Shown here one piece after another: positions 1 to 64,000 of a DNA stretch of 64,000 nt. The notes beneath the pieces are model-generated. The model was given only the letters and a program-made list of their open reading frames with translations. It was not told the DNA's origin and searched no databases. Origin of the DNA: Verrucomicrobiales bacterium (GTDB lineage Bacteria; Verrucomicrobiota; Verrucomicrobiia; Verrucomicrobiales; V1-33); assembly GCA_031411295.1 (NCBI GenBank), contig JANOAV010000057.1, positions 4,379 to 68,378 of the forward strand, written 5' to 3'. The translations under genes were made by a program, and so were the position numbers. Each line of letters begins with the position of its first letter. Within the stretch, counting starts at the first letter, position 1.

Positions 1-2081
1 TGGATGAGATGGTGCATGTGGCCAGTGAAATGGAGCGGCTTGGTTTCAAGACGCCATTGCTCATCGGCGGAGCCACCACCAGCGCGGCTCACACGGCCAT
101 TAAGATCGCGCCAAAATACAGCGGTCCCATTGTCCATGTGCTGGATGCCAGCCGCAGCGTGCCTGTGGCCACGAGTTTGATCAGCCAGGAACACCGTGCG
201 AAATTTGCCGCCGACAACGAAATCCGCCACGAAGAAATGCGCGCCAAGTATGGCCAGAAGCGCACGCAGGCCACGCTCACACTGACGGAAGCACGGGCGA
301 AGGGGTTCAAGTGCGATTGGAGCACCGTGGAAATTGCGGTGCCACGTGGCGGGGGCATTCTGCCCCCTAGCCCTGACACGCAGGGCATCACGCCAAGCAG
401 CGAGGTCAGCGCGGAGGGCTCTGCACATTCCTTGGCTGGGGGGCAGAATGCCCCCGCCACGGTTACATTCCTGCACCCAGAGAAGATGATCAGTCAGCTT
501 ACGGGCGGAAATTTACCGCACTGGCGACAGGACGAGGCAACGTATGCCGTGACATATCGCTTGGCGGACGCGCTGCCCAAACAGGTGCTAGAGATTTATG
601 CCGAGAAGAAAGCTCATTTACAGGAATTACTGGATCAAGAGCTAGCCGCCACGGAACCCGCCCAGCTTCGCGTGCAGCAGTTGACCAGCGATCTAGCGGA
701 CCTGTATTCGCAGACCATTGAGAAGGAGTTGGACGCGGGGCATGGCGCTTGTTATTTGCGACAGCCTGAGATTGCGGAACTGGTGCAGAATGCGATGAAG
801 CATTTCGACGGAGAGCGTTACAATCTGCTGGCTTGGTGCATTATGCCGAATCATGTGCATGTTATTGTCAGGCCGATAGGAACGCACACATTGAGCGGTA
901 TTTTGCACTCATGGAATTCGTTTACAGCGCGTGCCGCAAACAAGTTGCTGGGGAGAACAGGGGGATTTTGGCAAGGTGAAGCGTATGATCACATCATCCG
1001 CAATGAAACGGACTACAGCAACCAAGTCCGCTACATTTTAGGGAATCCGAGCAAGGCTAATCTTAAAGAATGGCTCTGGTGTGGCGGGGGCATTCTGCAC
1101 CCTAGCCCCGACACGCCGCGAGACAATCCATGCGTTGAGGGCTCAGCGCGTTCCCAGGCTGGGGGGCAGAATGCCCCCGCCACGGTTGCGACCTTGCGGC
1201 CGTTTATTGACTGGTCGCCATTCTTCCATTCATGGGAGCTGCGGGGACGTTGGAATGCGGCGGAACAGAAATTTTCCTCGGCTCATGAAGATCCTGAAAT
1301 GCGCGTGCAGGCGGACGAGCAAGCGGCCAAACTTTACGCTGATGCGAATGCGCTGCTGGATCGGATCATTAAGGAAAACCGCTTCACACCGAAGGGTGTT
1401 TATGGTTTCTTCCCGGCTAATGCCGTGGGCGATGACATTGAGGTTTACACCGACGAAACCCGCTCCGCCGTGCAGTGCAAATTCCACACGCTCCGGCAAA
1501 CGCAGATCAAGACCGGCAACAATCCTAACCCGAACTACGCGCTGTCCGATTTCATTGCGCCCAAGGATTCCGGTCGCGCAGATTACCTCGGCGGATTCAC
1601 CGTCACGATTCACGGGGGCGATGAATTTGCCAAAGAGTTCGATGCCGCCAACGATCCTTACTCCAGCATCATCGTCAAAGCCCTGGCCGACCGCCTTGCC
1701 GAAGCCTATGCAGAATACCTGCACCAGCAGGCACGGTTCTCCTGCGGCATCGAAAAGCCGGGCGATCTTTCCAACGAAGAGTTGATCCGCGAGAAATATC
1801 GCGGCATCCGCCCTGCGCCCGGCTATCCAGCCCAGCCGGATCACACCGAAAAGAAAACGCTCTTCACCCTGCTCAACAGCACGGAACTCACCGGCTGCGA
1901 ACTCACCGAGAGTTTCGCCATGCATCCGGGCGCAAGCGTTAGCGGCTTGTATTTCAACCATCCGCAGGCCCGCTATTTCGGCATCATGCACATCACGCAG
2001 GAGCAATTGGAAGAATATGCCGCCCGCAAGGAAATGCCGCTGAAGGAAATGGAACGCTGGTTGGGGCCATGGTTAGGCTGA
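1..2081 (+). CDS. metH: Cobalamin-dependent methionine synthase MetH, 5'-truncated by the window edge (end of B12-binding domain plus AdoMet reactivation domain), carrying an in-frame REPIN-RAYT insertion in the interdomain linker
   Basis: ORF 9..2081 is open to the window start. The N-part 'VASEMERLGFKTPLLIGGATTS.AHTAIKI..YSGPIVHV' matches my recollection of E. coli MetH C-terminal third. So do the C-part motifs 'IDWSPFFHSWEL', 'GFFPANAVGDDIEVY', 'IIVKALADRLAEAYAEYLH', 'GIRPAPGYPAQPDHTEK' and 'ESFAMHPGASVSGLYF'. The residues encoded by ~346-1187 do not match. Confidence 0.85.
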   Translation, partial: DEMVHVASEMERLGFKTPLLIGGATTSAAHTAIKIAPKYSGPIVHVLDASRSVPVATSLISQEHRAKFAADNEIRHEEMRAKYGQKRTQATLTLTEARAKGFKCDWSTVEIAVPRGGGILPPSPDTQGITPSSEVSAEGSAHSLAGGQNAPATVTFLHPEKMISQLTGGNLPHWRQDEATYAVTYRLADALPKQVLEIYAEKKAHLQELLDQELAATEPAQLRVQQLTSDLADLYSQTIEKELDAGHGACYLRQPEIAELVQNAMKHFDGERYNLLAWCIMPNHVHVIVRPIGTHTLSGILHSWNSFTARAANKLLGRTGGFWQGEAYDHIIRNETDYSNQVRYILGNPSKANLKEWLWCGGGILHPSPDTPRDNPCVEGSARSQAGGQNAPATVATLRPFIDWSPFFHSWELRGRWNAAEQKFSSAHEDPEMRVQADEQAAKLYADANALLDRIIKENRFTPKGVYGFFPANAVGDDIEVYTDETRSAVQCKFHTLRQTQIKTGNNPNPNYALSDFIAPKDSGRADYLGGFTVTIHGGDEFAKEFDAANDPYSSIIVKALADRLAEAYAEYLHQQARFSCGIEKPGDLSNEELIREKYRGIRPAPGYPAQPDHTEKKTLFTLLNSTELTGCELTESFAMHPGASVSGLYFNHPQARYFGIMHITQEQLEEYAARKEMPLKEMERWLGPWLG
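346..460. repeat. REP doublet (REPIN) 1
   Basis: GTGGCGGGGGCATTCTGCCCCC (346-367) and its perfect reverse complement GGGGGCAGAATGCCCCCGCCAC (439-460) are separated by 71 nt. Each arm contains its own GGGGGCA/TGCCCCC hairpin. Confidence 0.9.
486..1079 (+). CDS. REP-associated tyrosine transposase (RAYT, IS200/IS605 Y1 HUH family) coding segment. It has no stop codon of its own and is read through in the metH frame.
   Basis: ATG at 486. Motifs: 'GNLPHWRQDEATYAVTYRLADALP', HUH motif 'MPNHVHVIVRP', and 'GGFWQGEAYDHIIRNETDYSNQVRYILGNP' (catalytic Tyr region). The C-terminal boundary is approximate. Confidence 0.75.
1081..1183. repeat. REP doublet (REPIN) 2
   Basis: GTGGCGGGGGCATTCTGCACCC (1081-1102, one mismatch to copy 1) pairs with GGGGGCAGAATGCCCCCGCCAC (1162-1183), spacer 59 nt. 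Confidence 0.9.
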
Positions 2082-3353
2082 GTTTTCCGCCGGTTCATCC
2101 GGCACCGGGAAACATCCCCGACTCATCAATAGGACCATCAGCAGCGGCGCATACAGGCCGAGGGAAACCAGCATGGCCAACCGGGACGGCTCAGCGCTTG
2201 CGTTGGCCCAAGGGAGACCCCAGGCCTGCAAAACTTGCGACCAAGCAACCTGCCAGAACGTCCACGCGGTATTCAGCGCCACGATGGAGAACAGCGCAGC
2301 TGCCAGCCACCAGCCCCATTTCGCGCGGCGGATGACGGCCCGTTGCGCTAACCAGAAGCCTCCGATCAGGAGCGCCAGCACTCCCCAGCCACCCGCTCCA
2401 GAGATCAACTGGCCAGCCAGCGGCAATGCCGGAGCCAGGAAAAATTGCGCCGCTAGAATCACGATGGCCCACCAGCAACCGATCCAGAGCATGAGGAGCG
2501 GCTCGGGGATATCATCTGTCCAGCGTGCAGTCGCATCGGCCCTGCGGCACAGATGAGGCAAGTAAGCTCGCTGATAAATGGCAATGATGACGAGTGGAAG
2601 GGCAATGCCGAAGATTCCCACCAGCAGCAGGAGCCGACCAATGCTCAGCGCCACACTGTGCTCGATGTTACCGGAGGTCGGAGTTAGGAGGAACACCCCA
2701 GCGGTAATGACCGCCAGCCCGATTAACACCGCCAGCGCCACAAACCAACCACCTGCGTGAATCAATGGCACCGACCACCGCCGCCGCCGCAGCGAGCCCA
2801 GCCCAGCCATGGCCAACGCCATGGCCGGCACGCCCGTCAACCAAGTCTGGACCAGCGCTTGGCGGATCCACGGACCGCGGTCCGACCCCGTTTCCTGACA
2901 CGCTTTGACCCAGACGGGTGGAATCGTGCAGGCCAGCAGCATGGCTAGGAAAATCAGCACCATTCCGCCAATCACCAATCCCACGCCACGCTCTTCCCAG
3001 CCCGTGTCATCCCATGTTTCCTCCACCAATTCGTGGGCCATACTCTCTTCAGCCTGGATCAAGCCAGTGGGAAGTGCTTCCTCATGCCCTTCGGCCAAGG
3101 CGCTCACGGCCCAAGGCGCGATGATTTCTTCATCCAGCTCCGCGGGCGCAGGCTCGGAGGGCTCATCCATGGCTTCCGGCTCAGGCGCGGCATGCAACTG
3201 CGCTGCCAAGGCGTTGAGATGGGGGAAAGCGGGATGTTCCGTGAAGGCCATGGCGGTCCGTGGCTCTGGCGGAGAGATTGTTGCGACCTGTTGCAACAAT
3301 TCTTGTAAATTCGGGAAATCGGGTGATGTGTCAGGGGAGGACGCGGCGGCCAT
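2073..3353 (-). CDS. Polytopic membrane protein of unknown function (acidic N-terminal region followed by many hydrophobic helices)
   Basis: 426-aa ORF. Repeated ~20-aa hydrophobic stretches (e.g. 'VLIFLAMLLACTIPPVWV', 'WFVALAVLIGLAVITAGVFLL', 'LLLLVGIFGIALPLVIIAIY'). No recognisable catalytic motif. Confidence 0.65.
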   Translation of the reverse strand: MAAASSPDTSPDFPNLQELLQQVATISPPEPRTAMAFTEHPAFPHLNALAAQLHAAPEPEAMDEPSEPAPAELDEEIIAPWAVSALAEGHEEALPTGLIQAEESMAHELVEETWDDTGWEERGVGLVIGGMVLIFLAMLLACTIPPVWVKACQETGSDRGPWIRQALVQTWLTGVPAMALAMAGLGSLRRRRWSVPLIHAGGWFVALAVLIGLAVITAGVFLLTPTSGNIEHSVALSIGRLLLLVGIFGIALPLVIIAIYQRAYLPHLCRRADATARWTDDIPEPLLMLWIGCWWAIVILAAQFFLAPALPLAGQLISGAGGWGVLALLIGGFWLAQRAVIRRAKWGWWLAAALFSIVALNTAWTFWQVAWSQVLQAWGLPWANASAEPSRLAMLVSLGLYAPLLMVLLMSRGCFPVPDEPAENSA

Positions 3354-3418
3354 AGACGCGCACCCTGAAACACAAACTCTTCCCTGTAAACCCTTCCCTC
3401 TCGCTCAAACAAGGTGCC

Positions 3419-4228
3419 ATGTCTTCGCCACCCCTTTTTAGTTCACCCCCCGTCGCGCTGAGCGTTGCCGGTAGCGATAGTTCCGCTGGAGCGGGCTTGC
3501 AGGCTGATTTGAAGACCTTTGGGGCGCATGGGGTTTATGGTCTCACCGCCGTGACCTGCGTGGTCTCTGAGTTGCCTGGAAATGTGAGCCGGATCATCCC
3601 CTGTCCCGCCTCCATGGTGAAGGATCAGATGGAAATTTTGTTTAACGGCTTTCCGATCGCAGCGCTGAAAACGGGCATGCTCTTCTCGATCGAGATCATT
3701 GCAGCGGTGGCGGAAGTCCTCTCCAGCCTGCCGCAACGTCCCTGGCTGGTGGTGGATCCGGTCATGATTGCCACCAGCGGGGATTCCCTGCTCCAAGCAG
3801 ATGCCGTCACGGCCTATCAAAAACTACTCTTCCCCATGGCGACCCTGCTCACGCCGAACTTGGATGAAGCCAGTGTCCTGTTGGGCCGGAAAATTTCCCA
3901 GCGTGAGCAACTAGCCTCCGCAGCTCAGGAACTGGCTGGGCGTTATGGCTGTGCGGTCCTGCTCAAGGGTGGTCATCTGGCGGGGCCGGAAGCGGTGGAT
4001 GTGCTTTATGCGGACGGTAGCTTTACCGAATTGGTGGCACCATTTGTCCCCCATGTTAGCACGCATGGGACGGGTTGCACGTATGCGGCAGCCATTACGG
4101 CTGGCCTGGCGTGCGGGTTGACGTTGCGGGAGGCCGTCACGGCCGGCAAACGTTATGTGACCGCCGCCATCGGCCAATCCTTTGCCTGGGGCGACGTGCA
4201 GGCCCTGAACCACGCTCCTGGGCTATGA
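3419..4228 (+). CDS. thiD: Hydroxymethylpyrimidine/phosphomethylpyrimidine kinase
   Basis: 'VALSVAGSDSSAGAGLQADLKTFGAHGVYGLTAVTCV', 'LKTGML', 'VVDPVMIATSGD', 'LLKGGHL', 'THGTGCTYAAAITAGLA' form the classic ThiD/PfkB signature. Confidence 0.9.
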   Translation: MSSPPLFSSPPVALSVAGSDSSAGAGLQADLKTFGAHGVYGLTAVTCVVSELPGNVSRIIPCPASMVKDQMEILFNGFPIAALKTGMLFSIEIIAAVAEVLSSLPQRPWLVVDPVMIATSGDSLLQADAVTAYQKLLFPMATLLTPNLDEASVLLGRKISQREQLASAAQELAGRYGCAVLLKGGHLAGPEAVDVLYADGSFTELVAPFVPHVSTHGTGCTYAAAITAGLACGLTLREAVTAGKRYVTAAIGQSFAWGDVQALNHAPGL

Positions 4229-5268
4229 AATACGTTGCTCTGTTGCTGCTTCGTTTATGGATGGTGGCCGCTTCCGCCGACTCCGTGGTGGATCAATTGC
4301 CGCAAGCCAAGTTACAGGAAATATTCCAGCGCTTGCAAAGCGAATCGCTCCAATCCGCCAGACTAACCGATGAAGAGCTGAATCGGGCCGCCGTGCAGGG
4401 GTTGCTGGAGCGGATGGGCCCGGGATTTCAAATTGTGACCAAAGACAGCGGATTCCAAGGCAAGCTGGTTTCCGAATTGCTGAGTGCGGAGATCGCTTAC
4501 CTGCGCCCGGCCAGCTTCACGGTGGAGGAGTTACCTGCATTGGATCAAGCGCTGGAGGCCTTGGTGAAATCTTCCGCTACCACGCTGATCCTTGATTTCC
4601 GCAGCCCGGCCCCACCTGGCACGGCCGAGCTGGCGGCCCAGTGGCTGAGTCGCTTCATGCCTGCGGGCGGTCCCTTGTTTACCGTGCGCACGGCGGGGTC
4701 TGCGACTCCCCAGACTTTTTCCGCAACGGGAAAGCCGCTTTGGACCAAGCCCGTGCTGGGGTTGATCGATGCGGAAACGAATAACACGGCCGAAGCCGTC
4801 GCCTCCGTGTTGCAGCGGCAGCGGCAAATGTTCCTCGTCGGGACCAGCACCCTGGGACAGCCTATTGGCTACCGCACCCATGCCCTCTCGGAGACGCTGG
4901 AAATGCGCTGGGCGCAGAGCGAATTGATGTTGGATGAGAAGACCAGCCTGTTTCAGCATGGCCTCAAGCCGGCATTGGAAACTCCCTTTGACCTCACCAC
5001 TAAACGTCAACAATTTACTGCCAGCGAGACCACCGGCATGAAGCGATTCGCCTTCGAAACGGAACGCCCGCGACTCAACGAAGCCGCCCTCGTGGCTCGC
5101 ACCAATCCAGAATTAGACTACCACATCGCTCAGAGCGCCCATCAGCCCACGCCGTTCGATCTCCCCACCGCGCGCGATCCGGTGCTCCAGCAGGCGCTTG
5201 ATTTCCTAACCGCACAGGCGTTCTTGCAATCCACCCCGACGACCGAACTGCCCGCTGCTCCCAAATAA
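4225..5268 (+). CDS. Secreted S41 (C-terminal processing peptidase)-like protein, possibly catalytically inactive
   Basis: The ATG at 4225 overlaps the thiD stop (ATGA). Signal peptide 'MKYVALLLLRLWMVAASA'. S41-like layout 'ILDFRSPAPPGTAELAAQ' ... 'GLIDAETNNTAEAVASVLQ' ... 'LVGTSTLGQP'. Confidence 0.65.
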   Translation: MKYVALLLLRLWMVAASADSVVDQLPQAKLQEIFQRLQSESLQSARLTDEELNRAAVQGLLERMGPGFQIVTKDSGFQGKLVSELLSAEIAYLRPASFTVEELPALDQALEALVKSSATTLILDFRSPAPPGTAELAAQWLSRFMPAGGPLFTVRTAGSATPQTFSATGKPLWTKPVLGLIDAETNNTAEAVASVLQRQRQMFLVGTSTLGQPIGYRTHALSETLEMRWAQSELMLDEKTSLFQHGLKPALETPFDLTTKRQQFTASETTGMKRFAFETERPRLNEAALVARTNPELDYHIAQSAHQPTPFDLPTARDPVLQQALDFLTAQAFLQSTPTTELPAAPK

Positions 5269-5323
5269 TTCCCGGCTCTCCTTCGGCTTGTTTCCTTCCC
5301 TTCCCCATGCTACTCTCCCTCCT

Positions 5324-6436
5324 ATGAAAAGTGCCCTCCCCCTAATTACCGCCAGCTTCCTCAGCTGGAGTTATGTCCTGGCTGAGCCCCCTGCGGCCAG
5401 TCCCCCGGTGGTGTTGGCCGCCAGTCAGGGCGTAGGCGAGCAAGCCCGGCGGGACGGTTGGCAGAGTGCCTGTCTGGCGGTGGATCTGATTCATGTGAAA
5501 GAGGGATTTCCCGGACTCAAAGCTTGGTTGGAAGACTTCAAACAAGCAGATGCTGCCGTGACCGCGGCAGGAGCCAAAGCGGCTTTGCCTGATCTTAAAA
5601 TCGATCAACTGGTGACGGGTAATCACAATTTCTGGGCCGCTTATTACGAAATTGTGCCAGGCGACCCCGCCCTGTCCCTGCTGCATTCCGGCCTGCTGCT
5701 AGCAGGGGGAGAAGCCCAGCGTGCGAGTGCCATTGCGACCATTGGCTTGCAGCGCCCATCCATTCCTAACTCGTTCCGCAAAGGCTTGCAGCGCGTCATT
5801 GATCGGGCTTACGCCGCGCAGGAGGCCGCTATCGAGTTAACCAAAGTTGGGGTGCAATTGCATGATGAGAAAAAATTTCCGGAAGCGTTAACAAAATATG
5901 ACGCAGCGCTCAAACTCTGGGCCAACTGCGGGTGGACCCACTATGAAAGGGGGTTCACGCTGCGCACCATGGCCACCAAAACGGCTGGCGATCAGCCTGG
6001 ATCTGCGGGAAGCGAACCACCGGAAGTCGTCCGTGCCTTCGCACGGGCGCGACAGCATGATCCATTGCAGATTCCCGCATATCAAAGCCCCGACCCAGTG
6101 ATCTTGAAATCGCTGCCGCCCTTGACCCAGAAAGTGAAGCCCGCCTGGGTTAAGTTGGAAGCGGACCCCGCGCACACCCTCTCCGATCCAGATCTTAAAT
6201 CCCTGGCCGAAGGCTTCCAGCGGGCCGGCATCCACGATTACGCCCTCGCTGCCCACAGCGTCATGGTGGCACGGGCGGGCCGATATTTGCCCAGTGATGT
6301 CATCTGGATTAGTGATAGCTTGGCGGAAATCGCGCCCGGTCCTGCCACGGAGAAAGCGTTGCAAATGCTGGAAGGGAAGGAACTCCATCTCCTGACTCTG
6401 GTCCCCATCGTTCCACCTCCTGCCGAGGAGAAATAA
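5324..6436 (+). CDS. Hypothetical secreted protein with a TPR-like helix pair
   Basis: ATG at 5324 with signal-like 'MKSALPLITASFLSWSYVLA'. 'FPEALTKYDAALKLWANCGWTHYERGF' resembles a TPR. Confidence 0.55.
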   Translation: MKSALPLITASFLSWSYVLAEPPAASPPVVLAASQGVGEQARRDGWQSACLAVDLIHVKEGFPGLKAWLEDFKQADAAVTAAGAKAALPDLKIDQLVTGNHNFWAAYYEIVPGDPALSLLHSGLLLAGGEAQRASAIATIGLQRPSIPNSFRKGLQRVIDRAYAAQEAAIELTKVGVQLHDEKKFPEALTKYDAALKLWANCGWTHYERGFTLRTMATKTAGDQPGSAGSEPPEVVRAFARARQHDPLQIPAYQSPDPVILKSLPPLTQKVKPAWVKLEADPAHTLSDPDLKSLAEGFQRAGIHDYALAAHSVMVARAGRYLPSDVIWISDSLAEIAPGPATEKALQMLEGKELHLLTLVPIVPPPAEEK

Positions 6437-6443
6437 GCACAGT

Positions 6444-7577
6444 ATGGCGCGCTCACTTCTCGCAGCGGTTGCTCTGAGTTTGCTGGCAATCGCCACCTTG
6501 GCCACCTCGGCCAGCGCGGCCCAGCGCGTGCTCTTCCTGGGTGACTCCTTAAGCATGGGGGCCTTCGGGACCACGCTGGACAAACGGTTGCGCGAGGCCG
6601 ACCTGGAAGTTTACACCTCCGTCACTGGTGGCGCCACCCCCGTCTATTGGTTGGAGGAATTCCCGCCCATGCCGACCGATATTGGGCATTGGAAGAAAAC
6701 GCCCAAGGAGGATCAACGCGTCAAAGTGCTGGACGCGACGCCCAAAGTGGAGGCGCTCATCGCTGCCTACAAGCCGGATGCCGTCATCGTGCAGACAGGC
6801 ACCAATCTATACTCGGCGCTACGTTCATCCAGGACCACCCCGGAACAGGCGCAGACCAAAGTGCTCAGCCTGATGCAGAAAATGGCTGCCGCCATCACCT
6901 CCCGTGGCTGCACCCTTTACTGGATTACCCCAGCCAGCGCGCATCCCGAAAAATTCCCGGCCCCGCTGCAACGACTCATGTTGGATCTAACCAAGCGGGC
7001 GGTGGGGACCTCCGGCCGCGTTTTCGACAGCTTTGCGGTCACCACCTACCAAGATCCCTATCCCGCCCCGGGCAATGACGGCATCCACTATGGCCCCACG
7101 GAAGCCGCCGCGTGGGCGGAAATCGTGGCTCCAGATGCCATTTCCTTTCTCAAAACAGGCCCGTCCCCGCGCATCCCCAAAGCCACCGTGCCACCGATCG
7201 CTCCGCGCGCCCGCATTGTGGAGGATGACCCCACCGAAGCGGATTCCAGCGCCCTGACTGCGGAAATTCGTCTGGTGCGCAAATCTGATTTCACCACGCC
7301 CTCAGAGATTACCTACAACAACGCCCTCGCCATCTACGAATGGGAAATCCTTCGCGTCATCGAAGGCACCCATTCCTCCAAGCGGATCCTCGTGGCGCAC
7401 CAAGTGGTTAAAGGTCGGAAAATAACCCCTGAGCGGGATCTCAAGTTGGGCAAAACCTACATCGTCCAACTCGTGCCCCTCAGCGACTATCCCAGCGTCG
7501 AAAGCTGGCAGACGATCGACAAAATCAGCCAGGACCTCTCCCGGCAAGGCACCATCTATATCCCGAAAATGGATTGA
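6444..7577 (+). CDS. SGNH/GDSL-family hydrolase with an extra C-terminal domain
   Basis: Signal peptide, block I 'RVLFLGDSLSMGAFG', and block V-like 'GNDGIHYG'. About 120 extra C-terminal residues of unknown fold. Confidence 0.7.
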   Translation: MARSLLAAVALSLLAIATLATSASAAQRVLFLGDSLSMGAFGTTLDKRLREADLEVYTSVTGGATPVYWLEEFPPMPTDIGHWKKTPKEDQRVKVLDATPKVEALIAAYKPDAVIVQTGTNLYSALRSSRTTPEQAQTKVLSLMQKMAAAITSRGCTLYWITPASAHPEKFPAPLQRLMLDLTKRAVGTSGRVFDSFAVTTYQDPYPAPGNDGIHYGPTEAAAWAEIVAPDAISFLKTGPSPRIPKATVPPIAPRARIVEDDPTEADSSALTAEIRLVRKSDFTTPSEITYNNALAIYEWEILRVIEGTHSSKRILVAHQVVKGRKITPERDLKLGKTYIVQLVPLSDYPSVESWQTIDKISQDLSRQGTIYIPKMD

Positions 7578-7696
7578 CCCTTCCGTCGTGCACGCGGTAA
7601 ATTCCTCCATCAATTCCTTGGCTTCCATCAACAAATTCGCCTACCGAGACTTCCTTGACGCAGGGGAAACCAAAGGTAAATAATTTACGCTACAAC

Positions 7697-8071
7697 ATGA
7701 AGACACCCTTCACACGAATTCGTTGGTCCGCCGTTCTGCTGGGCCTGGCCGTTGCGGTTGGCGTGTGGGGGGCTTGGCGATACACCCACCCGAAGCCAGA
7801 TACAGCCAACGTGCAGTTACCTAACTATGACGGTCCGATGGCTGAGCGGGATTACGCAGGCGGGATGAAGCGGTTTCTGGTTTACGGTTTGAACACCGCC
7901 AGACCAGCGCTCCCAGCGCAACTGACTGAGGCTGGGGTCAGCTATTTTGAGGTGGCTGGTTGTGTGCCCCCGATCGATTCCATTGCAGGCATTCGAGCTT
8001 ACAACGATCAGATGAGAATTTTACTCCAGAGGGACACGGGATTGGATCTCACCACCTTCCTCCCCCGCTGA
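7697..8071 (+). CDS. Hypothetical membrane-anchored protein
   Basis: ATG at 7697 and an N-terminal hydrophobic helix 'WSAVLLGLAVAVGVWGAW'. No recognisable domain. Confidence 0.45.
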   Translation: MKTPFTRIRWSAVLLGLAVAVGVWGAWRYTHPKPDTANVQLPNYDGPMAERDYAGGMKRFLVYGLNTARPALPAQLTEAGVSYFEVAGCVPPIDSIAGIRAYNDQMRILLQRDTGLDLTTFLPR

Positions 8072-8231
8072 TCCCTGTCGTGCCTGTGGCAGGCTGCGAG
8101 TGGGGAAATGGGCCAAATTTGCTTTGTTGGCGGAGCCCGGTTTGAGTTCAAAAATCCGCCCCCGGTCCCAGTCGAAGCTTGCATTTTCCCATTTCTTACG
8201 CACCAATGCCACCCTGCTTAACCAACTGCTT

Positions 8232-8921
8232 ATGAAATTCTCCCGCCGCTTCATCCTTTCCTCCTTCACCGCGCTTGCTGCGGTCACTGTGCTTGGCGCT
8301 TGTGGCTCCAAGGAGTCGTCCTCGCCCAGCGCTAGTGCCACCGAAGTCCTGCCTCCGGAATACCCCAGCGATCCCATTGTGCTCATCAAGACGAGCATGG
8401 GTGATATCCGCGCGGAACTCTATGCGGAAAAGGCCCCCAAGACCGTGGCCAATTTCCTGAGCTATGTTGGCAAAAAACACTTCGACAACACCATCTTCCA
8501 CCGCGTCATTTCCACCTTCATGATTCAGGGTGGTGGATTCGAGAATCAGAACGGAAATTTCGTCGAAAAAGCCACGGAACCTCCGGTTGCAAACGAATCC
8601 TACAATGGCCTCAAGAACCGCCGCGGCACCCTGGCCATGGCGCGCACCGGAGATCCTCACAGCGCTACCGCTCAATTCTTCATCAATACCGTGGACAACG
8701 AAATGCTGAATCTGGCTCCCGGACCTGGCAAGGAAGGCTACGCGGTCTTCGGCAAGGTCTTATCCGGCATGGAGGTGGTGGATGCGATTCGCAATGTGCC
8801 CACCGCCACGTCCCAACTGACTTCCCGTGCGCCCGGCGGGCAACTCATGCCCGGACCAAATGAGAACGTTCCCGTCAAGGCCGTCATCATCAACAGCATC
8901 ACCCAGGAAGCTGCCAAGTAA
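8232..8921 (+). CDS. Peptidyl-prolyl cis-trans isomerase, cyclophilin type, probable lipoprotein
   Basis: Lipobox-like 'AVTVLGAC' then 'FHRVISTFMIQGGGF', 'GTLAMARTGDPHSATAQFFIN', 'YAVFGKVLSGMEVVDAI'. Confidence 0.9.
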   Translation: MKFSRRFILSSFTALAAVTVLGACGSKESSSPSASATEVLPPEYPSDPIVLIKTSMGDIRAELYAEKAPKTVANFLSYVGKKHFDNTIFHRVISTFMIQGGGFENQNGNFVEKATEPPVANESYNGLKNRRGTLAMARTGDPHSATAQFFINTVDNEMLNLAPGPGKEGYAVFGKVLSGMEVVDAIRNVPTATSQLTSRAPGGQLMPGPNENVPVKAVIINSITQEAAK

Positions 8922-10061
<1,140 letters not shown>

Positions 10062-10082
10062 CCGATCAGATGGTAACCTCAG

Positions 10083-11786
10083 CTAGCGCATGACCAACAC
10101 GGTGTAGCGCCAGGTGAGTTTTTGCTCAGCCCCGGCGGCCAACTTCACGTTCCAAGTAAGTTCTTGTTGCGGATTGACGCTGGTGGACCCCTCGGAGCGG
10201 AGGGATTTCTTTGGTTCACCTTCAGCCTCGACCAGGGTGCCGGAAAATTGGCCACGCACAATCGTGGTGACCTCCTGGCTGCGGAAGTTTTGCAGCTTCA
10301 GGGATCCCTTCACCTTCGTGCGTTGATACTCGTGACCACCAATCCACACGACTTCACGACCACCTTCCTCCTCCACTTCGTTCGCCTCCGTGCGGACGCT
10401 CAGCGCCTTGGTGATGCGCAGGCACGTTTGCTGCCCGGGATTGGTCCACGTGCTCATGCTTTGACCCCTAAATTTTCCGCCCTCCACCACTAACGCTGAT
10501 CCTGTCGTCATGGGGAACTTGAACGGATTGTTGAAGCGCACCGCATCCCAGGCTTGATCCTGCTCGTCCTGCGCTTCCTGACGTCCGCCGCTCCGGCTCT
10601 TGAAGCGGCCGTATTCGTCGCGTTGATCCGGCACCACCCATTCCACCACACGTTCATAGCTGGCTTGATGACGCGCGATCTCCAGTGACAACGAATCACC
10701 CGTGGCGAGTTGTCGTTTACCGATACTTTCATAGTGAATATCCCCACTCGCATTGCCCTGCTCCGGCACCTCGGGCATGGCGCTGCTATCCGCACTGCGA
10801 GCAAAATTATTATACATCACCTGCTGGCTCATGCCGTTGCCGAGGCTCCCGGAGGCATTGCGGGGCGATTGATTCAACTGCTGGAAAAACCCGCTGAGCG
10901 AAGCCCCAGGCCACAGCGGAGAATCCACATGGGCAAATTGAATGTTGGGGAATCCCGAGATCAATTGCACATCCGTGTCCTTCAGATCCATGAGTTCATT
11001 GCGCACCAAGCCATTTTGTCTGACCGTTAGTTTTTCTGGATCTGTCAGGTCCACCTGATAGCTCGGGACCCAGGCCAAGCCTTTCGTGAGGTAGGAAATG
11101 CGCACCACCCCATCATTGCTGGGCACCTTGCTAACATCGAAGATCAGCACGGGACGCTCCTCGGTTTTAACCCTCGGTTTAAAGGGACCACTGGCGGTGA
11201 TGGTGGCAATGCTGCTGCTGTCCACATACTGCCGCCCTCCTTCCGTTTCCAACACCAGGAAACCACCGGTGGTAGGAGCCGGCAGCGCTGGCTGATTCGG
11301 GTTGGCTCCAGCACGGGATCCATACCAACTGCTGGCGAAAGGATCCACCGAGCTGTATTCTGTGTCCCACGCAGCTTTCTGGGTGCGTTGCGGCAACTTC
11401 CACACCGTGCCTGTGATGGTCTGGGGAGCTGCATTCAGCTGCGGTTTGAGGGTCACCGTAATTTTCTGGCCCGCCAAATCCGTCTGCGCCACGCCCGTGG
11501 GGAATTCCGCTTCCTCCACCTGCTCCACCTTGCGACTCGTCGATTGAGTGGCCAACTCACCATCGCTCTCCACCCAGAACGTGCCATGCACCACGCGCGG
11601 CACTTTCTCCCAACGATAGAGCCCCGGTCCTTTCACTGGAAAGGTGACTTTCACCACCGCCAGGCCGTTCTTGAACAACCCGACGGACTCCACCTGCGGC
11701 GTTACCAGCGTTTCCTCCGCCTGAGACCAAGCCAACAAGCAGAACGACAGGATCAGGGCACGATTTGCAAAATGTAAGGTATTCAT
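10083..11786 (-). CDS. Hypothetical secreted protein (tentatively DUF4139-like)
   Basis: ATG at 11786 with signal peptide 'MNTLHFANRALILSFCLLAWSQA'. Beta-rich throughout. The family assignment is only a weak recollection. Confidence 0.55.
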   Translation of the reverse strand: MNTLHFANRALILSFCLLAWSQAEETLVTPQVESVGLFKNGLAVVKVTFPVKGPGLYRWEKVPRVVHGTFWVESDGELATQSTSRKVEQVEEAEFPTGVAQTDLAGQKITVTLKPQLNAAPQTITGTVWKLPQRTQKAAWDTEYSSVDPFASSWYGSRAGANPNQPALPAPTTGGFLVLETEGGRQYVDSSSIATITASGPFKPRVKTEERPVLIFDVSKVPSNDGVVRISYLTKGLAWVPSYQVDLTDPEKLTVRQNGLVRNELMDLKDTDVQLISGFPNIQFAHVDSPLWPGASLSGFFQQLNQSPRNASGSLGNGMSQQVMYNNFARSADSSAMPEVPEQGNASGDIHYESIGKRQLATGDSLSLEIARHQASYERVVEWVVPDQRDEYGRFKSRSGGRQEAQDEQDQAWDAVRFNNPFKFPMTTGSALVVEGGKFRGQSMSTWTNPGQQTCLRITKALSVRTEANEVEEEGGREVVWIGGHEYQRTKVKGSLKLQNFRSQEVTTIVRGQFSGTLVEAEGEPKKSLRSEGSTSVNPQQELTWNVKLAAGAEQKLTWRYTVLVMR

Positions 11787-11970
11787 GGAGGCAAGATATC
11801 CGCCCACGCCCGCACGGACAAACTAAGAACTGTAAGAAATTTGTAACTCCGCAACTTCAGAATTACCCCAAGCCCCTAAAGTTCTGTGCTCCAACCCCAT
11901 CCGATTAATATTGCCAAGCGGTAACGATTATTTGTATAACCTACCATCCTCAAATTCCTCCTGCTCCCCT

Positions 11971-14900
11971 ATGAAATTCCTCCCAGCCTCAATGGTGGTC
12001 GTCCTCATGGCCACGCTCCCGCTCTCCGCCCAAGTCACCATCAATGAAATCAATGCGGCTCCCAACGAGCGAGCGTTGCGCTGGGATGCCACGGGGCAGC
12101 CTCGGCTGGGCACCGGGCCAGCATGGTTAGATGTGGCGTATGATGCGACGAACTGGCTCACGGGGACGGCTCCGTTAGGGTTTAATGCGGGGAATACTGG
12201 CCTGGGCACGAATTTGAAGTCGGTGTTGGAGGGAAATACTGCGTCTTTGTATGTCCGGAAAACTTTCAATGTCTCGGCGGTTAATGCGGCTTCGACGGAG
12301 AACCTGCGGCTGAAGGTGGACTATAATGATGGCTTCGTGGCGTTTCTGAATGGCAAGGAAATCGCCCGGGCGCGCTTGGGGGCGACCAAGATGTTCATCT
12401 TTGCGGACCAGCCAGCGTTCTCCACCCGTCCTGCCGCGCCTGCTGGAGCGCAGGATTTCAATCTGGGGTCGGCGGCAAATTTCCTGGTGCCGGGGGATAA
12501 TGTGTTGGCCATTCAGGTGGCCAATGCAGCCTGGGATGGGAAGGGCGATCTGAAGATCGATGCTGGATTGGAATTGAATAACGGCATCCTAACTACCACA
12601 GAGTTCACCGAGAATTTCAACAACGCCAATGGAGCATCGCGCACGCACACGAACACCGCAGGGAGCATCACGGATACCATCACCGGCACTCCGCCACCGG
12701 GTTGGTTGACCAATGCAGCCAATCCGACGAGTGATCCGGCGTGGGCTTCCCTAACCGTTAAGCAAACCTTAGCGACCACGGGAGGGACGGCCAATGGAGG
12801 AAATTTACAGATCAATCTAACGGGCACCGGAGCACTGCAACCCGCACGGGTCGAAGGTCCGCCCATCAGCCTGGCCTCACAGTGGACCGCAGGAGCGGTC
12901 ACGGAAGCAGATTTGGAGAACACCGTGATGACCTTCAAATACAAGGCTCCGCTCGGTTTCTCCGCCAATGTGGTGATGTCGCCCGTGGGCGGAGCGGCTA
13001 GCGCTGTGTTGCCGCTCGGTGCGCTGACGGGAACCACGGTTACGCCGCCTGCGGTGGTGGCGGGATATTGGCGATTCGAGGAGCATACGGTGGGAGGTAA
13101 TCCGGTGGTGGGCACTGCTGGCAGCGTCATTCTCAACGCTCCCAGTTTGGCGAATCCCAGCATTGCCTTGGCGAATTCTGTGACGGCCAACGCGCCTAAA
13201 TATTCCACCGACGTCCCGGGAGCGCGCATTCTGGATCCGCTCACCGGGGCGGTGTATGCCAACTCCTTCAGCTTCGATGCCACGACCTCGCTAGCGCGCT
13301 TCGCTGCTCCGAATAACGCGATTTACGACACTCCAAGTTTCACGGTGGAATGTTGGATCAAGTTAAGCGGAGAGCCCACCGGCTTTGATGCGTTCGCTCG
13401 TCGAATCTTTGATGGCGCGGGAGCGGATTCTGCCACATTGTCGGATCGCCAAGCTTGGCAGTTTGATTTCAACCATGATGCTGCGGCCGCCAACTTCGGG
13501 AGAGTTCGCAGTCGCTGGGATACGATCGGAAACACCACGGCGGTTCCACCGGTGCCGCTGGATAACAATCGCACCACGGCAGGAAATTATATTTTCGTGG
13601 ACACCCCCAGCGGAGATGGGAATCCAGCCAACTACGGTGCCGGAGCGGATGTCTATACCCTGGGCAACCAAGCCAATGACACGGCCAGTGACGTGTGGCA
13701 CCACATCGCGCTCACCTACGATGGATCCAGCAAGCGCGTCACTTTTTACACCGACTATGTTGCGGGCGGCACGTTTGTATTGAACACCGCTGCCTGGGTT
13801 CATCCAGCCGCCAGTTTGGAGTTTGGGAAATTCAGCAGCACCAACATGCCAGCGCCTGCCAGCGCTCCCTGGGCGTTGAAGCTGGATGAATTTCGTTACA
13901 CCGGCCGGGTGCTCTCCACCGCAGAAATGTTGAAGGTGGCCGCACCGGATGCAGCGGGCTACTCCACCTTCAGCACGAAACTGAGTGCCGCTGCACCCGC
14001 CGCCCGCACGGCCTTCCTCACAGCGCTCAATGGAGCCTCCAGCCAATCCATCAGGCCGGCTCTGGACTTGGTAGCCTCCTCGTATGCGGCCAGTCCCGGC
14101 AAGGACCTTAGCCTGGAGGACTTCAGCATCACTTACAATCGGCAAACCCCCATCACTCCATTTGTGTCCCTTGGTTCCACCTTCAGCTACAAGCCAGGCG
14201 CAGGCGAGCCCTCCAATGGCATCTGGGAGCCTAACTTACCCAAGATTCCCAACAACCCATCCGAAGCGGGCAAGCCGGCGGCGTTCCCTGATTTACCGGG
14301 CTTTGCGGATTGGATTGAGCTGCGAAATTCTGGTGCCACCGAGGTGAATCTCATCGGTTGGTATCTCACGGATGACGCTGCCAACCCCACGAAATGGGCG
14401 TTTCCTACAGGCACGACCATTCCTGCTGGTGGCTATAAAATTGTCTTCTGTGATGAAAATAGCGCCCTCACGGGACAGGTGTATTTGCATACCAATTTCA
14501 AGCTCAGCGAAGGCGGGGAAAAGGTCCGGCTCTTCCAAGGGTCTACGCTGGTGGACCTCATCGACTATCCACGCGTCGATGCCTGGCATAGCTACGGACG
14601 CTCCGCGGTGGACGGCACGTTAGGTTATTTTGATGTGGCCACTCCGGCCGCCAGCAATGGCCCAATTAATACGACGGAACGTTGTAAAACGCCCGATCTC
14701 TTTGCGGCGGACGGCATCACGCCCGTGGTTGGCGGCTTCTTTACGGGAACGCAAACGTTGGTCATCACCACGCCCACCGTGGGCGCTACGATTCGCTACA
14801 CGACTGATGGCAGCGAACCTACGGAAACGAGCACCGCTTACACGGCAGCACTGAGCGTTACTGCCGCAGCGAACGACAAGACGGGTCGGGTGATCCGAGC

Positions 14901-17601
14901 CCGGAGCTTTAAGGCAGGCGCAGTTTCCTCCGGCACCAAGAGCGCCACGTTTCTGGTGGATCAAAACGTTGCGCTCAAGGGGGTGCCTGCTTTGTGTTTC
15001 ACGGGCGATGGTGCGCGGAACTTTTACAAGGACTACGGCATCCTGGCCATCAACGGCGGAGTCTATGATACCGCCGGCGTCTGGACGGAACCAAATGCCA
15101 TCACGGACTACAGCATGGGGATCATGCACGGACGGGCGTTTGAACGTCCGGTCTATTTGGAATGGTTGCGCACGGATGGTCAGCCAGGATTTGGTGAAGA
15201 AGCGGGAGTGCGGCTTGCGAGCAGTCCGTTCTCCCGTCCTCGTTTGAAGCTCACCGGCACGGCCAATTCTCCATGGTCCGCCGATGCGACGCAGAAGGCC
15301 AGCTTCAATATTTTCTTCCGAGAAGACTACGACAAATCCACCCTGGAATATCCGTTTCTGGGCCAGGAATATCCCGTGAAGGACTTCGATCAACTGCGGC
15401 CGCGGGCCGGCAAGAACGATATTTCCAATCCGTTCATTAAAGACGAACTGGTCCGCCGAATGTTCAATGACATGGGGCATAAAACGGTCAAAGGACAAAT
15501 CAACACGCTCTATGTCAATGGAGCTTACAAAGGCTTCTTCAATACCGTGGAGCGCTATCGCGAGCCGTTCTTCCAAGCCCATTTTGATTCCAATAATCCG
15601 TGGGACATCCGCATTATCGATACCGTGGAGGAAGGGGACAACTTGGAATGGAATAACCTGATCACGGCCGTCGGCAAAGACTTAACAGTGAAAGCCAACT
15701 ATGATGACGCGATGAATAAGTTGGTGCTGGATGAAGTCATCGACTACTACCTGCTGAACATTTACTGCGCGATGTGGGACTGGCCGAACAACAACTGGGT
15801 GGCCAGTCGGGAACGCATCGCTGATGGGCGCTGGCGCTTGCATGTGTGGGACGCGGAAGGGAGCTTCGGGCACGGTGGGGTCAAGCCACCTAATTATGAT
15901 ACCATCCTAACCGACCTGCGCGCCACGACCGGTGGGTTCAGCACCGCAGGCACGAATATCCTCTTCCGCGGACTTTATGCCAGTCCTGAGGTCAAACTGC
16001 GCTTTGCGGACCGCATCAACAAATGGTTCTTCAATAACAACGTGCTGGATGATCGCAATCCAACTGCCTGTCCGATTCAATTTCGGAAGGATGAAATGAA
16101 GTCCACCTTCGCTCCCTTACTACTCTACACTCACGGCACGACGTATAGCGACAGCTTCTGGACGAACTGGACCACTGCCACCACAGCTAATCCAAATGCA
16201 GGCACTTGGACCACGGCCATGAGCAATCGGCGTTCCCACTTGTTCAACCAAAGCCCCACGCCCGCCTCGAACATTAGCTTCCGCACCCACGGTCTCTGGC
16301 CGGCCACTGAGCCAGTTACCTACAGTCAGCATGGCGGCGTGATTCCGCCCGGTTACAGCCTCACCATTTCCACGAACGCCACGGTGCCCGTGGGCAGCAC
16401 CGTTTACTACACCACAGATGGCACGGATCCCCGCACCTGGGGCGGAACGCCAGCCGTCGGTGCCCAGAGTAGTGTGACCACGGCCTCACCTGGTAGCGTC
16501 GGTCTGACCGTGCCGGGCACGCTCTTTACCACCGTGAGTAGTCGCGTCAAAAATATCACCACGGGGGAATGGAGCGCGCTCACGGAAGCCACCTTCCAGT
16601 TTGCATCCGTGCCAGCCACTGCTTCCAATTTGGTAGTTAGCCAGATCATGTATCATCCGCCGGATGCCACCCCAGCGGAAATCACCGCAGGCTTCACAGA
16701 TGCGGATTCCTTTGAGTATCTTGAACTCATGGCCATCGGCTCCACACCGGTAAGCTTGGACGGCGTGAAGGTCATCGGTGGGGTTAGTTTCGATTTCGGA
16801 AACACCACGGCCTTCTCACCGGTCCGCGCCCTGTTGCCAGGGAGCACCGTGCTCCTCGTCAATAACAAGATTGCCTTCCGCCAACGCTACGGCCCCAGCC
16901 TGGATAGTAAAATTGGCGGTCAGTATCTGGGCAGCCTCAGCAACTCTGGAGAACAACTCTGGATCACCGGTCCCGACGGTGCCGATGTGGATACCGTGGC
17001 GGACGACATCAAAAAGTTCAGCTACTTCGACGGCAACACCGAAGGCTGGCCAGACGTGGCCGATGGCCACGGCTCGGCCCTGCAGTTGCTCAATCCCACC
17101 ACCAACCCCGACCACGCCTTGCCCGTCAGTTGGAATCCCACCCTGCAATGGGGCGGCAGTCCCGCCAGCTTCGTCCGGCCCGTGACCTTCGCGATCTGGC
17201 TGGACGCTCATTTCAGCGCAGCCTCCCTAGCCGATCCCCTGATCACCGGCCCGAACGCGGATCCGGATCAAGATGGCTTGAGCAACCTCGTGGAATTTCT
17301 CATCGGCTCCATCCCCGATAACCCCAGCTCCGGCAATCCTAACGCCCTGCCAAACTACTTAGTGGCTCCCGGCCCAGACGCCCTGAATCATCTCACCGCA
17401 ACCTTTACCGTCAGCACCCAAGCCCTCCAAGCTGTGACCGCCGTCTGCCAAGCCGGAAGCGATCTGGCAGGCTGGACCCCACTCACCGCCCTGACTCCGA
17501 CCGTGAACGCGAACGGCACCACCACCCTGAATTTCCGTGATGACATCGAATGGAAATCAGCCCAACGGAGATTCGTCCGGTTCTACCTAACGACTCCATA
17601 A
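11971..17601 (+). CDS. Giant secreted multidomain protein: LamG/concanavalin-like, two lamin-tail (LTD) domains and a CotH kinase-like domain, plus a C-terminal DxDxDG tail
   Basis: Signal peptide 'MKFLPASMVVVLMATLPLSAQ'. LamG-like 'DVWHHIALTYDGSSKRVTFYTDY'. LTD 'WIELRNSGATEVNLIGWYLTDD' and 'FEYLELMAIGSTPVSLDGVKV'. CotH-like 'IKDELVRRMFNDMGHKTVKGQINTLYVNGAYKGFFNTVERY' and 'YYLLNIYCAMWDWPNNNW'. Confidence 0.85.
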   Translation: MKFLPASMVVVLMATLPLSAQVTINEINAAPNERALRWDATGQPRLGTGPAWLDVAYDATNWLTGTAPLGFNAGNTGLGTNLKSVLEGNTASLYVRKTFNVSAVNAASTENLRLKVDYNDGFVAFLNGKEIARARLGATKMFIFADQPAFSTRPAAPAGAQDFNLGSAANFLVPGDNVLAIQVANAAWDGKGDLKIDAGLELNNGILTTTEFTENFNNANGASRTHTNTAGSITDTITGTPPPGWLTNAANPTSDPAWASLTVKQTLATTGGTANGGNLQINLTGTGALQPARVEGPPISLASQWTAGAVTEADLENTVMTFKYKAPLGFSANVVMSPVGGAASAVLPLGALTGTTVTPPAVVAGYWRFEEHTVGGNPVVGTAGSVILNAPSLANPSIALANSVTANAPKYSTDVPGARILDPLTGAVYANSFSFDATTSLARFAAPNNAIYDTPSFTVECWIKLSGEPTGFDAFARRIFDGAGADSATLSDRQAWQFDFNHDAAAANFGRVRSRWDTIGNTTAVPPVPLDNNRTTAGNYIFVDTPSGDGNPANYGAGADVYTLGNQANDTASDVWHHIALTYDGSSKRVTFYTDYVAGGTFVLNTAAWVHPAASLEFGKFSSTNMPAPASAPWALKLDEFRYTGRVLSTAEMLKVAAPDAAGYSTFSTKLSAAAPAARTAFLTALNGASSQSIRPALDLVASSYAASPGKDLSLEDFSITYNRQTPITPFVSLGSTFSYKPGAGEPSNGIWEPNLPKIPNNPSEAGKPAAFPDLPGFADWIELRNSGATEVNLIGWYLTDDAANPTKWAFPTGTTIPAGGYKIVFCDENSALTGQVYLHTNFKLSEGGEKVRLFQGSTLVDLIDYPRVDAWHSYGRSAVDGTLGYFDVATPAASNGPINTTERCKTPDLFAADGITPVVGGFFTGTQTLVITTPTVGATIRYTTDGSEPTETSTAYTAALSVTAAANDKTGRVIRARSFKAGAVSSGTKSATFLVDQNVALKGVPALCFTGDGARNFYKDYGILAINGGVYDTAGVWTEPNAITDYSMGIMHGRAFERPVYLEWLRTDGQPGFGEEAGVRLASSPFSRPRLKLTGTANSPWSADATQKASFNIFFREDYDKSTLEYPFLGQEYPVKDFDQLRPRAGKNDISNPFIKDELVRRMFNDMGHKTVKGQINTLYVNGAYKGFFNTVERYREPFFQAHFDSNNPWDIRIIDTVEEGDNLEWNNLITAVGKDLTVKANYDDAMNKLVLDEVIDYYLLNIYCAMWDWPNNNWVASRERIADGRWRLHVWDAEGSFGHGGVKPPNYDTILTDLRATTGGFSTAGTNILFRGLYASPEVKLRFADRINKWFFNNNVLDDRNPTACPIQFRKDEMKSTFAPLLLYTHGTTYSDSFWTNWTTATTANPNAGTWTTAMSNRRSHLFNQSPTPASNISFRTHGLWPATEPVTYSQHGGVIPPGYSLTISTNATVPVGSTVYYTTDGTDPRTWGGTPAVGAQSSVTTASPGSVGLTVPGTLFTTVSSRVKNITTGEWSALTEATFQFASVPATASNLVVSQIMYHPPDATPAEITAGFTDADSFEYLELMAIGSTPVSLDGVKVIGGVSFDFGNTTAFSPVRALLPGSTVLLVNNKIAFRQRYGPSLDSKIGGQYLGSLSNSGEQLWITGPDGADVDTVADDIKKFSYFDGNTEGWPDVADGHGSALQLLNPTTNPDHALPVSWNPTLQWGGSPASFVRPVTFAIWLDAHFSAASLADPLITGPNADPDQDGLSNLVEFLIGSIPDNPSSGNPNALPNYLVAPGPDALNHLTATFTVSTQALQAVTAVCQAGSDLAGWTPLTALTPTVNANGTTTLNFRDDIEWKSAQRRFVRFYLTTP

Positions 17602-17708
17602 ATCAGAACGCCTCTCGGCTGGATCCTGAGGTTTGCTCCGGAGCCAGCGCGATCTGATCTGTAGTGCGTGCTTGCCATCCTATGGAGTCTGGCTATGGCT
17701 TGTAGCTC

Positions 17709-18152
17709 ATGAAACTTACCCCTGAACAAGAAGCGGCCGTCCGCACCTGGGTTGCTGATAAGGCAACTCTCAATGACCTCCAAAATCGTCTGCGCGACGA
17801 ACTGGGGCTGAGGCTGACATTTATGGAGGTGCGTTTTTTGGTGTTGGATTTGAACCTTGAACTCTACACCCCGCCGCCAGAGGTGGAGGAGCCCGAGCCA
17901 GAGGAACCGGAGTTGGTGGACGGTCCCCCCATGGATGGAGTGTATCTGTCAGTGGATGAAATTATGCTGCCAGGCACAATGGCCAGCGGCAAGGTGACCT
18001 TTAGCGATGGGGTCACGGCCTCATGGTATGTCGATCAGTCCGGTCGTCTGGCGGTGCAGGCACCTGAGGTGGGTTACCAGCCGCCAACCGCTGATGTCCC
18101 CAGCTTCCAGTCGCAACTTCAGGGGGTCCTGCGTCAATTGGGAATGTATTAG
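17709..18152 (+). CDS. Hypothetical protein
   Basis: 147-aa ORF lying 13 nt upstream of the next gene. Acidic Pro/Glu linker 'PPPEVEEPEPEEPE'. No recognisable domain. Confidence 0.5.
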   Translation: MKLTPEQEAAVRTWVADKATLNDLQNRLRDELGLRLTFMEVRFLVLDLNLELYTPPPEVEEPEPEEPELVDGPPMDGVYLSVDEIMLPGTMASGKVTFSDGVTASWYVDQSGRLAVQAPEVGYQPPTADVPSFQSQLQGVLRQLGMY

Positions 18153-18165
18153 GGAGGTGCCCCCA

Positions 18166-18744
18166 ATGAATCCCAGCGAAGCAAAGGCATTTCTGAGGGA
18201 GCGGCAGTTGGCCACCCTGCGGGAAATTCCGTGGCCGCAGCGGGCGGAGTGGTCACAGCAGATCCGAGAGCGACTGCTGGCCAGCAGCGCTTGGTTGGCC
18301 GCGGGCACGGTGATGATCTACGCGCCCATGCCGAATGAACCAGATTTACTGCCGCTGCTCGAGGCTGGCAAACGGATGATTTTTCCGAAGGTGACGCCTG
18401 AAGGTCTGAAGCTGCATGAGGTCAGAGACGTGGCCCAGTTAATCAGCACTTCGCGCTGGCTGCGTGAGCCGAACGTGGCGATCTGCCCGCCGGTGGGGTT
18501 GGCGGAAGTGGAGTTGATCGTGCTGCCAGGACTGTCGTTTGCGCGGCACAGTGGGGTTCGGCTGGGGCGTGGTGGTGGGTATTACGATCGCCTGCTAGGC
18601 CAGCCCAATTTCCGCGCGCGTGCTGTGGGGGTGTGCTTTGGCTGTCAGGTGGCCGAGACGTTACCTCGAGAAACGCATGATTTGGCGGTGGGGGAGATTT
18701 TGACCGAAGCGGAAACGATTCGCGTGTCCGCGTTCCAAGCCTGA
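18166..18744 (+). CDS. 5-formyltetrahydrofolate cyclo-ligase
   Basis: ATG at 18166 preceded by AGGGAGG. Motifs 'IYAPMPNEPD', 'FPKV' and 'GRGGGYYDR', typical of the family. Confidence 0.85.
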   Translation: MNPSEAKAFLRERQLATLREIPWPQRAEWSQQIRERLLASSAWLAAGTVMIYAPMPNEPDLLPLLEAGKRMIFPKVTPEGLKLHEVRDVAQLISTSRWLREPNVAICPPVGLAEVELIVLPGLSFARHSGVRLGRGGGYYDRLLGQPNFRARAVGVCFGCQVAETLPRETHDLAVGEILTEAETIRVSAFQA

Positions 18745-18765
18745 GCCGTCAACTTACGGTCTCGC

Positions 18766-19218
18766 TTAATTCAGGAAAGCAAAGAGCTGCGCATCGTTGA
18801 GCTGCGTGGGGTCCTCTACGGTAATCAAGGCGTGCATGTCCTGCACGGCGGTGAGTTCCTGTTCCAGCGAACCTTCGTCGTTTGCGACCAACCTTGGCGT
18901 GGGTGAGACCGCGGATGGTGGTTGGTCCGAGGCGACGGTGGTAGTGTTCGGCGTGCTTTGGAAATGGAGATAGAGCCCAACCACAACGGCGGCAGCGGCG
19001 GCCAAGCTGCCCCAGAGTCTGCCCGTGTGCCGGGCGGCAGGGAACGCCACGACTTTAGGAGCACTGAGGATCGGGGCATTCTCTTGCGGGGTGAGGCGCA
19101 CTTCCGCCAAGACCTGAGCCACGAAATTCTGAGGGATGCGGGGCTGAGGGCGGCGGGCCAGCAAGTTCCACACGGGATCGTGGGATTCTGGCGGTTCTGG
19201 AAGGGGTTCTAGTTTCAT
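18766..19218 (-). CDS. Hypothetical single-pass membrane protein (last gene of the MglA operon)
   Basis: ATG at 19218, one TM 'LWGSLAAAAAVVVGLYL'. It follows the MglB-like gene on the same strand. Confidence 0.5.
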   Translation of the reverse strand: MKLEPLPEPPESHDPVWNLLARRPQPRIPQNFVAQVLAEVRLTPQENAPILSAPKVVAFPAARHTGRLWGSLAAAAAVVVGLYLHFQSTPNTTTVASDQPPSAVSPTPRLVANDEGSLEQELTAVQDMHALITVEDPTQLNDAQLFAFLN

Positions 19219-19276
19219 GGCTTCTATTAAGCTGAAACTCCATGGTCCGGAATTGGTTGCAGGAAAAGTGAAAATT

Positions 19277-20002
19277 TCACTTCGGGAGTTCGTATCCGTG
19301 GCTTCCATTGGAGCCAGCCGACTGCAGCGGTGGCAATGGTAAGAACGGGCTGAAAACCACGGCTTCTGAACCGAGTTCAGGTTCCGTGGACGCTGCTGCC
19401 AGGACCGGAACCGAGACCTCCATGGGCGTTGGCGCGGGCGGAGTCGGGGTGTTTTCCTGGAAGAAAGACGCCATGGACGGAGCCGATGCTGCTAGCGCTG
19501 GTGGAGGAACTTCCTCTGGCCTGCCGCTGAGCACTAAGTCCCCATCCTGCGGCACTTGGACGGGATAGTTGGTGGTTCCGAGCGTGGAATCGTCCAGCAA
19601 ATCGCGCAACTGTGGACCGTAGCGGGCCACGGCACTGCGCACAATCCCCAACTTGGTCTCGTTGCCAAAAACCGTGATGAGGGTGGTCACGGGGGACAGG
19701 GGCACGATGGAAAAATGTTTGGTGCGGCCCTGGTGGTAAAGGCCCTCGCAGCAATCATCTCCCAGGCGACTAGCCAGTTCCCGCACCGCGATGAAGGCTC
19801 CATTGGCGAGGGCTCCGATGATGGGCGATTGATCCTTGGGTAAGGTCCCGCTTTCCATCAGCACCGTGCCGCTTTCTTCCAGCAAGCCGGCGTATTCTGC
19901 CTCGGCACAGGTGCGGTAGTCCGCGAGGGACTGACGCAAGCTACGGGAACTGGAAGCGGTGAGCACCACAGGGTTAAAAAAGTTAGTGAAACGGAGAGCC
20001 AT
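19277..20002 (-). CDS. Roadblock/LC7-domain protein, MglB-like, with a Pro-rich C-terminal extension
   Basis: 'GLLEESGTVLMESG...IIGALANGAFIAVRELASRLG...HFSIVPL...LITVFG' resembles Roadblock/LC7. It lies immediately downstream of mglA. Confidence 0.65.
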   Translation of the reverse strand: MALRFTNFFNPVVLTASSSRSLRQSLADYRTCAEAEYAGLLEESGTVLMESGTLPKDQSPIIGALANGAFIAVRELASRLGDDCCEGLYHQGRTKHFSIVPLSPVTTLITVFGNETKLGIVRSAVARYGPQLRDLLDDSTLGTTNYPVQVPQDGDLVLSGRPEEVPPPALAASAPSMASFFQENTPTPPAPTPMEVSVPVLAAASTEPELGSEAVVFSPFLPLPPLQSAGSNGSHGYELPK

Positions 20003-20013
20003 CGGCAGTGGCT

Positions 20014-20718
20014 TTACGATGATAGCGCGGCAGGGTCTGAATGTCTAGCGCCAGTGGTGGTGGATGGAGAATTTTCCCGCTGCCCTTCATTTACCTGCGG
20101 CGGGGCGACCGGGGTGGGAGTTGGTTGCGTCGCCAGGTGGAATTTCTGCAGAATCTGTTCCGCCACGGCATTGAGGGTGGCGAAAACGTTATACCCCGTG
20201 TTGGCGGCGGCTTCGAAACTCACGCGGCGGGGGGCTGAGTTGTTCAGCAAATATTCCAAGTAGGTTACCGGCACGGCCTCCGGAAGATCGCGTTTGTTGT
20301 ATTGAAAGACGAGAGGGAGAGTCTCGACCGTGATGCCGTTGTTCACCAGATTCCGTCGCAGCGTTTGCAAACTTTGAAGATTTTCTTCCATGCGCTCTGG
20401 GGCCGAGTCGCTCACGAAGACAACCCCGTCCACCCCCTTGAGCACCAATTGTCGGGTGGCGTTATAGCACACCTGTCCGGGGATGGTATAGAGCATGAAT
20501 TTGGTGGCGTAGCCGTTGATGACGACGGTGTTGATGGGCAGGAAATCGAAGAACAAGGTCCGGTCCGTGGAGGTGGCCAAGGAAACGAGATCGCCCCGCT
20601 GGTCAGCCTCAATGCGGCTGTGGATGTATTGCAGGTTGGTGGTTTTACCGCCCACGGGGGTGCCGCAATAAACTATCTTGAAAGTTACTTCTTTCGTTTC
20701 GTGATTGACGACGGCCAT
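20014..20718 (-). CDS. mglA: MglA-family Ras-like small GTPase
   Basis: 'FKIVYCGTPVGGKTTNLQYI', 'TDRTLFFDFLP', 'YTIPGQVCYNATRQLVLKGVDGVVFVSDS' and 'FQYNKRDLPEAV' are near-identical in pattern to Myxococcus MglA as I recall it. It also has a ~40-aa C-terminal tail. Confidence 0.9.
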   Translation of the reverse strand: MAVVNHETKEVTFKIVYCGTPVGGKTTNLQYIHSRIEADQRGDLVSLATSTDRTLFFDFLPINTVVINGYATKFMLYTIPGQVCYNATRQLVLKGVDGVVFVSDSAPERMEENLQSLQTLRRNLVNNGITVETLPLVFQYNKRDLPEAVPVTYLEYLLNNSAPRRVSFEAAANTGYNVFATLNAVAEQILQKFHLATQPTPTPVAPPQVNEGQRENSPSTTTGARHSDPAALSS

Positions 20719-20735
20719 AAGTTCAGGAATCCGAT

Positions 20736-23501
20736 CTAGTTGGAGAGGGAGGCGAGTTCGCGTGTCACCAAGGTGAGTTTGTCGCGCATCTCGTCTGCCA
20801 AGCTAGCCTCATCCTGCAGGACTGCCAGACAAATCTTCTCTTCGAGGAAAAAGGTGCTGGCGGCGTTGTCCAAGCGCATGGTGAAGGAACCCTGGACGGG
20901 CTGCCCCATGTTCTCGAGCATCATTTTTAGAGACTGGTAACGCAGTCCCGCTTTGTCAAAGAATGCGGCCTCGGCGTCGGTAGCGTGGCCCTCTGTGGAA
21001 ATTCCATTCCCCGTCATCAGGACCGCCGCCCGCACTCCAGCAAGTCTGGAGACGTGCGCCAAGGCGATGGCTGGCGACATTTCGCCAGAGGCCTGCAACC
21101 AATGCCGCAGGGACATGTGAGCCGGATGCTCCCGATAGCCAAATTGGAAATCCTGGCTTACCGGAGCAGGCGCTGGGACTGGAAGTGGGGGGGCCTCGGC
21201 AATCGGTTCAGCTGCCGAGATGACTCCTGATCCGTCCGTGGGCTGCTCCGCTGGTGCCGGAGCTGTCAGGACCATTTCGAGAACTTCAGAAGCAGGAGGG
21301 GTGGGTTGGAAAGCGCTGAAATCTGGAGCTGCTACCACTGGCGCTTGGGTCGCTGGCGCTTGGGTCGCTGGCGGGGCCAAAGGCATCGGCAACGGCGGCA
21401 GAAAGCCGATGGGCTTGGTCAATTCTGGTAGCTCAATCGCCAACGGAGCGCGCTCTAGTGCCGGAGCGGCCACCGCCCCCCGCAAAGGCAGATGGCTTGG
21501 TGGCGGCGTGCTAAGGGTGGACGCAGGTTGCGGCGTGCCCAAATCATCATGGGCGGTGATGAAGGACGGAAGTTGAGCTTCTGCGATTTCTCCTGCGGGT
21601 TCTGGCACGGGCGGCGGCACCCGCAGCGGAGGCAGGTCCAGTGGGACCACTTGCTGGGCGATGGGTGTGGGGGCTGGCAGAGGGATTCTAGTGGCGTCCT
21701 CGGTGGCCCGGTTGGTAAATGGAGTCTCGAAGAACGAGGCTGGCGAAGCCAAGGGAGCGGGGGCGGCGGCGGGGATCGCCTCGCTGGGCAGCGCATGGAA
21801 GAGTTCTGAGAGCGGCAGGTTGGCCATCAGGCTGGGCTGAGCCCGGGCAAAGGCAGGACGGAATTTCTCCGCAACCCCGGAAATAATGTCATTGAGGCCA
21901 ACTTGCACGCGGCCCGTCGCCAACTGCGGCCGGATCAGGGACAGCGGAAAATCAACCATCACGGTATCCGGCACCTTCTCTGGGTCGAAACCCAGACTCT
22001 CATGACTAACGGAACGCAACACGGAGGCTAGTCTCATGGAAACCTGGCCTGGAGCGGGTTCTGGAGCTGGTTCTGGAGCGGGCAGTGGCTGCGGTGCCGA
22101 AGCAACAGCCGGGACTGGTGCCACCAATACGGCAGCGGTGGCGGCTGGCTGAGGGGCAGGTGGCGGCGGCAATACCAACGGCGGCAGCACTTCGGCAGTG
22201 GGGGCAGCAATCTGCGGCGGCGGGAGTTCCGCCTGCTCTACGGCAGGGGTCAGGGAGAACGGTGAGGCCGCTGGAGGCGCAGGCGCTGCAACAATAGTTG
22301 CTGGTGGCGGACCCAGAACCTGGGCACTTGGACTCACCACTTGAAATGGTGAACTCCCGTGGTTGGAGAAGGGAGACGCTGGCGCGGGATTGGGGGCAGC
22401 TGCGGGCGGTCCTGGCAGAAGTGATGGAGCACTGACCGCAAAGGGAGATGCGGGTATGGCTACGGCGGGCTGTGGCAAGCCACGGGGCTCCGCTGGACTT
22501 GGTGCGGGCTGCACAATTTGGAAAGGGGACGACGAGTGCGGAGCTGGAAATGCCGGTGGGCCGCTCAAAGGAGCCGCCGGAGCGGGGAGTCGCTCTGCCA
22601 CGGTAAAAGGCGAGGATGGAGCATGGGCAGTGATCGGAGCGGCTGGGGCCGCGGCCCCGGGTAAACTTGGAGCCAGTTGGAAAGGAGAGGCGGGCGGCAC
22701 TGAGTTAACTGCTGCTGCCGGAGCTGCCGGTAGCGCAGGCTGGACCAAAGCAAATGGACTGGCGGTTGGCACCTCGGGCTTCACTTCGAATGGTGACATC
22801 TCAACCGGAGATGCGGTCTGGAATGGACTATCCATTGGACTCAGCACTTCTGAAGCTGGCTCAGGGGTGGCTGACCTAATTGAGAATGGGCTGTCTGTGC
22901 CAGCGCTTCGCACAGGTGGCAGGGCTACTTGATTCCCTTCGAGAATGCGGCGGACTTTTTGGTAGGGTAAGGCGACCTCCTGATCCTCCCCAGGCATTAA
23001 TTGGCGGCTAAAGAGATAGGGGCTGACCGCAAAAACTTGACTCAGCCGCAAGCAGGGGCGTCCTGCGAGAAAGGTTGCCCGAAGCGCTTCCAGCGGCAAT
23101 GGCACTAAATAATCCGGCGGTAAATGTCCCGTGTTCAACAACTGTGGCGGCAACAGAATGCTCAGCTCCCGGATCGTGAAACCCTCCTCAGAGGCGGGCT
23201 GGAATGGTGAAGAAATGGACATAGGCACAGGTTGGGGCGTGGAAGGCAATGCGGTGGCGGTGTTAAACGGGCTTGAACTGGGTCGAACATGACGTTCCTG
23301 AACTATTGAGCCATTGATAAATGGCGTCGAACGGGGCCCATTAAGCTCCTTCGGCATGCCGCCACGAATCGATTCGCCATTGATAGTGGTGGCATTCGCT
23401 AGGCTGGGATCAGATGATTCGCGACGAAACAGGCTCTTAAGTGAAAAGGCCATGAAAGAGGGTGGGTTGAGGAGTTGCCAATTTACCGGAGTTTTGGTCA
23501 A
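20736..23501 (-). CDS. Large Pro/Ala-rich protein with 13 SPF motifs, two copies of an ~85-aa unknown domain and a C-terminal Roadblock-like domain
   Basis: 921-aa ORF directly upstream of mglA (alternative start 'MAFSLKSLFRR' at 23453). The C-terminus 'VRAAVLMTGNGISTEGH...QGSFTMRLDNAASTFFLEEKICLAVL' is Roadblock-like. Confidence 0.75.
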   Translation of the reverse strand: MTKTPVNWQLLNPPSFMAFSLKSLFRRESSDPSLANATTINGESIRGGMPKELNGPRSTPFINGSIVQERHVRPSSSPFNTATALPSTPQPVPMSISSPFQPASEEGFTIRELSILLPPQLLNTGHLPPDYLVPLPLEALRATFLAGRPCLRLSQVFAVSPYLFSRQLMPGEDQEVALPYQKVRRILEGNQVALPPVRSAGTDSPFSIRSATPEPASEVLSPMDSPFQTASPVEMSPFEVKPEVPTASPFALVQPALPAAPAAAVNSVPPASPFQLAPSLPGAAAPAAPITAHAPSSPFTVAERLPAPAAPLSGPPAFPAPHSSSPFQIVQPAPSPAEPRGLPQPAVAIPASPFAVSAPSLLPGPPAAAPNPAPASPFSNHGSSPFQVVSPSAQVLGPPPATIVAAPAPPAASPFSLTPAVEQAELPPPQIAAPTAEVLPPLVLPPPPAPQPAATAAVLVAPVPAVASAPQPLPAPEPAPEPAPGQVSMRLASVLRSVSHESLGFDPEKVPDTVMVDFPLSLIRPQLATGRVQVGLNDIISGVAEKFRPAFARAQPSLMANLPLSELFHALPSEAIPAAAPAPLASPASFFETPFTNRATEDATRIPLPAPTPIAQQVVPLDLPPLRVPPPVPEPAGEIAEAQLPSFITAHDDLGTPQPASTLSTPPPSHLPLRGAVAAPALERAPLAIELPELTKPIGFLPPLPMPLAPPATQAPATQAPVVAAPDFSAFQPTPPASEVLEMVLTAPAPAEQPTDGSGVISAAEPIAEAPPLPVPAPAPVSQDFQFGYREHPAHMSLRHWLQASGEMSPAIALAHVSRLAGVRAAVLMTGNGISTEGHATDAEAAFFDKAGLRYQSLKMMLENMGQPVQGSFTMRLDNAASTFFLEEKICLAVLQDEASLADEMRDKLTLVTRELASLSN

Positions 23502-23555
23502 CCCATAAGGAAAAACCGAAAAATTGTCAACTTTAATTAATTTTCAAACTCAAAA

Positions 23556-23572
23556 AAATGTAAATTACATTT
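23556..23572. promoter_or_regulatory. Palindrome AAATGTAA-A-TTACATTT in the AT-rich leader of the MglA operon (possible operator)
   Basis: Perfect 8-nt inverted arms around one central base. A related TTTGTA-TT-TACAAA lies at 23764-23777. The function is inferred only. Confidence 0.3.
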
Positions 23573-23984
23573 AAACGATGGGCTGTGTCGCGTTGGTCTA
23601 TCTAGTCAGCGCCATTTCCATAGCCAGAGCAACTTTCATAACGGGATCGCGCCAGACGGCTGATTTCCTACCCATGAAATCTGGAAATTACAAATAGGGC
23701 TCAGAATTACGATCCGACCGGTCGCGATCTTGTCAAACAACCAGCAACAAAGAAAAATTAAAATTTGTATTTACAAACGCCATACTTGGACTACACTATA
23801 GATGTGAAATCCGAGTCCTCACGAAGAATTTCACGAATCCCCTCCCCAAACCGCAAAGGGGTGGAACCCCTAGTTCCTTCCCCAACACCAGTCGCCCCGT
23901 GGAATGAGTCCCCCTGCTCGTTCGCGGGGCGACTCTGTTCTCAGCATTGGTGGAGTATTAACGATGGAGCCGCTTTGCAACCTG

Positions 23985-24013
23985 TCGGAGGAGGAGTTCA
24001 GAATCTCCTCCGA
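23985..24013 (-). terminator. Possible terminator hairpin after the GH13 gene
   Basis: TCGGAGGAG ... CTCCTCCGA is a 9-bp perfect stem with an 11-nt loop, 30 nt past the stop. No U-tract follows, so this is weak. Confidence 0.3.
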
Positions 24014-24043
24014 GATTGCTTCACTCACAGGATGCACGTCGAT

Positions 24044-27000
24044 CTAAGGCAGGCTGACTTCGACGCGATAGAAGCGTCTTGTGTCAGTGGAGTTCACATT
24101 CCAGGTGAAATTCTGCGCTGAGGTCACCGAGGTATAACTGCCGATCGGTTGCCAGCCTCCGAGCGCAGTGCTGGTCATCAGGCGGTAGCGTCGGTTCGTA
24201 ATCAGTGGGAAGGTGATGCCGAGACCGGGATTGGCTGGAGCAATCGTCATCGACGGGACGCTGTCCTGCGTGATCGGGCTGAGGCCGAAGAGAAATTCCT
24301 GGAGGTTGGTCACGCCATCGAAATCCGGATCGCCTGCCGAACCTTGATCGCCATCCGGATTGTTGCGATCCAAGCCGTGAGCGCTTTCCCAATAATCTGG
24401 GAGGCCATCATTATCCGAATCAGTTACCGCAGCCACGGCGGCTTTTACCAGCCTAGTGTCATTCAGCGTCACGGAACCCCGCTTGTGCTCCACGCGGACG
24501 TAATGCAGAAAGTTAGAATCGCCATTGTAGAGATTGGGGAAGGTAAATGTCAGGGCGCTCTCAGTGCCGGTCTCATTGCGGATGAAACCATAAGTGGCGC
24601 GCGGTTGGAAGATTTCCCCCTCCGGATCGCCACTGACTTGGCTGGCCAGATAGATGCTGAACTCGGGGATCAACAGCGCCTCGGCAATATCCACCCCAGG
24701 CGAGGATTGACCGAGCGTTTTGTTGAAGTAAACCTTCATTTGATAGGTGCTGGAAACGATATCGCCATCGTTGGTGGGAAATTGAATGCGAAAATTGGCC
24801 GGACTCCCTGTGGTGACTGTTCGCGTTAGGGTGGTGAACCAGCCTGCGGAGTCCGTTAGGTTGTTATCCGTTGAACTGGAGAGTTCCTTGAAACGAACCT
24901 TCACGCTGGCGGTGCCACTGGCGGGAATGTTGGTGTAAGTGAAGCGCCATTCCCTGGTGAAACTGGTGCCGCCGATTTGTTGTGGCGGATTCACCTCCGT
25001 GGCCTTGGCCCAGGTGGTGGTGCCGTTGGAATCCAGAATTTGATACCAGACTTCGTTCGTCTGATCGTCGCTGAGCACCACGAAACCGTAGCTGCTGCCA
25101 CCCAGCGTGTCCCCATTGTTGGCGGGAAATTTAATCAAGCCCTGGGGAGCTTGTTGATCCAGGTAAAACGTCTGCGTGTTCGTCTTGTAAAGCGAGGCCT
25201 TGCCGCTGCGGGAAAGGAACGAGCGCGTGCGGACGACGTGCATGCCATCCTTGAGACCGGTGGCTTGCGTGCCCTTGTCACTATGCGGATAGTAGGTCAC
25301 GGTGTTGGCATTGAAGCCCGTGATTTTATAAATCGTTTCCATCCGTTCCTTCTTCCGCACTTCATCCATGCTGGAGGGATAACGGGTGGCGGCGGTGTTC
25401 TTGTAACCGCCGATTTTATACCGCAGCTTGGTGCCTGCTGGGAGTGCGGGAATGGTGCCGCGCCACCATTCTGGGGTGCCCCCTGCTTCGGCCGTGCCAT
25501 TTTGCACCTTGGTGAAATCGACAATTTGCGTGGAGCCACGGCCCTTGTTGCCACTGCCTTCAGGATAGGACGTGCCATCGGTGGTATAGTAAATTTTCAC
25601 ACTGCCCAAGGCGTCCGCCGTGTATCCCACTTTAACCACAAATGTAATCGGCTGGCCGGCTGCGCTGGCGGGCTGTGGCTGCATTTGCAGGGTGGTGTCG
25701 ATGCCATGGCCGACTGCTGGATTATGGAAGAGCCACTGGGCGGTGTCGGTATTGGTATCCGTGCCATTTACATCCGCCTGATTCAGCGTGATGCCGCTGG
25801 AACCGATGGTGGCCTCCCAGGTCTCCGCTCCCGGGCTGCCAATGATGACGCGCGTAATGTCCTGCGCGGCAAATTTCTCCGTCATGCGTCGTTCGAACTG
25901 CATCTGCTCGTAGCCGACGAACAACTCCATGCCCTTGGGGTCGGCCGGTAGCGTGTCTGGGGGATTGTCGCGCTTGGTGCCGGTTAGGGGGCCGATGCTG
26001 AGTTGGGAATTCACATCCACTCCGCCGTCCAATTTGATCAGCATGTTCGCCACCGAACCATCACCCCGTGCCAGGATGGAGAGATTCGTCGCGGAAGTCA
26101 CCCGAGGGATTTGCGCATTGTAAGCATAGGCTGGATCACCATTTTTCCCATCCACCCGACGTTGCGTCATCATCTCACAGTCCAGCCCATTCTGCTGAAT
26201 CGTAATGGGGCGCACCGTGGTCGAGCCTTCGAAGGCCAAGGTGGCTTCCGGCACCGGCAGGCTGAACGCGAAGTAACCATTGCTGGGCGTGATCACTTGA
26301 TTGGCAGTGAAATTTCCCGCCGCATCAAGTTCCTTAATTTTACCATCATTGCCAACGTAGGCATAGAAACTTCCGCCATGCGGGCTGTAGTTGCGGAGGA
26401 TGGTGTTCGTCGGCAGGCTCGTGGTGAAGCCGCCGGGCTGACCCTGACCTGAAGTATAATTTCGCGCCATTAGGACTAGCAAGGTGGTGCCATCCGCATC
26501 GTTCATGGTGCTGCCTTCGGATTTATCGCGGAACTCCCACGCTGCGAAATTCTGACTACTCCAGCGACCGAATTGCCCTCCGCGCACGAAGTCGCGACGG
26601 ACCCGCAGGGCTCCTGTGATATAGTTTTGACCATACTGACCCAGGAACGGCACGTAGGACGGCTTGGGGAAATAGTCCGGCCCGCCGGAGATGTTATAGC
26701 CATCGGTGTAAATGATTGGCAACCCCGCGCGCATCAGCATGTATTGATGCGCGGCGGGACGTTCGCTGCCTGCCATGTAGTTGTTATCGTGGCTCAGGGT
26801 ATACATCATGCCGTTATTGACGCCCTTCGTGAAGGAGCCGGGGTTATCATAGCCGCTCAAGCTCCCGCCAATGCCATTGCCCACGCCGTTAGCGAAATCA
26901 TCATTGGCCAGACGCATCCCGGCATTGATGTAATCATCCGGATTCGGTGGGGCTCCCAAGTGCTCGCCAAACATCACCAAATCATTCCTTGCCAAGGTTT

Positions 27001-28147
27001 GATCGAAGTTGGTATCCCGATGATTATCCCAATCCGTGAAACCGCGCGTCACATTAAATTGCTCCTGGGCCTGGCCAAGGAAACCCGCGTTGGACCGATC
27101 CTTGTTGACCCCGCTCATGAGGCCGAAGAAATAGTTCGGCACATGCTTCACGGCATCCAAGCGGAAGCCATCGCAATTCGTCTGATCCACCTGCCAGCGA
27201 ATGGAGCGGATAACCATGGTGTTCACGTCTTCGGCCACGATGTTGCCCATGTCATATTTGCCATTTCCAAATCCCCAAGCCGCAGTTTGGCGCGCGGGAT
27301 TTGTGGGATCCACACCCGTGTCTGTGAAGGGTTCGCTCGGCTCCCCGACATCGTGCTGGCCATTGCCGTTCGTGTCCTGCCAGTCGAATTTTCCGTTCCC
27401 AGCCCCAGTATTTCCAGCCCCATAGCCGCTGTCCACATACGGTTCCTTGTTGGAAAAGGGATGCACTGGCTGGCCATCCGCATTGGTCGCCACCGTGAGA
27501 TCAGTATCCAAGTAAAGCCACGGTTTCCCCGCATGACGAATGCCGATCCATTTGGGATAATCCAAATTCTCCGTCTGCCCCACCGGATCGAAGCTGGTGT
27601 TCCAATCTTCATAAGCAATGTCCCATGCGAAAGGATTGCGATTCAGCACCTGCCATTCGTCATTGTAATCGACCGAATCCGACGCCTTGCGCCAACCGCC
27701 ACCGGCTTTGCGCACGAGGTGGAAATCCTCTGGCACAAATCCCGGAATCCCCGGAAACAACGTTCCCGCTGGCACATTATCCAACGGCCCGGCATTGTGC
27801 GCCATCACGTTGTCGAAATAAATTTTCAGCCCGAAGCGATGCGCCTTTTCCACCAAGGAGAGCAACTCCGCCTTCGTCCCATAGCGCGTCCGCACGGTGC
27901 CAGACTGATCTTTATCGCCCAAGTCAAACCGATCAAAAACATCATACCCCACCGAATACGTGCCCGATCCACCCTTGGTCGGCGGCGGCAGCCACAGCGA
28001 GGAATATCCCGCCTCCGCAATCTCCGGCAACCGATACTCAATCTCCTTCCACGAAGTATTGAAATATTGCAGCACTGTCTCCTCCGCCACCAGCGAGGCG
28101 AACGGGGACAGGAACACGAGGGAAAAGATCAAAGACAGACGCTTCAT
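24044..28147 (-). CDS. Giant secreted GH13 alpha-amylase-family glycoside hydrolase with long C-terminal beta-rich region and DxDxDG tail
   Basis: Signal peptide. GH13 regions: 'YFDNVMAHN' (I), 'GFRLDAVKHV' (II), 'MFGEHLG' (III), 'YTLSHDN' (IV). Confidence 0.9.
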   Translation of the reverse strand: MKRLSLIFSLVFLSPFASLVAEETVLQYFNTSWKEIEYRLPEIAEAGYSSLWLPPPTKGGSGTYSVGYDVFDRFDLGDKDQSGTVRTRYGTKAELLSLVEKAHRFGLKIYFDNVMAHNAGPLDNVPAGTLFPGIPGFVPEDFHLVRKAGGGWRKASDSVDYNDEWQVLNRNPFAWDIAYEDWNTSFDPVGQTENLDYPKWIGIRHAGKPWLYLDTDLTVATNADGQPVHPFSNKEPYVDSGYGAGNTGAGNGKFDWQDTNGNGQHDVGEPSEPFTDTGVDPTNPARQTAAWGFGNGKYDMGNIVAEDVNTMVIRSIRWQVDQTNCDGFRLDAVKHVPNYFFGLMSGVNKDRSNAGFLGQAQEQFNVTRGFTDWDNHRDTNFDQTLARNDLVMFGEHLGAPPNPDDYINAGMRLANDDFANGVGNGIGGSLSGYDNPGSFTKGVNNGMMYTLSHDNNYMAGSERPAAHQYMLMRAGLPIIYTDGYNISGGPDYFPKPSYVPFLGQYGQNYITGALRVRRDFVRGGQFGRWSSQNFAAWEFRDKSEGSTMNDADGTTLLVLMARNYTSGQGQPGGFTTSLPTNTILRNYSPHGGSFYAYVGNDGKIKELDAAGNFTANQVITPSNGYFAFSLPVPEATLAFEGSTTVRPITIQQNGLDCEMMTQRRVDGKNGDPAYAYNAQIPRVTSATNLSILARGDGSVANMLIKLDGGVDVNSQLSIGPLTGTKRDNPPDTLPADPKGMELFVGYEQMQFERRMTEKFAAQDITRVIIGSPGAETWEATIGSSGITLNQADVNGTDTNTDTAQWLFHNPAVGHGIDTTLQMQPQPASAAGQPITFVVKVGYTADALGSVKIYYTTDGTSYPEGSGNKGRGSTQIVDFTKVQNGTAEAGGTPEWWRGTIPALPAGTKLRYKIGGYKNTAATRYPSSMDEVRKKERMETIYKITGFNANTVTYYPHSDKGTQATGLKDGMHVVRTRSFLSRSGKASLYKTNTQTFYLDQQAPQGLIKFPANNGDTLGGSSYGFVVLSDDQTNEVWYQILDSNGTTTWAKATEVNPPQQIGGTSFTREWRFTYTNIPASGTASVKVRFKELSSSTDNNLTDSAGWFTTLTRTVTTGSPANFRIQFPTNDGDIVSSTYQMKVYFNKTLGQSSPGVDIAEALLIPEFSIYLASQVSGDPEGEIFQPRATYGFIRNETGTESALTFTFPNLYNGDSNFLHYVRVEHKRGSVTLNDTRLVKAAVAAVTDSDNDGLPDYWESAHGLDRNNPDGDQGSAGDPDFDGVTNLQEFLFGLSPITQDSVPSMTIAPANPGLGITFPLITNRRYRLMTSTALGGWQPIGSYTSVTSAQNFTWNVNSTDTRRFYRVEVSLP

Positions 28148-28322
28148 AACGAGGGGGGGAAGTAATTGGGGAGAGCCAACAGTAACGGATTCCCGCCGGA
28201 CATAGAAGCATTAATTTTAGCTGATTTTGCACCCAAGGTGGCTCATCAAAGATGGGGACAGTCCGCTGGAATGCTCCTTCCTTCATTCACAGCGCAGTCC
28301 AGCAGACTGCCGGCCACTCTGA

Positions 28323-29372
28323 CTAGCTGTCCTGAACTGCTTCCAACAATTCCTTGGGCGTGACTGTGGCCGTGCCGATCTTCCCGACCACAATGCCGCT
28401 GGCGATGTTGGAAATTTCCGCCGCCACGGCTCCGGTGGCTCCTGCAGCAAGGGCCAGCGTGAACAGCGCGATGGCGGTGTCTCCGGCTCCAGAAACATCG
28501 AAGACTTCGCGCGCGCGGGTTGGAGTGTGGTAGGGCGTTGCTACGGGGTTGCTGTTTTCCAGCAGGGCCATTCCGTGTTCTCCCAGCGTGATGAGCAACA
28601 GTTGGGATTCCCATTCGGCAAACAATCGTGCCGCCAGGGAGGGTAGCTTCGCGAGCAAATCCGTTTCCGTGATTTCGCCAGGATCAGCCATGCGGGCGGC
28701 TGCGAAGGCTTCCTTGCGATTCGGCTTGATGGCAGTGGCGCCCTTCCAGTGGATGGGATTGCTGGGATTCGGGTCCACCGTTAGGATAATGTCACCTCCC
28801 TGCAATTTTGGCGCCAACTGGTCCACGAATTCCTGGGTGATGAGTCCCTTGGCGTAGTCTTCCAGAATGATGGCATCCAGTTCACCTAACTTCGGTTCCA
28901 GCCAGGCCCAGATCTTCTCCCAAGTAGCTGCGGAGGCTGGTTGCAGGCGCTCGCGGTCGATTCGCACCACGTGTTGGCTGCGGGAAATGACCCGGGTTTT
29001 CACGATCGTTTCGCGCTCGGGATCTTGGATGATACCGCTGGTGTCGATGCCGGTTTCCGCCAGCAATTCCGTCAACTGCGTGCTGTGAACATCCGCCCCG
29101 GTGATCCCCAGTAAATGAACTTTACTGGCAAAGGGAGCCAGATTCCGCGCCACGTTAGCAGCTCCGCCCGGATAGGCGGATTCCCTCGTCACATGCACGA
29201 TGGGGACGGGCGCTTCCGGGGAAATGCGGCTGACATTTCCCCAGAGAAAACGATCCAGCATGACATCGCCAATGACGAGCACGCGCTTGCTGCGAAAGGC
29301 TTCCAGGTAGGGTTGGAGTTGGGCGGTGGTCACAGTTGTAAATTTAGAGCAGATGTTTTTCGAGCAATTCAC
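28323..29372 (-). CDS. D-glycero-beta-D-manno-heptose-7-phosphate kinase (RfaE/HldE domain I type, PfkB family)
   Basis: 'RVLVIGDVMLDRFLWGNVSRISPEAPVPIVHV', 'GGAANVARNL', 'DVSGAGDT'. The annotated start overlaps the gatB 3' end by 29 nt, so an internal GTG start is possible. Confidence 0.8.
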   Translation of the reverse strand: MNCSKNICSKFTTVTTAQLQPYLEAFRSKRVLVIGDVMLDRFLWGNVSRISPEAPVPIVHVTRESAYPGGAANVARNLAPFASKVHLLGITGADVHSTQLTELLAETGIDTSGIIQDPERETIVKTRVISRSQHVVRIDRERLQPASAATWEKIWAWLEPKLGELDAIILEDYAKGLITQEFVDQLAPKLQGGDIILTVDPNPSNPIHWKGATAIKPNRKEAFAAARMADPGEITETDLLAKLPSLAARLFAEWESQLLLITLGEHGMALLENSNPVATPYHTPTRAREVFDVSGAGDTAIALFTLALAAGATGAVAAEISNIASGIVVGKIGTATVTPKELLEAVQDS

Positions 29373-30795
29373 CCACCGTCTTGGGATTCGCCTTGCCGCC
29401 GCTCAGCTTGATCACTTGGCCCTTCAGTGCGTTAATGCCCTTGGCGTTGCCGGCTTTGATTTCGCTCACTAACTTCTCGTTCGCAGCAATGACTTGGGCA
29501 ATGTAGCCGTCGATTAGACCAGTGTCGGACACTTGCTCGAAGCCCTTCTCCTTAGCGATCTCAGCGGGATCGCCACCATTGACGGCCATTTCTGCGAAGA
29601 CTTCCTTGGCTTGGTTGTTGCTGATTTTATTTGAATCCACCATGCCAACTAACGTTTTGAGTTGTGCGGGCTCTATGCGGGAAGTCGCCAGCGTTTCACC
29701 TGCGGCATTCAGTATGCCTAGCAAATCATTGATCACCCAGTTGGCGATGCTCTTGGGCTTGGCAGATCCTTCTGCGGCCACTTCGAACCAATCCGCTAGT
29801 GCCGGATCGCTGGCTAGAACGCTCGCGTCGTAATCACTCATCCCATATTGGGAAACGAAGCGCTCACGCTTGTCATGCGGCAACTCAGGCAACGTGGACC
29901 ACACGCCTTCAACAATTTCCGCTGTGTGCAATGGCACGAGATCTGGATCGGGCAGATACCGGTAGTCATGTGCATCTTCCTTGGTCCGCATGATGGAAGT
30001 TTCCCCCCGATCATCGTCCCACCGACGCGTGCTCTGGATCTGCGGGATGCCTGCGCTGAGTTCGGCAGTCTGACGTTCGATTTCGAAATGAATCGCGCGA
30101 CGCACTGCGCTAACGCTGTTGAGATTCTTCAGTTCCACCTTGGCGCCCAACTCCTTTTGGTCTTCTGGGCGCAGGGAAATATTTACGTCACAGCGCATCT
30201 GGCCTTTCTCCATATCGGCATCGCTCACGCCCGCATAGACCAGAATTTGCCGCAGGCTGTTAAGGTAAGCCACGGTTTCTTCGGCGCTTTCCAGTTCCGG
30301 CTCGCCCACAATTTCCATCAACGGAGTGCCCGCGCGATTGAAATCAATGATGCTGTTGCTAGCCAAGTGGCTGCTCTTGCCCACGTCTTCCTCCAAGTGA
30401 ATCCGCGTCAGGGCGATGACCTTTCCGGGCCGCTGGATGGACTTCTGCGCATCCTTGGGATAAGCCAGATCATAAAGCGGCACGCCGCCACCCAGACACA
30501 GCGGAAGGTCCGTCTGGGTGATCTGATAATTTTTCGGCATGTCCGGGTAAAAGTAATTTTTCCGATCCCACTTCACCATCGGCGGAATGGAGCAGCCCAG
30601 CATCATCCCGGCCACAATCGTCATCTCAATCGCCCGCTGATTCAGCACCGGCAACGCCCCCGGCAGGCCCAGGCAGACCGGACAAGTATTCATATTCGGC
30701 CCAGCCCCAAAGCTGGTGGGACAGGCACAGAACATCTTGCTGGCAGTCTTCAACTGACAGTGAACTTCGAGTCCAATGGTAACGAGATAAGGCAT
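29344..30795 (-). CDS. gatB: Asp-tRNA(Asn)/Glu-tRNA(Gln) amidotransferase subunit B
   Basis: The canonical N-terminus 'MPYLVTIGLEVHCQLKT' starts at 30795. 'GLPGALPVLN', 'RKNYFYPD.PKNYQI.Q', 'IHLEEDVGK' and the C-terminal YqeY-like region follow. Confidence 0.95.
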   Translation of the reverse strand: MPYLVTIGLEVHCQLKTASKMFCACPTSFGAGPNMNTCPVCLGLPGALPVLNQRAIEMTIVAGMMLGCSIPPMVKWDRKNYFYPDMPKNYQITQTDLPLCLGGGVPLYDLAYPKDAQKSIQRPGKVIALTRIHLEEDVGKSSHLASNSIIDFNRAGTPLMEIVGEPELESAEETVAYLNSLRQILVYAGVSDADMEKGQMRCDVNISLRPEDQKELGAKVELKNLNSVSAVRRAIHFEIERQTAELSAGIPQIQSTRRWDDDRGETSIMRTKEDAHDYRYLPDPDLVPLHTAEIVEGVWSTLPELPHDKRERFVSQYGMSDYDASVLASDPALADWFEVAAEGSAKPKSIANWVINDLLGILNAAGETLATSRIEPAQLKTLVGMVDSNKISNNQAKEVFAEMAVNGGDPAEIAKEKGFEQVSDTGLIDGYIAQVIAANEKLVSEIKAGNAKGINALKGQVIKLSGGKANPKTVGELLEKHLL

Positions 30796-31000
30796 GGAAA
30801 TAGCAGCGCGTGGGGGATCAATAAAATGGTATCCCGCCAGCAGAGCATCAATTTCCCAGCGGGGAAACAGGAAAGTTTCCGGGAAGGAGATCTCGCACGT
30901 AGCGGCCGAGTTTTTGACGCCAGCATCCCGCAGGGGATTGGCAGGGCGCTGGCCTCGATACTCGGCCTCTAAGGCTGGGAGCTCCCTTTCGAACCGACTG

Positions 31001-33517
31001 CTAGCCTTTGTTAATTGCATCGGCGGATGCCATTTTCTGTAGGAGCCTCTCGATATTTTTTCTAATTGTGATGCTTTCGGGATGGTCTCTGCCTAATGAC
31101 GCTTCAGTGATCCTAAAAGCTTCCGCCATCATATGATTTGCTTCCTTCAGACGGCCTGCATCCTGAAAAACTTGTGCGAGGTTGTGGAGGCGGAGTGCGA
31201 CCTTGGGATGGTCTTTACCGTAATAAGCTTGATCAATTGCCAGGGAGCGCTGCAACATTGCCTGGACCAAAGGCGAACGATTCATCATCCTCAGAAGTCC
31301 ACCAAGATTATTCAAGCCAACAGCTACACTAGGATGATCCTTTCCAAGGCAGATCTCATCGATAGCTAGCGCCCGTATCATCATTGGTTCCGCTTCTTCC
31401 AAACGGTTCGTATCTTGTAGTAAAATCGCGAGGTTATTGAGGTCCCCCGAGACTGACGGATGGTCTTTACCAAAGGTTGCCTCATCAATGGCAAGTGCTC
31501 GTCGCATCATCATTTCCGCCTCATCAAAGCGATTGGTTTTCTGGAGCACAAGCGCAAGGTTGTTCAGGGAGCTGGCCACATTAGGATTATCCTTACCAAG
31601 GGTTGATTCGGTTATGGTAAGCGACCGACGCATCAGAAGTTCGGCCTCTGCGAGGCGATTCGTTTCAAGTAGCAACTGGGCATGCTCATTGCAGGCACAA
31701 GCAATAAGCCTATCATCGTTAAGCGTCTCCGCTTCCGAGGTTGCCTTGACGCTCTGCTTCTCTGTCTCATCCCACTTGGCGAACTTGCGAAGGAAGGCAG
31801 ACAGCCGGATACGAGCCTCCACGCGCCCCTTGCTGAGCGGCATCGTTTCCAAATGATCCCGCAGAAATTCCACGCGGAGCTTAGACCAGTTTTGAAAGTC
31901 AAGTTTCCCAGCCATTTCTTGAAGCCTCTGGGAAAATGCTTCCAGGCCGCCTTGGCGCTGCGTTTCCCAGCACTGGATTAGCTCCTGCATTTCATCGAGA
32001 TAATTGAATTCAGGCTCGTCGAGTCGGTCGGTAATCCAGCGGGCGGTTGTATCCAGCGGGAGTTGCTTTAGCTCATGCTTGAGGAGTTCAGGCCGCTCTG
32101 TTTCCCCAACGCTCGTGAGCTTGGTGATGAGCTTAAATTTTTCTGATGCCTGTTCCTCTGCTAAGCCGACGGTGGAAAGGTAGCTGAGGGTTTCGGCGGC
32201 GTTTTCGTCGAATTCCCCGGCTTCCAGACGTCGCCAGTATTCTTCTTTCTTCTGGCGGCGGTATTCGTCTTGTTCGTAGAAGGCGGCAAAGAAATCTGTG
32301 AGCAGTGGAATGCGGAGGCGGGCGGCTCGGCTGATGTTCATGGCCAGCCAGAGATCGAAGAAGCCTTCACGAATCACGTAGAGCGAGGATCGGCCATCAG
32401 CGGGGTTCTCGCTGGTGGTGAGGTAGAGAGATTTGGTTAAGCGAGTTAGCAGGGCGGAGACATGCGGCTGGCTCATGCGCATGAGCTTGGCGATGTTCCC
32501 GGGCGTCTTCGGCAAGGCGGAACGGCCCCATTGGTCGCGCATGGAGGCAATGGTCTCGATGACGGCGCGCTCCTGCGGGGAGAGATCGCTGAGGCGGTCT
32601 TGATAGAATGGTGTGATGCGGTCCAGAAGCATCATGAACTGTTGTTTCACCGCCGTGACGGATTCGGTGCTGAGCAGTTCGTATAACATTACGGTGAGCC
32701 GCGGGCTGCCACCGGTCATCGTGTAAATGGCGCGGAGTTTCGGCTGGAGGCTGGGAAATTGCTGGAGCAACGCCTCGTTTTTATCCCACTCCAGACTGCG
32801 GCGGATGAGAGCGATGGTCTCGTCCTGACTCAGCTGGTCGAGGACTTGGGTATCGAAGAAATCGTAGAAGGGTTGATCTGCCTTGGTCAGCGCTCCGAAA
32901 TGCAGCGGAGAGGTGGCCATGAGCAGGCATCCATTGTCCTGCATCAGGAAGCCGCGCAGGCCTTGAATGGACTGCTCTTTGCGGATTTGCTCCTCCATGA
33001 TTTGGTTCAAATTTTCCACCATGAGCACGAACACTTGCTGGTGCTCTTGATAGTGTTTCCGCAAGGCGGGGACCACGGTATCGATGATGACGGCATCGTC
33101 CTCCTGCATTGCTAATTTCTCATGCAGTGCGTGCCACGCAGAGCCAGTGGGGCTGGTGTCCCGCAAGACCTCGCAGATGGTTAGTAGAAAATCAGCGAAT
33201 GACAGGACTCGGCGGGCTTCCTCTGGAAATCGCACAACGCGGTAGGCAGCCGTCAACGCTGGATCCCGCTGAATCTCATCCTCAATGAGGGAAAGGAAGT
33301 GCGTCTTCCCACCACCACGCGGAGCGATAAAGAGCTGATGATGACGCGCCTTGCGCCCAACGTTTCTACGCAGGACTTCCAGCGTGTCTGCCAGGATGGT
33401 ATCGCGCCCCACGGTGATGGAACGTCTGTGCTCAGGACTGGTGAGGTGAGCACGGTAAAGCCCTAGCTGCGACCGGGGTTCGCTAGTTTTGTTGGGTTCG
33501 GTGAGGAGATCAGGCAT
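31001..33517 (-). CDS. P-loop ATPase (ORC/Cdc6- or STAND-like) with a wHTH-like segment and C-terminal KLC/TPR_12-type repeats
   Basis: Walker A 'IAPRGGGKTH' and 'VFVLMVENL' at the Walker B position. wHTH-like 'LMRMSQPHVSALLTRLTKSLYL'. At least 5 tandem ~42-aa repeats of the type 'LGKDHPSVA..LNNLA.LL...R..EAE...RAL'. Confidence 0.85.
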   Translation of the reverse strand: MPDLLTEPNKTSEPRSQLGLYRAHLTSPEHRRSITVGRDTILADTLEVLRRNVGRKARHHQLFIAPRGGGKTHFLSLIEDEIQRDPALTAAYRVVRFPEEARRVLSFADFLLTICEVLRDTSPTGSAWHALHEKLAMQEDDAVIIDTVVPALRKHYQEHQQVFVLMVENLNQIMEEQIRKEQSIQGLRGFLMQDNGCLLMATSPLHFGALTKADQPFYDFFDTQVLDQLSQDETIALIRRSLEWDKNEALLQQFPSLQPKLRAIYTMTGGSPRLTVMLYELLSTESVTAVKQQFMMLLDRITPFYQDRLSDLSPQERAVIETIASMRDQWGRSALPKTPGNIAKLMRMSQPHVSALLTRLTKSLYLTTSENPADGRSSLYVIREGFFDLWLAMNISRAARLRIPLLTDFFAAFYEQDEYRRQKKEEYWRRLEAGEFDENAAETLSYLSTVGLAEEQASEKFKLITKLTSVGETERPELLKHELKQLPLDTTARWITDRLDEPEFNYLDEMQELIQCWETQRQGGLEAFSQRLQEMAGKLDFQNWSKLRVEFLRDHLETMPLSKGRVEARIRLSAFLRKFAKWDETEKQSVKATSEAETLNDDRLIACACNEHAQLLLETNRLAEAELLMRRSLTITESTLGKDNPNVASSLNNLALVLQKTNRFDEAEMMMRRALAIDEATFGKDHPSVSGDLNNLAILLQDTNRLEEAEPMMIRALAIDEICLGKDHPSVAVGLNNLGGLLRMMNRSPLVQAMLQRSLAIDQAYYGKDHPKVALRLHNLAQVFQDAGRLKEANHMMAEAFRITEASLGRDHPESITIRKNIERLLQKMASADAINKG

Positions 33518-34742
33518 AATATTTTTTCCACCATTGTTTCACAAGACCGCTGGCGAAATCGAAGCTGCCAGGCTTGATTTCCACGACGTAGAAATCATTC
33601 TCCAGGTCGCGCAGGAGTTGATTGAAGAGTTGCTTGCGTTTGTCCGCAGGGGATTTGTCGCCTTCGGCCACGAGCACTCGCTCGAACTCGGCAAATAGTG
33701 GTGACCGCTCCATGGCTGCGTGGCTGACGCTGAGTTTCGCCAGAAGGGCGTAGGCGGCTGCGCGTTTGGGTGGCAGGTAATATTGCTCAATGCGGGAGTA
33801 ATAATGCTGGAGCTTGTCCCGAGCGCCACTGGTGACGATGAGATCAGCAAAAGCCCGCAGCACATCCTTGGTGGTGAGTGCTCGGGCGGATCGCTTCCAG
33901 ATACGATAGAGGTCCTGAGTCACCATTTGGAGAAACACCGGAACGGGGCGGCCGAGTTCTTTGGCAACTTTGGCGGGAAGCTTTTCTTCAAACGCTACTC
34001 CTCGTCCCTTGAGCATTCGGACCACAAACTCCATCACCTGCTCCTGATTCAGGGCCGGGAGCGGAACATCGGTGAAATCATTTATCTCGTCCAAACAGCC
34101 CATGCCGTCCAGCGTGCTAGAGAGATTCACGGAACCGCACAGCAGCCACCGAACTTGATCCTGCTTGGGATGCGGCTTCAGGCGATGTCCACGAAACCAT
34201 GCCAGAAATGGACGGACTAGCTCGGGATGGTGTTTCTGCATGTTCAGAATCATGTCAGGAAACTCATCCACCAGCAGGAGCAACCGATGCTTACTCTTCC
34301 TGACTTCAGCAAAGAACTCATCGCCATATTTCTTCCAAGATGCAGTCCAGTCCTTTTCCTGATGGCGCAGAGTGAGTTTGAATCCCTCGTTTCCCAAACT
34401 CTCTACTTTCTCCAACGCCTTGCCGATCCATCCCGTTGTGGCTCGGAACATTTCCTTGAAGCGCTGGGGATACTTTTCCCGGAATAGGTCCAGCAGCAGC
34501 AAAATAAACTCCGCAGGATGGGTCGCGTCCTGAACAAAGACTGAAACAGGTGAAAAGGCTGAGGGCGGGTGAGCCACCAGAAAATCCAACACGCTCGTTT
34601 TCCCTGTCCGCCGAGGCGCTGAAAGAATTACGTGAGCCAGACGCAACTCTTCGTTCAAGTCAGCAATAAACGCCTCCCTGAACCAGAGGTCATCGGGTTC
34701 CATGGGGGCTCCAGTGTAGAAATCAGGGGGCGGCTTGCTCAT
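33510..34742 (-). CDS. AAA+ ATPase of the archaeal-ATPase/ORC-like type (PF01637-like by recollection)
   Basis: Walker A 'SAPRRTGKTS', Walker B 'LLLLVDEFPD', 'LLCGSVN'. The stop overlaps the next gene's start by 8 nt (ATGCCTGA). Confidence 0.85.
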   Translation of the reverse strand: MSKPPPDFYTGAPMEPDDLWFREAFIADLNEELRLAHVILSAPRRTGKTSVLDFLVAHPPSAFSPVSVFVQDATHPAEFILLLLDLFREKYPQRFKEMFRATTGWIGKALEKVESLGNEGFKLTLRHQEKDWTASWKKYGDEFFAEVRKSKHRLLLLVDEFPDMILNMQKHHPELVRPFLAWFRGHRLKPHPKQDQVRWLLCGSVNLSSTLDGMGCLDEINDFTDVPLPALNQEQVMEFVVRMLKGRGVAFEEKLPAKVAKELGRPVPVFLQMVTQDLYRIWKRSARALTTKDVLRAFADLIVTSGARDKLQHYYSRIEQYYLPPKRAAAYALLAKLSVSHAAMERSPLFAEFERVLVAEGDKSPADKRKQLFNQLLRDLENDFYVVEIKPGSFDFASGLVKQWWKKYYA

Positions 34743-34750
34743 AATTTAGA

Positions 34751-34826
34751 AGACAGATTCGTTGTAAAACAGATTTGTTTTATAAATAACGTGAGACAGA
34801 TTTGTTGCAAGACAAATTTGTTTTGT
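34751..34826. promoter_or_regulatory. Array of four ACAGATTTGTT-like 12-mers (two ~30-bp direct repeats) in the AT-rich leader of the ATPase pair
   Basis: ACAGATTCGTTG 34753, ACAGATTTGTTT 34769, ACAGATTTGTTG 34796, ACAAATTTGTTT 34812. Spacing is 16/27/16 nt. The array starts 11 nt upstream of the start codon at 34742. Confidence 0.5.
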
Positions 34827-34992
34827 ATTTATTTCATCTAGAAACGGGCGCAGGCTGAGCAGAATCATGCTGGGCCGTCGCATGATGTTGGCTAGGGATG
34901 GGGAGGGAGTCGGCTGCGGGTGGTGCCGACTGAGGACAGGCGGCACACGTTCCTGACGGATATGGTCCCCCATCAACCAAGGGTTTGATCTC

Positions 34993-36990
34993 CTAGACGG
35001 TGGCAGCCCGCGGCCTGGGCGGGAGCATTCCTTTGCTCGTGGCCAGGACCATTTCCATGACCATGAAGATCATGGCCAGCACGACTAACAATGGCCAAAT
35101 TTCGTTCTGCAGGCGATCTGCCTTCAGCTCCAATGCGCCAGACAGCACGTCCAGTTTCGCGTTGGGCAGCAACTCCTTAATCTTGGCGGCATTAATGAAA
35201 TCAGGATCATCCTCGCTGGCGGGCCGATTCAGGGCGATCTTTCGCGGGCCATTTTGGTAAATCCCTGCGTTCCATCGCCAATCGTGCGGCGTGCTGGAGT
35301 CCACCGGGGTCCACGTTTCCTCCGCATCAGCGGGTTTCCAATTCCCGACCGTCTCGAGCACCGGCGGGCTGAGGCGGCGGCTCCCCTGCAGGAGCATCCG
35401 CTGGGTCATCGGCAGCAGCACGAAGCCCTCGCCCAGGCTGCTCCAGGAGGCTTCCGGTTGGGTGGCACAAGCGTAAATGTAGCCCGCCCCAAGTTTCCGG
35501 CCGCTGAGGAAAGTCAGACCATCGGAGAAGTTAGCATACACATGAGTCGTCGGATCGTTGAGCGAGGGAATTTGCCGCCGTTGCACGTCGAGCTTCGCAA
35601 TTGGCAACGGCGTTCCGTTATCGGTCTTGGCTAACGGTCCATCCAGATCATCCCAGGTGGCAACCCGATACGCCGTCTCCGCCGCTGCCGTCTCTGCCGT
35701 GTTCCAAGTGATCCCAAATGGTCCGCTGGAGGCCGTGCCCTCAGGCGGGAAGCATACTAACACGCCGCCGGATTCCACGAATTTCTGCAACTCCTTGCCC
35801 ACGGCCTCACTGGGGGTGGCGGCTTGCCACAGGATCAGCGCGGCTTCCTTCCAGCGGATCGAATCCGCCCGGGCACTGGGTAAAATTTCCGCCTTGCGAT
35901 CCATATTCTTGGGATCAGGCGCGGCGGCAATTTTGAGCCGGGAGGCAGCGGACGTATCCCCGATGACGAAACTATGCAACGCCACGGGCGGAGCATAAAC
36001 AAAGTAAGCGGTGTGATCAGCCGGGTTCTCATCTGCCGCCAATTCCACCTTTCCCGAGCCCCCAGACGCTTGCAGGCTGGCCACATCAAACGACAAGACC
36101 TGCCGCTGCGTGGCGGAGGTTAAGGGGATATCCTGCTGGCTCTTGGTGCCGTCATCCCGGGTGATATAGAGTGGTAAATTTCCCGTTAGTCCAGTGGACT
36201 GAAGCTCCAGGGCCAGAGCCACCTGCCCCTTCGACTTGTCTGCGGAATTCAAGCGCAGCTCGGCACTCTGCAACGCCAGCGAAGCATTCGTGTTCAGTGG
36301 GGTGGACAGATCCAGCACGCGCACTCGAGTCTCTTGGGGCAATCCGGCAAAGCGCGCGCTCAGGTCCGTCCAGTCAGCGCTGTTAGGACGCCAATTGCTG
36401 GTCTGTAAATCACTGGCCACCCAAATCTCAGCATTTCCGGGATTGTTCTTCGTGAGGTATTCCATGGCCGCCAGAAACATGGCGGGCAAGTCTGCTGCTG
36501 AGTCCGTGGGGCCAGCCTGCGACATATTCGCCAGCGTGGCCGCATCCTTGATTTCCAAGGGTTCCCGCAGCGCATTTTCGATCAGGACAAAGTTACTGCC
36601 TTCGCTCTGTTTGGCAGCTTGCGCCAGCAACGTCAGGGCATGGGCGCGCTTGGATTCCTGCCGATCCGTTCCCGTGGCCTCCATGCTGGAGGAACGATCC
36701 AGCAGGATAATCACCGTTTCCGGTGCCCCACCCGCGGCGGCCCCGATCCAGCCACCCGTGAGCGGCCGGGCCATCGCCCAGAGGAAGAACAAGAGTAATA
36801 ACATCCGACTGGCCAACAGCAAATACTGCCGAATCTTCGCCCGCCGGGTGGCCGCCTTATTGGCCTTCAGCAGAAACATCATGGCCGCCCACGGCACAGT
36901 TTTATAGCGTAGCCGGTTGAGCAAGTGAATGATCAACGGCAACAAAAACGCCGGCAGCGCCCAGAGCATCCATGGTTGGAGAAATGACAT
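34993..36990 (-). CDS. BatA-like membrane protein with N-terminal double-TM anchor and vWA domain
   Basis: ATG at 36990. 'MSFLQPWMLWALPAFLLPLIIHLLNRLRYK' matches the N-terminal double-transmembrane domain. MIDAS-like 'IILLDRSSSME'. C-terminal TM helix. Confidence 0.8.
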   Translation of the reverse strand: MSFLQPWMLWALPAFLLPLIIHLLNRLRYKTVPWAAMMFLLKANKAATRRAKIRQYLLLASRMLLLLFFLWAMARPLTGGWIGAAAGGAPETVIILLDRSSSMEATGTDRQESKRAHALTLLAQAAKQSEGSNFVLIENALREPLEIKDAATLANMSQAGPTDSAADLPAMFLAAMEYLTKNNPGNAEIWVASDLQTSNWRPNSADWTDLSARFAGLPQETRVRVLDLSTPLNTNASLALQSAELRLNSADKSKGQVALALELQSTGLTGNLPLYITRDDGTKSQQDIPLTSATQRQVLSFDVASLQASGGSGKVELAADENPADHTAYFVYAPPVALHSFVIGDTSAASRLKIAAAPDPKNMDRKAEILPSARADSIRWKEAALILWQAATPSEAVGKELQKFVESGGVLVCFPPEGTASSGPFGITWNTAETAAAETAYRVATWDDLDGPLAKTDNGTPLPIAKLDVQRRQIPSLNDPTTHVYANFSDGLTFLSGRKLGAGYIYACATQPEASWSSLGEGFVLLPMTQRMLLQGSRRLSPPVLETVGNWKPADAEETWTPVDSSTPHDWRWNAGIYQNGPRKIALNRPASEDDPDFINAAKIKELLPNAKLDVLSGALELKADRLQNEIWPLLVVLAMIFMVMEMVLATSKGMLPPRPRAATV

Positions 36991-37298
36991 AGGCGCAAGC
37001 AATCGCGGTTTTTCCAGTAATTGTAAAGGGGACTTTGTGCCGCCAACGCAAAGACGAGGAGTGATTTTTCCACGACCTGCGGCCCCTAACTGGGAGTGGC
37101 GCGAGTCTCTCCGCCATCGGCAATGCACCAGCCATGAGCGCCCCCGACCACACCCAAGCGCTAGTCCTGCCAAGCGAATCGAAATGGCGGACGGAGTCAC
37201 GCCACTCCAGTGGCGGAGTCGCTGGAGCGGCGTGCGTCCCGCCGCCGACAGCATGCTGATCAAATTTAAAGGACTAATCCCCTCCCCTACGCACCGCC

Positions 37299-38023
37299 TT
37301 ATTGAGGTTCCCCCAAGAGTTTGGACAGGGTCTCGTCAATCGCGTCAGCCCAGATTTGGTAACCTTTCGGACCAGGGTGCAGGAAATCTGGCATCATTTC
37401 CTTCGTCATCGTGCCATCCGGTTCCAGGAACTTGGCTCCGATGTCCATATAATGCACCGTCTTGCCATCGGCCATCGGCTTCAGCAGATCATTAATCTTA
37501 TTGTTCAACTGACGGCCGGCATCCTCCGGCTTCTCGCCCCGCGGGAAGATTCCCAGCAACAACACCTTCACGCCCGGGCATTTTCCCTGAAGCTTGGTAA
37601 TGATGGCCTTAACGCCTGCGGCGGTATCCTCCGCTTTGTCCTTACGATGCCCGGTATTGTTCGTGCCGATCATCAGCACACGAGCTTCGGCTTCAGACCG
37701 TCGAAATTTCCATGATCCATCCGCCACAGCACATGCTCCGTGCGATCCCCGCTGATTCCGAAATTTGCCGCCTTCCGTTGGCCATAATATTTGGCCCAGA
37801 CTTCCTTGCCTTTCCCATCCCAACCTTGAGTAATGGAGTCTCCCAGAAAAACCAACTCTGCCGTGCCCTCTTTGGAAATCTTATTGAATTGCTCAATCCG
37901 ACCTTCCGTCTTGGCATGCAGTTCCGGCTTGAGCGCCAGGATTTCTGGAGTGGCATCCTGAGCCAAACTGATGCTGGTAAACGAGAGAAGTGCTATGGAC
38001 AGTAGGGAAATGGGTTTGATCAT
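37299..38023 (-). pseudogene. SGNH/GDSL hydrolase (PAF-acetylhydrolase-like) disrupted by a 1-nt frameshift
   Basis: The N-half (37673..38023) carries '[12 protein letters not shown]' and ends '...GLKPKLVC*'. The C-half (37299..37679, other frame) continues 'VLMIGTNN...' to 'DFLHPGPKGYQIWA'. GTGTG at 37677-37681 stands where GTGGTG would restore '[13 protein letters not shown]'. Confidence 0.75.
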
Positions 38024-38166
38024 GAAGCATCAATGCTAAATTCTGCGTCCGCTGTAAATAGGATTTCCGCCGTGAGTGCGGGAGCAAACGATCCGTAGAT
38101 CAATAAACAGAAGTTTCCGTGAAATGCGCGTTGATATTGCTATGCAACTCTGCCAACTTTCAATCC

Positions 38167-38889
38167 ATGGATTTTCCTGTCACTATCTGGACTCTCATTC
38201 ATCAAGCGCACCTGAATGGCAATACCGCTGCCCGCAGCGCCTTGGAAACGTTTTGTGAACAGTATCGACAGCCCGTAATCCAATTCCTGCGGCAACGTAA
38301 GGTGCTGGAGAATCGCGTTGAAGACATGGCCCATGATTTCCTGCTTCATCTCATGGAAAACGATGCCCTGCGGCGGGCCAACCCTGCCCGGGGCCGCTTC
38401 CGCACCTATCTACTAGCCGCTCTGCGAAACTTCATGGCCTCGGACATCGCGCACCAGAATGCCGGCAAGCGTGGGGGCGGAGCCAATCACCTCAGCATCG
38501 ACCTCCCGGACGTGGCCGATTTCCTGGCCGACCCGGCAGATCCTGAAGTTACCTCCCATGACCAAGCCTGGGCGGTTAACCTCATCACCGTCAGTTATCA
38601 AGCACTCGAGCAGGAACTCATCGCCAAAGGCAAAAGCGAACGCCTCGCAGCGCTGAAAAGTTTCGTGCTGCCAGGCCGCGCGCTCCCGTCGATGCTGGAA
38701 GTTGCCCAGGAACTGAATCTGGAGGAAGGGGCCGTGCGCACCGAGATTTCCCGCTACCGCAAACGCTTGCGCGAACTCTTCCGTGACGAGGTCGCCCGCA
38801 CCGTCGTGTCCGACACCGAGATCGAGGACGAAATCCACTACCTCCAGCAGGTCCTTACCAACCCAAGGGTTCCCATGCCCGAAGCGTAA
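38167..38889 (+). CDS. ECF-type sigma-70 family RNA polymerase sigma factor
   Basis: ATG at 38167. Sigma-2-like 'AHDFLLHLME...FRTYLLAALRNF' and a sigma-4 HTH 'EVAQELNLEEGAVRTEISRYRKRLRELF'. Confidence 0.75.
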   Translation: MDFPVTIWTLIHQAHLNGNTAARSALETFCEQYRQPVIQFLRQRKVLENRVEDMAHDFLLHLMENDALRRANPARGRFRTYLLAALRNFMASDIAHQNAGKRGGGANHLSIDLPDVADFLADPADPEVTSHDQAWAVNLITVSYQALEQELIAKGKSERLAALKSFVLPGRALPSMLEVAQELNLEEGAVRTEISRYRKRLRELFRDEVARTVVSDTEIEDEIHYLQQVLTNPRVPMPEA

Positions 38890-38999
38890 ATATCACCCGC
38901 CGCAAGAAACTTAGTAACACTGCCAGGAAAAATCCGTATTACTAAGAGAATAACAGCTGATCACTACCACCTGCGCGCGACTTCGCTGCGCCTCGATTC

Positions 39000-41978
39000 A
39001 TGGAAACCAACTGCCAACAGTGCGGCCAGGCCCTCATAGCGGGTCCAGGAGAATCCATGTTCTGCGCCAGTTGCGCCATGAACGACTTCCTGAACGAAGC
39101 CGCGGACGTGCCCACCCTCGTTGCCAGCGCCCCAGTCTCCGCCAAAGGCCGGGCCGTCATCGAAGGCCACGAACTTATCGAAGAACTCGCCCGCGGCGGC
39201 ATGGGTGTCGTTTACAAAGCCCGTCAACTCAGCCCGCGGCGGGATGTCGCCCTCAAAATGCTCCTGCCCGTGGGGGACAAGCTGGACGAATTCCGGGAAC
39301 GCTTCAGATTAGAAGCCCGCGCCCTGGCCGAGTTGGACCACCCGAGTATTCTGCCACTCTACGTGGCCGGAGAGCATGAAGGCATGCCCTTCTTCACCAT
39401 GAAACTGGCCCTCGGCGGTTCCCTGGCGCAATTACTCAAGGCCGGCAAGAAGCTCGATTTCAAGACCATCGCCAACCTCATCGCCACCTTGGGGGAAGCC
39501 GTCTTTTACGCCAACCAGCGCGGCATCCTCCATCGGGACATCAAACCCGGCAACATCCTCTTCGACGAAAACCAGCAACCCTTCCTGGCCGACTTCGGAC
39601 TCGCCAAATTAATCGGCGGAGATCCCGCCAACACCATGTCCATGGCCGCCATGGGCACCCCCTGCTACATGGCCCCGGAAGTCGCCACCCACGGAGCCAA
39701 ATCCGCCACCGCCAGCAGCGACGTTTACGGCCTCGGAGCCGTCCTCTACGAACTCCTGGCCGGCAAGCCCCCCTTCCAAGTCGAAGGCCTCGGAGCCATC
39801 CTCAAAAAAGTAGCCGAAGAAGCCCCCGAAGCCCCCTCCACCCTCGCCAAAGGCGTCCCACGCGACCTCGAAGTCATCTGCCTAACCTGCCTCGCCAAAG
39901 ACCCCAAAAAGCGCTACAGCACCGCCCAAGCCCTCTCCGAAGACCTCCAACGCTGGCTCCACGGAGAGCCCATCACCGCCCGCCGCGTCGGCCCCGCCGA
40001 ACGCCTCTGGTCCTGGGCCAAACGTCATCCAGGGTTGGCAGGCATGAGCGCTGCGCTGCTGGTGACACTGAGTGCGGGGAGCGCGTGGCTGTGGGTGCAG
40101 AACTTGAGACTGGATGCGGCACTCGTAAAGGAAAGCCAAGCCAAGCGGGAGGCCCTCCAGAATAATTTGGCATTACAAGACCGAATCGAGTTCCTAACTG
40201 GTGATTTTGCGGACTACATGGAGAGCATAGGAAGGATCGATCTATTGGAGATGGTCTGGAAGGACTTAGACAAAACCTATTCTTTGGGGGCTAACTTGAA
40301 CGTTGCGGCATCCGGACAACTCAGGAGAAGCAGGCTGCTCTCCCGATGGAGTCGCGCTCAACAATTACAAGGCGAGTCTCAATCAGCTGTCGAGTTAGCC
40401 CAACGAGCCGTGGATGCGGTGGCCGACGCTTCGACATTGCCAGATTATGACACCCAGCAAGGAATAGAAGCGCTTGGGACAGCAAAGATTGCAATGGCTG
40501 AGGCACAAGCCGGACGCGGTGATTTTCAGGCGGCTATGCAAACATTGGATTTTCTAAGCCAAAGTCCGTCAAGTGAGCCGATCCCTTTATTGTCAGCCGA
40601 GGTTGAACTGGCCAAGACAGCCACGATTCTTCGCATTAACTCTAGCAGCGAGATTGGTGAGGAAGCATCGAAGCATGCTGAACTGGCATTGACATCGGCT
40701 CAGCAAGCCTTCCAGTCGAACTCGAAATCAGCAATTTCAATCGAAATACTGGGACGCTCCCTCTTGGCGAAAGCGGAGACAACCCTCGCGAAACTTGGAA
40801 TGATGGACGCACCAGCGATGGCAAATTTTGAGACGTTGAGGGCCAATGCACCACTATCATTATACAAAAATGCCGCAGAATTCCTAGCCAATGCGATGAA
40901 GGAGACGCCAAAAAACTCTAGCCTGACACGACACTATAATGATGCAGTAAGTAGTCAGATCTACATCCTAAACCGGATGCCCGGAAGGGAAATGGAGGCT
41001 GAGCAATCGTTGCGAGCTAATGTGGCAAGGCTGAAGTTATTGGCTGACCAAGACCCATTAAACTGGCGCTGGAAACTCGACTTGGCTGATGCTTACTCTG
41101 CATCAGCCACATTATTTCGTCGGAAGGGTGAATTACCCGAGGAATTAAGTAGTCGAACTCAATCCTGTGAGACGGCTAGGCTTGCCCTCGAAGCTGCTCC
41201 TGAGGGATATCGCCCCTCCCTATTGGTTATCCGGTCGGAGAAAGCACTTGGGGAGTTGCACCTCAAGCAGGGTAATGTGGATGCTGGAAAACGTTCATTC
41301 GAGATCTCCCTCCAAACAGCTCATGGATTGTTGGCTCGTCACGGACACAAGCTTACCGAGGTTCTTGGCTACAAAAAGGTCATGGAAGAAATGCTCGGTG
41401 AGCTTGCCAAGGTTTCCCCTGACGCGGGAATTGAACTGTCCCGCCGCGAAATGAGTTGGATTGAGGAATTTGGCGGCACCTCCCCCAGCAGCCCGTGGGT
41501 TTACGCCGCAGCAGCTGCGCAACGTCGCCTTGCCAGTGCGCACAAAGCACGGGGCGATTTTGCAGAAGCAATGAATTACACCCAGCAAGCCCTGCTTAAA
41601 CGGGTAGCGCTCCTGCGGCAGACTTGGGAACCTGAGCGGCTTGATGGCGATGTCTGGCACGGCTATCAAGAAATGGCGAAATTGCAAGTGCACGAAAACA
41701 TGATTACAGAAGCCCTGGAAACGGCCGAGCAAGCCCTGGCAATACGCAGGGAATTCCCCCACCTAAAGAGCAGCCGCCATCAATGGTGCGCCCCCTTATT
41801 GGAAGTGTTGAACAAGGCCCTCTCAACTGGAGGTCCTACCACCGTGCGGGCTGAAAGTATAGCAGGATTGGCTTACGACCTTCTCTACGGCCCCGATCAG
41901 CCAAAAATTGAGAGCGCGGAGGACCAACTAGCTGCCGGGATTTTAGAAAAGTCGAGGAAGTTGCCAGCAGAACCATAA
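39000..41978 (+). CDS. Membrane Ser/Thr protein kinase (Hanks type): N-terminal zinc ribbon, one TM helix, ~620-aa helical/TPR-like extracytoplasmic region
   Basis: CxxC...CxxC 'CQQCGQ...CASCA'. Kinase motifs 'GGMGVVYKA', 'VALKML', 'HRDIKPGNIL', 'DFGLAK', 'YMAPE'. TM 'GLAGMSAALLVTLSAGSAWLWV'. Confidence 0.9.
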   Translation: METNCQQCGQALIAGPGESMFCASCAMNDFLNEAADVPTLVASAPVSAKGRAVIEGHELIEELARGGMGVVYKARQLSPRRDVALKMLLPVGDKLDEFRERFRLEARALAELDHPSILPLYVAGEHEGMPFFTMKLALGGSLAQLLKAGKKLDFKTIANLIATLGEAVFYANQRGILHRDIKPGNILFDENQQPFLADFGLAKLIGGDPANTMSMAAMGTPCYMAPEVATHGAKSATASSDVYGLGAVLYELLAGKPPFQVEGLGAILKKVAEEAPEAPSTLAKGVPRDLEVICLTCLAKDPKKRYSTAQALSEDLQRWLHGEPITARRVGPAERLWSWAKRHPGLAGMSAALLVTLSAGSAWLWVQNLRLDAALVKESQAKREALQNNLALQDRIEFLTGDFADYMESIGRIDLLEMVWKDLDKTYSLGANLNVAASGQLRRSRLLSRWSRAQQLQGESQSAVELAQRAVDAVADASTLPDYDTQQGIEALGTAKIAMAEAQAGRGDFQAAMQTLDFLSQSPSSEPIPLLSAEVELAKTATILRINSSSEIGEEASKHAELALTSAQQAFQSNSKSAISIEILGRSLLAKAETTLAKLGMMDAPAMANFETLRANAPLSLYKNAAEFLANAMKETPKNSSLTRHYNDAVSSQIYILNRMPGREMEAEQSLRANVARLKLLADQDPLNWRWKLDLADAYSASATLFRRKGELPEELSSRTQSCETARLALEAAPEGYRPSLLVIRSEKALGELHLKQGNVDAGKRSFEISLQTAHGLLARHGHKLTEVLGYKKVMEEMLGELAKVSPDAGIELSRREMSWIEEFGGTSPSSPWVYAAAAAQRRLASAHKARGDFAEAMNYTQQALLKRVALLRQTWEPERLDGDVWHGYQEMAKLQVHENMITEALETAEQALAIRREFPHLKSSRHQWCAPLLEVLNKALSTGGPTTVRAESIAGLAYDLLYGPDQPKIESAEDQLAAGILEKSRKLPAEP

Positions 41979-41998
41979 CACTACACCCCAGCCATCTC

Positions 41999-43186
41999 GT
42001 GAATCAATCCTTTCCTTTCCACCAACAAGACTGCGCTAATACCTGCGGCCCCGCCTGCGTAATGATGGCGCTGGAGGCGTTAGGTGCTGCGACCACGAGG
42101 ACGCAACAGGAACTATTGTTGAGCACTGGGGTGACCACAGATGCCAACGGGAATTGGTCAAGTGCACCCGACGGGATCGGACGCACCATGAATTCTCTGT
42201 TAGGGACCAGTGCCATCGGCTATGAAGTAAAAGCCTATAGGTTCGACGATCTAAACTCCCTTGAGCTAGTCCATGAAATCGTTGAGAGGACTACAGAGGC
42301 GATGCAGGCAACCAATGCCCCTGCTTTTATCCTAGTGGATGACACATCGCACTGGATTTTGCTGGAGGCAGCTAGGTGGGACGGCGCGTGGGAGTTATTC
42401 ACCTCCGATCCTTTCTCAGGGGTAGAAGGCTGCTTGAGTCCTCTTCCAACCCATGGAGTTAGCCCGTGCGGCGCGTGCGGTCTGGGGGGGCTCACGCCAG
42501 CAACAGAAGAAACCCTGTGGAGTAAAATGACCGTTGTTTCGCTTGGAGATAATTGGAGAAATCACTATGTGGTAGTAACTCCGGTGCGTCGATCTGCGGG
42601 TGCGGGCCTAGGTAAGAAAAGAATCGAGTTCATCGCCAAACACCTGCGAGAGAGAATCAACTTGGATATTCCCCTGGCAGCTCCGCAACCTCGCCCTGGA
42701 CCAATCCTCAGCACCGGAATATGGCAGCAGCTACCTCGAAGCCTTCAGTCGGCCCTCTTGGAAGGAAAAATTGAGAAGCGATGGAAAGTTCGTCGCAGCG
42801 GAACGGCAGCATTAGGCTATGAAATTGTCCAACTCGCCTCCTCCAAACTTGGGGACACCTACGCGCTGGCGATTGTTGAAGAGGGCATGCTGCATGACTT
42901 GCGCCTAATTCAAAAAGGGAGCAAGCTGGAGAAACAACTGCTGCCAGTGGAGGCCAGCAAGGAGGAGTTATTGCAGAAACTCAAGCAGCAGCTTCCTCAA
43001 GAGCAAGCAGCTAAGGTATCTCCAGAGACCGTTGAAATCGCTAACGGATTCGAGTGGCGATCCTCCGCCGCAACACCTTCAAAATTCCGCCCATTTTATT
43101 CCCTGCGACTAGCGGATAAAACTTACTACCTCACCAAAGAATTTCGCCTACTCACCGAGCTGCCGCCAGGCCGACAAGGTAACTGA
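41999..43186 (+). CDS. Cytoplasmic C39-like (papain-fold) cysteine peptidase domain protein with unknown C-terminal half
   Basis: GTG start 20 nt after the kinase stop. 'HQQDCANTCGPACVMMALEALG' (Gln/Cys) and 'DDTSHWILLEAA...TSDP' (His/Asp) fit the C39-like pattern. No signal peptide. Confidence 0.6.
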   Translation: MNQSFPFHQQDCANTCGPACVMMALEALGAATTRTQQELLLSTGVTTDANGNWSSAPDGIGRTMNSLLGTSAIGYEVKAYRFDDLNSLELVHEIVERTTEAMQATNAPAFILVDDTSHWILLEAARWDGAWELFTSDPFSGVEGCLSPLPTHGVSPCGACGLGGLTPATEETLWSKMTVVSLGDNWRNHYVVVTPVRRSAGAGLGKKRIEFIAKHLRERINLDIPLAAPQPRPGPILSTGIWQQLPRSLQSALLEGKIEKRWKVRRSGTAALGYEIVQLASSKLGDTYALAIVEEGMLHDLRLIQKGSKLEKQLLPVEASKEELLQKLKQQLPQEQAAKVSPETVEIANGFEWRSSAATPSKFRPFYSLRLADKTYYLTKEFRLLTELPPGRQGN

Positions 43187-43257
43187 ATCTGCTCTGGGCG
43201 AACTACGGAATTCACCCGCAATTAAACAACAAACAACAAACAACCAAAACCAAAATT

Positions 43258-43956
43258 ATGACAAAATATTATGCAGCAGTTACCGCAACGTTAGACGCGT
43301 TGCTTTTGCTGAATCCTATGCCTACCCTAGACAGGGATCTTGTGAACGTGTGGCTGAATGGAAATGGCACAGCTGCTACGCCTGGTATAAAAAACTTGGT
43401 CGCAACGCTGAAGACCAAAATAGCAGACCTCAAACGGCAAAAGAAAACACTGAAGCGAGCCTATCGGCTAGGGGCTTTGGGCTTGGTGCAGCGGCTTGCG
43501 AATATCTCGCCCGTCAGCGGAGCCAGATGCAATGCGCTTGACTTACTGTTGGCCAACTCCACGTGGACGGGTGCCCCTATGGCTGGGCGCGATTCACTCG
43601 AGTTTTATTCTGGCGGGGGCGCACCGCCAGTGAATTATTTGGAACTCAAAAACTATTTTGATAAATTAGAAGACGCACGCAAGGCTGCCGTTGAGGTTAT
43701 TACTCACCTCAGAGGAGATACGGCTCTGAACCAAACCAATCCAGGTGAGTTGGCTGATGCGCTGGACAGGATTCTCAACGGCCCCACGGCCATCAATTCT
43801 GACCTGCGCGACGAAATGAAGGACCTTATTGTTGCCATGAAACACCATATGGCAGTCAAAGGGCAATTCGGTGGCGGAAATGGCGAAAACTCGTCCTATT
43901 GGCCCAGTTCCTTCATCGCGAGTAGCAGCTCCAGCAGCACGCCGCCGCCTCCGTGA
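43258..43956 (+). CDS. Hypothetical protein ending in FGGG plus a Ser-rich, Pro-capped tail
   Basis: 232-aa ORF behind an (AACAA)n leader. The tail is '...KGQFGGGNGENSSYWPSSFIASSSSSSTPPPP'. Confidence 0.55.
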   Translation: MTKYYAAVTATLDALLLLNPMPTLDRDLVNVWLNGNGTAATPGIKNLVATLKTKIADLKRQKKTLKRAYRLGALGLVQRLANISPVSGARCNALDLLLANSTWTGAPMAGRDSLEFYSGGGAPPVNYLELKNYFDKLEDARKAAVEVITHLRGDTALNQTNPGELADALDRILNGPTAINSDLRDEMKDLIVAMKHHMAVKGQFGGGNGENSSYWPSSFIASSSSSSTPPPP

Positions 43957-43983
43957 CTAAGACGGCCGGCATTGGCGTGCCGC

Positions 43984-45093
43984 TCATTTTCCAAACACCG
44001 CCCGCCACCACATGCGGTGCTCTTTGGCATTACACAAGTGTTCCACGGCCCAGTTTCTGGTGCCGTGGGACATTTGTTTTAGGAGCGCGCGGTCTTGTTG
44101 GAGGGCTCGGGCGTAGTGGCCGTAGTCGGCGTTGGTGTTGCAGAGGTAGCCGGAGACTTCGTGTTGCACGAGGTTTTCGAGATGGTGGCCGTTGCCTCTG
44201 GGGAGGATGGGGACGGCTCCGGTGAGCATGGCTTCGACCACGGCTCGGCCCCAGCTTTCTTTGAACCGGGGGCTGGTGTTATAGACGAGGAGGTCCAGGC
44301 TGTGCAGGAAGTCCACGGTGGGAATGCTGGCGGGTTCCAGGAGTTCCCAGCGGCTGTCGAATTCGTGGTGGCTCCAGCGGCTGGTGAGGTCCTCGCTCCA
44401 GGCCATGACGCGAAATTTCACGGGGTCGGTGAGTCCCAGACGCTCGTAGAATTTAGGGAAGTCATCGGGAAATTTACTGGGGTCCGGGCGGGAGAGTCGG
44501 CCGATGGTGAACGGTCGGTTTTCCGACTGCCAATGACCCCGCTCACGGAAGGGAAAGAGCGCAGGATCAATGTAATTTCCTGTCATTACCCAAGGCAGCG
44601 TGTTGTCCCCCACTTGCATGACTCCGGACCAATCGGTGGATGATGCGATCGCTGGTTCCGGGGAGATTTCTCCTCCCAGCATTTTGACATAACCGGGTTC
44701 CAGTTCCCGGCGTTGGGCGGGGGAAACGTAGAGCACCTTATCGATCAGACCGCTTTGCACGGCGGCGGCTTCGCCCTTGAAGTGCCACATCATTTCGCTG
44801 CTCCAGGCGATCTTCAGGCCGCGTCGCTTCATTTCAGCGGCCATGCCGTTGTCGAGGAAGGGGCCATTGCACAGTGCAATCGCCCAGCCTTCGAGTTGTT
44901 CCGGTAGCTCGGACATCAGCTTGATGTCCACGCCGAGCGCCCGCACTTCGGCGGTCCAAGGGGTGTCCAGATACCGTGCTTCATTGGGGATCACAGTGAT
45001 CTCATACTCGGTGTGCAGGAGGCGCAGGAGATGAGAAAACTTCGTGTCCGCGCCCCCGATGGCAGACGGCCAGTTGAACCAGTAAATGTGCAT
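43984..45093 (-). CDS. Glycosyltransferase, GT4/GT1-fold family
   Basis: 'SPRFKESWGRAVVEAMLTGAVPILPRGNGHHLENLVQHEVSGYL' is an E-x7-E type motif. I prefer the start 'MHIYWFNWP' at 45093, although the ORF stays open to 45162. Confidence 0.8.
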   Translation of the reverse strand: MHIYWFNWPSAIGGADTKFSHLLRLLHTEYEITVIPNEARYLDTPWTAEVRALGVDIKLMSELPEQLEGWAIALCNGPFLDNGMAAEMKRRGLKIAWSSEMMWHFKGEAAAVQSGLIDKVLYVSPAQRRELEPGYVKMLGGEISPEPAIASSTDWSGVMQVGDNTLPWVMTGNYIDPALFPFRERGHWQSENRPFTIGRLSRPDPSKFPDDFPKFYERLGLTDPVKFRVMAWSEDLTSRWSHHEFDSRWELLEPASIPTVDFLHSLDLLVYNTSPRFKESWGRAVVEAMLTGAVPILPRGNGHHLENLVQHEVSGYLCNTNADYGHYARALQQDRALLKQMSHGTRNWAVEHLCNAKEHRMWWRAVFGK

Positions 45094-45329
45094 TGAGCAG
45101 TGGTATAGCAGGTTGCTGAGAGGGTGCAATCGTAAGCGTCGGACGATGGTTTTCACGGCCATTTCCCGGCATTGCGCCTCAAAATCCCTTTGTCAGGTGA
45201 CGGCGGCGGGACGCACGCCGCTCCCAGTGGGGGGCAATTATGCTTCAAACTTCCACAAACTAAGAATTATTTGCGACTCCTGCCATTTCGCTTTTGTAAT
45301 TTCCAAAATTGGTCATAAACTTCGCACCC

Positions 45330-46319
45330 ATGTTTAAAAATGCTCGATATCGCGATAAAAAAGTCTGCGTCGTTACTGGCGGTGCAGGATTCCTCGGCTC
45401 CCATCTCACTGACCGATTGCTCAAGGAGGGCTATCGAGTCATTGGGATCGATAATTTGCTGACTGGGTCCACGCGCAACATCGAGCATCTGGCTGGCAAC
45501 GAGAATTATCATTTCATCCACCACGACGTCTCCAACTACATCTTCGTGGAAGGCCGGGTGGACTTCGTGTTCCACTTCGCCTCCCCAGCCAGCCCCATCG
45601 ATTACCTGGAACTGCCGATCCAGACCCTGAAAGTCGGTTCCCTGGGCACCCACAATGCCCTGGGCCTGGCCAAGGCCAAGGGAGCTACTTTCCTGCTGGC
45701 CTCCACCTCCGAGGTCTATGGCGATCCGCTAATCCATCCCCAGAAGGAAGACTACTGGGGCAACGTCAACCCGGTGGGCCCACGCGGCGTCTATGATGAA
45801 GCCAAGCGCTTTGCCGAAGCCATCACCATGGCCTATCATACTTACCATCGGCTCGACACCAAGATCGTCCGCATCTTCAACACCTATGGTCCCCGCATGC
45901 GCTTGGAAGACGGTCGCGTGGTCCCTGCCTTCTGCGGCCAGGCCCTCAAAGGTGAGCCGCTTACCATCCAAGGCGATGGTTCCCAAACCCGCAGTTTCAC
46001 CTACGTGAGCGACCTCATCGACGGCATCTTCCGCTTGGCCCACAGCGAAGAGCATCAGCCTACCAACGTTGGCAACCCGCGGGAAATGAGCATCAAACAA
46101 TTTGCGGATGCCGTCCTCAACATCATCGACTCCCCCGCTGGGATTGCCTATCGCCCACTGCCAGCAGACGATCCCAAAGTGCGCCAACCGGACATCGAGA
46201 AAGCCAAACGCGTCCTCGGGTGGGAACCCAAAGTTCCGTTTGAAGAAGGCATCCTTCCGACCATCGCCTACTTCATCAGCGTCCTGGGAGAAGAGGCCAA
46301 ATGCAAGCTCAAGTCCTAA
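45330..46319 (+). CDS. UDP-glucuronate decarboxylase (UDP-xylose synthase), SDR family
   Basis: '[18 protein letters not shown]', 'STSEVYGDP', 'YDEAKR', '[10 protein letters not shown]'. Confidence 0.9.
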
Positions 46320-46361
46320 CTCTCTAACCGGAGGGTGGCCTTCCGTCCACCAGTGCCCCGG

Positions 46362-47474
46362 CTACTTCATCTCCATCTTCGCGCCCGGCCGAATCAACGT
46401 CGGCAGGCGCACCGCATCCCAGTTGGCCAACCGCACACAGCCGTGACTCTCGCTACGACCGATCGTGTCGGGTGAACTGGTGCCGTGCAGGCCAATGCCC
46501 GACTTGTTGGTGCCAGCCCAGAGAATCCCCACGGGATTATTTGGACCGGGGGGCAGTTGATAGAATTGCTCACTGCGTTTGCCTTCATTGAGCATGGATT
46601 TATCCCACCGGAACTCAGGCGTGGTGATCATCGTCTGCACCACCCAATTCCCCACATGGATAAATTTCTTCTGCCCCGGCGTAATGGGGAAGCTGGCGAA
46701 CAACCGATCCTTCTCGTCATAAAACGTGGCCACCCGTTCCTTCGTGTCCACCACTACCCGATGCGCGCTCAGCAGTGGGTCCTCTGGAAATTTCTGGCTG
46801 TAAGGGACATGCTCAATACAAAAAGGCGACTTAACATTCGGCACCACGACCAAGTCCCCGGGCTTCAATTTGGAGAAATTAACGTTCGGATTCAGCCGCT
46901 CCAGACAGACTTGGCTGGTGTGAAATTTCTCCCCGACAAACTCTTTGATATCCTTATAGCCCAGATATTTATACTGCGCCTGATCCTCCGGCTTGGCCGG
47001 AAGGCTGGGGACCAGAAACCGAAAGTCATTCTCCCGCAGCCGATAAGTGGCGTAGGTGCTCGTCACCATCCTCCGCGCAGACTGCACAATGACGAACCAA
47101 TTATCCTTCGGCAGTTTGTTCACCTGATTGTAAATCTGCCCGGCCTTCAGCGTGAACTCTCCCATCTCTCCATCAATTTTGCCCGGTCCGAAATTGTTCT
47201 CATCCAGAAAAATCTGCACCCGCGTAATCCCCTCCACGTCCTTGCCGGAAGGAGCGGGGGTAAATTTAGCATCGTCTCTCATTACGCCCAGGCCGGGCGA
47301 TTTTTCCGTTCCTCCAGTCGGCTCGGACGCATCCTCTGGAATCACCCGAGCCACCGGAGGCTTTACCACGTGGGAGACCGCAGGCACCACTTTCGGGGCC
47401 CCATCCTGCGCAAATATAGTCCCCCACCCGAGGAAACAAGCTGTGATAAGAGGATATTGGATTCTGGTCGACAT
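46362..47474 (-). CDS. L,D-transpeptidase (YkuD domain) protein
   Basis: C-terminal 'GIGLHGTSSPDTIGRSESHGCVRLANWDA' carries the catalytic His/Cys signature. N-terminal signal peptide. Confidence 0.85.
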   Translation of the reverse strand: MSTRIQYPLITACFLGWGTIFAQDGAPKVVPAVSHVVKPPVARVIPEDASEPTGGTEKSPGLGVMRDDAKFTPAPSGKDVEGITRVQIFLDENNFGPGKIDGEMGEFTLKAGQIYNQVNKLPKDNWFVIVQSARRMVTSTYATYRLRENDFRFLVPSLPAKPEDQAQYKYLGYKDIKEFVGEKFHTSQVCLERLNPNVNFSKLKPGDLVVVPNVKSPFCIEHVPYSQKFPEDPLLSAHRVVVDTKERVATFYDEKDRLFASFPITPGQKKFIHVGNWVVQTMITTPEFRWDKSMLNEGKRSEQFYQLPPGPNNPVGILWAGTNKSGIGLHGTSSPDTIGRSESHGCVRLANWDAVRLPTLIRPGAKMEMK

Positions 47475-47637
47475 GAACCTTAATTATTAATCATAATTAG
47501 CAAAGGTCAACGCCAAGGAGGGTGGACATTCCATCCCTCTGCGCGATTCACACGCTGGTGGTGTTTGGGCATGAGCAGATTACCGACCGGGACGGTCGTG
47601 CTGCGTCGATGCTGTGTGCATTCTACCAGGGGAGAAC

Positions 47638-49206
47638 CTACTTCGTTGCGACAGGCTTCGCGCCTTCGCCAAAGCAGTAGAGGTGCGTTTGGGTGCTGAC
47701 GAGCAACTTACCGTTGGCGGCCACACTGGAGCAGAGGATCGGGCTGGGGAAATCGATGAACGCCAACTTCTTCATTTCCTTGCCCGCAGCCAGGATCGTG
47801 AGTTCGCCTTCTTCGTTGCCAATGTAGATTTTGCCATCGGCCACCAACGTGCTGCCCCAGATGTGACCTTTGGTGTCGAAGGTCCAGTATTTCTTGCCGG
47901 TCTCAGCGTCCAAGCAATGCACCATGCCAGCGTATTCGGCAATGTAGAGCAGCCCGTCCTGAATGGAAACGGTGCTGATGCTGCGGCCGATATCCTTATA
48001 GGTCCAGATGGCTCCATCCTTGGTGATATCGCCCTTCTTGGTGGCATCAATGCAGCTCAACATGCCGACGCCTTCACCATGTTCCGGATCCTGACCGATG
48101 GCGACATAGACGCGGTTCTTGTAGATAACCGGAGTGGAAATGATTTCGCTAGGGCCTTCGGAGGTCGCGTATTTGCGTTTCTGCTCGCTTTGATCGAAAC
48201 GATACTCATGGGGGTTGGCATCATAGCGCCAATGTTCGTCCATGATCGCGATATCGTCATCTTTCTTGGAGCCTAGCCCGTAGCTGTAGCACCAGCCATC
48301 ACCTGCGGCAAAGATGACGCTGGGAGTGCCGCCGATTTCGCCATAGGCCGGGGACGACCAGGAGCAGTGCAGGATGCGGGTGCTGATCTTGCTGCCTTCT
48401 TCGGCAATGTAAGCACCGGTTTTCTTATCCAAGGAAATGAAGCTGGGAGCCTGCGTGTTGGGAATATTGGTGTGCGTCCAGTCCACGCCATTGGAAGTGG
48501 TCACGAAAATTTTGTCGCCCACAATGACCGGGCTGCTGCTGGTCATGTTATGGGGGAAGACGCCCAGTTCATCCCGCATGGAGTAGCGCCAGAGGACATC
48601 GGCATCCGTGGGCACCACTTCCGCCACGGGAGGTGGCGGGGAGTTGGGAGCCGGAGGAGGTGTGAAGTATTTGGCCTCGTCTTTAAAGCCGTCGTTGCCA
48701 TTGGCCAGACCATTCATGTCCAGCGCCACCACTTCACATTGATTGGTCACGATGTAGGCTTTGTCCCCTTCGATGCTGGCGGAAGCGCAGATGCCGAGCA
48801 ATTCCCAGTCGTTCACTTTGCCCGCCGCCAACTTAGGCACGGCCAGTTGCCAGAGAAATTTGCCGGTTTTCTCATCGAGGCACATCAAGATGCCGCGGTC
48901 ACCAATCTTGCCCTTGTCGCGTGGCGAATCGTTGTTGGTGCCAATGATAATCTTCCCGCCGCTGACAGTGGGCGTGCCATAGGTTTGCGAACCTAACTTC
49001 ACGACCCAGGCGCAGTTTTTCGTGGTCGCAAGATCGATGTCATCTGTGCCTTTGATTTTCTTCCCCGGAGAGAATTCCGCAGGCAAACCTTTCTCAGAGG
49101 AAACCATGTTCCGACCGGGCGTGCCGGACCACTGGGGCCAGTCGCCTGCGGAAGTGAGTGAAAGGGAAAGAGAGTAAAACGTGAGGAGGAGGGCGGGTGT
49201 TTTCAT
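47638..49206 (-). CDS. Secreted PQQ-like beta-propeller repeat protein
   Basis: Signal peptide then 'GDWPQWSGTPGRNMVS'. Recurrent 'G.vy.....g.l.cld..tGk..W' blades. Confidence 0.8.
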   Translation of the reverse strand: MKTPALLLTFYSLSLSLTSAGDWPQWSGTPGRNMVSSEKGLPAEFSPGKKIKGTDDIDLATTKNCAWVVKLGSQTYGTPTVSGGKIIIGTNNDSPRDKGKIGDRGILMCLDEKTGKFLWQLAVPKLAAGKVNDWELLGICASASIEGDKAYIVTNQCEVVALDMNGLANGNDGFKDEAKYFTPPPAPNSPPPPVAEVVPTDADVLWRYSMRDELGVFPHNMTSSSPVIVGDKIFVTTSNGVDWTHTNIPNTQAPSFISLDKKTGAYIAEEGSKISTRILHCSWSSPAYGEIGGTPSVIFAAGDGWCYSYGLGSKKDDDIAIMDEHWRYDANPHEYRFDQSEQKRKYATSEGPSEIISTPVIYKNRVYVAIGQDPEHGEGVGMLSCIDATKKGDITKDGAIWTYKDIGRSISTVSIQDGLLYIAEYAGMVHCLDAETGKKYWTFDTKGHIWGSTLVADGKIYIGNEEGELTILAAGKEMKKLAFIDFPSPILCSSVAANGKLLVSTQTHLYCFGEGAKPVATK

Positions 49207-49255
49207 TGGGAAATATTTTGAGATATGACTGATTGGTCAGATTTATCAGTTCAAA

Positions 49256-51547
49256 TTATTTGGCGTTGGGAGTTACAGAAATGTTGTCGATATAAACACG
49301 CTTCTGCACGTTCGGGCTGAAGCCGAAGACGCCCGGAGCGCCTTTAGTGTGGCCGTGCGGTTGTTTGGCTTCGATGGTCCATTCGGCGGGCTCCGGGGTG
49401 CCTTTCTCGAAGACCTTGGCGCGGACGGTGGCGGTGCCTTCGGCATCCAGGTCCACTTTGGTGGTCATGGTATACCATTGGTTAGACTTCACGGTGAAAG
49501 GCACATTGACGCGCAGGCGCTCCAGGTTGGAGGCGATTTCCACCGTGTTATCATTGCCCTTGATGGTGACTTGATAGCGTTGATTGATCAAGCCCACGTC
49601 GGACTTCATCCGGCGGTTGCCATCGGTCATGAGATCAGCGGAAACGGTGTAGTTGCTGAGCGTTTCCGGCCCGATGAAGGTGAAGGCGCGTTGGAAGAAC
49701 ATTTGATCCAGCGTCTTGGCCAGGACTTTATTTCCTTCCAGTTCACGCACTTCCCATTTGAAACGCGCGCCTAGCCATGGGAGCGGCGGATAGGCGAATT
49801 TGGTGCCGGTTTCGGTGAGGTGATCTTGATCCACTGCAAAGCCCTCGAAGTCTTGTTTGATCGGCAAATTCGTCGTCACGCGAGCGCGAATCGTGCCGGT
49901 GTGACCTTCCGCATCCGTGGCTTTGAAAGCACCGGCAGAAAGTTTAGCGGCCGGGCCAGCAGCGAGTTCACCCGCTTCGTTGAAGTCAGCATCGGCGGTA
50001 GCTTTGACCTTGGCGGTGGGCGGGATGAATTTCTCCCACTTCAGTTTGTCGGCTACCCCTAATCGCTCGCCATGCGCGTCGATTTTATAGACCGTAAATT
50101 TAGCGGACTGACCAGGGGCCAGCAGCACTTCACCCGGCACGGATTGCAGGCCGGTGGCTGGTCCAGGCGTGGGCTTCACCACGGCAGGAATCGGGTCCAT
50201 CGTAATGGCTCCGCTACCAATGCTGAAAGCGTAAGTGTGCTTGCGGGTATTCACATAAAGTTTCCCGTCGGCAATCGCTGGGGAACCTTCACCTTCACCA
50301 TCGAGCATGATTTTTTTGACGATTTCACCTTTAGCGGCATCCACCACGTAGAGCAGCGCTTCGTAGGAACCACCGGGGCCGGTGGCACCGCCTTTGAGCG
50401 GCACGTAAAGCATGCCGTTGGCGTAGGCGGGGGAGGAATGCAGATTGTCTTCGCTCAACTTCAGGTGCCAGAGTTCCTTGCCCGTCTTGGACTCGTAACC
50501 GTAGAGATTTCCGGTGCTCGTGAGTTGATACAATTTCCCACCTGTCACCACTGGTGAGCTGGACCAAGCCCCGACGGAGGCGCGCCAAGCTTCGGTGGTT
50601 GGGGGCAGGGGAGTGGCGTCAGTCTTGGTGGGGTCCTCTTGCTTGGGCGGAATGGCGGCAGGCAGCTTCAACGCTACTAACCGACCAGACTCAGAGGAAT
50701 CCAAATTCTCGTCATTGTGAATCCCGAAAAGCAGGTCGCCTTCCACCACGTTAGCGGCATTCACACCGTTCTTGCTCAGCAGGAAGCGCCAGAGTGGATC
50801 GCCCGTGCGGGCGTTGACGCAGACAATGTTGCCATCTCCGGTGCCGGCATAAAACACGCGGGTGTTCCAGCGGGTTTCAAAATAAGGCGTGGAGAAGGAA
50901 CCGTCGATGGGCCGCAAGCCCGGCTGCGAGCCCCAGACAAAGCCGCCGGTCTTTTTATCGAACGCATAGAAGCGATTCGCAGCAGGGCCGGCCGCTCCCC
51001 AGTTGGCGGAAATGCAGTTGATGATCACCAAGTCGCCATCCACTGCCGGACAGCCGGTGCGGCCATTTGGAAACGTTAGCCGGCCCGTGGTTTCCATGAG
51101 GGAATTCTCCCACACTAACTTGCCGTCGAGATCATAGGCCATCAGCACGCCCGTGGTTGTCATGAGGAAAATTTGCTTCGTCTCCGGATCATATCCGGGA
51201 CTGCCGATGCCGTAGCGGTCGTAAATGTTATCGCTTAGAAAGTCCCGGAACGTATGCTCCCAGATCACTTTACCGGTGGCTGAATCCACGCAAGCTAACA
51301 CTTCCATGAGATTTTCTTTCTCCCCGCGATAGCCAAACAAGAACACTTTCCCGCCGATCACGATGGGCGCGCCCTGGCCCGCCAGATCGATCTTCCAGAG
51401 CGGCTCCGGCTTGAATTCATTCTTCGCATAATGCTCCGGGGAGACCCCGCTCTGGAACGGCCCACGCCACGGGAACCAATCCCCAGCATGAGAAGTTAGC
51501 GGAAAGGCGGCAAGGCACAACGGAAGCAGGAACTGGGAGATTCGCAT
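49256..51547 (-). CDS. Secreted PQQ-like beta-propeller repeat protein with ~300-aa C-terminal extension
   Basis: ATG at 51547, 'GDWFPWRGPFQSGVS'. Blades such as 'LACVDSATGKVIWE' and 'GYESKTGKELWH'. Confidence 0.8.
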   Translation of the reverse strand: MRISQFLLPLCLAAFPLTSHAGDWFPWRGPFQSGVSPEHYAKNEFKPEPLWKIDLAGQGAPIVIGGKVFLFGYRGEKENLMEVLACVDSATGKVIWEHTFRDFLSDNIYDRYGIGSPGYDPETKQIFLMTTTGVLMAYDLDGKLVWENSLMETTGRLTFPNGRTGCPAVDGDLVIINCISANWGAAGPAANRFYAFDKKTGGFVWGSQPGLRPIDGSFSTPYFETRWNTRVFYAGTGDGNIVCVNARTGDPLWRFLLSKNGVNAANVVEGDLLFGIHNDENLDSSESGRLVALKLPAAIPPKQEDPTKTDATPLPPTTEAWRASVGAWSSSPVVTGGKLYQLTSTGNLYGYESKTGKELWHLKLSEDNLHSSPAYANGMLYVPLKGGATGPGGSYEALLYVVDAAKGEIVKKIMLDGEGEGSPAIADGKLYVNTRKHTYAFSIGSGAITMDPIPAVVKPTPGPATGLQSVPGEVLLAPGQSAKFTVYKIDAHGERLGVADKLKWEKFIPPTAKVKATADADFNEAGELAAGPAAKLSAGAFKATDAEGHTGTIRARVTTNLPIKQDFEGFAVDQDHLTETGTKFAYPPLPWLGARFKWEVRELEGNKVLAKTLDQMFFQRAFTFIGPETLSNYTVSADLMTDGNRRMKSDVGLINQRYQVTIKGNDNTVEIASNLERLRVNVPFTVKSNQWYTMTTKVDLDAEGTATVRAKVFEKGTPEPAEWTIEAKQPHGHTKGAPGVFGFSPNVQKRVYIDNISVTPNAK

Positions 51548-51730
51548 GAAGTTTGAAATAAGGGTAAATACCAACGAACACCTGCACGCGGCACCTCCGA
51601 AGTCAACCGCCCGCCATGCTACGCAGAAACGTTGAGTTGAAGTGACATTGGTGTCATGCAGGAGCGAATGAGCGCTGCTGGTCGCCTGCTTGCTGAATCC
51701 TCTCTCGCGACATGAATCCAGTCCGCCGCA

Positions 51731-54217
51731 TTAGGGTTGCTGCCACGCATAGAGTTGCATGTAGGTTTTACCCTTGCCTACGGCCGTGAATGGCGAGGCT
51801 TGAGTTTCTCCCCCTAACCAGTCTGCGATTTTGGCATCATGAACCAACGTGAAGCCCTGGCTACGGAGGCCAGCCAAGACGGCCAAGGCCTGGTCCGTGT
51901 TCGCTTGATTGAGATGCAGCTCGGCCAGGATGGCCTTCACGCGTCGAATGGCACCCGTTTCCAGGAGGCGCTCCAGGCAGGTAAACTCAGCGCCTTCGAT
52001 GTCGAGTTTCAACAGATCCACGCCATCTCCAATCGCTTGGGCGATGTCTGTCGTGGGGACTAGAAGGGTCCCCTCTGGGCTGAGCTGGCCGCGGTCATCC
52101 GCCACGCCCGAGAAGTTCAGCGTGCCCTCGGAATGCCAGAGGGCGTCGGGTAGGACCTGCACATCCTGCACGCCGGCCTGCGCCAAATTTGCTTTGATCA
52201 GGGTTACCAGCCGGGGGTCTGGCTCATAGACCCTAATCTCCGCATCCGGAAACGTTTGGCGAAACCATAGCGCGGAGAGACCGACGTTGCCTCCGCCATC
52301 AATGATGCGGCGGACGGGTTCCTGCGGTTGGAAACCATAGTTATCGTTGAGGTAAATATCTTCGATCTGCGGAGGCACGGTGGCCATGACTTCGGCTTGC
52401 ACCACTCCCCAGGGGAAACGCCACTGATGAATCGCAGCGCTATTTTGCAGTGCGCTGCGCAACGCTTTCACGTCCTGTTTGACCAAAGATTTCCAAGCTG
52501 GCGAGCCCCACTCCGGACCTGATGGTTCCGGCTTTTCGGGCGGGAGCACTGCGTCGCTTGGTTTGGCAGGCACGATCTGGGCGGGCGGAGCTCCAACGGG
52601 ATGCGATTGGGTCGTCAACGGTCGTCCCCCCAACGTTTCGAGGCGTGTCGCCAGGGCGGCGGCATAGTCTGCCGTGCGGAAACGTTGGCGGATCAATCCC
52701 GGGCCCTCTGTGGCCACCCGAGCCCGCAGAGCCCGGTCCCCCAGAATGCGTTCGATGGCTAACCGGGATGCTTCCATGTCCATGGAGGGGACAACGGCTC
52801 CGAAGCCAGTTTCCTGAATCAGGCTGGAGGTGCCCTGCCCGCGGTCGAAACCGAGCACGGGCCGCCCCAGTGCCATGGCTTCCAGCACCACGCTGGGGAA
52901 GGGATCGAGGCGCGAGCACATCATCACCAGGCTGGCGGTGGCATAGGCCTCCGTTGGATCCTCCATTTCCCCCACGTGATGGAAACGATCGGCCACACCA
53001 TTGGCTTCCAGTGAGTGCATCCCGTGGAAATAGAGAGGCTGGTCATAAATTTTCCCTAACCACACGAAATGGGTGTTGGCGGCACGCGGTGAATAGCGAG
53101 AGAAGTGGATGGCAAAAGAGGTAAACCAATCGAATCCCTTGCGGGTATCCACGGTGCCACAAGCCAGCACCACCTCCGCATCGGGCGGGAGCTTAAGATG
53201 AGCCCGGCCCGCTGCACCATCACTTTTGGTCTTGCCCGCAGCATCCCCAGCCTCGACCATGTAGGCCCCCTGCGGGAGGATGCTTGTGAGCTTGCCGTGA
53301 TTAGCCGCAGCGGCGGCATAGTGGCCCCTAACTTCCTCGCAAGGGAAGATAATTTCTGAGCAGGCGGCCATCATCGGCTCCACCAAGGCGGGGCCAAAAG
53401 CATGCGGAAATTCATGCACCAAAGCGATGACCTTGAAGCCGCTGCTTTGCAAGGCCTTGGCCAGCGGAGCGGTGCACAGGGAATTCACCAGTGCCGCCGG
53501 ATGCGCATTCGCAAACAGGGCGGTCAGGAGTTTGGTGGCAGTTTTCGGCTCTCCAGTTAGTAACGCATCCATTCCTGTCACCACGGGACCGAGTCGGGCA
53601 AATTCCGCCGTGAGTGGTCCGGCGGGCCCAAGACACAAAGTCATGATTTGGCACTGTTTGGCGGAGGCAAACTCTCGGGCTATCGAAAGGGCGATCAAAG
53701 GTGCTCCAGAACGCTGGAGTTCGTGAATTCCCAGAACCATGACCTTACGCCCAGGCTCCATCACCCTAATGGCCTCCTGCAGTGTATCCATCCCCAGATG
53801 GCTGCTTAGGTCGGCCTGGCCGATCAGTTTCAATAACTTGCGTTTCGCCAACGTGCGTCCCCCTTTGGGAAAATCAATCGCAGGCTCCAACAGGCGGAAC
53901 GAAAATGGAATCTCAATCTCTGGATAGTGCAACCAAACCATGGGCACCGGAAAAGCGAAGCCGCACTGCGGCGGAAGGCCTTCGTGGGCACAAGGAAGAT
54001 TGGCTTGGGTAGTGCCGATGATGGCCCCATCTCCGTCCAGCAGAGCCACGGTTAGGGGAATCTCAGGGCTGCCCTCATAATAAGCTGCGCCCCGCAGATA
54101 CATTCCTTCCAAGCCGAAGAACCGCCGCACGACGGTTCCTTTGCCAGAGCGTTTCTTGAAATTAAGTAATCGTGAGAGCATACAAGGGTTACTCATGAGC
54201 CGTGCTGAGAGAATCAA
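51731..54217 (-). CDS. Fusion protein: GT4 glycosyltransferase plus C-terminal FkbM-family methyltransferase
   Basis: GT4 core 'FPSVVLEAMALGRPVLGFDRGQGTSSLIQETGFG'. A Pro-rich linker follows. FkbM-like 'IIDGGGNVGLSALWF' and 'LKLDIEGAEFTCL'. Confidence 0.8.
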   Translation of the reverse strand: MILSARLMSNPCMLSRLLNFKKRSGKGTVVRRFFGLEGMYLRGAAYYEGSPEIPLTVALLDGDGAIIGTTQANLPCAHEGLPPQCGFAFPVPMVWLHYPEIEIPFSFRLLEPAIDFPKGGRTLAKRKLLKLIGQADLSSHLGMDTLQEAIRVMEPGRKVMVLGIHELQRSGAPLIALSIAREFASAKQCQIMTLCLGPAGPLTAEFARLGPVVTGMDALLTGEPKTATKLLTALFANAHPAALVNSLCTAPLAKALQSSGFKVIALVHEFPHAFGPALVEPMMAACSEIIFPCEEVRGHYAAAAANHGKLTSILPQGAYMVEAGDAAGKTKSDGAAGRAHLKLPPDAEVVLACGTVDTRKGFDWFTSFAIHFSRYSPRAANTHFVWLGKIYDQPLYFHGMHSLEANGVADRFHHVGEMEDPTEAYATASLVMMCSRLDPFPSVVLEAMALGRPVLGFDRGQGTSSLIQETGFGAVVPSMDMEASRLAIERILGDRALRARVATEGPGLIRQRFRTADYAAALATRLETLGGRPLTTQSHPVGAPPAQIVPAKPSDAVLPPEKPEPSGPEWGSPAWKSLVKQDVKALRSALQNSAAIHQWRFPWGVVQAEVMATVPPQIEDIYLNDNYGFQPQEPVRRIIDGGGNVGLSALWFRQTFPDAEIRVYEPDPRLVTLIKANLAQAGVQDVQVLPDALWHSEGTLNFSGVADDRGQLSPEGTLLVPTTDIAQAIGDGVDLLKLDIEGAEFTCLERLLETGAIRRVKAILAELHLNQANTDQALAVLAGLRSQGFTLVHDAKIADWLGGETQASPFTAVGKGKTYMQLYAWQQP

Positions 54218-54280
54218 GCAAGGCTAATTTTCCCCGTAGTGGAAACCAAAGGAAGCAGCAGCCATGCACCGCTGTAGGCA

Positions 54281-56374
54281 CTACAAACCGGGGCCGCTCC
54301 GCCAAGGCTGCTCCGTCTGCGGTTCACCGAGGTGCGGGTAGCCGTCGTCCAGTCTAAGTTGAGGATTGAAGAAAGGATCCACTAATAAAGTCTGCCCCCA
54401 CTGCGCATGCAGCCAAGCTGCCGCATCTTTGCCGAGAGGAACTGAGCGGGTTTCCTTCTGTGTTAGGGAGGCCACGGGAGTGCAAAGATTGCGAAATCCT
54501 GCCGCCCGAAGCCGCAGGCAGAGGTCCAAATCCGCGCCTTGATCCGTCAGTGCGTTGGCCTCGAAGCTGCCAACGGCGGCAAACGTCTGGCGTCGCACGG
54601 CCAAGCAGTCGCCACTCACCGCAGCCACCTCCCGCACGTGATCAGGCCTGCCCCAAAGCGTGCGGGCGGAGGGATGGGCTCCTCGAAAGAGCTGTGTCGC
54701 CAGGCCTGCCCCTCCCAGGACTATTCCCGCTTCAGCCACCAAGCCATTGGCCGCCAACCAGCGCGGCCCTACGGCACCAACCTCAGGCCGGGCGGCTTGG
54801 CTGACCAATTCGCGGAGCCAGCCGGCTGCGGGAGGCACGAGGTGATCGGTAAGAAATACGAGGTAGTCCGCCTCGGATTGCGCTGCGGCCCAGTTCTTGG
54901 CTGCTGCTGGATTCATGCCTGCAGGAGTCTGAAGTTGGCGCTGCCGAGGATGTGGCGCCAGAGGTCTGGCGCAATCAAGGATAAGGATCAGGCACGGCGG
55001 ATCTTGCGGGAGCGCCAGTTCCAGGAGGACTTGGATCAAGCTGTCCAGGTCCCCATCATCAGCAGAGGCCCGGATAATAATACTGATGCTGGGAGGAGGA
55101 TCCGGGAGTGGCCAGTGCACCAGTTTAAGGCGGCCCAAACTCGGCACCACGGTTACTGCGGCACCTCTGGGGCCGAGGAAGTCTTGGAGCGATTTCAGAC
55201 CAGCCGTGGTGGCATAGGGCTTGGCGGTCAGACTGGAGCTGACGGAGCTGGCGAGGATGCGCCAATGATAGATCATCCGTGGGATCAGGCGAATCTGTTG
55301 AGGTTCAAGTTGGTCCGCTACGCGCAACGCCAAATCCCAATCCTGGCTTCCCTCCCTTCCCAGTCGGAAGCCACCCACCGCGCGCAGTAAGGCGGTGCGG
55401 TAAGTGCCGAAGTGGCTGACGCTGTTTTCCTGCAGCATCATTTCGAGGTTCCAGCCGGTTTTGAAAAATGGGTCGCTGCGCCTGCCATGATCGTCTATTT
55501 TATCTTCGTTAGTGAAAATAATGCCCACATCGGGATGCTGGAGAATTTCCCAGGCCAGGAAGTAGAGTGCGGTCGGGGGAAGATCGTCGTCGTTATCATA
55601 CAACGCGGTGAACTCCCCGGTGCAAAGCTCCAAAGCAGTATTGGAGGCGGCACTGATGTGCCCATTCTGCGGGCGGAATGCCACCTTGATGCGTGGGTCC
55701 ATGGCGGCATAACGCTGAAGCACCCGGATTACCTTGGGGTCAGTGGAGGCATCGTCCGCAATGCAGAGTTCCCAATGAGGATAGGTTTGTTCCAGCACGG
55801 CTTGGATCGCACGTTCCAGCCAGCGGGGCGGAGGATTGTAAACTGGCATGAGGACGGAGATCAACGGATGTGACGGCCAGGTCCGCACATGCTCCCGGAG
55901 CAGCGGCAACTCGCTGGCTGGTATGTCGGTCTGTTCACACCAAATTTGATAGGGAGTCGGCGGGCTTTGCGATTTGCGCCAGGGACGCAGCCATTTCCAA
56001 AACGGTGAGAGGTAGCAATGCAGGACGGCAACTGAGTGCCATTTCCCCTGCGCATCTTTGTATTCCAAGGTGAGGAGGTTCCAGCAAAGGTCCAGCTCCA
56101 GCAGGATGAGGAAGCCACTGAGCAGACTGTCGGGATGATCAGGATATTGTTGGTGGACCTCCGGACGCTCGCGCTTGCGGCGGGCGGTAACGCAATTGGT
56201 GCCCCGGCGTAGCCGCAGTCCATAAATGGGCTCGTTCTGGGGGGCCAAGAACCAACCCTGCACTTCGCAGGCTGGTTCCAGGGCCTCCACGACCAGATCC
56301 GCTTTGCGACGCGTGGCTGCGGCAGCGCTGGGCAGGAGCGAGGGGGTCACTGCAAGGTCGAAATGTGCAAGCAT
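54281..56374 (-). CDS. Glycosyltransferase family 2 protein (apparently two GT-A modules)
   Basis: 'ISVLMPVYNPPPRWLERAIQAVLEQTYPHWELCIADDASTD' and 'ALYDNDDDL'. A second GT-A-like half ends in 'GADLDLCLRLRAAG'. Confidence 0.85.
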   Translation of the reverse strand: MLAHFDLAVTPSLLPSAAAATRRKADLVVEALEPACEVQGWFLAPQNEPIYGLRLRRGTNCVTARRKRERPEVHQQYPDHPDSLLSGFLILLELDLCWNLLTLEYKDAQGKWHSVAVLHCYLSPFWKWLRPWRKSQSPPTPYQIWCEQTDIPASELPLLREHVRTWPSHPLISVLMPVYNPPPRWLERAIQAVLEQTYPHWELCIADDASTDPKVIRVLQRYAAMDPRIKVAFRPQNGHISAASNTALELCTGEFTALYDNDDDLPPTALYFLAWEILQHPDVGIIFTNEDKIDDHGRRSDPFFKTGWNLEMMLQENSVSHFGTYRTALLRAVGGFRLGREGSQDWDLALRVADQLEPQQIRLIPRMIYHWRILASSVSSSLTAKPYATTAGLKSLQDFLGPRGAAVTVVPSLGRLKLVHWPLPDPPPSISIIIRASADDGDLDSLIQVLLELALPQDPPCLILILDCARPLAPHPRQRQLQTPAGMNPAAAKNWAAAQSEADYLVFLTDHLVPPAAGWLRELVSQAARPEVGAVGPRWLAANGLVAEAGIVLGGAGLATQLFRGAHPSARTLWGRPDHVREVAAVSGDCLAVRRQTFAAVGSFEANALTDQGADLDLCLRLRAAGFRNLCTPVASLTQKETRSVPLGKDAAAWLHAQWGQTLLVDPFFNPQLRLDDGYPHLGEPQTEQPWRSGPGL

Positions 56375-56388
56375 CGGGCGGAGAAGAG

Positions 56389-57459
56389 TTACTTTTCTGG
56401 AGGCAGGGGTGTTTGCAGAAGTTGCTGGAGCACTTGTGCCAGCAGCATCTGATCTTCGGAAAATGGATTGTAGGTTACTTTTCCCACATGAAATGCGAAT
56501 GGCCGGCCCTGGTGCAAGAACTGCTCCCAGCGCTGCTGCACTGGCTCGGGAATGAAAGGGAAAGGCGTGGTGAGCCAGTAATGCCTGCGTTTAGGATAGG
56601 CCGTCAGCGCCTGCGGAATCGCCCAGTGGCAAAGTCTAAAAAGCAGGGGAATCTTCCGGGCATAATAAATGGCGGTGTAGCCATACTTAACGGTTCGGTG
56701 ATAGCGTTCATAGATGTGGTGGCCAATGTCGCGTCTGGGGTCCCAAGACCACTTGCGGCAGGTTAATCTCCACGCTGTCAGCAGTGAGCCCCACCCCAGC
56801 TGGCTCACCAATTGGAGGATCCGTGGCCAGAGTTTTGGGGTAGCTTGGCAGATCTCTCTAACTTGCTGATGATACTGCTGTTGCCGGTCAACGCTACGGC
56901 TCACTGGTGGCGTGAAGTCTAAATCGAATCGATGCTGCTGATGCAGGGCTCGACGATTGATAAAAAGGCAGATTCCGGTGGGGAAGTAATGGTAGGTGCG
57001 CCCGAAGACGTTGAAGGCCCCAAGGCGTTCGGGGTGATACGGTGTGCCCCAGAACATCAAGGATTCTTTTTTCATCAATGCGGGCACTTTTTGGAGCCAG
57101 CGGGGCAGGACGATGAAGCAGTCAGGATCGATGATCAGCAGGTGTTGGGTGGTGGCATAAGCCACGGCAATGTTCAGTGCCTTGGCGTGGTGCAGCGAGC
57201 CATAGGCTACAGTGTTGCGTTCGGTGGAAAGAGCCAGCGGACCGGGAATGACGTAGAAATCCGGGTCGTCCTCCTGTAATTCTTCGGCGCGTTCCGGCTC
57301 GGGAGTGTTCTGCACCACCAACCAATAAATGGGGGTGTCCGGGTTCAGATGCCGCATCAGCGCCAAGTTCTGGCGCAGCAATGCCGTCGAACGAAAGCAG
57401 ACGGAAACGATGGTTAGGCCCATGGCGGGCGCGGCTTGGAAGTATTGCTGGAGGGTCAT
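56389..57459 (-). CDS. Hypothetical protein, possibly a GT-A-fold glycosyltransferase
   Basis: 'LTIVSVCFRSTALLRQNL' and DxD-like 'LLIIDPDCF'. It overlaps the next gene by 4 nt within the glycan cluster. Weak call. Confidence 0.55.
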   Translation of the reverse strand: MTLQQYFQAAPAMGLTIVSVCFRSTALLRQNLALMRHLNPDTPIYWLVVQNTPEPERAEELQEDDPDFYVIPGPLALSTERNTVAYGSLHHAKALNIAVAYATTQHLLIIDPDCFIVLPRWLQKVPALMKKESLMFWGTPYHPERLGAFNVFGRTYHYFPTGICLFINRRALHQQHRFDLDFTPPVSRSVDRQQQYHQQVREICQATPKLWPRILQLVSQLGWGSLLTAWRLTCRKWSWDPRRDIGHHIYERYHRTVKYGYTAIYYARKIPLLFRLCHWAIPQALTAYPKRRHYWLTTPFPFIPEPVQQRWEQFLHQGRPFAFHVGKVTYNPFSEDQMLLAQVLQQLLQTPLPPEK

Positions 57460-57941
57460 CGGCGGGGCTCCGTCAAGTTCAGTTCATAGCGCAGCAGGCC
57501 GGGGCTCTCCTCGCCACACGCGGTGTAGCCAAGCTTGGTGTGGAGGGCCAGGGAGTTGCTGTTGTCCGCCCGGATGGTGGCGATTAATTTAGGTGCGACC
57601 CCTGGAGGCGGGGATTGCTCGGTTAGGAAACGCAACATGGTTCCGCCCAGGCCCTGCTGGCGAAAGGCTGGAGCCACGCAGACGGTGAGCAGGGCACCGG
57701 CAGGTTCATAGGCTAAGGCCGCATAGGCACAGGGCACGCCGGTGGCATCCCGCGCCAGCCAGACGCGGTAGTTTTTATTGCCAGGAGCAGAGTAGTTCCG
57801 TTTCCACCAGCGGGCTTGGGCCAGTGGACTGATATAGCCGCTGTGGTTCGTGAGCCAAGCCCGACAATCATTACGGATGGCAGCCACGGCCAGCGCATCA
57901 GCCAGTGAATTGAGAGCAGTGATGTTCAGGGATGACTTCAT
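57456..57941 (-). CDS. GNAT-family N-acetyltransferase
   Basis: The ATG at 57941 overlaps the aminotransferase stop (ATGA). Motif A is 'VCVAPAFRQQGLGGTMLRFL'. Confidence 0.75.
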   Translation of the reverse strand: MKSSLNITALNSLADALAVAAIRNDCRAWLTNHSGYISPLAQARWWKRNYSAPGNKNYRVWLARDATGVPCAYAALAYEPAGALLTVCVAPAFRQQGLGGTMLRFLTEQSPPPGVAPKLIATIRADNSNSLALHTKLGYTACGEESPGLLRYELNLTEPRR

Positions 57942-59053
57942 GCGTGACGGAAATAGCGATCCACGGCCCCGATGATCCTCTGGACATGTTCTTCCGTGAG
58001 CCACCAACCCACAGGAATACAGACTTGATGGGCGGAAAATTGATCCACTCCCGGTAGATCCGTGCGGAAATCCCAGAACACCGTGTGCCCGTCATTTCTC
58101 GCATGAACTTGCGAAGTCATGATGTCCTGCTCGGTCATGTAACGCACGAAATCCGCCCGATCTGGAACTAAAAAGGTAAACAACCAATGCGCAGACTCCC
58201 GATCCTTCTGGTAATCTAACAAGGTCAACCCTTTCGATGCCAAGGGCGCGAAGGCCTCGCGATAGCTGGCCGCGTGGCGCTGATGGGCACCCACGATTCT
58301 GGCAGCATGGTCTAACTGGGCGATGCCGATAGTGGCAGCCACATCGTTCATATGAAATTTGTAGCCATATTCCACCACGTCTTCCTCACAGCGGAAATCC
58401 TTGCGGGGAACGTCCCGGTCGATCCCATACCAGCGCAGTAATTTTCCTCGACGATAGGTGGAGGCATCACGGCAAATCAAGGCCCCTCCATCAACCGTCG
58501 TAATATGCTTGATCGCTTGGAAGGAAAAGGTGGTGAAGTCTGGAATCGCCCCCAAATATCGTCCCTGATACTTCGCCCCGAAAGCATGCGCCGCATCTTC
58601 AATCAGGGCCAGGCCATGCGCATCTGCTACCGCCCGCAATTCATTGAGATCGCAGGGATACCCGCCCCAATCCACACACACAATCGCCTTGGTCTTGGCG
58701 GTAACTTTTTGCGCCACGCTCTGGGCGCAGATGTTCCCGGTCAGGGGATTGATGTCGGCCCATACGATACGCGCGCCCATGGCCATGATGGGCACGTTGG
58801 TGGCCATGCAGGTCATGGGGGTGGAGATCACTTCATCTCCAGGTTCAACGCCGGCCAGGCGCAGCGCCAACTGCAGGGCGGAGGTGCCGGAATTTAACGA
58901 CAGCACGTAGGGCGATGAGACCCATTGTTGCAGCTTAAGCTCAAAGGCTTCCACCTGCGGCCCCTGGCCAATGAAGCCGCAGCCCAAAACGTTAGCGCTT
59001 TGCGCGATCGCTTCAGGAGACATGAAAACACTAAACAATGGAATGACGGACAC
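57938..59053 (-). CDS. DegT/DnrJ/EryC1/StrS-family PLP-dependent sugar aminotransferase
   Basis: 'SLNSGTSALQLAL', 'DEVISTPMTCMATN', 'LIEDAAHAFGA', 'SFQAIKHITTVDGGALI' (PLP Lys). Confidence 0.9.
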   Translation of the reverse strand: MSVIPLFSVFMSPEAIAQSANVLGCGFIGQGPQVEAFELKLQQWVSSPYVLSLNSGTSALQLALRLAGVEPGDEVISTPMTCMATNVPIMAMGARIVWADINPLTGNICAQSVAQKVTAKTKAIVCVDWGGYPCDLNELRAVADAHGLALIEDAAHAFGAKYQGRYLGAIPDFTTFSFQAIKHITTVDGGALICRDASTYRRGKLLRWYGIDRDVPRKDFRCEEDVVEYGYKFHMNDVAATIGIAQLDHAARIVGAHQRHAASYREAFAPLASKGLTLLDYQKDRESAHWLFTFLVPDRADFVRYMTEQDIMTSQVHARNDGHTVFWDFRTDLPGVDQFSAHQVCIPVGWWLTEEHVQRIIGAVDRYFRHA

Positions 59054-59237
59054 AGATACAGATGGTGGAGGTTGAAGCCTGGGTAATAACGGGACTGGGT
59101 TTTGGCATGCGGAGTGCCTGCGGGAACTCGATCAATGAACCGGGAGCCCGCCCTGCAGCCAGCCTATTGTTGCCAGATCATCCGTAGTCAAGGATCGCAA
59201 AGTAACAAATGACGAAAATCCCCGTTTTTTCGAGCGG

Positions 59238-60020
59238 CTAGGGATCTTTTCCCGACTGCTCGTGTTCGTAGAGGCGGCTGTAGCGGATGAAGGTTTGATA
59301 CGCGGTGCTGATGGCGATCCAGAATCCTGCGAATCCATCGAGAAAGCCGCGGCGGAAAAAATAGGCCCGCACGAAGCGCCACCAGGGACGGAACAGCGTG
59401 GCCAGCAGGCTCCAGCGTTTCCCTTCACTTTGCTGCCGACCCAGGTAAGCATCGCTAAACACGTTAATTTTTTCGATGTAGCGATTTATGTTAGGAAAAG
59501 AAAAGTGATGCAGATCGGATTTCATTTCCAGAACGCGCGATCCATTGGGGAGTTCCATTTTATCATGCTCTGGACTTCCTCCCCACTTGGCTCCCTCGCG
59601 TCTCACCAAACGGAGCTTTCGGTCAGGATACCAATCGCCATGAGTGATCCAACGTCCCATGAACCATACTTTGCGGGGGAAGCTGGCACCTTGAAACTGC
59701 TCGCATTGCGCACTGCTGAAGAAGTGCAAAATTTCCGCCAGCAGTTCTGGAGAGAGTGCTTCATCCGAATCCAACGCCAACACCCAGGGCTGGGTGCACT
59801 GGCCGAGCGCGACATTTTTTTGATCACGAAATCCCAACCAATCTTGGTGGGACCAATGCGCCCCATATTGTTGGGCGATGACTTCGGTGCCATCCGTGGA
59901 TCCTGAGTCCACCACGATGATCTCCGCCGCAAGGCTTTGGAGGCTGGCCAGGCAGCGCGCCAGATTGACTTCCTCATTGCGGGTCACAATGGGGATGGAG
60001 ATGGGTAAGGGTAAATTCAC
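59238..60020 (-). CDS. Glycosyltransferase family 2 (LPS-core type)
   Basis: 'ISIPIVTRNEEVNLARCLASLQSLAAEIIVVDSGSTDGT' and 'LALDSDEAL'. Confidence 0.85.
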   Translation of the reverse strand: MNLPLPISIPIVTRNEEVNLARCLASLQSLAAEIIVVDSGSTDGTEVIAQQYGAHWSHQDWLGFRDQKNVALGQCTQPWVLALDSDEALSPELLAEILHFFSSAQCEQFQGASFPRKVWFMGRWITHGDWYPDRKLRLVRREGAKWGGSPEHDKMELPNGSRVLEMKSDLHHFSFPNINRYIEKINVFSDAYLGRQQSEGKRWSLLATLFRPWWRFVRAYFFRRGFLDGFAGFWIAISTAYQTFIRYSRLYEHEQSGKDP

Positions 60021-60211
60021 TCCACTGCTTCATCGCAAATGCGCGAAAATCCAAGTCCTAATTCATTCGCAAGTTTAAGTTGGGAAGCTCAATTTTGAGA
60101 AAAGAAAATGCGATTTTCTAAGTGCACTGCAATTGACAAATCGTTCGACCCAAAGAAGTGTTCGGCACACCAGAGACCTTTTCAACCAATCCCCTAACGC
60201 CCCCAAACGCT

Positions 60212-61468
60212 ATGGCCTTCCGCCTTGATAAAGTAATCGTTCGTGGAGAAATCTCCAATCAGGTCCGTGGCCAGGTCACTGGAAAGCTCTGGCTGTTGGG
60301 CCGTAAGGAGCCAGTGGAAATCGCGCTGAAAGGAAATTGCCTGCGGGACTTGGCTGGGTGCCGTTTAACTTTTGAGAACCCATTGCCACAGCGTGAACCG
60401 CAGAGCGAGCAGCTTGCGCCACAGCAAAAGGGGCTGACTGGAGACATGACAGCGTCCCGTAAGGCCAAGGTGCCAACCGTGAACGATGATGAGTTGATTC
60501 AGCTCCTGCACAGCAAGACTCCAGTGCCGTATGTCTTTGCGAATATTTTGTATCTCGAATGGTTCAGCGAAGCCAATGGCCGCGTGGTAGTGGAGAGTTC
60601 TGGTTTCCGTCTGGAAATCTCTGAACCGCTCTGGAGCATGACGGTGCTCGAGGAGGAAACCCAGGTGGGTGAGAGTCAGGAAAATTTCTATCGTTTCCTG
60701 GACCAACTAACGGGCGTGGCCAATGTGGATGATGATGAAGAGGAGTTCCTTCAGGAGGAGGACGAGGACGAGGAAGATGATGACGAGATGGATAATGAGT
60801 GGGACACAATGGTTGAAGATGAACCGCTCAATGAATTCGAGTGGGAGCAGGAACTGCGTGAAGCGGACCGGCGGGCGGAAGCCTATCAAGAAGCGTTTGA
60901 TCGCTACAAGGACTATCCGGAGAAGGATAAAGAACGCCTGATCGCTGAAGCCATGGGTTGGGACGTCGAGGAGATTGAAGAATTTCGTGACGAGTGGGAA
61001 GATGTGGCAGAAAGTTTCCAAGACACCGATCCTCAGGCCTTGATTGAGCAGGCGGATAGCTTGGTGGAGGATGATGATGAGGACATCCATCATCCGCTCA
61101 GCCGCCGCGCCATGCGGTTTGCCCTGCGCCTTCAGGAGGACGCAGAAAAACTGGGCATGTTTAATTTGGAGAAGGCCAGTAAGGACAGTCCGTTGCTCTC
61201 AGTTATCGTTAGCATTATTTCCCTCGGAGGAAAGTTGGCGGCGGCTTTGGATGGTGTGGCCATGGGTTACGATCCAGAGCCTGGCTTCATCATCGCGATG
61301 CTGAAGCGCTCGCAGATCCCGCTCAACGAAGCGCTGCATTCCCTTAGCTCGATTGACCCCAAGAGCCTCACGCCGGACACCCGCATGTGGTTGGCCACCG
61401 CCCGCTCGGAACTCTTCGATCTCCGCAAGGACATTCTGGATGTGATGAAGGAAATGCGGCAGAAATAA
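60212..61468 (+). CDS. Hypothetical highly acidic protein
   Basis: ATG at 60212. Central D/E-rich ~200 aa ('DDDEEEFLQEEDEDEEDDDEMDNEWD'). No recognisable domain. Confidence 0.55.
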   Translation: MAFRLDKVIVRGEISNQVRGQVTGKLWLLGRKEPVEIALKGNCLRDLAGCRLTFENPLPQREPQSEQLAPQQKGLTGDMTASRKAKVPTVNDDELIQLLHSKTPVPYVFANILYLEWFSEANGRVVVESSGFRLEISEPLWSMTVLEEETQVGESQENFYRFLDQLTGVANVDDDEEEFLQEEDEDEEDDDEMDNEWDTMVEDEPLNEFEWEQELREADRRAEAYQEAFDRYKDYPEKDKERLIAEAMGWDVEEIEEFRDEWEDVAESFQDTDPQALIEQADSLVEDDDEDIHHPLSRRAMRFALRLQEDAEKLGMFNLEKASKDSPLLSVIVSIISLGGKLAAALDGVAMGYDPEPGFIIAMLKRSQIPLNEALHSLSSIDPKSLTPDTRMWLATARSELFDLRKDILDVMKEMRQK

Positions 61469-61490
61469 GGCTTGGCTTTGGTCTCTGGCC

Positions 61491-61943
61491 TCAGCCAGCA
61501 AAGCTCTTCACGACCAGCACGGGACAGTGGGCGTGGCGCACCACCTGCTCGGCCGTGCTGCCCAGCAACATTCGTTTCAAGCCAGTGTAACCATGACTGG
61601 CGATGACGATGAGGTCACTCTGGGCTTCCTTGGCCACGTCACAAATGGTAGGCCAAGGATGACCTTCCTCCATGCGGGTAGTTACGCTAACCCCGGCTGG
61701 GACCTTGGTGGCGGCAGCTTCGAGTTCTTGCTGCAGAGCTTTGCGTTGCGCAGGATCGATTGGCAGGATCACCGGTGGCACCACAAAGGGGCCAACATCT
61801 CCCTGCATGATTAGATTCGGCGGCTGCACATAGACCAAGGTCAGGGAGGAGCCAATCACTTGGGCCAAGTTTCCCGCAGCATGCAAAGCCGCTAACGAGT
61901 GGTCAGAGAAGTCAATGGGAACAAGGATTTTTTGAAAGTTCAT
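61491..61943 (-). CDS. Universal stress protein (UspA family)
   Basis: 'ILVPIDFSDHS' and 'DLIVIASHGYTGLKRMLLGSTAEQVVRHAHCPVLVV'. Confidence 0.85.
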   Translation of the reverse strand: MNFQKILVPIDFSDHSLAALHAAGNLAQVIGSSLTLVYVQPPNLIMQGDVGPFVVPPVILPIDPAQRKALQQELEAAATKVPAGVSVTTRMEEGHPWPTICDVAKEAQSDLIVIASHGYTGLKRMLLGSTAEQVVRHAHCPVLVVKSFAG

Positions 61944-62037
61944 GGCGTGGCTGGGTCAGAGTTTAAATTTTGCTAGTGATTTGGGATAAGCCCTGCCGGG
62001 GCACTCGGAAGGTGTGCCACGGCAAGGCTGTGGAGGG

Positions 62038-62520
62038 TCAACTTTCGTCCGCCTGCATTCCTTTGTGGTATTCGGAGTAAATGAAAATGGGGATTTTGAG
62101 TTCTCCCAGATGATGTTTGATGAGCGTTAAAACCTCAGGCCAGTCCAAGCCTCCTACTCCTGTGGCCAAGCGTGGCAGGGCAATGCTGTTAAATTTTTCT
62201 GTGATGGCCAGACGATGCAACGCGCGGAGGGCGTGGTTGACATTTTCGATCGAAGCCTTGCCTGGATGCCCTCCTTCCTGGCGGGCGGGTGCTTGGGTAA
62301 AGAGATTGGCGACCCGCCGTCCGGGACCTGACCACAGCCAGAGGCCGCCCACCGTGGGGTTCTCCAGATGGCAATAGTGGCGGAAATCCTTCACCGTGGC
62401 GGGCCACTCCTCACGGAGACTGAGCGCCAGCCCGCTCGTGAAATGATCCCCGGGGGCCAGTCCGTGGGCAATGACTTCGGCTTGGGTCAACAGGATATCT
62501 CCACTTACTTCTTTAATCAT
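62038..62520 (-). CDS. Stand-alone macro domain protein (ADP-ribose binding/hydrolase family)
   Basis: ATG at 62520. 'MIKEVSGDILLTQAEVIAHG', 'GLALSLREEWP' and 'FNSIALPRLATGVGGLDW' fit the macro domain pattern. Confidence 0.8.
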   Translation of the reverse strand: MIKEVSGDILLTQAEVIAHGLAPGDHFTSGLALSLREEWPATVKDFRHYCHLENPTVGGLWLWSGPGRRVANLFTQAPARQEGGHPGKASIENVNHALRALHRLAITEKFNSIALPRLATGVGGLDWPEVLTLIKHHLGELKIPIFIYSEYHKGMQADES

Positions 62521-62695
62521 GATCGATGGGGTTTGGGTTTGCTTGGGGAAGGCTTCGGCAGGATGTCCGCGCTTCCTTCCACGCCCTACCTTAATCGACG
62601 ACAGGGCACACGCCACGCAGCCATTCCGAAACGCTGAGCGCTTATTCCGTTGTCGGTTATTCCCCCCCTGATGCGCCTGTCTTATTTTTGCTGTT

Positions 62696-62878
62696 TTGGT
62701 GGTATGCTTGCATTCCCTGATCACTGGAACGACCGTGAAGGAACCCATCCATGCCTTGGACTGGTGTCCCACGCTCTTGAAATTAGCAGGGGCAAAAGTA
62801 GCTTCGGCCAATCTGGGGTTTAATTCAACTGGACTGCCAGACGGAAGAATGCCCGCTGGATACTCAGCAGGGGAATAG
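62696..62878 (+). pseudogene. Possible relic of a sulfatase gene (C-terminal fragment only)
   Basis: Translation 'VKEPIHALDWCPTLLKLAGAKV......LPDGRM' resembles the conserved sulfatase 'D(L/I)xPT(L/I)L(E/D)LAG' block followed by 'DG(R/K)S'. There is no upstream catalytic part, and it overlaps the end of the neighbouring minus-strand ORF. Confidence 0.3.
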
Positions 62879-64000
62879 AAGCGCGACGCAGCTGGAGCGA
62901 ACCGTTAGTCGAAAGCAGGGTGTCCGTGAATCCCGCCGGAGCCCCGACTTGCCCCGGGCCTTTCCAGTGAAATTGGTCCAGCGAGAGTTCCGCTCGGAAG
63001 GTAAGATCAGTCAACGCAGTGTTCTTGATGTAGTCAAAATTGGCCGCCGTGGCGGTGGTGGTCAATCTGGGACCTGGCGTGGCGGCTGAAAGCACTTGGG
63101 TGGGCGAACTGCCCATGGCGTATTCGTAGAAATTTTCCTGGCCGTCGGCATCGAAGTCTGCAGCTGGTGCGAGCGCAAGCGTTCCCGCCGGAAGAGCCTT
63201 GGCGGTTTCATACCCCCTGGCCCAAGCCATATAGCCAGACAGACCCTGGGCGGTAAAGGTCTGCCATCCAGAGGGCAAGCTCACCGTGCCATTGAGTGGT
63301 TCACAGCGGAAAATGGAAGTGCCCGCGCTGCCTGGGGTGTAGGTAGTTGCTTCGGTGTTAAGTGTGCTCACGACCAGAGGTGTCAGCGCAGCAATATCGG
63401 CAAACTGGATTGCATCCACAAACCACGCTGAAGAGCTATCCACATCTGGGAAATAGGCCCCTCCCGGCACCACCGCATAGCGCAGCCGCAGTCGAAAATA
63501 TTTTCCAGCCCATCCTGTAAGGTTGGCGTTTCGGGTCTTCCACGTGATTTCGCCCTGCGTATCAGTGCCATTTTGTGCGAAGACCGAAATCCAATCGCTG
63601 GCCCCCTCCTCCTTGATTTCCATGCGGGCCGTCTGGTCTGCGGTGGCCCAGCCAAGGCGGCTTTGGAATGCAATCCCGGGAGACGTGCCGGCCATGTAAA
63701 GCGTATTTAATTCCACGAACTGATCATATCCATCAGGCATCGCCAAATGAAACGAAGCACTGCCCTGCTGCTGCACATTAGGATCGACCAACGCATAACC
63801 CGGGGAGAGGGTTGGGGTCACCTTGGTGGTGTTCTCGCAATTTTCCGCCGGAGCGGCCGCTTTGCTGAAGGCTGTGAAGCGGTAACTGGAAATTCCCGGC
63901 ACCGCAGTGAAGGTCACGCTGGTGGGTAGGCTGACATAGCCCTGCGCAGCGGAGGTGAACACCGGAGCGGTGTAATTTAATTTGAGATCGAGTTTCACAT
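62820..64000 (-). CDS. Secreted beta-rich hypothetical protein, 5'-partial (continues beyond the window), with DxDxDG ... FFRL tail
   Basis: The ORF is open to the window end (its first codon is GTG at the edge). The C-terminus is 'DFDADGQENFYEYAMGSSP ... IQRAFFRLAVQLN'. Confidence 0.65.
   Translation of the reverse strand, partial: VKLDLKLNYTAPVFTSAAQGYVSLPTSVTFTAVPGISSYRFTAFSKAAAPAENCENTTKVTPTLSPGYALVDPNVQQQGSASFHLAMPDGYDQFVELNTLYMAGTSPGIAFQSRLGWATADQTARMEIKEEGASDWISVFAQNGTDTQGEITWKTRNANLTGWAGKYFRLRLRYAVVPGGAYFPDVDSSSAWFVDAIQFADIAALTPLVVSTLNTEATTYTPGSAGTSIFRCEPLNGTVSLPSGWQTFTAQGLSGYMAWARGYETAKALPAGTLALAPAADFDADGQENFYEYAMGSSPTQVLSAATPGPRLTTTATAANFDYIKNTALTDLTFRAELSLDQFHWKGPGQVGAPAGFTDTLLSTNGSLQLRRASIPLLSIQRAFFRLAVQLN

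Follow-up and report, generated by a model that had tools for sequence, protein, structure and literature searches.

A REP-flanked RAYT transposase domain nested in-frame in the interdomain linker of a verrucomicrobial MetH

How can a transposase gene bracketed by its own repeats lie inside the metH gene of a Verrucomicrobiales bacterium and leave the reading frame of the host gene open? RAYTs are seen as domesticated transposases that occur in single copy between genes, and REPtrons, rayT genes flanked by REPs, were reportedly described by Nunvar in 2010. In the stretch of DNA analysed here (64,000 nucleotides of contig JANOAV010000057.1, hereafter the window), the ORF listing and Pfam identify a single uninterrupted ORF at 9..2081 on the forward strand, of 690 codons, its coordinates including the stop codon, which consists of the 3' part of metH, a nested element and the stop codon. 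The 5' end of metH is cut by the start of the window, and the N-terminal modules of the enzyme lie outside it. A sequence-only reading of this DNA had described one continuous 690-aa polypeptide, on one strand and in one frame, with a REPIN-RAYT-REPIN unit inside MetH; the ORF agrees with that description, and the unit itself is borne out by doublets of the repeat GTGGCGGGGGCATTCTGCCCCC and by Pfam matches to Y1_Tnp and Met_synt_B12 within the same ORF.

To the left of the element, the host sequence (9..344, +) encodes the last part of the cobalamin-binding domain and the beginning of a linker (...KCDWSTVEIAVP), and aa 1-60 of the window ORF correspond, in alignments with full-length MetH homologues, to the end of their B12-binding domain. 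To the right (1188..2081, +) lies the activation (AdoMet-binding) domain, delimited by Pfam and pLDDT, which extends from (VA)TLRPFIDWSPFF to WLGPWLG and the stop codon; the Met_synt_B12 match at aa 393-675 (351 bits) is complete, covering profile positions 2-273 of 273, and the RGIRPAPGYP motif is intact in the translation. The closest relative (L001) has its B12-binding domain at 793-886 and its activation domain from 982, and this domain order, together with the homologue alignments, places the element in the linker between the cobalamin-binding and activation domains of MetH, as had been proposed. The idea of a plain insertion needs amendment: a unit has indeed been inserted, but in comparison with the closest empty relative (P0004) about 12 linker codons have been replaced by it, the aligned junctions being PR-QLGVMDAPVTLE-TLRSF in P0004 versus PR-(281 aa)-TLRPF in the window.

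The ends of the element are defined by the 22-mer GTGGCGGGGGCATTCTGCCCCC, found at 346 (+), 439-460 (-), 1081 (+, one mismatch) and 1162-1183 (-) and at no other place in the 64 kb (shuffles expect 0 copies). On the evidence of the repeats, of the covariance model R1 and of folding, we delimit a left REPIN at 345..464 (+), composed of REPs at 345-372 (+) and 434-461 (-) followed by GGTT, and a right REPIN at 1080..1187 (+), composed of REPs at 1080-1107 (+, one mismatch) and 1157-1184 (-), again followed by GGTT. Inverted-repeat arms are found at 345-372/434-461 on the left and at 1081-1116/1148-1183 on the right, and the two doublets match each other as direct repeats too (78-88% identity), with spacings of 735 and 723 nt that are both multiples of 3. 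As single-stranded DNA, the left doublet folds at -48.8 kcal/mol (z -7.5) and the right at -41.5 (z -6.0), and R1 scores the left REPs at 40.3 and 40.0 bits and the right REPs at 34.4 and 40.0 bits. Both REPINs are translated in the metH frame, the left as RGGGILPPSP...AGGQNAPATV and the right as CGGGILHPSP...AGGQNAPATV. REPs that flank nested RAYTs share a common design, in which a GTGGC tag precedes a stem of 7 bp with a loop of 3 nt; across lineages, their stem cells are paired in 99.4% of cases, a percentage inflated by the partial origin of the set in a scan for perfect hairpins, and double changes occur at 6/7 pairs, with a covariation score of 0.841 versus 0.216 in shuffles (0/500 shuffles reach 0.841).

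Between the REPINs, a short leader (TFLHPEK, by translation; 465..485, +), in which no promoter-like site was found, connects the left REPIN to the core of a 198-aa Y1/HUH RAYT domain without a stop codon of its own (486..1079, +). The identification of this segment as a RAYT is supported by sequence, fold and REP flanks. A profile search, suggested earlier as a check, matches Pfam Y1_Tnp (aa 256-322; 23.5 bits with the whole ORF and 26.4 with the segment alone; cut-off 23) and reaches 73.4 bits with NCBIfam REP_Tyr_transpos (E 1.7e-20), below the equivalog cut-off of 80, and the sole PDB sequence match is 4ER8, the TnpA_REP of E. coli. The HUH motif CAT GTG CAT (His-Val-His; 852..860, +) aligns with H59-M-H61 of 4ER8 and the TAC codon at 1032..1034 (+), within NQVRYILGNP, aligns with Y115, in keeping with the single catalytic tyrosine that RAYTs carry on the C-terminal helix; thus, of the two motifs originally singled out, HVH stands, but the tyrosine of GEAYDHIIRN is not the catalytic one. 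Among the RAYTs examined, neither the two HUH histidines nor the catalytic tyrosine vary in any nested (97/97) or free (119/119) copy, and LPHW is likewise invariant in the 97 nested copies, whose overall identity is only 45-55%.

The AF2 model of the RAYT has a pLDDT of 92.6 and includes an added helical hairpin of ~50 residues (H32-54, H60-83); Foldseek returns 4er8_A as its top match (E 1.2e-6, TM 0.45/0.53), with the TnpA proteins of IS200, IS608 and ISDra2 next (ranks 2-30). In the model of the full protein, the RAYT and activation domains have pLDDT near 90, values below 50 being confined to the REPIN-encoded aa 120-148 and aa 361-387 and a few short stretches, and the model predicts that the REPIN-encoded peptides are disordered linkers joining folded RAYT and activation domains. 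A promoter and terminator scan of positions 1-2400 found none at the REPINs and none before the RAYT, and a methionine no more than 25 aa upstream of LPHW is present in only 6/95 nested copies. As far as the sequence indicates, then, the RAYT is without a promoter, a conserved start codon or a stop codon of its own, in which case it should be transcribed and translated only as part of MetH, that is, as a MetH-RAYT fusion.

The same architecture recurs in many independent assemblies (NCBI, JGI, ENA, Logan), one isolate genome among them. A homologous full-length RAYT lies in-frame in 96/120 of the best MetH homologues; 16 of the 96 share the linker site of the window, and 79 lie in a loop of the activation domain (ALSDWVKP|...|DYIGGF). 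DNA sequences confirm continuous ORFs in 11 GTDB species, one of them represented by an isolate, Rubritalea marina DSM 17716, a class B carrier. Carriers make up only 14 of ~58 Verrucomicrobiota species representatives, and the junction residues vary between carriers. In a full NJ tree of 216 RAYT domains, 95 nested copies group together, P0001 falls outside and class B is monophyletic; the bootstrap of a thinned 123-taxon NJ tree gives the nested clade 3/100, class B 55 and the group of the window with P0005 and P0007 47. We make no claim that the MetH insertions arose only once. The correlation of RAYT identity with MetH identity is only moderate (Spearman 0.41 over all copies, 0.38 in class B and 0.73 in class A).

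The MetH case is not unique and is a member of a much wider class. Among the best 150 cluster representatives of the RAYT, at least 100 aa of another protein are present on both sides in 41 and on one side in 37; the hosts of homologous RAYTs include ValRS, AlaRS, UvrA, IspG, Sua5, DnaE, MurC-Ddl, DinG-like helicases and type IIG restriction-modification enzymes, and for sua5 and valS a REP-flanked, in-frame insertion is confirmed in DNA.

Empty sites, which the sequence-only reading had suggested looking for, do exist: neither the five closest species nor P0004, the closest protein homologue, carry the element or any scar of it. The stretch DAPVT in the P0004 linker was considered as a REP scar and rejected, since this linker lines up with those of L001 and L002, which are REP-free, and R1 gives no match in it. 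Stages of decay are seen in other relatives. One locus (L016) keeps a solo REPIN in the linker and, at the loop site, a RAYT with an internal deletion, both in-frame, another (L041) retains only the left REP and leader, again in-frame, and at the protein level P0117 has a solo REPIN plus a class B RAYT. Such in-frame decay stages argue that MetH does not need the RAYT. The suggestion of a tolerated, possibly selected fusion is thus upheld as to tolerance, the RAYT being in-frame in so many homologues, but a benefit to MetH is not indicated, in view of the remnants and empty sites.

REPs beyond the four flanking copies were sought in the remaining 63 kb with GTGGCGGGGGCATTCTGCCCCC and R1, and none was found; a weak R1 pair at 25385-25467 (12.5-13.3 bits, E >1), situated within a long ORF, is treated as a chance match. 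A metagenome scan with the REP core GGCGGGGGCATTCTGCCCC gave 31 loci with a single match each and no inverted doublets, RAYT or MetH nearby, and we rejected these loci as a REPIN population on account of their lack of doublets and of any link to the element. In two relatives (L024 and L113), further REPs lie beyond the flanks. With no dispersed REP or REPIN population in the window or the metagenome scan, a putative activity of the RAYT on other REPs is unsupported here.

Could the frame simply have stayed open by accident, a REPtron having recently landed in metH and left a pseudogene in the making? The closest relatives are indeed empty, the GC3 of the RAYT (0.60) is below that of metH (0.69-0.71), which is consistent with foreign origin and uninformative on function, and the GC-rich flanks are open in two of three forward frames and stop-free in 15% of shuffles. 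On these frame and shuffle counts, the stop-free flanks are by themselves a weak argument and were downgraded; once strand, both junction phases and the shuffle result are taken together, chance comes to ~1% by our own arithmetic, the missing stop of the RAYT not yet counted. The comparative data settle the question: the arrangement found in 96/120 homologues, the RAYT without its own stop and with both junctions in phase, the fully intact activation domain (351 bits) and the fact that even decayed remnants are in-frame all argue against an accident, which we consider highly improbable, and a recent disruption that happens to stay open is rejected as the cause of the open frame. A chimeric join at a repeat, or some other artefact of assembly or gene calling, deserves still less credence. 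A second, independent contig of this sequence, from Logan, does stop inside the right REPIN, at window position 1158, which makes the repeat a break point for assembly, but the architecture is found in many independent assemblies and in an isolate genome, both junctions keep the phase, and on either side the host sequence runs colinear with that of relatives. The source sample, SRR20217193, carries this sequence.

Two further explanations are each unlikely in our estimation. The RAYT fold might have been recruited for a MetH-related or new function (regulation, oligomerisation or DNA tethering) and kept for the benefit of the host, as its in-frame retention in continuous ORFs across 11 GTDB species, its invariant catalytic residues and the lack of a dispersed REP population in the window or metagenome scan would allow. 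Against such exaptation, the distribution is patchy (14 of ~58 representatives, with the closest relatives empty), in-frame decay products and solo REP scars mark the domain as dispensable, the cognate REP hairpins have been kept and covary in the manner expected of a transposase substrate, and the same RAYT family occupies many unrelated hosts. Alternatively, the element might be removed before the enzyme is made, by excision from DNA in some cells or from the mRNA or protein, so that a working MetH is produced without it. Y1 transposases can excise precisely from single-stranded DNA, and the intact REP ends and catalytic residues would permit this; recombination of the REPIN direct repeats would, moreover, leave an in-frame solo REPIN of the kind seen in P0117 and L016. 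If removal were the rule, however, the frame would not need to be open in all 96 proteins and 11 loci. Pfam detects neither a Hint nor an intein family in the 690-aa protein, the residues at the junctions show no conservation, and an Rfam scan of the window matched zero families, introns included.

The explanation that we favour, and regard as probable, is that 345-1187 is a REPtron nested in-frame in the MetH linker, a passenger comparable to a non-splicing intein. It draws on the anatomy, homology and fold of the element, the covariation of its REPs, its recurrence in genomes and hosts and its decay series. A single RAYT gene bracketed by cognate REP hairpins would be read only through the expression of metH, and MetH would gain an additional HUH/Y1 nuclease domain that folds independently, is held on both sides by disordered tethers encoded by the GC-rich REPINs and is presumably retained in the mature enzyme, where it may act on REPs. 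The open frame would be kept by selection on metH, and the RAYT catalytic core and REP hairpins by selection on the element for as long as it is active; once that selection lapsed, in-frame deletions, solo REPs and finally an empty site would follow. What is selected is the open frame (via metH) and the RAYT catalytic core. In the lineage of the window, the element is probably a lineage-specific acquisition, or at least intact and putatively active.

How does this element compare with known systems? REPtrons are rayT/tnpA_REP genes with flanking REPs (Ton-Hoang 2012, PMC3333891; Messing 2012, PDB 4ER8, PMC3479197; Bertels 2017, PMC5581495). The MetH element resembles them in its HUH/Y1 motifs and fold, its inverted REP hairpins with a conserved 5' tag, its single copy in the region examined and stems that covary between lineages; it differs from them in being an internal, in-frame domain with no start, stop or promoter of its own instead of an intergenic gene, in its tag (GTGGC as opposed to GTAG), in the extra helical hairpin of ~50 residues and an NCBIfam score (73.4 bits) under the cut-off of 80, and in having no dispersed REPs in the window or metagenome scan. 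In-frame palindromic repeats that encode 20-80 aa within housekeeping genes have been described as Rickettsia RPEs and as intragenic REPs of Opitutus terrae, with cases that include a Verrucomicrobium and hosts such as uvrA (Di Nocera 2013, PMC3733652, refs therein). Like these, the MetH REPINs are palindromic, in-frame and read as extra peptides; unlike those insertions, which consist of repeats only, the MetH element nests a transposase gene, encoding a folded domain of ~200 aa and two REPIN-encoded linkers. TIRtrons, with their TIRYT tyrosine transposases, occur in Planctomycetes, Acidobacteria and other groups (Di Nocera 2013, PMC3733652; subclass 2.1, Quentin 2018, PMC6006769) and likewise have flanking inverted repeats outside large repeat families, but are described as free-standing genes only, whereas the MetH RAYT is nested in a host gene.

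The TnpA proteins of IS200/IS605 elements (IS608, ISDra2), which recognise end hairpins, have the fold and HUH/Tyr chemistry of the MetH RAYT, whose protein is longer. We do not view the element as an autonomous insertion sequence of this family, since it is present in one copy in 64 kb, is accompanied by no tnpB and has identical inverted REPs in place of distinct left and right ends. With inteins it shares a home in conserved essential proteins (MetH, aminoacyl-tRNA synthetases, UvrA, DnaE, helicases), a predicted translation with the host, a patchy distribution, stages of decay and the reoccupation of the same sites. It lies, unlike inteins, in linkers and surface loops and not in active-site motifs, and presumably stays in the protein; with neither a Hint domain nor conserved splice-junction residues, identity as an intein is rejected.

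In the literature, we found no paper that describes a RAYT nested in-frame inside a host enzyme, and the arrangement is apparently undescribed so far. On balance, we lean toward the view that it represents a widespread and undescribed lifestyle of REPtrons, which would live in-frame within essential modular proteins (MetH, ValRS, AlaRS, UvrA, IspG, DnaE, Sua5, MurC-Ddl) and be expressed only as domains of their hosts, with REP hairpins serving as coding linkers, an active HUH nuclease permanently tethered, and permissive sites recolonised by different RAYT families. The nested state also explains a set of confusing annotations: MetH carriers bear the names "dihydropteroate synthase" or "methylmalonyl-CoA mutase cobalamin-binding domain/chain", a RAYT is annotated as "menaquinone-specific isochorismate synthase", and long "fusions" have been left out of RAYT surveys. 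The insertions map natural permissive sites in MetH and other enzymes that would be useful in protein engineering, and the visible decay series opens the gain and loss of such elements to study. The dosage of a nested RAYT would be tied to the expression of its host gene, making these loci natural constructs for tests of RAYT activity. If many RAYTs can be made only as internal domains of essential enzymes, the picture of RAYTs would change, and there would be, besides inteins, a second route by which a selfish gene may hide in an essential ORF, namely by entering a permissive linker and bringing flexible, stop-free linkers of its own.

The window starts inside metH, the gene for cobalamin-dependent methionine synthase, and the ORF listing gives a single open plus-strand frame (9..2081, 690 aa). 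Pfam finds in it a complete MetH activation (AdoMet-binding) domain at aa 393-675 (351 bits) and, on the same polypeptide, a Y1_Tnp match at aa 256-322, which bears out the one continuous polypeptide proposed in the sequence-only reading. The 22-mer GTGGCGGGGGCATTCTGCCCCC occurs four times, at 346 (+), 460 (-), 1081 (+, with 1 mismatch) and 1183 (-), with no further copy elsewhere in the 64 kb and a shuffle expectation of 0 matches. As that reading had it, these copies make two REP doublets around a transposase: they form inverted pairs (REPINs) of two copies each, the left at 345-464 and the right at 1080-1187, which are direct repeats of one another with spacings of 735 and 723 nt and which fold as single-stranded DNA far better than shuffles (-48.8 kcal/mol, z -7.5, and -41.5, z -6.0, respectively). 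The insertion took the place of ~12 linker codons, since the closest homologous protein, P0004, reads PR-QLGVMDAPVTLE-TLRSF where the window reads PR-[281 aa]-TLRPF, and the site is, as proposed, the cobalamin|activation linker. The feature is confirmed as a REPtron, a transposase gene bracketed by REPs, lying in-frame within this linker between two MetH domains. In the independent Logan assembly SRR20217193, which has the same sequence (L081 starts at window 1158), the contig breaks inside the right REPIN, where the repeat or hairpin breaks short-read assembly. Downstream, the stop-codon end of a convergent 426-aa ORF (2073-3353, minus strand), whose translation resembles a hydrophobic membrane protein, overlaps the final 9 nt of metH.

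Profiles, alignment and modelling identify the inserted segment (486-1079) as a RAYT, or REP-associated tyrosine transposase. Beside the Pfam match, the profile comparison by which its Y1/RAYT affinity was to be judged gave a match to NCBIfam REP_Tyr_transpos at E 1.7e-20 but at 73.4 bits, under the 80-bit cut-off. The sole PDB sequence match is 4ER8, the E. coli TnpA_REP structure, with the HUH motif and catalytic Tyr aligned; AlphaFold models the 198-aa RAYT confidently (pLDDT 92.6), and Foldseek against the PDB returns 4er8_A as the best match (E 1.2e-6), then every IS200, IS608 and ISDra2 transposase structure. The catalytic Tyr is not in GEAYDHIIRN, the motif named in the sequence-only reading; the residue that aligns with Y115 of the E. 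coli protein lies in NQVRYILGNP, at nt 1032-1034. Unlike the 165-aa E. coli protein, the window's RAYT models with two extra long helices, H32-54 and H60-83. These (RAYT aa 32-83) are inserted after the first beta-strands, and an N-terminal LPHW motif is also conserved.

The stop-free run that the sequence-only reading held against chance is weak evidence alone, because the REPIN flanks are rich in GC, leave two forward frames of three open and lack a stop in 15% of shuffles; the conclusion nevertheless stands, chance being excluded by the many independent genomes whose frames are open, which likewise support that reading's preference for an in-frame MetH-RAYT insertion. A search of 5.8 billion proteins with the 690-aa protein gave, as its best 120 matches, almost exclusively Verrucomicrobiota MetH, and 96 of the 120 contain a full-length RAYT homologue with 43-54% identity to that of the window. 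In class A (16 proteins and the window) the RAYT lies directly before (S/T)LR..IDWxPFF, in the cobalamin|activation linker; in class B (79 proteins) it lies ~130 aa further on, in the activation-domain loop ALSDWVKP|...|DYIGGF. Among GTDB species representatives, 11 loci show an unbroken ORF in the DNA itself, two of class A (L008, L035) and nine of class B (L013, L015, L020, L021, L024, L030, L037, L040 and L025, the last from the isolate Rubritalea marina DSM 17716). A RAYT is present in metH at ~14 of ~58 Verrucomicrobiota-labelled loci and at 0 of ~22 from other phyla. MetH of other Verrucomicrobiae carries, again in-frame, RAYTs of a second and shorter family (RLPHFERPW...CVMPDHVHML...SFDRLIRSE), which occupy the Hcy|pterin linker (L049:3292-3639), the cobalamin|activation linker (L059:5191-5538) or both linkers of one gene (L067:2780-3127 and 5166-5513); the L067 ORF is broken, with long-read indel errors the probable cause.

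Other departures from an ordinary metH were also seen. In Prosthecobacter-type MetH an extra in-frame insertion of ~360 aa separates the B12 cap (B12-binding_2) from the B12 Rossmann domain (L006:1633-6498; also L005, L012 and L018; proteins P0042, P0044, P0045, P0076 and P0246); the insertion has weak similarity to Zeta_toxin, a P-loop kinase (21.6-38.9 bits). At two carrier loci (L115:4308-9459 and that of P0117) metH is split into an Hcy-domain gene (S-methyl_trans), a small PDDEXK_3 nuclease-family gene occupying the exact place of the Hcy|pterin linker, and then pterin-B12-RAYT-activation.

Selection acts on the element itself, on both RAYT catalytic residues and REP hairpins. All 97 nested copies keep both HUH His, the catalytic Tyr and the LPHW motif unchanged, at an overall identity of just 45-55%. 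The REPs beside nested RAYTs are built alike, with (C)GTGGC followed by a 7-bp stem, a 3-nt loop and the complementary strand of the stem, frequently with NAGCC after it (window, L035, L115, L013, L015, L020, L021, L024, L025, L037, L040 and the sua5-nested L113). Their stems vary among lineages through compensatory changes (GGGGGCA/TGCCCCC, CCGGGCA/TGCCCGG, GGCGGAT/ATCCGCC, GGCGGTT/AACCGCC, GGAGACT/AGTCTCC). Across 23 REPs, with the caveat that several of them came from a perfect-hairpin scan, 99.4% of stem cells are paired, double changes occur at 6 of 7 pairs, and the covariation score is 0.841 as against 0.216 in shuffles (0/500 reach it) and at most 0.125 in slid registers. Outside RAYT flanks, L024 has a doublet just past the metH stop codon (6505-6532, +; 6555-6582, -) and L113 an extra intergenic copy (1615-1642); no other hint that REPs have dispersed was seen.

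As to whether the RAYT has become part of MetH, the evidence from relatives argues that it is a passenger. At this site the five closest species (L001-L005; C-terminal regions 78-81% identical) and P0004 (82%) carry unremarkable linkers without any trace of a REP, which is the empty site that the sequence-only reading had thought to look for. A covariance model, R1, built from the 23 REPs and used to find REPs elsewhere, uncovered decay stages, all in-frame: in L016 the linker site holds a solo REPIN (CGQEARATEGAPGSLPGS) and the loop site a RAYT with an internal deletion (...RLAHW|NQRAYILRNP...); in L041 the left REP and leader alone are left; and in P0117 a RAYT occupies the loop site and the peptide of a solo REPIN the linker site. 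The solo REPs in RAYT-less metH (L016:5376-5403 and 5791-5818; L041:5923-5950) occupy the same two sites in-frame, and with the deleted RAYT remnant they trace successive steps in the decay of the nested element. Both REPIN spacings in the window are multiples of 3, so recombination between the two REPINs would leave an in-frame solo REPIN of this kind. The relatives indicate that MetH works without the RAYT, and selection on metH holds the reading frame open through the element. R1 also gave two weak, inverted matches in the window (25385-25416, +, and 25441-25467, -; 12.5 and 13.3 bits, E >1) inside a 1367-aa minus-strand ORF (24044-28147), the first reading GTGGC-GGCGGTG...AACCGCC; they are probably chance, though they may represent an intragenic REP pair in decay.

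The window element we favor as a lineage-specific acquisition, still intact, because relatives are empty, the four REPs are near-identical and the GC3 of the RAYT (0.60) is below that of metH (0.69-0.71). In a neighbor-joining tree 95 nested RAYTs fall in one group with negligible bootstrap support. RAYT identity follows MetH identity only to a moderate degree (Spearman 0.41 overall, 0.73 within class A) and is just ~64% even for MetH C-termini that share at least 90% identity, a loose tracking that suggests fast divergence, replacement, or both. Independent colonisations include at least P0001 (L008), whose RAYT clusters with free-standing RAYTs and has REPs with a different tag, GTA[TCG], yet lies in the class A linker; L030, whose REPs have a GTAG tag; and the second RAYT family.

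We infer a single fused polypeptide as the most economical reading of sequence and model. The window RAYT lacks its own stop codon, no promoter-like or terminator-like sites are predicted at the window REPINs, and just 6 of 95 nested RAYTs, the window's among them, have a Met in the 25 aa that precede LPHW. In the AlphaFold model of the 690-aa protein, RAYT and activation domain score ~90, and long low-confidence stretches fall exactly on the REPIN-encoded peptides (aa 120-148 and 361-387); the product may thus be a folded HUH domain between two disordered Gly/Pro/Ala-rich tethers in an already flexible interdomain linker.

Nesting extends beyond MetH. A search of the RAYT against 1.84 billion cluster representatives gave 9,945 matches (701 at E <=1e-30), and among the best 150 other protein extends for at least 100 aa on both sides in 41 and on one side in 37, with 57 free-standing. 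The hosts that Pfam identifies among these proteins (P0242-P0386) are ValRS (2), AlaRS, UvrA, IspG (2), isochorismate synthase, ETF, the DnaE C-terminus, a TPP enzyme, DinG-like helicases (2), MurC-Ddl, GH38 mannosidases (3), MetH, type IIG/ISP restriction-modification enzymes (6) and a DNA methylase. The three non-MetH hosts checked at the DNA level comprise sua5 (L113), with a REP-flanked RAYT in the YrdC|Sua5_C linker; valS (L116), with a RAYT between HFWYMRYPL and VATTRPET and GTAGC-tagged hairpins; and L114, with a RAYT fused at the C-terminus of AdoMet decarboxylase. Intragenic insertions read in-frame, namely REPs of Opitutus terrae and RPEs of Rickettsia, have already been described, as have REPtrons/TIRtrons (PMC3733652). 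A word search of a paper on RAYT domestication (PMC5581495) finds no mention of fusions, of in-frame or within-gene RAYTs, or of Verrucomicrobia or Planctomycetes, and among open-access papers we found no description of a RAYT nested in methionine synthase or another ORF. The window element belongs to a widespread and apparently undescribed class of ORF-nested RAYTs, in which the parts (RAYT, REPs and in-frame REP insertions) are known and what is new is their arrangement.

Follow-up and report, generated by a model that had tools for sequence, protein, structure and literature searches.

A horizontally mobile cassette of two predicted paralogous NTPases with a conserved putative operator-promoter leader in bacteria

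Background

In the genome of a Verrucomicrobiales bacterium, two overlapping genes for P-loop ATPases lie between gatB and a gene for a BatA-domain protein, and they raise the question of what function such a pair might serve. An original prediction, made from a 64-kb stretch of DNA (the window), described the pair as a horizontally acquired module in an AT-rich islet and as a candidate conflict system, with a TPR sensor on the larger protein, no visible effector and an output that might run through a winged helix-turn-helix (wHTH). Here we examine the locus, the modelled structures of its two proteins and the relatives of the pair in other bacteria, and we ask which explanation accounts best for the two genes and the leader upstream of them.

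Results

Gene arrangement and base composition

Both predicted open reading frames are present on the minus strand, as is their 8-nt overlap (Table 1), which by its sequence is a predicted translational coupling of the large gene to the small gene; TGGTGG, the WW codons upstream of the overlap, could act as a Shine-Dalgarno-like element. All four genes (gatB, the pair and the BatA-domain gene) are on one strand. The AT-rich islet of the original prediction was overstated, for the pair has a GC content of 0.541 (54.1%) against a window mean of 0.570 (57.0%, sd 0.018), which places it at the 2.8th percentile among windows of the same size, while gatB has 0.552 and the GC3 of the pair (0.62-0.63) falls within the range of the other genes in the window (0.55-0.73). 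Much of the deficit lies at codon position 2, where it follows from the amino acids encoded. A distinctly higher AT content is confined to the TPR end (GC 0.50) and the leader (GC 0.48); overall the pair resembles its host in composition, and a strong compositional island is unsupported.

Table 1. Positions of the genes, protein segments and leader elements of the cassette, counted from the first nucleotide of the window
Feature	Position (nt)	Strand	Residues	Basis or remark
Small-subunit gene	33510..34742	-		410 aa ORF
Large-subunit gene	31001..33517	-		838 aa ORF
8-nt overlap ATGCCTGA	33510..33517	-		Small-gene stop codon inside large-gene start
Small-protein Walker A, within SAPRRTGKTS	34596-34619	-	A42-T49	Sequence
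Small-protein Walker B, within LLLLVDEF	34263-34283	-	L154-E160	Intact DE
Large-subunit NOD module	32366..33517	-		AF2, invariant residues, MarR_2/HTH_27 matches
Large-protein Walker A, within IAPRGGGKTH	33302-33325	-	A65-T72	Sequence
Large-protein Walker B-like FVLMVEN	33011-33031	-	163-169	Sequence
Helical arm	31718..32365	-	385-600	AF2 helices; conserved across family
KLC-type TPR sensor array, plus short tail and stop codon	31001..31717	-	~600-832 (array)	Pfam, Foldseek, AF2
Putative operator box R1 AAAACAAATTTGTCTT	34809..34824	-		PWM 19.0 bits, best in 64-kb window; family consensus ACAACAanaTTGACnT
Putative operator box R2 GCAACAAATCTGTCTC	34793..34808	-		PWM 13.7 bits, in promoter spacer; family consensus ACAACAATaTTGTcGT
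AT-rich spacer ACGTTATTTAT	34782..34792	-		Matches family alignment columns 'atAtTtAttTAt'
Putative operator box R3 AAAACAAATCTGTTTT	34766..34781	-		PWM 18.2 bits; family consensus ACaACAAtTnTGTTTT
Putative operator box R4 ACAACGAATCTGTCTT	34750..34765	-		PWM 16.1 bits; family consensus ACAACaaanTtGataT

Distribution of the pair

The two genes occur together well outside this genome. The small gene is present in 82/82 family loci and the large gene in 80/82, no third gene recurs among the 82 loci, and about 80 loci in at least eight phyla share the gene order and the 8-nt overlap within unrelated flanks. Almost every readable junction (~60 loci, at least eight phyla) has the form ATGnnTRA with a -8 overlap, which is kept even in a Clostridium relative of about 22% identity, and the pairing itself is kept in relatives of ~22% identity carried by plasmids of Clostridium and Moraxella. 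A search of 185,579 species genomes gave only 168 matches. The lineages each have different flanks, cassettes of 60-73% identity lie in quite different contexts, and a Latescibacterota locus (L036) and a Terriglobia locus (L047) have small proteins of 94.7% identity and unrelated flanks; the chromosomal neighbours of family loci are mostly housekeeping genes. With the pair and its leader found in at least eight phyla among unrelated neighbours, the two together are a horizontally mobile two-gene cassette, in support of the self-contained module that had been proposed.

The small subunit

The AF2 model of the small protein (pLDDT 86, pTM 0.82) consists of an NBD (aa ~38-227), a helical lid (aa 233-321) and a C-terminal winged helix (aa 326-396). 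Its Walker A and Walker B motifs, both recognized from the start, take the forms PRRxGK[ST] and hhhhDE in the family, and an alignment of 33 homologues shows R44, R45, G47, K48, D159 and E160 to be invariant. The recognition helix of the winged helix (RKQxFNQ) is near-invariant and the domain is followed by an invariant tail WW(K/R)KYYA, giving the protein a distinctive C-terminal end (DLENDFY...WW+KYYA). Its best PDB match is 2QEN (TM 0.61/0.70, E 3e-11), archaeal ORC/Cdc6 (1W5T, 1FNN) comes next, and the NOD of Avs3 (8DGC) is also among the fold matches at rank 37. PF01637 gave no match to the window protein at E up to 0.1, and the best Pfam match, nSTAND1, reached 20 bits, below its cut-off of 27.1; PF01637 is nevertheless present in family members, the Clostridium relative scoring 34.5 against a cut-off of 33.2. 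From the model, the small subunit is predicted to be a sensorless ATPase_2/Orc-Cdc6-like NOD.

The large subunit

The large protein (AF2 model, pLDDT 84) opens with a conserved peptide (LGLYR...) at its N-terminus and has a NOD made up of an NBD (aa 24-225), an HD (aa 231-311) and a MarR-like WHD (aa 314-384). The Walker A and LMVEN motifs first read from the sequence are both present, but a canonical two-acid Walker B (hhhhD[DE]) is absent: the position has the form hhhh(E/D)-N, and N169 does not vary within the family or in relatives of ~20% identity. The HD carries a GGSPR (GxP) motif whose residues G270, P272 and R273 stay unchanged even in relatives of 20% identity. The wHTH-like segment of the original prediction is indeed a MarR-like winged helix (aa 312-380; MarR_2/HTH_27 matches that pass the Pfam threshold in relatives but fall short of it in the window protein), and it occupies the canonical STAND WHD position, a point the prediction had missed. 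Beyond it the helical region that had been claimed appears as an arm of modelled helices with conserved columns W517, R521, G523 and E526.

At least five KLC/TPR_12-type repeats had been counted at the C-terminus, and about five repeats of 42 aa are confirmed there by Pfam (TPR_10 7e-42, TPR_12 5e-38), by the AF2 model and by Foldseek matches to the TPR domains of KLC1/2 at 35-39% identity. The number of repeats ranges from 0 to more than 8 across orthologues, including a TPR-less version, and cassettes otherwise 100% identical have 2, 6 and 3 TPR units, differences that may be short-read assembly artefacts; other family members have arrays of TPR_12, TPR_1/2, HEAT or TPR-S. The STAND-TPR structure 6MFV matches the large protein over 793 alignment columns in Foldseek. 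Among STAND profiles the window protein gave AAA_22 alone (E 0.093), while a relative (P0402) passes the cut-offs for nSTAND1 (30.6 bits, cut-off 27.1) and ATPase_2 (35.6, cut-off 33.2) and the Moraxella relative passes that for NACHT (30.2, cut-off 26.7). The model, the 6MFV match and the relatives' profile matches support the earlier view of a STAND NTPase, here predicted to be joined through a helical arm to a TPR sensor, as in ligand-gated STAND sensors.

A profile alignment of the small with the large subunit (hhalign) gives a probability of homology of 89.6% over 350 columns. The subunits are remote paralogues, and an NBD, a helical domain and a winged helix are present in both. The paralogy of the two NOD modules had escaped the original prediction.

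The leader

The AT-rich leader had been described as containing iterated 12-mers, which we refine to four 16-bp imperfect palindromic boxes (ACAAC-N6-GTTGT), interleaved with a predicted sigma-70 promoter; R1-R4 score higher against the family box matrix than any other site in the window. In the family consensus, R1 overlaps the -35 element and TATAnT immediately follows R2. In the window, R3 lies at or just past the predicted transcription start, and 7 nt separate R4 from the start codon. TTGCAA at the R1/R2 junction is likely the -35 element of the window promoter, and the AT-rich spacer likely holds the -10 region, its exact hexamer being uncertain in the window. The 66 unique leaders that were aligned share the four boxes and the -35/-10 elements, and a -35/-10 pair with at most three mismatches is found at the spacer position in 41/69 unique leaders. 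Clusters of at least three boxes are present in 52/82 loci and lie immediately upstream of the small gene in every case but one, a duplicated leader fragment; neither the rest of the window nor 1.18 Mb of related flanking DNA yielded any other cluster. The cassette's own promoter is the only target known so far.

The box sequence is constant across host phyla, which argues against a host factor, and the overlap of the boxes with a near-consensus -35/-10 pair points to repression rather than activation. The layout of the leader is kept in relatives of ~22% identity, of which the Clostridium one keeps the AACAAATTTGTT core and the Moraxella one has different box sequences, suggesting autorepression by a winged helix that the cassette itself encodes. 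The link to transcription through a wHTH that had been suggested gains support from this conserved putative operator-promoter leader.

Effectors and links to conflict

Pfam, NCBIfam, PADLOC and the AF2 models revealed no enzymatic effector or TM domain in either window protein, as had been noted at the outset, and an effector domain is also absent from most family members checked. A TIR and a PIN domain are fused to the same chassis only in two Pirellula orthologues, L087 (TIR_2, 34.3 bits, cut-off 28; also PADLOC bSEFIR, 4.8e-11) and L082 (PIN-TPR-GreABC, 28.8 bits, cut-off 27.8). The Moraxella plasmid copy adjoins Qat genes, a kinase, transposases and an N6 methylase, and the Clostridium plasmid copy adjoins DUF3800, GIY-YIG and an integrase. 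In PADLOC-DB v2 no family matched either window protein at E up to 0.1 and no Avs or NLR model was matched, the relatives giving only weak P-loop or HTH matches. NCBIfam had no family match for the window proteins, and a search for phage-borne copies found none. The case for a conflict system is therefore circumstantial, with the fusions and the Qat, methylase, integrase and transposase neighbours in its favour and the PADLOC and phage results and the housekeeping contexts against it.

Discussion

The explanation we favour, with a probability of about one half, is that the cassette is an autoregulated, horizontally mobile operon for a hetero-pair of paralogous STAND switches, one a sensor and the other its partner, which probably form a conflict system. 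One cassette winged helix would bind the four boxes and repress the operon. That of the small protein is slightly the more likely binder because of its near-invariant recognition helix, and that of the large protein, being in the canonical STAND WHD position, need not bind DNA. Binding of a ligand, probably a foreign protein, by the variable TPR array would release autoinhibition and lead to ATP-dependent hetero-oligomerisation of the two subunits. Since the whole family has Asn where Walker B normally carries its catalytic acid, the large subunit presumably binds ATP and hydrolyses it poorly, and the small subunit, with its DE, would be the hydrolysing partner. Output of the effector-less version may be at the level of DNA or transcription or may be relayed by an unlinked partner; some relatives would use their fused TIR or PIN domain for it, and the biological role would be conflict or defence. 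What speaks against this explanation are the effector-less window proteins, the want of any PADLOC, NCBIfam or phage match, the housekeeping contexts and the host-like composition.

Several known systems share parts of this organization. Avs/AVAST and bNACHT likewise combine a STAND NTPase with a variable repeat sensor in a patchy, horizontally transferred distribution, and the TIR or PIN effectors of some orthologues and the Avs3 NOD fold match add to the likeness. In contrast to them, every listed full-length family member has its NOD at the N-terminus without an N-terminal effector, and the window system consists of two genes instead of one, has a conserved putative autoregulatory leader and usually lies outside defence islands. 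The TPR-GreAB-C-PIN/TPR-S conflict systems (PMC7159879) are approached by the giant Pirellula orthologues, with a PIN-TPR-GreABC PIN and a weak TPR-S, and TPR-S is found in some members of the wider family, whereas the window protein has no PIN, GreABC or TPR-S domain; a term search of Kaur et al. (2020, eLife, PMC7159879) turned up no mention of a MarR/Orc-type two-ATPase pair. Plant paired NLRs and NAIP-NLRC4 may serve as a functional analogy, as two paralogous NODs, one of them with sensing repeats, co-expressed in fixed proportion, but the eukaryotic helper bears an executioner (CC or CARD) where the small protein has a winged helix only, the evolutionary link is the shared STAND fold alone, and the hetero-oligomer of the present pair is hypothetical.

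It is possible, if rather doubtful, that the pair is instead a system for transcriptional control built on STAND-type factors like MalT, PH0952 and the LAL proteins, unrelated to conflict, in which the TPRs sense a metabolite or host protein, the small ATPase is a co-regulator or anti-activator, and the targets are the cassette's own promoter and a distant regulon. The large protein shares with PH0952 (P. horikoshii, PDB 6MFV) and the MalT clade the NBD-HD-WHD with GxP, the helical arm, the C-terminal TPR sensor and a link to DNA binding and transcription, the WHD has MarR/TrmB/IclR-type HTH signatures, the four repeated boxes recall MalT-box arrays, and both the mostly housekeeping neighbours and the missing effector domain would fit. 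PH0952, which is predicted to be a transcription factor of the STAND-TPR type, bears an ArsR-like domain at its N-terminus, and the large protein has no such separate DNA-binding effector domain (N-terminal ArsR or SARP, or C-terminal LuxR), since its NOD begins ~25 aa from the N-terminus, its end consists of TPRs and its sole HTH is the WHD; the pair also differs from that clade in its E-N Walker B, its KLC-type 42-aa TPRs and its obligate coupled second NOD protein. Against this reading, the cassette enters unrelated contexts by itself, without co-transferred target genes, box clusters were found in 1.18 Mb of flanking DNA only at the cassette's own promoter, the position of the boxes on the promoter suggests repression and not activation, the sensor repeats turn over fast, as is typical of immune sensors, and there are the TIR/PIN-fused orthologues and the plasmid and defence-island relatives.

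Quite unlikely, in our estimate, is a selfish or mobile-element module for DNA transactions, in which an Orc/Cdc6-like initiator or partition-type ATPase would act on iteron-like repeats beside a run of AT-rich DNA and serve in replication, maintenance or addiction. The small subunit does share a P-loop, a DE Walker B, a lid and a C-terminal winged helix with ATPase_2 (PF01637, PABY2304, 2QEN) and archaeal Orc1/Cdc6, four direct 16-bp repeats flank the AT-rich spacer immediately upstream of the gene, and the copies include plasmid ones and are patchily spread over phyla. The fit of the small subunit to the ATPase_2/Orc-Cdc6 group is only partial. It differs from these proteins in being bacterial, sub-threshold in Pfam, always coupled to a STAND-TPR paralogue and equipped with its own C-terminal tail. 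Against this reading, a STAND-TPR sensor has no role in known replicons, the spacer is just 11-12 bp and coincides with the -10 box, and most copies are chromosomal, among housekeeping genes, with no conserved integrase, relaxase or replicon genes nearby. Host-like composition and the four genes on one strand would suit a vertically inherited housekeeping pair tied in function to gatB and the BatA-domain gene, which is highly improbable and effectively refuted by the context data: next to BatA relatives of 89%, 78% and 64% identity there is neither the pair nor gatB, the contexts of the pair differ across the family even between cassettes of 60-73% identity, and its matches are confined to so few of the species genomes.

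The family to which the pair belongs is large and spread over many bacterial phyla, without an earlier description in PADLOC or the literature searched, and the likeliest role of its cassette is that of a sensor for invaders or stress.

Results

Two paralogous NOD proteins encoded by overlapping genes

The two minus-strand genes are present where they had been predicted (see table) and overlap by 8 nt, the stop codon of the small gene falling inside the start of the large one (…TAT TAT GCC TGA over ATG CCT GAT). The original prediction described two P-loop ATPases, and its motifs are in place: SAPRRTGKTS and LLLLVDEF in the small protein, IAPRGGGKTH and LMVEN in the large one. It also proposed TPR repeats in the large protein, found here as four to five KLC-type units at residues ~600-830 (Pfam TPR_10, 7e-42; TPR_12, 5e-38), and a winged helix-turn-helix, seen as a sub-threshold Pfam match to MarR_2/HTH_27 at residues 312-380, whose MarR-type signature rises above the Pfam thresholds in relatives. 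The proposed lack of an effector is borne out as well, with neither protein having an enzymatic or membrane domain match in Pfam, NCBIfam or PADLOC. NCBIfam recognises only the TPRs, no PADLOC family matches the pair, PDB sequence searches with the single proteins and with a family profile gave nothing significant, and Tandem Repeats Finder detects no DNA-level repeats in the TPR region of the window.

The AlphaFold model of the small protein (pLDDT 86, pTM 0.82) consists of a P-loop core, a helical lid and a C-terminal winged helix. Its top match in the PDB is an ATPase_2-family protein, the Walker ATPase PABY2304 of Pyrococcus abyssi (2QEN; E 3e-11, TM 0.61/0.70), followed by archaeal ORC/Cdc6 and then by RuvB and RFC, with the NOD of Avs3 lower in the list. 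The large protein model (pLDDT 84) divides into a nucleotide-binding domain (NBD), a helical domain (HD), a winged-helix domain (WHD), a helical arm and TPR helices. Foldseek matches to the full model are mostly kinesin light chain TPR domains (35-39% identity), which swamp the results; the sole informative match for the NOD is 6MFV, the STAND-TPR protein PH0952, aligned over 793 columns. By this alignment and the domain layout of the model, the predicted helix-turn-helix lies where the WHD of a STAND NOD is canonically found.

Profile-profile comparison identifies the two proteins as distant paralogues across NBD-HD-WHD (probability 89.6%, E 1.9e-6, 350 columns). Their Walker B motifs differ: that of the large subunit reads hhhh-E-N, with E168 and N169 invariant across 35 homologues and N169 retained even in ~20%-identity relatives (VENL, VENL, IENL, VENL, IDNL), against an invariant D159-E160 in the small subunit. 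On this difference we infer that the small subunit is probably hydrolysis-competent and the large one hydrolysis-impaired.

The pair had also been assigned to an AT-richer islet. The TPR end of the large gene (GC 0.50) and the leader (0.48) are indeed distinct, but the pair overall is near the composition of the window, with a GC of 0.541 against a mean of 0.570 (sd 0.018; 2.8th percentile among same-size windows) and 0.552 for gatB. Its GC3 of 0.62-0.63 lies inside the range of the window's other genes, and much of the deficit falls at codon position 2.

Coordinates of features in the window, in its proteins and at related loci
Feature	Sequence	Coordinates (strand)	Remarks
Small gene	window	33510-34742 (-)	410 aa
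Large gene	window	31001-33517 (-)	838 aa
Gene overlap	window	33510-33517
NBD	large protein	aa 24-225
Helical domain	large protein	aa 231-311
Winged-helix domain	large protein	aa 314-382
Helical arm	large protein	to aa ~600
TPR helices	large protein	aa 602-832
Four leader boxes	window	34809-34824, 34793-34808, 34766-34781, 34750-34765	13.7-19.0 bits
Called 75-aa gene	window	34746-34973 (-)	probably spurious
Start region of longest gatB ORF	window	30795-31020	start at 31020
Sigma-factor-like ORF and kinase	window	38119-41978 (+)	256 aa and 992 aa
Pirellula large subunit	L082	9223-16800	PIN
Pirellula large subunit	L084	5889-13397
Pirellula large subunit	L087	9223-17227	TIR
Competibacteraceae TPR-number variant	L002	10229-12382
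Competibacteraceae TPR-number variant	L003	10229-12886
Competibacteraceae TPR-number variant	L004	8350-10629
Partial cassette copy, Methylomonas plasmid	L089 (CP157006)	8513-10396
Corresponding chromosomal segment	L001 (CP157005)	8519-10402
Transposase and reverse-transcriptase genes beside BatA	L092	11902-13970
DUF6361 gene and following ORFs	L034	1097-7456 (-)
Duplicated leader segments	L042	2895-3040 and 7880-7990

A four-box leader that accompanies the genes

The regions upstream of the small gene align across 66 non-identical loci, with the consensus ACAACAanaTTGACnT / ACAACAATaTTGTcGT / atAtTtAttTAt / ACaACAAtTnTGTTTT / ACAACaaanTtGataT / G-nAA-ATG. This leader consists of four 16-bp units, each an imperfect palindrome of the form ACAAC-N6-GTTGT. 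A TTGACA-like -35 element lies within unit 1 and a TATAnT -10 element begins at the end of unit 2, a pair found at this position with at most 3 mismatches in 41 of 69 leaders, while units 3 and 4 fill a short 5' UTR up to the start codon. The promoter is visible only with the family alignment; a promoter and terminator scan of the window was not above shuffled expectation. Rfam has no match on the locus, hence no known RNA element in the leader. A 75-aa gene called publicly across this region in L008, a contig identical to the window, is probably spurious, since it overlies the leader with its four boxes and since the sequence upstream of the leader is unconserved between lineages.

The four boxes of the window are the top four matches in its 64 kb, which contain no other box cluster. 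Over the 1.18 Mb scanned at related loci, clusters of three or more boxes occur in 52 of the 82 loci, directly upstream of the small gene with a single exception (L042). The second cluster at that locus was considered as an independent target and rejected: it is a second copy of the leader with the first ~20 small-gene codons, situated ~5 kb upstream of the intact cassette and beside a ~5-kb insertion of mobile-element genes. Judged by eye, the ORFs in between resemble an IS110-type transposase, a P-loop protein of the zeta-toxin kind, and a permease accompanied by an ArsR regulator, and the locus looks like a mobile-element insertion into or beside the cassette.

The box sequence is constant whatever the host phylum, which argues against a host regulator. 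Two distant plasmid relatives are consistent with this. In Clostridium estertheticum pCF003-70 (~22% identity) a palindrome that shares the AACAAATTTGTT core overlaps TTGACT-17-TATAAT, and in Moraxella osloensis pNP7-2 a different palindrome (AACTATAAAATTATAGTT) is present twice, once on either side of TTGACT-17-TAATAT. A layout kept while the boxes diverge in one lineage is what would be expected if the box-binding protein were encoded by the cassette. As the boxes overlap a near-consensus promoter, the economical reading is that they would act in its repression. An attempt to name the operator-binding protein from the three operator types gave only a weak hint towards the small protein: its recognition helix RKQxFNQLL is near-invariant and that of the large protein more variable, so the winged helix of the small protein may be a candidate box binder. 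The KQ of this helix is kept in the Clostridium relative and absent from the Moraxella one.

Distribution and obligate pairing

A word-seeded search recovered more than 400 homologues of the small protein and more than 700 of the large one, often on common contigs. Six cassette-bearing contigs, one of them from the window's organism, all have the two genes side by side in a constant order, and the neighbours differ from contig to contig. In Methylomonas they are DsbD and cytochrome b; in Competibacteraceae, RNase II and propionyl-CoA carboxylase; in two Verrucomicrobiota MAGs, DJ-1 and Tex for one and Band_7 and SUKH immunity genes for the other; and in a Verrucomicrobiales MAG, Peptidase S13. 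Across 185,579 species genomes we found 168 relatives and kept 79 loci, which belong to Verrucomicrobiota, Kiritimatiellota, Planctomycetota, Acidobacteriota, Latescibacterota, Binatota, and Alpha- and Gammaproteobacteria; the family is also found on Firmicutes plasmids. Nearly all readable junctions (~60 loci) have the large gene starting 8 nt before the small-gene stop (ATGnnTRA).

By all-against-all clustering of flanking ORFs, all 82 loci have the small gene and 80 have the large one; no other real gene family occurs in more than 7, and the cassette is therefore without a hidden third component. Ten immediate neighbours at five further loci are mostly housekeeping (GlnD, GNAT, citrate transporter, ABC ATPase, aminotransferase, GCS2); one is a DUF6361 protein. 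At a Terriglobia locus (L034) a DUF6361 protein lies directly upstream of the cassette, followed by opposite-strand ORFs of 638 and 1,074 aa, and these may form another multi-gene system. Searched exhaustively, the first 590 aa of the large protein match 3,218 clusters (50% identity, E up to 1e-10), and in essentially all listed full-length matches the alignment begins less than ~50 residues from the N-terminus.

Mobility and genomic context

Verrucomicrobial small proteins are mutually 45-72% identical, and their nearest relatives are often in other phyla. The cleanest case of transfer joins a Latescibacterota locus (L036) and a Terriglobia locus (L047), whose small proteins are 94.7% identical and whose similarity is limited to the cassette. 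Two other candidates for cross-phylum transfer were dropped: flanks are syntenic over ~10 kb around the cassette between L029 and L030/L057 (labelled Gemmatimonadetes and Latescibacterota) and between L010 and L011 (Verrucomicrobiota and Kiritimatiellales), so these MAGs probably carry inconsistent taxonomic labels. On the 289-kb plasmid CP157006 of Methylomonas sp. AM2-LC we observed a 1.9-kb partial copy of the chromosomal cassette (98.5% identity) that has the leader and the small gene in full but just ~180 nt of the large one, with no large-subunit ORF after it.

BatA matches place the window's organism near Chthoniobacter and Chthoniobacteraceae. In relatives of the BatA protein (89%, 78% and 64% identical) neither the pair nor gatB adjoins BatA. 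Synteny there is not conserved at all, so that comparison for an insertion shows variability and no clean empty site. The closest relative with context (L092, BatA 89% identical) has a DDE transposase and a reverse-transcriptase gene downstream of BatA and no cassette, and the neighbourhood around BatA appears rearrangement-prone. On the other side, the longest gatB ORF and the end of the large gene share 20 nt, and the conserved GatB N-terminus (MPYLVTIGLEVH) starts ~75 codons into that ORF, so the true gap is probably ~200 nt; no convincing terminator was found in it. Elsewhere in the window, translations alone identify a sigma-factor-like ORF followed by a Ser/Thr protein kinase whose C-terminal region is long and helical.

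Links to conflict systems and sensor variation

Three Pirellula loci keep the corresponding small gene and the 8-nt overlap and have large subunits of 2,500-2,670 aa. L082 carries a PIN domain of the PIN-TPR-GreABC type (28.8 bits, cut-off 27.8), and L087 a TIR_2 domain (34.3 bits, cut-off 28) that PADLOC also matches as bSEFIR at 4.8e-11. Beyond the PIN, and the TIR of L087, over 1,000 conserved residues of these subunits match nothing in Pfam. The Moraxella plasmid relative is flanked on one side by Qat anti-phage genes, a kinase and transposases and on the other by dUTPase and N6 DNA methylase genes, and the Clostridium relative adjoins DUF3800, GIY-YIG nuclease and integrase genes.

Immune-type STANDs typically swap and turn over their sensor repeats while the NOD stays constant. 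The C-terminal arrays of the large-subunit relatives differ in kind (TPR_12, classical TPR_1/2, PBS-lyase HEAT repeats, TPR-S), and a TPR-less version of 524 aa is known. Among three independent Competibacteraceae assemblies, the DNA of leader and small gene is identical, as are the first 600 residues of the large protein, and only the number of TPRs varies (2, 6 and 3 units of 42 aa in L002, L003 and L004), which may reflect rapid copy-number turnover or short-read assembly collapse. Counting against a defence reading, PADLOC has no model that matches the pair and gives only weak P-loop and Csa3/CARF-HTH matches among the relatives apart from the bSEFIR of L087, a phage collection gave no match to the cassette, and its chromosomal contexts are mostly housekeeping.

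Discussion

The fold classes of the components are all known (STAND, ATPase_2, KLC-type TPR, MarR-like winged helix). What sets the cassette apart is a combination of features: an obligate, translationally coupled pairing of two NOD paralogues, a Walker B that is invariantly E-N in the sensor subunit, the lack of any effector, and a four-box operator/promoter co-transferred with the genes. This combination is absent from PADLOC v2, NCBIfam and the literature searched, and we found no description of the pair in work on nSTAND1, TPR-GreAB-C-PIN, paired bacterial NLRs or PF01637.

The functional evidence is indirect, and the mechanism that we consider most likely has, taken as a whole from promoter and repression through trigger and hetero-oligomer to output, a probability of about 0.5. 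A strong sigma-70 promoter would drive both genes, with the 8-nt overlap coupling translation so that the proteins are made together, and one of the winged helices, probably as dimers on the four palindromes, would repress the promoter at rest. These two steps are read directly from the leader and the gene junction; the later ones we infer by analogy with established STAND biology, for example PH0952/MalT (PMC6468293). The large subunit would be a STAND kept in autoinhibition until a trigger binds to its TPR array. The trigger would open the NOD, and ATP binding would drive hetero-oligomerisation with the sensorless paralogue, the E-N site prolonging the ATP-bound state and the paralogue providing hydrolysis and reset. 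The effector-less form might act by derepressing its operon, by placing its winged helices on DNA or by recruiting an unlinked factor; in Pirellula, NAD+ or RNA would presumably be degraded by the TIR and PIN domains of the fusions.

The obligate pairing is analogous to that of sensor and helper NLRs, and in its strongest form the proposal would make the cassette their bacterial counterpart, in which a hydrolysis-impaired TPR STAND nucleates a hetero-oligomer with a competent, sensorless paralogue and acts on DNA through winged helices, by promoter release or binding, with no enzymatic effector, the TIR and PIN domains being later add-ons. We regard this form as unlikely and put it forward tentatively. 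That the pair is instead a STAND transcription factor outside any conflict is rather unlikely; it would account for the boxes and for the housekeeping contexts, but it leaves unexplained the solitary transfer of the cassette, the TIR and PIN fusions, and the relatives in plasmid defence islands. The fold of the small protein and the repeats of the leader would also fit an Orc-like replication or maintenance module with iterons, an explanation that is very improbable given that the spacer is 11-12 bp long and serves also as a -10 box, that the contexts are chromosomal and that the partner is a STAND-TPR protein. A vertically inherited housekeeping pair, syntenic with gatB and the BatA gene, is effectively excluded by the arrangement in the BatA relatives.

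If the proposed mechanism is true, the cassette represents a large uncatalogued family of NLR-like switches across many phyla and on Firmicutes plasmids, and it would matter for bacterial STAND biology through its paired NOD paralogues and the operator/promoter that travels with the genes. Under the sensor/helper reading, the 3,218 clusters would be a widespread immune or stress-sensing system missed by current defence catalogues; were the pair a regulator only, it would still be a new architecture of STAND transcription factor. With two genes, a 75-bp control region, and natural variants that range from 0 to more than 8 TPRs and include TIR or PIN outputs, the family is a clean experimental handle that could help to show by what route an effector-less STAND achieves an output and how an active ATP site works together with a degenerate one.

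Follow-up and report, generated by a model that had tools for sequence, protein, structure and literature searches.

The 64,000-nucleotide stretch of Verrucomicrobiales DNA analyzed here (the window) holds one copy of a recurring, lineage-specific module composed of a sigma factor, a kinase, a peptidase, a glycosyltransferase and a small tail protein, and these parts stay together through many rearrangements. An earlier note on the same DNA had proposed that the peptidase and the 232-aa protein extend a sigma/kinase pair into an undescribed four-gene kinase-protease module. The extension of the pair holds, and no description of the module was found in the literature searched. The proposed extent proved too small, as the four genes are joined by a conserved, convergent glycosyltransferase gene (43984-45162) that had been overlooked. 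The sigma, kinase, peptidase and tail protein genes all lie on the forward strand with gaps of 110, 20 and 71 nt, and their coordinates, gaps and motifs all match the earlier description of a co-directional cluster. The tail protein and glycosyltransferase genes converge, and the 27-nt space between their stop codons holds a hairpin (43967..43982, forward strand). It is a candidate two-way terminator called from the consensus scan alone, in which terminator-like sites overall were not clearly above shuffled expectation. Scans for sigma-70 promoters and terminators gave counts at or near shuffled expectation and were hence uninformative. A known defence system was rejected, since the PADLOC matches were limited to the generic kinase domain and included none of the other four proteins.

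Among the peptidase copies in the bacterial family of the window, a Zn-ribbon Ser/Thr kinase adjoins 20 of 21 (19 of 20 excluding the window), although the linked copies come from one family and a few metagenome contigs and hence are not independent. Relatives of the tail protein were found only in kinase-module loci. The earlier note had asked whether the last two genes accompany sigma/kinase pairs elsewhere, and this is supported. The genes occur in the orders sigma-kinase-peptidase, sigma-peptidase-kinase and peptidase-kinase...sigma and in versions containing a GT25 gene, and stop and start codons frequently overlap; at several loci (L009, L105, L107 and L108) the peptidase gene lies, with such overlaps, between the sigma and kinase genes. 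Peptidase copies are only 20-35% identical to one another while gene order and orientation shift repeatedly. The architecture of the window is repeated in the metagenome contigs L116 and L129, for which gene calls and Pfam labels are independent. All 18 loci of sufficient length encode a glycosyltransferase (GT4-like in 11, GT25 in seven), and each of them also has a small helical protein with a GG-type motif followed by a short, mostly Ser-rich tail. Only about 13 of 22 loci yielded a sigma gene, and no transporter, exporter or lipid-carrier gene recurred across the 22 or more loci. In the window genome the peptidase accompanies only three of 27 sigma/kinase pairs. Across the loci compared, one peptidase copy stands alone (G000:C196), and at least five kinase/GT4 loci lack a peptidase (L120, L122, L123, L124 and L126). 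Because some loci with kinase, GT4 and tail protein do without it, the peptidase is a frequent but optional member, and the deeper core of the module appears to consist of the kinase, the glycosyltransferase and the Ser-tail protein.

The sigma factor gene (38167..38889, 240 aa) was assigned by profile matches and a family-level alignment. Although the window protein alone scores below the cut-offs for Sigma70_r2 (21 bits, cut-off 24) and TIGR02937 (39.3 bits, cut-off 42.9), the two-domain (sigma2 plus sigma4) ECF architecture is found at the family level, where eight of nine module sigmas match Sigma70_r2 and four of nine match PF07638 (Sigma70_ECF). In the PDB the module sigmas come closest to the ECF factors SigE, RpoE and CnrH, and the earlier designation as an ECF-like sigma factor is thus clear for the family. 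The protein carries an FPxTxW motif near its N-terminus, RVED in place of the 'DAED' of region 2.2, KRGGG as a linker and, at the C-terminus, a helix that is conserved; Glu52-Asp53 of RVED are invariant across the nine module sigmas. Members of ECF43, the group named in the earlier note, lack the acidic DAED motif in region 2.2 and carry a phospho-acceptor Ser/Thr there instead (PMC8999054). Since the window sigma retains the acidic motif, it does not look like an ECF43 protein and membership in that group is not supported. The genome has 34 sigma paralogues, 27 of which have a Ser/Thr kinase gene within 6 kb; in the window the kinase gene follows 110 nt downstream, and no anti-sigma domain was found among the neighbouring genes. 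As a lead only, TTTCCG recurs upstream of orthologous module operons. It was rejected as a family-wide sigma promoter box, being present in just two of 22 paralogue upstream regions of the window genome.

The receptor kinase gene (39000..41978, 992 aa) was identified by its Pkinase match (E = 2e-45, residues 59-314), its motifs and its clade placement. It encodes a Zn ribbon (39012-39074; C5xxC8...C22xxC25), a Hanks kinase domain (approximately 39174-39941) with the motifs VALK, HRDIKPGN and DFG, a single hydrophobic transmembrane helix (40032-40097, residues 345-366) and a helical, TPR-like ectodomain of about 620 aa (40098-41975) with weak TPR matches. This agrees with the ribbon, single helix and helical ectodomain reported before. 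Kinases encoded beside peptidases form one clade (SH-aLRT 99) that includes the window kinase, whose ectodomain is similar only to those of kinases from peptidase/kinase loci. Judged from sequence comparison, kinase and peptidase have diversified in parallel; the subclades of the kinase tree mirror those of the peptidase.

The cytoplasmic peptidase gene (41999..43186, 395 aa) was assigned on the basis of its AF2 fold and catalytic residues. The motifs QQDCANTCGPAC (residues 9-20), SHWILL (117-122) and SDP (136-138) contribute the catalytic set, and family alignments identify Cys16, not Cys12, as the conserved nucleophile together with Gln10, His118 and Asp137. Among 21 relatives Cys and His are invariant, Gln occurs in 16 and Asp/Asn137 in 18. 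The recorded gene starts at Met23 (373 aa), a start that would drop Cys16; the GTG codon at 41999 is the better start because homologues align from residue 4. No N-terminal hydrophobic signal was found, the catalytic motif beginning at about residue 8, so that the Q/C/H/D set and the missing signal peptide of the initial description are both upheld. The AF2 model (pLDDT 83.6, pTM 0.80; a previous model from eight sequences, with pLDDT 52.7, was too poor for use) predicts a papain-like fold with the nucleophile Cys on the N-terminal helix, and its top Foldseek match is 6mpz_D (LahT150; E = 1e-4, probability 1.00, target TM 0.68). Pfam scores all remain under the cut-offs (DUF3335 24.8 bits, cut-off 25; Peptidase_C39_2 21.2, cut-off 24; Peptidase_C39 12.5, cut-off 22), and the profile alignment is confined to residues 4-59. 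Typical relatives match C39_2 in 11 of 13 cases at E <= 0.01, with a best E of 1e-5. The C39-like assignment made previously thus stands at the level of the predicted fold but narrowly misses the curated profile thresholds.

The peptidase is a stand-alone protein not fused to an ABC transporter. Its C-terminal domain (approximately residues 240-395) may tentatively be called PepSY-like from the model, with weak Foldseek matches to 4exr (E = 0.04), 3nqz (E = 0.14) and 5boi (E = 0.31), and the family consensus shows the pattern 'YYxVP...VDAxTG'; the domain has no Pfam match. A word-based search of 5.8 billion proteins recovered only the peptidase itself and, likewise, only the tail protein itself, and peptidase homologues were found with a profile built from eight relatives. 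The family comprises 853 clusters at 50% identity from many phyla and has no Pfam family. A general link between this family and kinases was ruled out, as any kinase was nearby in only four of 80 loci of the wider family and the module in none. The usual neighbour of the peptidase in the wider family is a 140-aa paralogue of the C-terminal domain.

The fourth gene (43258..43956, 232 aa) encodes a small helical protein, p232, recognized by the C-terminal tail it shares with its relatives. In the alignment of relatives the conserved end of the protein is FGGGNGENSSYWPSSFIASSSSSSTPPPP (43867-43953, forward strand). The body of p232 gave no meaningful match in PDB or Pfam, in line with the unknown fold noted at first reading. 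Relatives carry the motif G-[GS]-x-G-[DE]-x3-[YT]WPSx[YF][VI]SSSSS, and two of them have PGRG at the Gly motif. The former label 'GG-tailed' is therefore apt for a Gly-rich C-terminal motif and not for a strict Gly-Gly, the motif being G-[GS]-x-G-[DE]. The bodies of the tail proteins are clearly related in some cases (p232 versus F13, hhalign 96.5%) and without detectable similarity in others; homology between the 120-aa ALMGGGG proteins and p232/F13 was not supported (hhalign probability 2%). The 120-aa proteins are conserved as far as GGGG and vary in the tail beyond it. In p232 conservation continues past the Gly motif into the tail, which differs in this from a typical variable core peptide. 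LahT-type enzymes need a GG, GA or GS site with hydrophobic residues at -4, -7 and -12 (PMC10885120). This hydrophobic pattern is absent in p232 and is roughly fitted only by the 120-aa ...YFYxAADALMGGGG proteins. In loci without a peptidase the tail protein lacks Gly-Gly before the Ser run in four of six cases; the GG motif is retained in L122 and in L117, the latter also being without a kinase.

The gene converging on p232 (43984..45162, reverse strand, 392 aa) encodes a GT4-like (GT-B) glycosyltransferase, as indicated by orthologues at the matching position. The protein is 49-60% identical to its positional counterparts in 10 other loci. Its own Glycos_transf_1 match is below the cut-off (18.6 bits, cut-off 26.4) and matches to BshA and a GT4 NCBIfam model are weak; orthologues that are 55-60% identical carry recorded PF13692/PF00534 matches. 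In the window genome this family has only two copies, both at peptidase/kinase loci. A long co-directional open reading frame opposite the GT4 gene was rejected: differences among orthologues number 7030, 6006 and 12041 at GT4 codon positions 1, 2 and 3, and because they fit that frame, the minus strand is the coding strand. At some loci a GT25 enzyme takes the place of the GT4-like enzyme in the same slot, and the use of two non-homologous families in one slot points to glycosylation as a required step.

Taken jointly, these sequence features suggest a reading to which we give slightly less than an even chance: p232 and its counterparts would be a cytoplasmic substrate common to the accessory enzymes, and their processing would tune or execute the output of the kinase and sigma factor. 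The kinase would sense a periplasmic cue and activate its sigma factor by phosphorylation, like other kinase-linked ECF pairs. The glycosyltransferase would O-glycosylate the Ser run of the tail protein, which the kinase may also phosphorylate, and the peptidase would cut at the Gly-Gly-type site directly before the tail. The processed protein would then tune or execute the signal, with an activating or damping effect and with either the body or the released tail as the product. In a stronger version, which we regard as unlikely, the Ser-tail protein would fill the place of a missing regulator in kinase-linked ECF systems, as a new cytoplasmic anti-sigma factor or adaptor. Its tail would act as a three-way switch, phosphorylated by the kinase, O-glycosylated by the glycosyltransferase of the module and clipped at the Gly-Gly-type site by the C39-fold protease, and this processing would set sigma activity.

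The accessory genes could instead be outputs of the kinase/sigma pathway, with glycosyltransferase and peptidase modifying another target (an envelope glycan, a peptidoglycan or lipid-linked precursor, or a large adhesin) and the tail protein being an unrelated cofactor that the peptidase does not cut. Neighbouring genes are commonly under ECF sigma control, envelope glycans are the main targets of GT4 and GT25 enzymes, and the type-A metagenome loci run on into genes for a conserved protein of 290 aa and a giant one with cadherin repeats. The optional nature of the peptidase in kinase/GT4 loci is also in agreement with this explanation, as is the action of papain-fold relatives such as the phytochelatin-synthase-like Alr0975 (a weak match) on small peptides. 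However, a position between sigma and kinase genes with codon overlap would be unusual for a mere target gene, and transporter or lipid-carrier genes are not recurrent in the loci. Small proteins that otherwise diverge, moreover, have the short tail motif in common, and such conservation argues for recognition of the tail by a co-encoded enzyme. We consider control of such output genes to have a minor, though real, chance of being correct.

Regulated proteolysis of the signalling proteins themselves is rather improbable. In this case the peptidase would cut the sigma factor at KRGGG or remove the Zn ribbon of the kinase and so switch the pathway on or off. KRGGG is near-invariant between regions 2 and 4 of the module sigmas, the Zn-ribbon loop is Gly-rich (AGPGES in the window; FGGE, GGGV and PGGG in relatives), the peptidase and kinase genes are tightly coupled, and control of ECF sigmas by proteolysis is known (PMC8999054). 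The Zn ribbon is not specific for the module, however, as most peptidase-less kinases of the genome align with the window kinase from the first residues, and the similarity of the sigma factor likewise extends to paralogues paired with such kinases. Cleavage of these proteins would also leave the conserved glycosyltransferase and tail protein unexplained.

A self-signalling, RiPP-like circuit would make the tail protein a long leader that is cut after Gly-Gly, releasing a peptide that is glycosylated, exits the cell and is sensed by the TPR-like ectodomain of the kinase, comparable to ComC/ComAB/ComDE or to glycocin maturation. The peptidase has the predicted fold of a double-glycine leader protease, and the layout of leader, GG site and short C-terminal peptide is matched by the 120-aa family with its variable tail. 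GG leaders can exceed 70 residues, and there are known cases of glycosylated GG-leader peptides (PMC10885120); the module subclades differ in the kinase ectodomain. Against this, the 22 or more loci show no recurring exporter, the peptidase has no fused ABC transporter, the leaders would be folded and 100-200 residues long, and p232-type tails are low-complexity Ser runs that are conserved and not variable. Such a circuit is doubtful and has a low probability. That adjacency is merely historical, with an ancestral arrangement inherited by close relatives and the peptidase and p232 functionally unrelated to kinase and sigma factor, is very improbable: the linked copies are non-independent and a kinase is rarely nearby in the wider peptidase family, but membership is kept despite shuffled order and orientation and low peptidase identity, kinase and peptidase subclades are congruent, and GT25 swaps for the GT4-like enzyme in the same slot.

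To our knowledge, kinase-linked ECF sigmas are understood from two or three proteobacterial cases, without further known partners. PVC bacteria are rich in such sigmas, the window genome alone having 27 pairs. A subclass with a constant glycosyltransferase and Ser-tail protein and a usual protease would add proteolysis, and possibly protein glycosylation, to this type of signalling, and the module offers a small, concrete set of proteins for testing. A predicted fold and a genomic context are now given to a large unannotated family of stand-alone cytoplasmic C39-fold enzymes. There is demand for stand-alone double-glycine proteases that can serve to remove leader peptides (PMC10885120).

The pairing of the window resembles EcfP/PknT of Vibrio parahaemolyticus and EcfK/PknS of Xanthomonas citri, both ECF43, in that an ECF sigma factor is encoded beside a membrane Hanks kinase with no recognizable anti-sigma factor. 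The planctomycetal groups ECF59-62 and ECF217 are further kinase-linked groups with the same pairing, which is massively expanded in the window genome (27 of 34 paralogues). Unlike ECF43 proteins, the window sigma has the acidic Glu-Asp of region 2.2 (PMC8999054). A peptidase, glycosyltransferase or tail-protein partner was not mentioned in the literature searched on kinase-linked ECF sigmas. The peptidase shares with the C39 domains of PCAT/AMS transporters (LahT150, 6MPZ; ComA; PCAT1) the predicted papain-type fold, in which an N-terminal helix opens with the nucleophile Cys, the order Gln-x5-Cys-Gly ... His-Trp ... Asp-Pro, and the co-encoding of proteins with a Gly-Gly-type site. It differs in being stand-alone and cytoplasmic, with no ABC exporter fused or adjacent, in having an extra C-terminal domain of about 150 aa, and in its candidate substrates, which are folded, measure 120-260 aa and end in a short C-terminal tail. 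GtfA/GtfB are GT4 enzymes that O-glycosylate streptococcal serine-rich repeat adhesins in the cytoplasm. As in those systems, the gene for a soluble GT4-type (GT-B) enzyme adjoins one for a protein that contains a Ser run; here, however, glycosylation is putative, the run is the short C-terminal tail of a small helical protein and not the long repeats of a secreted adhesin, and the module has no accessory Sec system. Glycocin and lanthipeptide maturation (SunA/SunS/SunT; GG-leader precursors with NHLP/Nif11 long leaders) likewise starts from a precursor whose N-terminal leader is separated by a GG-type site from a short C-terminal peptide, and likewise employs a C39-fold protease together with a glycosyltransferase. 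The module described here has no exporter and no Cys-rich or otherwise typical core peptides; its glycosyltransferases belong to other families (GT4 and GT25), and a receptor kinase and a sigma factor accompany the whole set.

The four plus-strand ORFs of the cluster were recovered at exactly the positions of the earlier note, with gaps of 110, 20 and 71 nt, and encode an ECF-type sigma factor (38167-38889), a Ser/Thr kinase (39000-41978), a 395-aa peptidase (41999-43186) and the tail protein p232 (43258-43956). Gene sets of related loci (L numbers, from genomes and metagenome contigs) are ORF calls made in this analysis with BLAST and HMM labels, on contigs many of which are short. In the bacterial family of the window, the peptidase profile matched at 21 separate positions, spread over 14 of the 38 genomes. 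A search of 400 genomes from elsewhere in the phylum gave no match at E <= 1e-5, which means not found in those searched, because few candidates were scored per genome. The proposed pairing of peptidase and kinase recurs outside the window: a Zn-ribbon kinase adjoins 20 of the 21 copies (the exception lies on contig C196 of the window's own genome), counts that are not independent since a single bacterial family and a few metagenome contigs account for every linked copy. Gene order varies among loci, with frequent stop/start overlaps; the arrangements include sigma factor-kinase-peptidase in the window, L010 and L116, sigma factor-peptidase-kinase in L009, L014, L105, L107 and L108, and peptidase-kinase, with the sigma factor further on, in L015. 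The peptidase-adjacent kinases form one clade (SH-aLRT 99; 18 linked and three unlinked members). Kinase and peptidase have co-diversified, the three subclades of this clade matching the three peptidase subclades.

A module of sigma factor, kinase, peptidase and 232-aa protein had been proposed; its linkage recurs in shuffled order, but a glycosyltransferase had been overlooked and the peptidase is optional. A GT4-like glycosyltransferase gene (43984-45162) converges on the cluster; ten other loci have a counterpart in this position, 49-60% identical and invariably encoded on the opposite strand. Only two copies of the gene exist in the window's genome, each of them at a peptidase/kinase locus. 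In the third subclade a GT25 gene (PF01755, above cut-off) fills this slot, co-directional with the cluster, and all 18 loci with enough sequence contain one or the other. Opposite the GT4 gene, an antisense frame of about 420 codons stays open in many loci (43953-45337, plus strand, in the window). In three genomes the kinase ORF lacks a stop where its orthologues end and continues through this frame to 1382-1417 aa (L009:3779-7924, minus; L012:9791-14041, plus; L014:3887-8107, minus). Codon-position counts place selection on the GT4 strand, and the antisense frame is therefore probably a shadow frame. Reciprocal searches found the GT4 gene to be more widespread than the peptidase: L120, L122, L123, L124 and L126 combine kinase and GT4 without it, some also with sigma factor and tail protein, and L117 has only GT4, tail protein and sigma factor. 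Because GT4 loci persist without the peptidase, the deeper core of the module looks like kinase, glycosyltransferase and Ser-tail protein, with the peptidase a frequent but optional member. The tail proteins of four of the six peptidase-less loci have no Gly-Gly preceding the Ser run, and those of L122 and L117 keep it, a suggestive correlation drawn from only about two independent lineages.

The kinase is of the Hanks type and intact (Pkinase E = 2e-45; motifs VALK, HRDIKPGN and DFG). As previously described, a C5xxC8...C22xxC25 ribbon lies N-terminal to the kinase domain, and a single hydrophobic helix (residues 345-366) precedes a helical part of about 620 residues. This part also gives weak TPR matches. 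The window sigma factor taken alone scores under every curated cut-off. As a family, however, the module sigmas match Sigma70_r2 in eight of nine cases and PF07638 in four of nine, with ECF SigE, RpoE and CnrH as top PDB matches; on these matches the family is clearly ECF-type, as had been suggested for the window protein. The suggested assignment to ECF43 is not retained, because the region-2.2 motif keeps Glu-Asp; the sigma factor may instead belong with kinase-linked ECF groups of PVC bacteria. Sigma/kinase pairs are unusually expanded in the window's genome: it encodes 34 paralogues of the sigma factor and over 60 Hanks kinases, 27 of the 34 sigma genes lie within 6 kb of a kinase, and only three of these pairs include the peptidase. 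This expansion and the impression given in the earlier note are the grounds for calling the bacterium PVC-type.

The hexamer TTTCCG precedes the module's first gene by 53-149 nt in six of six orthologous loci, twice in the window (38064-38120), upstream of the sigma gene in L010, L116, L009 and L014 and upstream of the kinase gene in L106. It was present in only two of 22 upstream regions of the genome's other sigma paralogues and in about a quarter of other upstream regions checked. Possibly it represents a -35-like box in an autoregulated promoter. Within 39000-44000, G+C is 0.63 at 39000-39999 (Zn ribbon and kinase domain) and 0.51-0.54 over the ectodomain, peptidase and p232 genes. Upstream of the cluster, the Pfam match of a GDSL/SGNH hydrolase (37299-38023, minus) is limited to the C-terminal two thirds, a 174-aa ORF covering only model positions 60-178 of 178; a second ORF overlaps immediately upstream, a layout consistent with a frameshift.

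The 395-aa peptidase carries the motifs quoted in the earlier note, and alignments confirm its papain-type set as Gln10, Cys16 (the nucleophile), His118 and Asp137. Every one of the 21 copies retains Cys16 and His118; these peptidases look like active enzymes and not degenerate binding domains. The recorded protein (373 aa from Met23) would lack Cys16 and the conserved HQQD...Cys16 motif (41999-42067); this start is most likely mis-called, and homologues align from residue 4, which favors the GTG at 41999 instead. A word-based search retrieved only the protein itself. A profile built on eight distant copies in related genomes matched 853 cluster representatives at E <= 1e-3, 371 of them at E <= 1e-10, mostly of 390-440 aa and aligned end to end, which indicates a large unnamed two-domain family with the N-terminal signature (P)YHQQDxxxYCGAACAQMVL ... 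HW ... (D/N)P and a conserved C-terminal domain. In an AlphaFold model (94 sequences; pLDDT 83.6, pTM 0.80) the catalytic set is intact on a double-glycine-protease fold, the sole strong PDB match being LahT150 (6mpz_D; E = 1e-4, probability 1.0, target TM 0.68); the C-domain gave only weak PepSY-type matches. One subclade carries long C-terminal extensions (637-821 aa in total) with fibronectin type III repeats or coiled coil and Pro-rich ends (L101:1165-3432, L102:2758-4953, L103:3151-5613 and, on contig C181 of the window's genome, L104:8459-10369). In a wider sample of 80 loci from many phyla (L016-L095), a kinase was nearby in only four; the usual neighbour is a C-domain paralogue of about 140 aa. 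The resulting two-gene cassette, a 400-aa C39-fold and C-domain protein directly followed by a 135-155-aa C-domain-only homologue (for example L018:10001-11212 and 11221-11682), occurs in many phyla, and neither part is represented in Pfam or NCBIfam. The tree of the 80 loci departs from taxonomy, which suggests that the cassette spread horizontally.

p232 is one of a set of small helical proteins with a common C-terminal layout. The consensus G-[GS]-x-G-[DE]-x3-[YT]-W-P-S-x-[YF]-[VI]-S-S-S-S-S is conserved in the window, L009, L012, L014, L098, L106, L107, L109, L111, L116, L117, L119 and L127. LGGGDDCSxSIK followed by poly-Ser occurs in L011, L015 and L121, Gly/Ser tails in L105 and L108, and ...YFYxAADALMGGGG with 12-16 further variable residues in L099, L101, L103 and L104. 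p232 is homologous to the F13 tail proteins (hhalign 96.5%); homology of either to the ALMGGGG proteins was not demonstrable. The p232 family has nine members among 5.8 billion proteins, none informatively named, and all that could be placed belong to the same module; in L129 the kinase gene comes first, then those of a short peptidase, the GT4 enzyme and the tail protein. Where a locus shares the gene order of the window, the gene after that of the tail protein encodes a strongly conserved 290-aa protein (58-84% identity, no Pfam match; L010:4872-5762, minus; L098:11766-12653, L109:3756-4628, L111:4871-5719 and L127:2605-3492, plus); in the window's genome its gene is instead on contig C72. 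A giant cadherin-repeat protein follows the 290-aa protein in two metagenome contigs (L109:4795-6936, L128:1695-10639).

In the EcfP/PknT and EcfK/PknS pairs, phosphorylation by the kinase switches the sigma factor on (PMC8999054); by analogy, the module kinase would activate its sigma factor in the same way. The tail protein is a putative shared substrate of the module enzymes: its Ser run would be glycosylated, perhaps also phosphorylated, the peptidase would cut at the Gly-rich site, and this processing would modulate pathway output. This reading is favored by the predicted fold, that of a class of enzymes specialized for Gly-Gly sites, by the occupation of one slot beside Ser-run proteins by two unrelated glycosyltransferase families, and by the persistence of a short tail motif although the protein bodies diverge. 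Against it, the tail motif is not strict GG, p232 lacks the -4/-7/-12 hydrophobic pattern (PMC10885120), and the peptidase is optional. The module enzymes might instead be output enzymes acting on another target, or the peptidase might proteolyse the sigma factor or the kinase. An exported glycopeptide signal is a further alternative, and mere inheritance of gene adjacency the last.

Neither the ECF reviews consulted nor the reclassification paper names a peptidase, a glycosyltransferase or a tail protein as a neighbor of kinase-linked ECFs, and a combined literature text search for the module parts returned nothing relevant. The peptidase differs from C39 enzymes in scoring below curated profile thresholds (DUF3335 24.8 versus 25) and in having no transporter context, and is therefore filed as C39-like and not as a family member. 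The C39-like assignment of the earlier note thus falls short of those thresholds but stands for fold, through the LahT150 match, and for catalytic residues, the two features in which the window peptidase resembles C39 enzymes.
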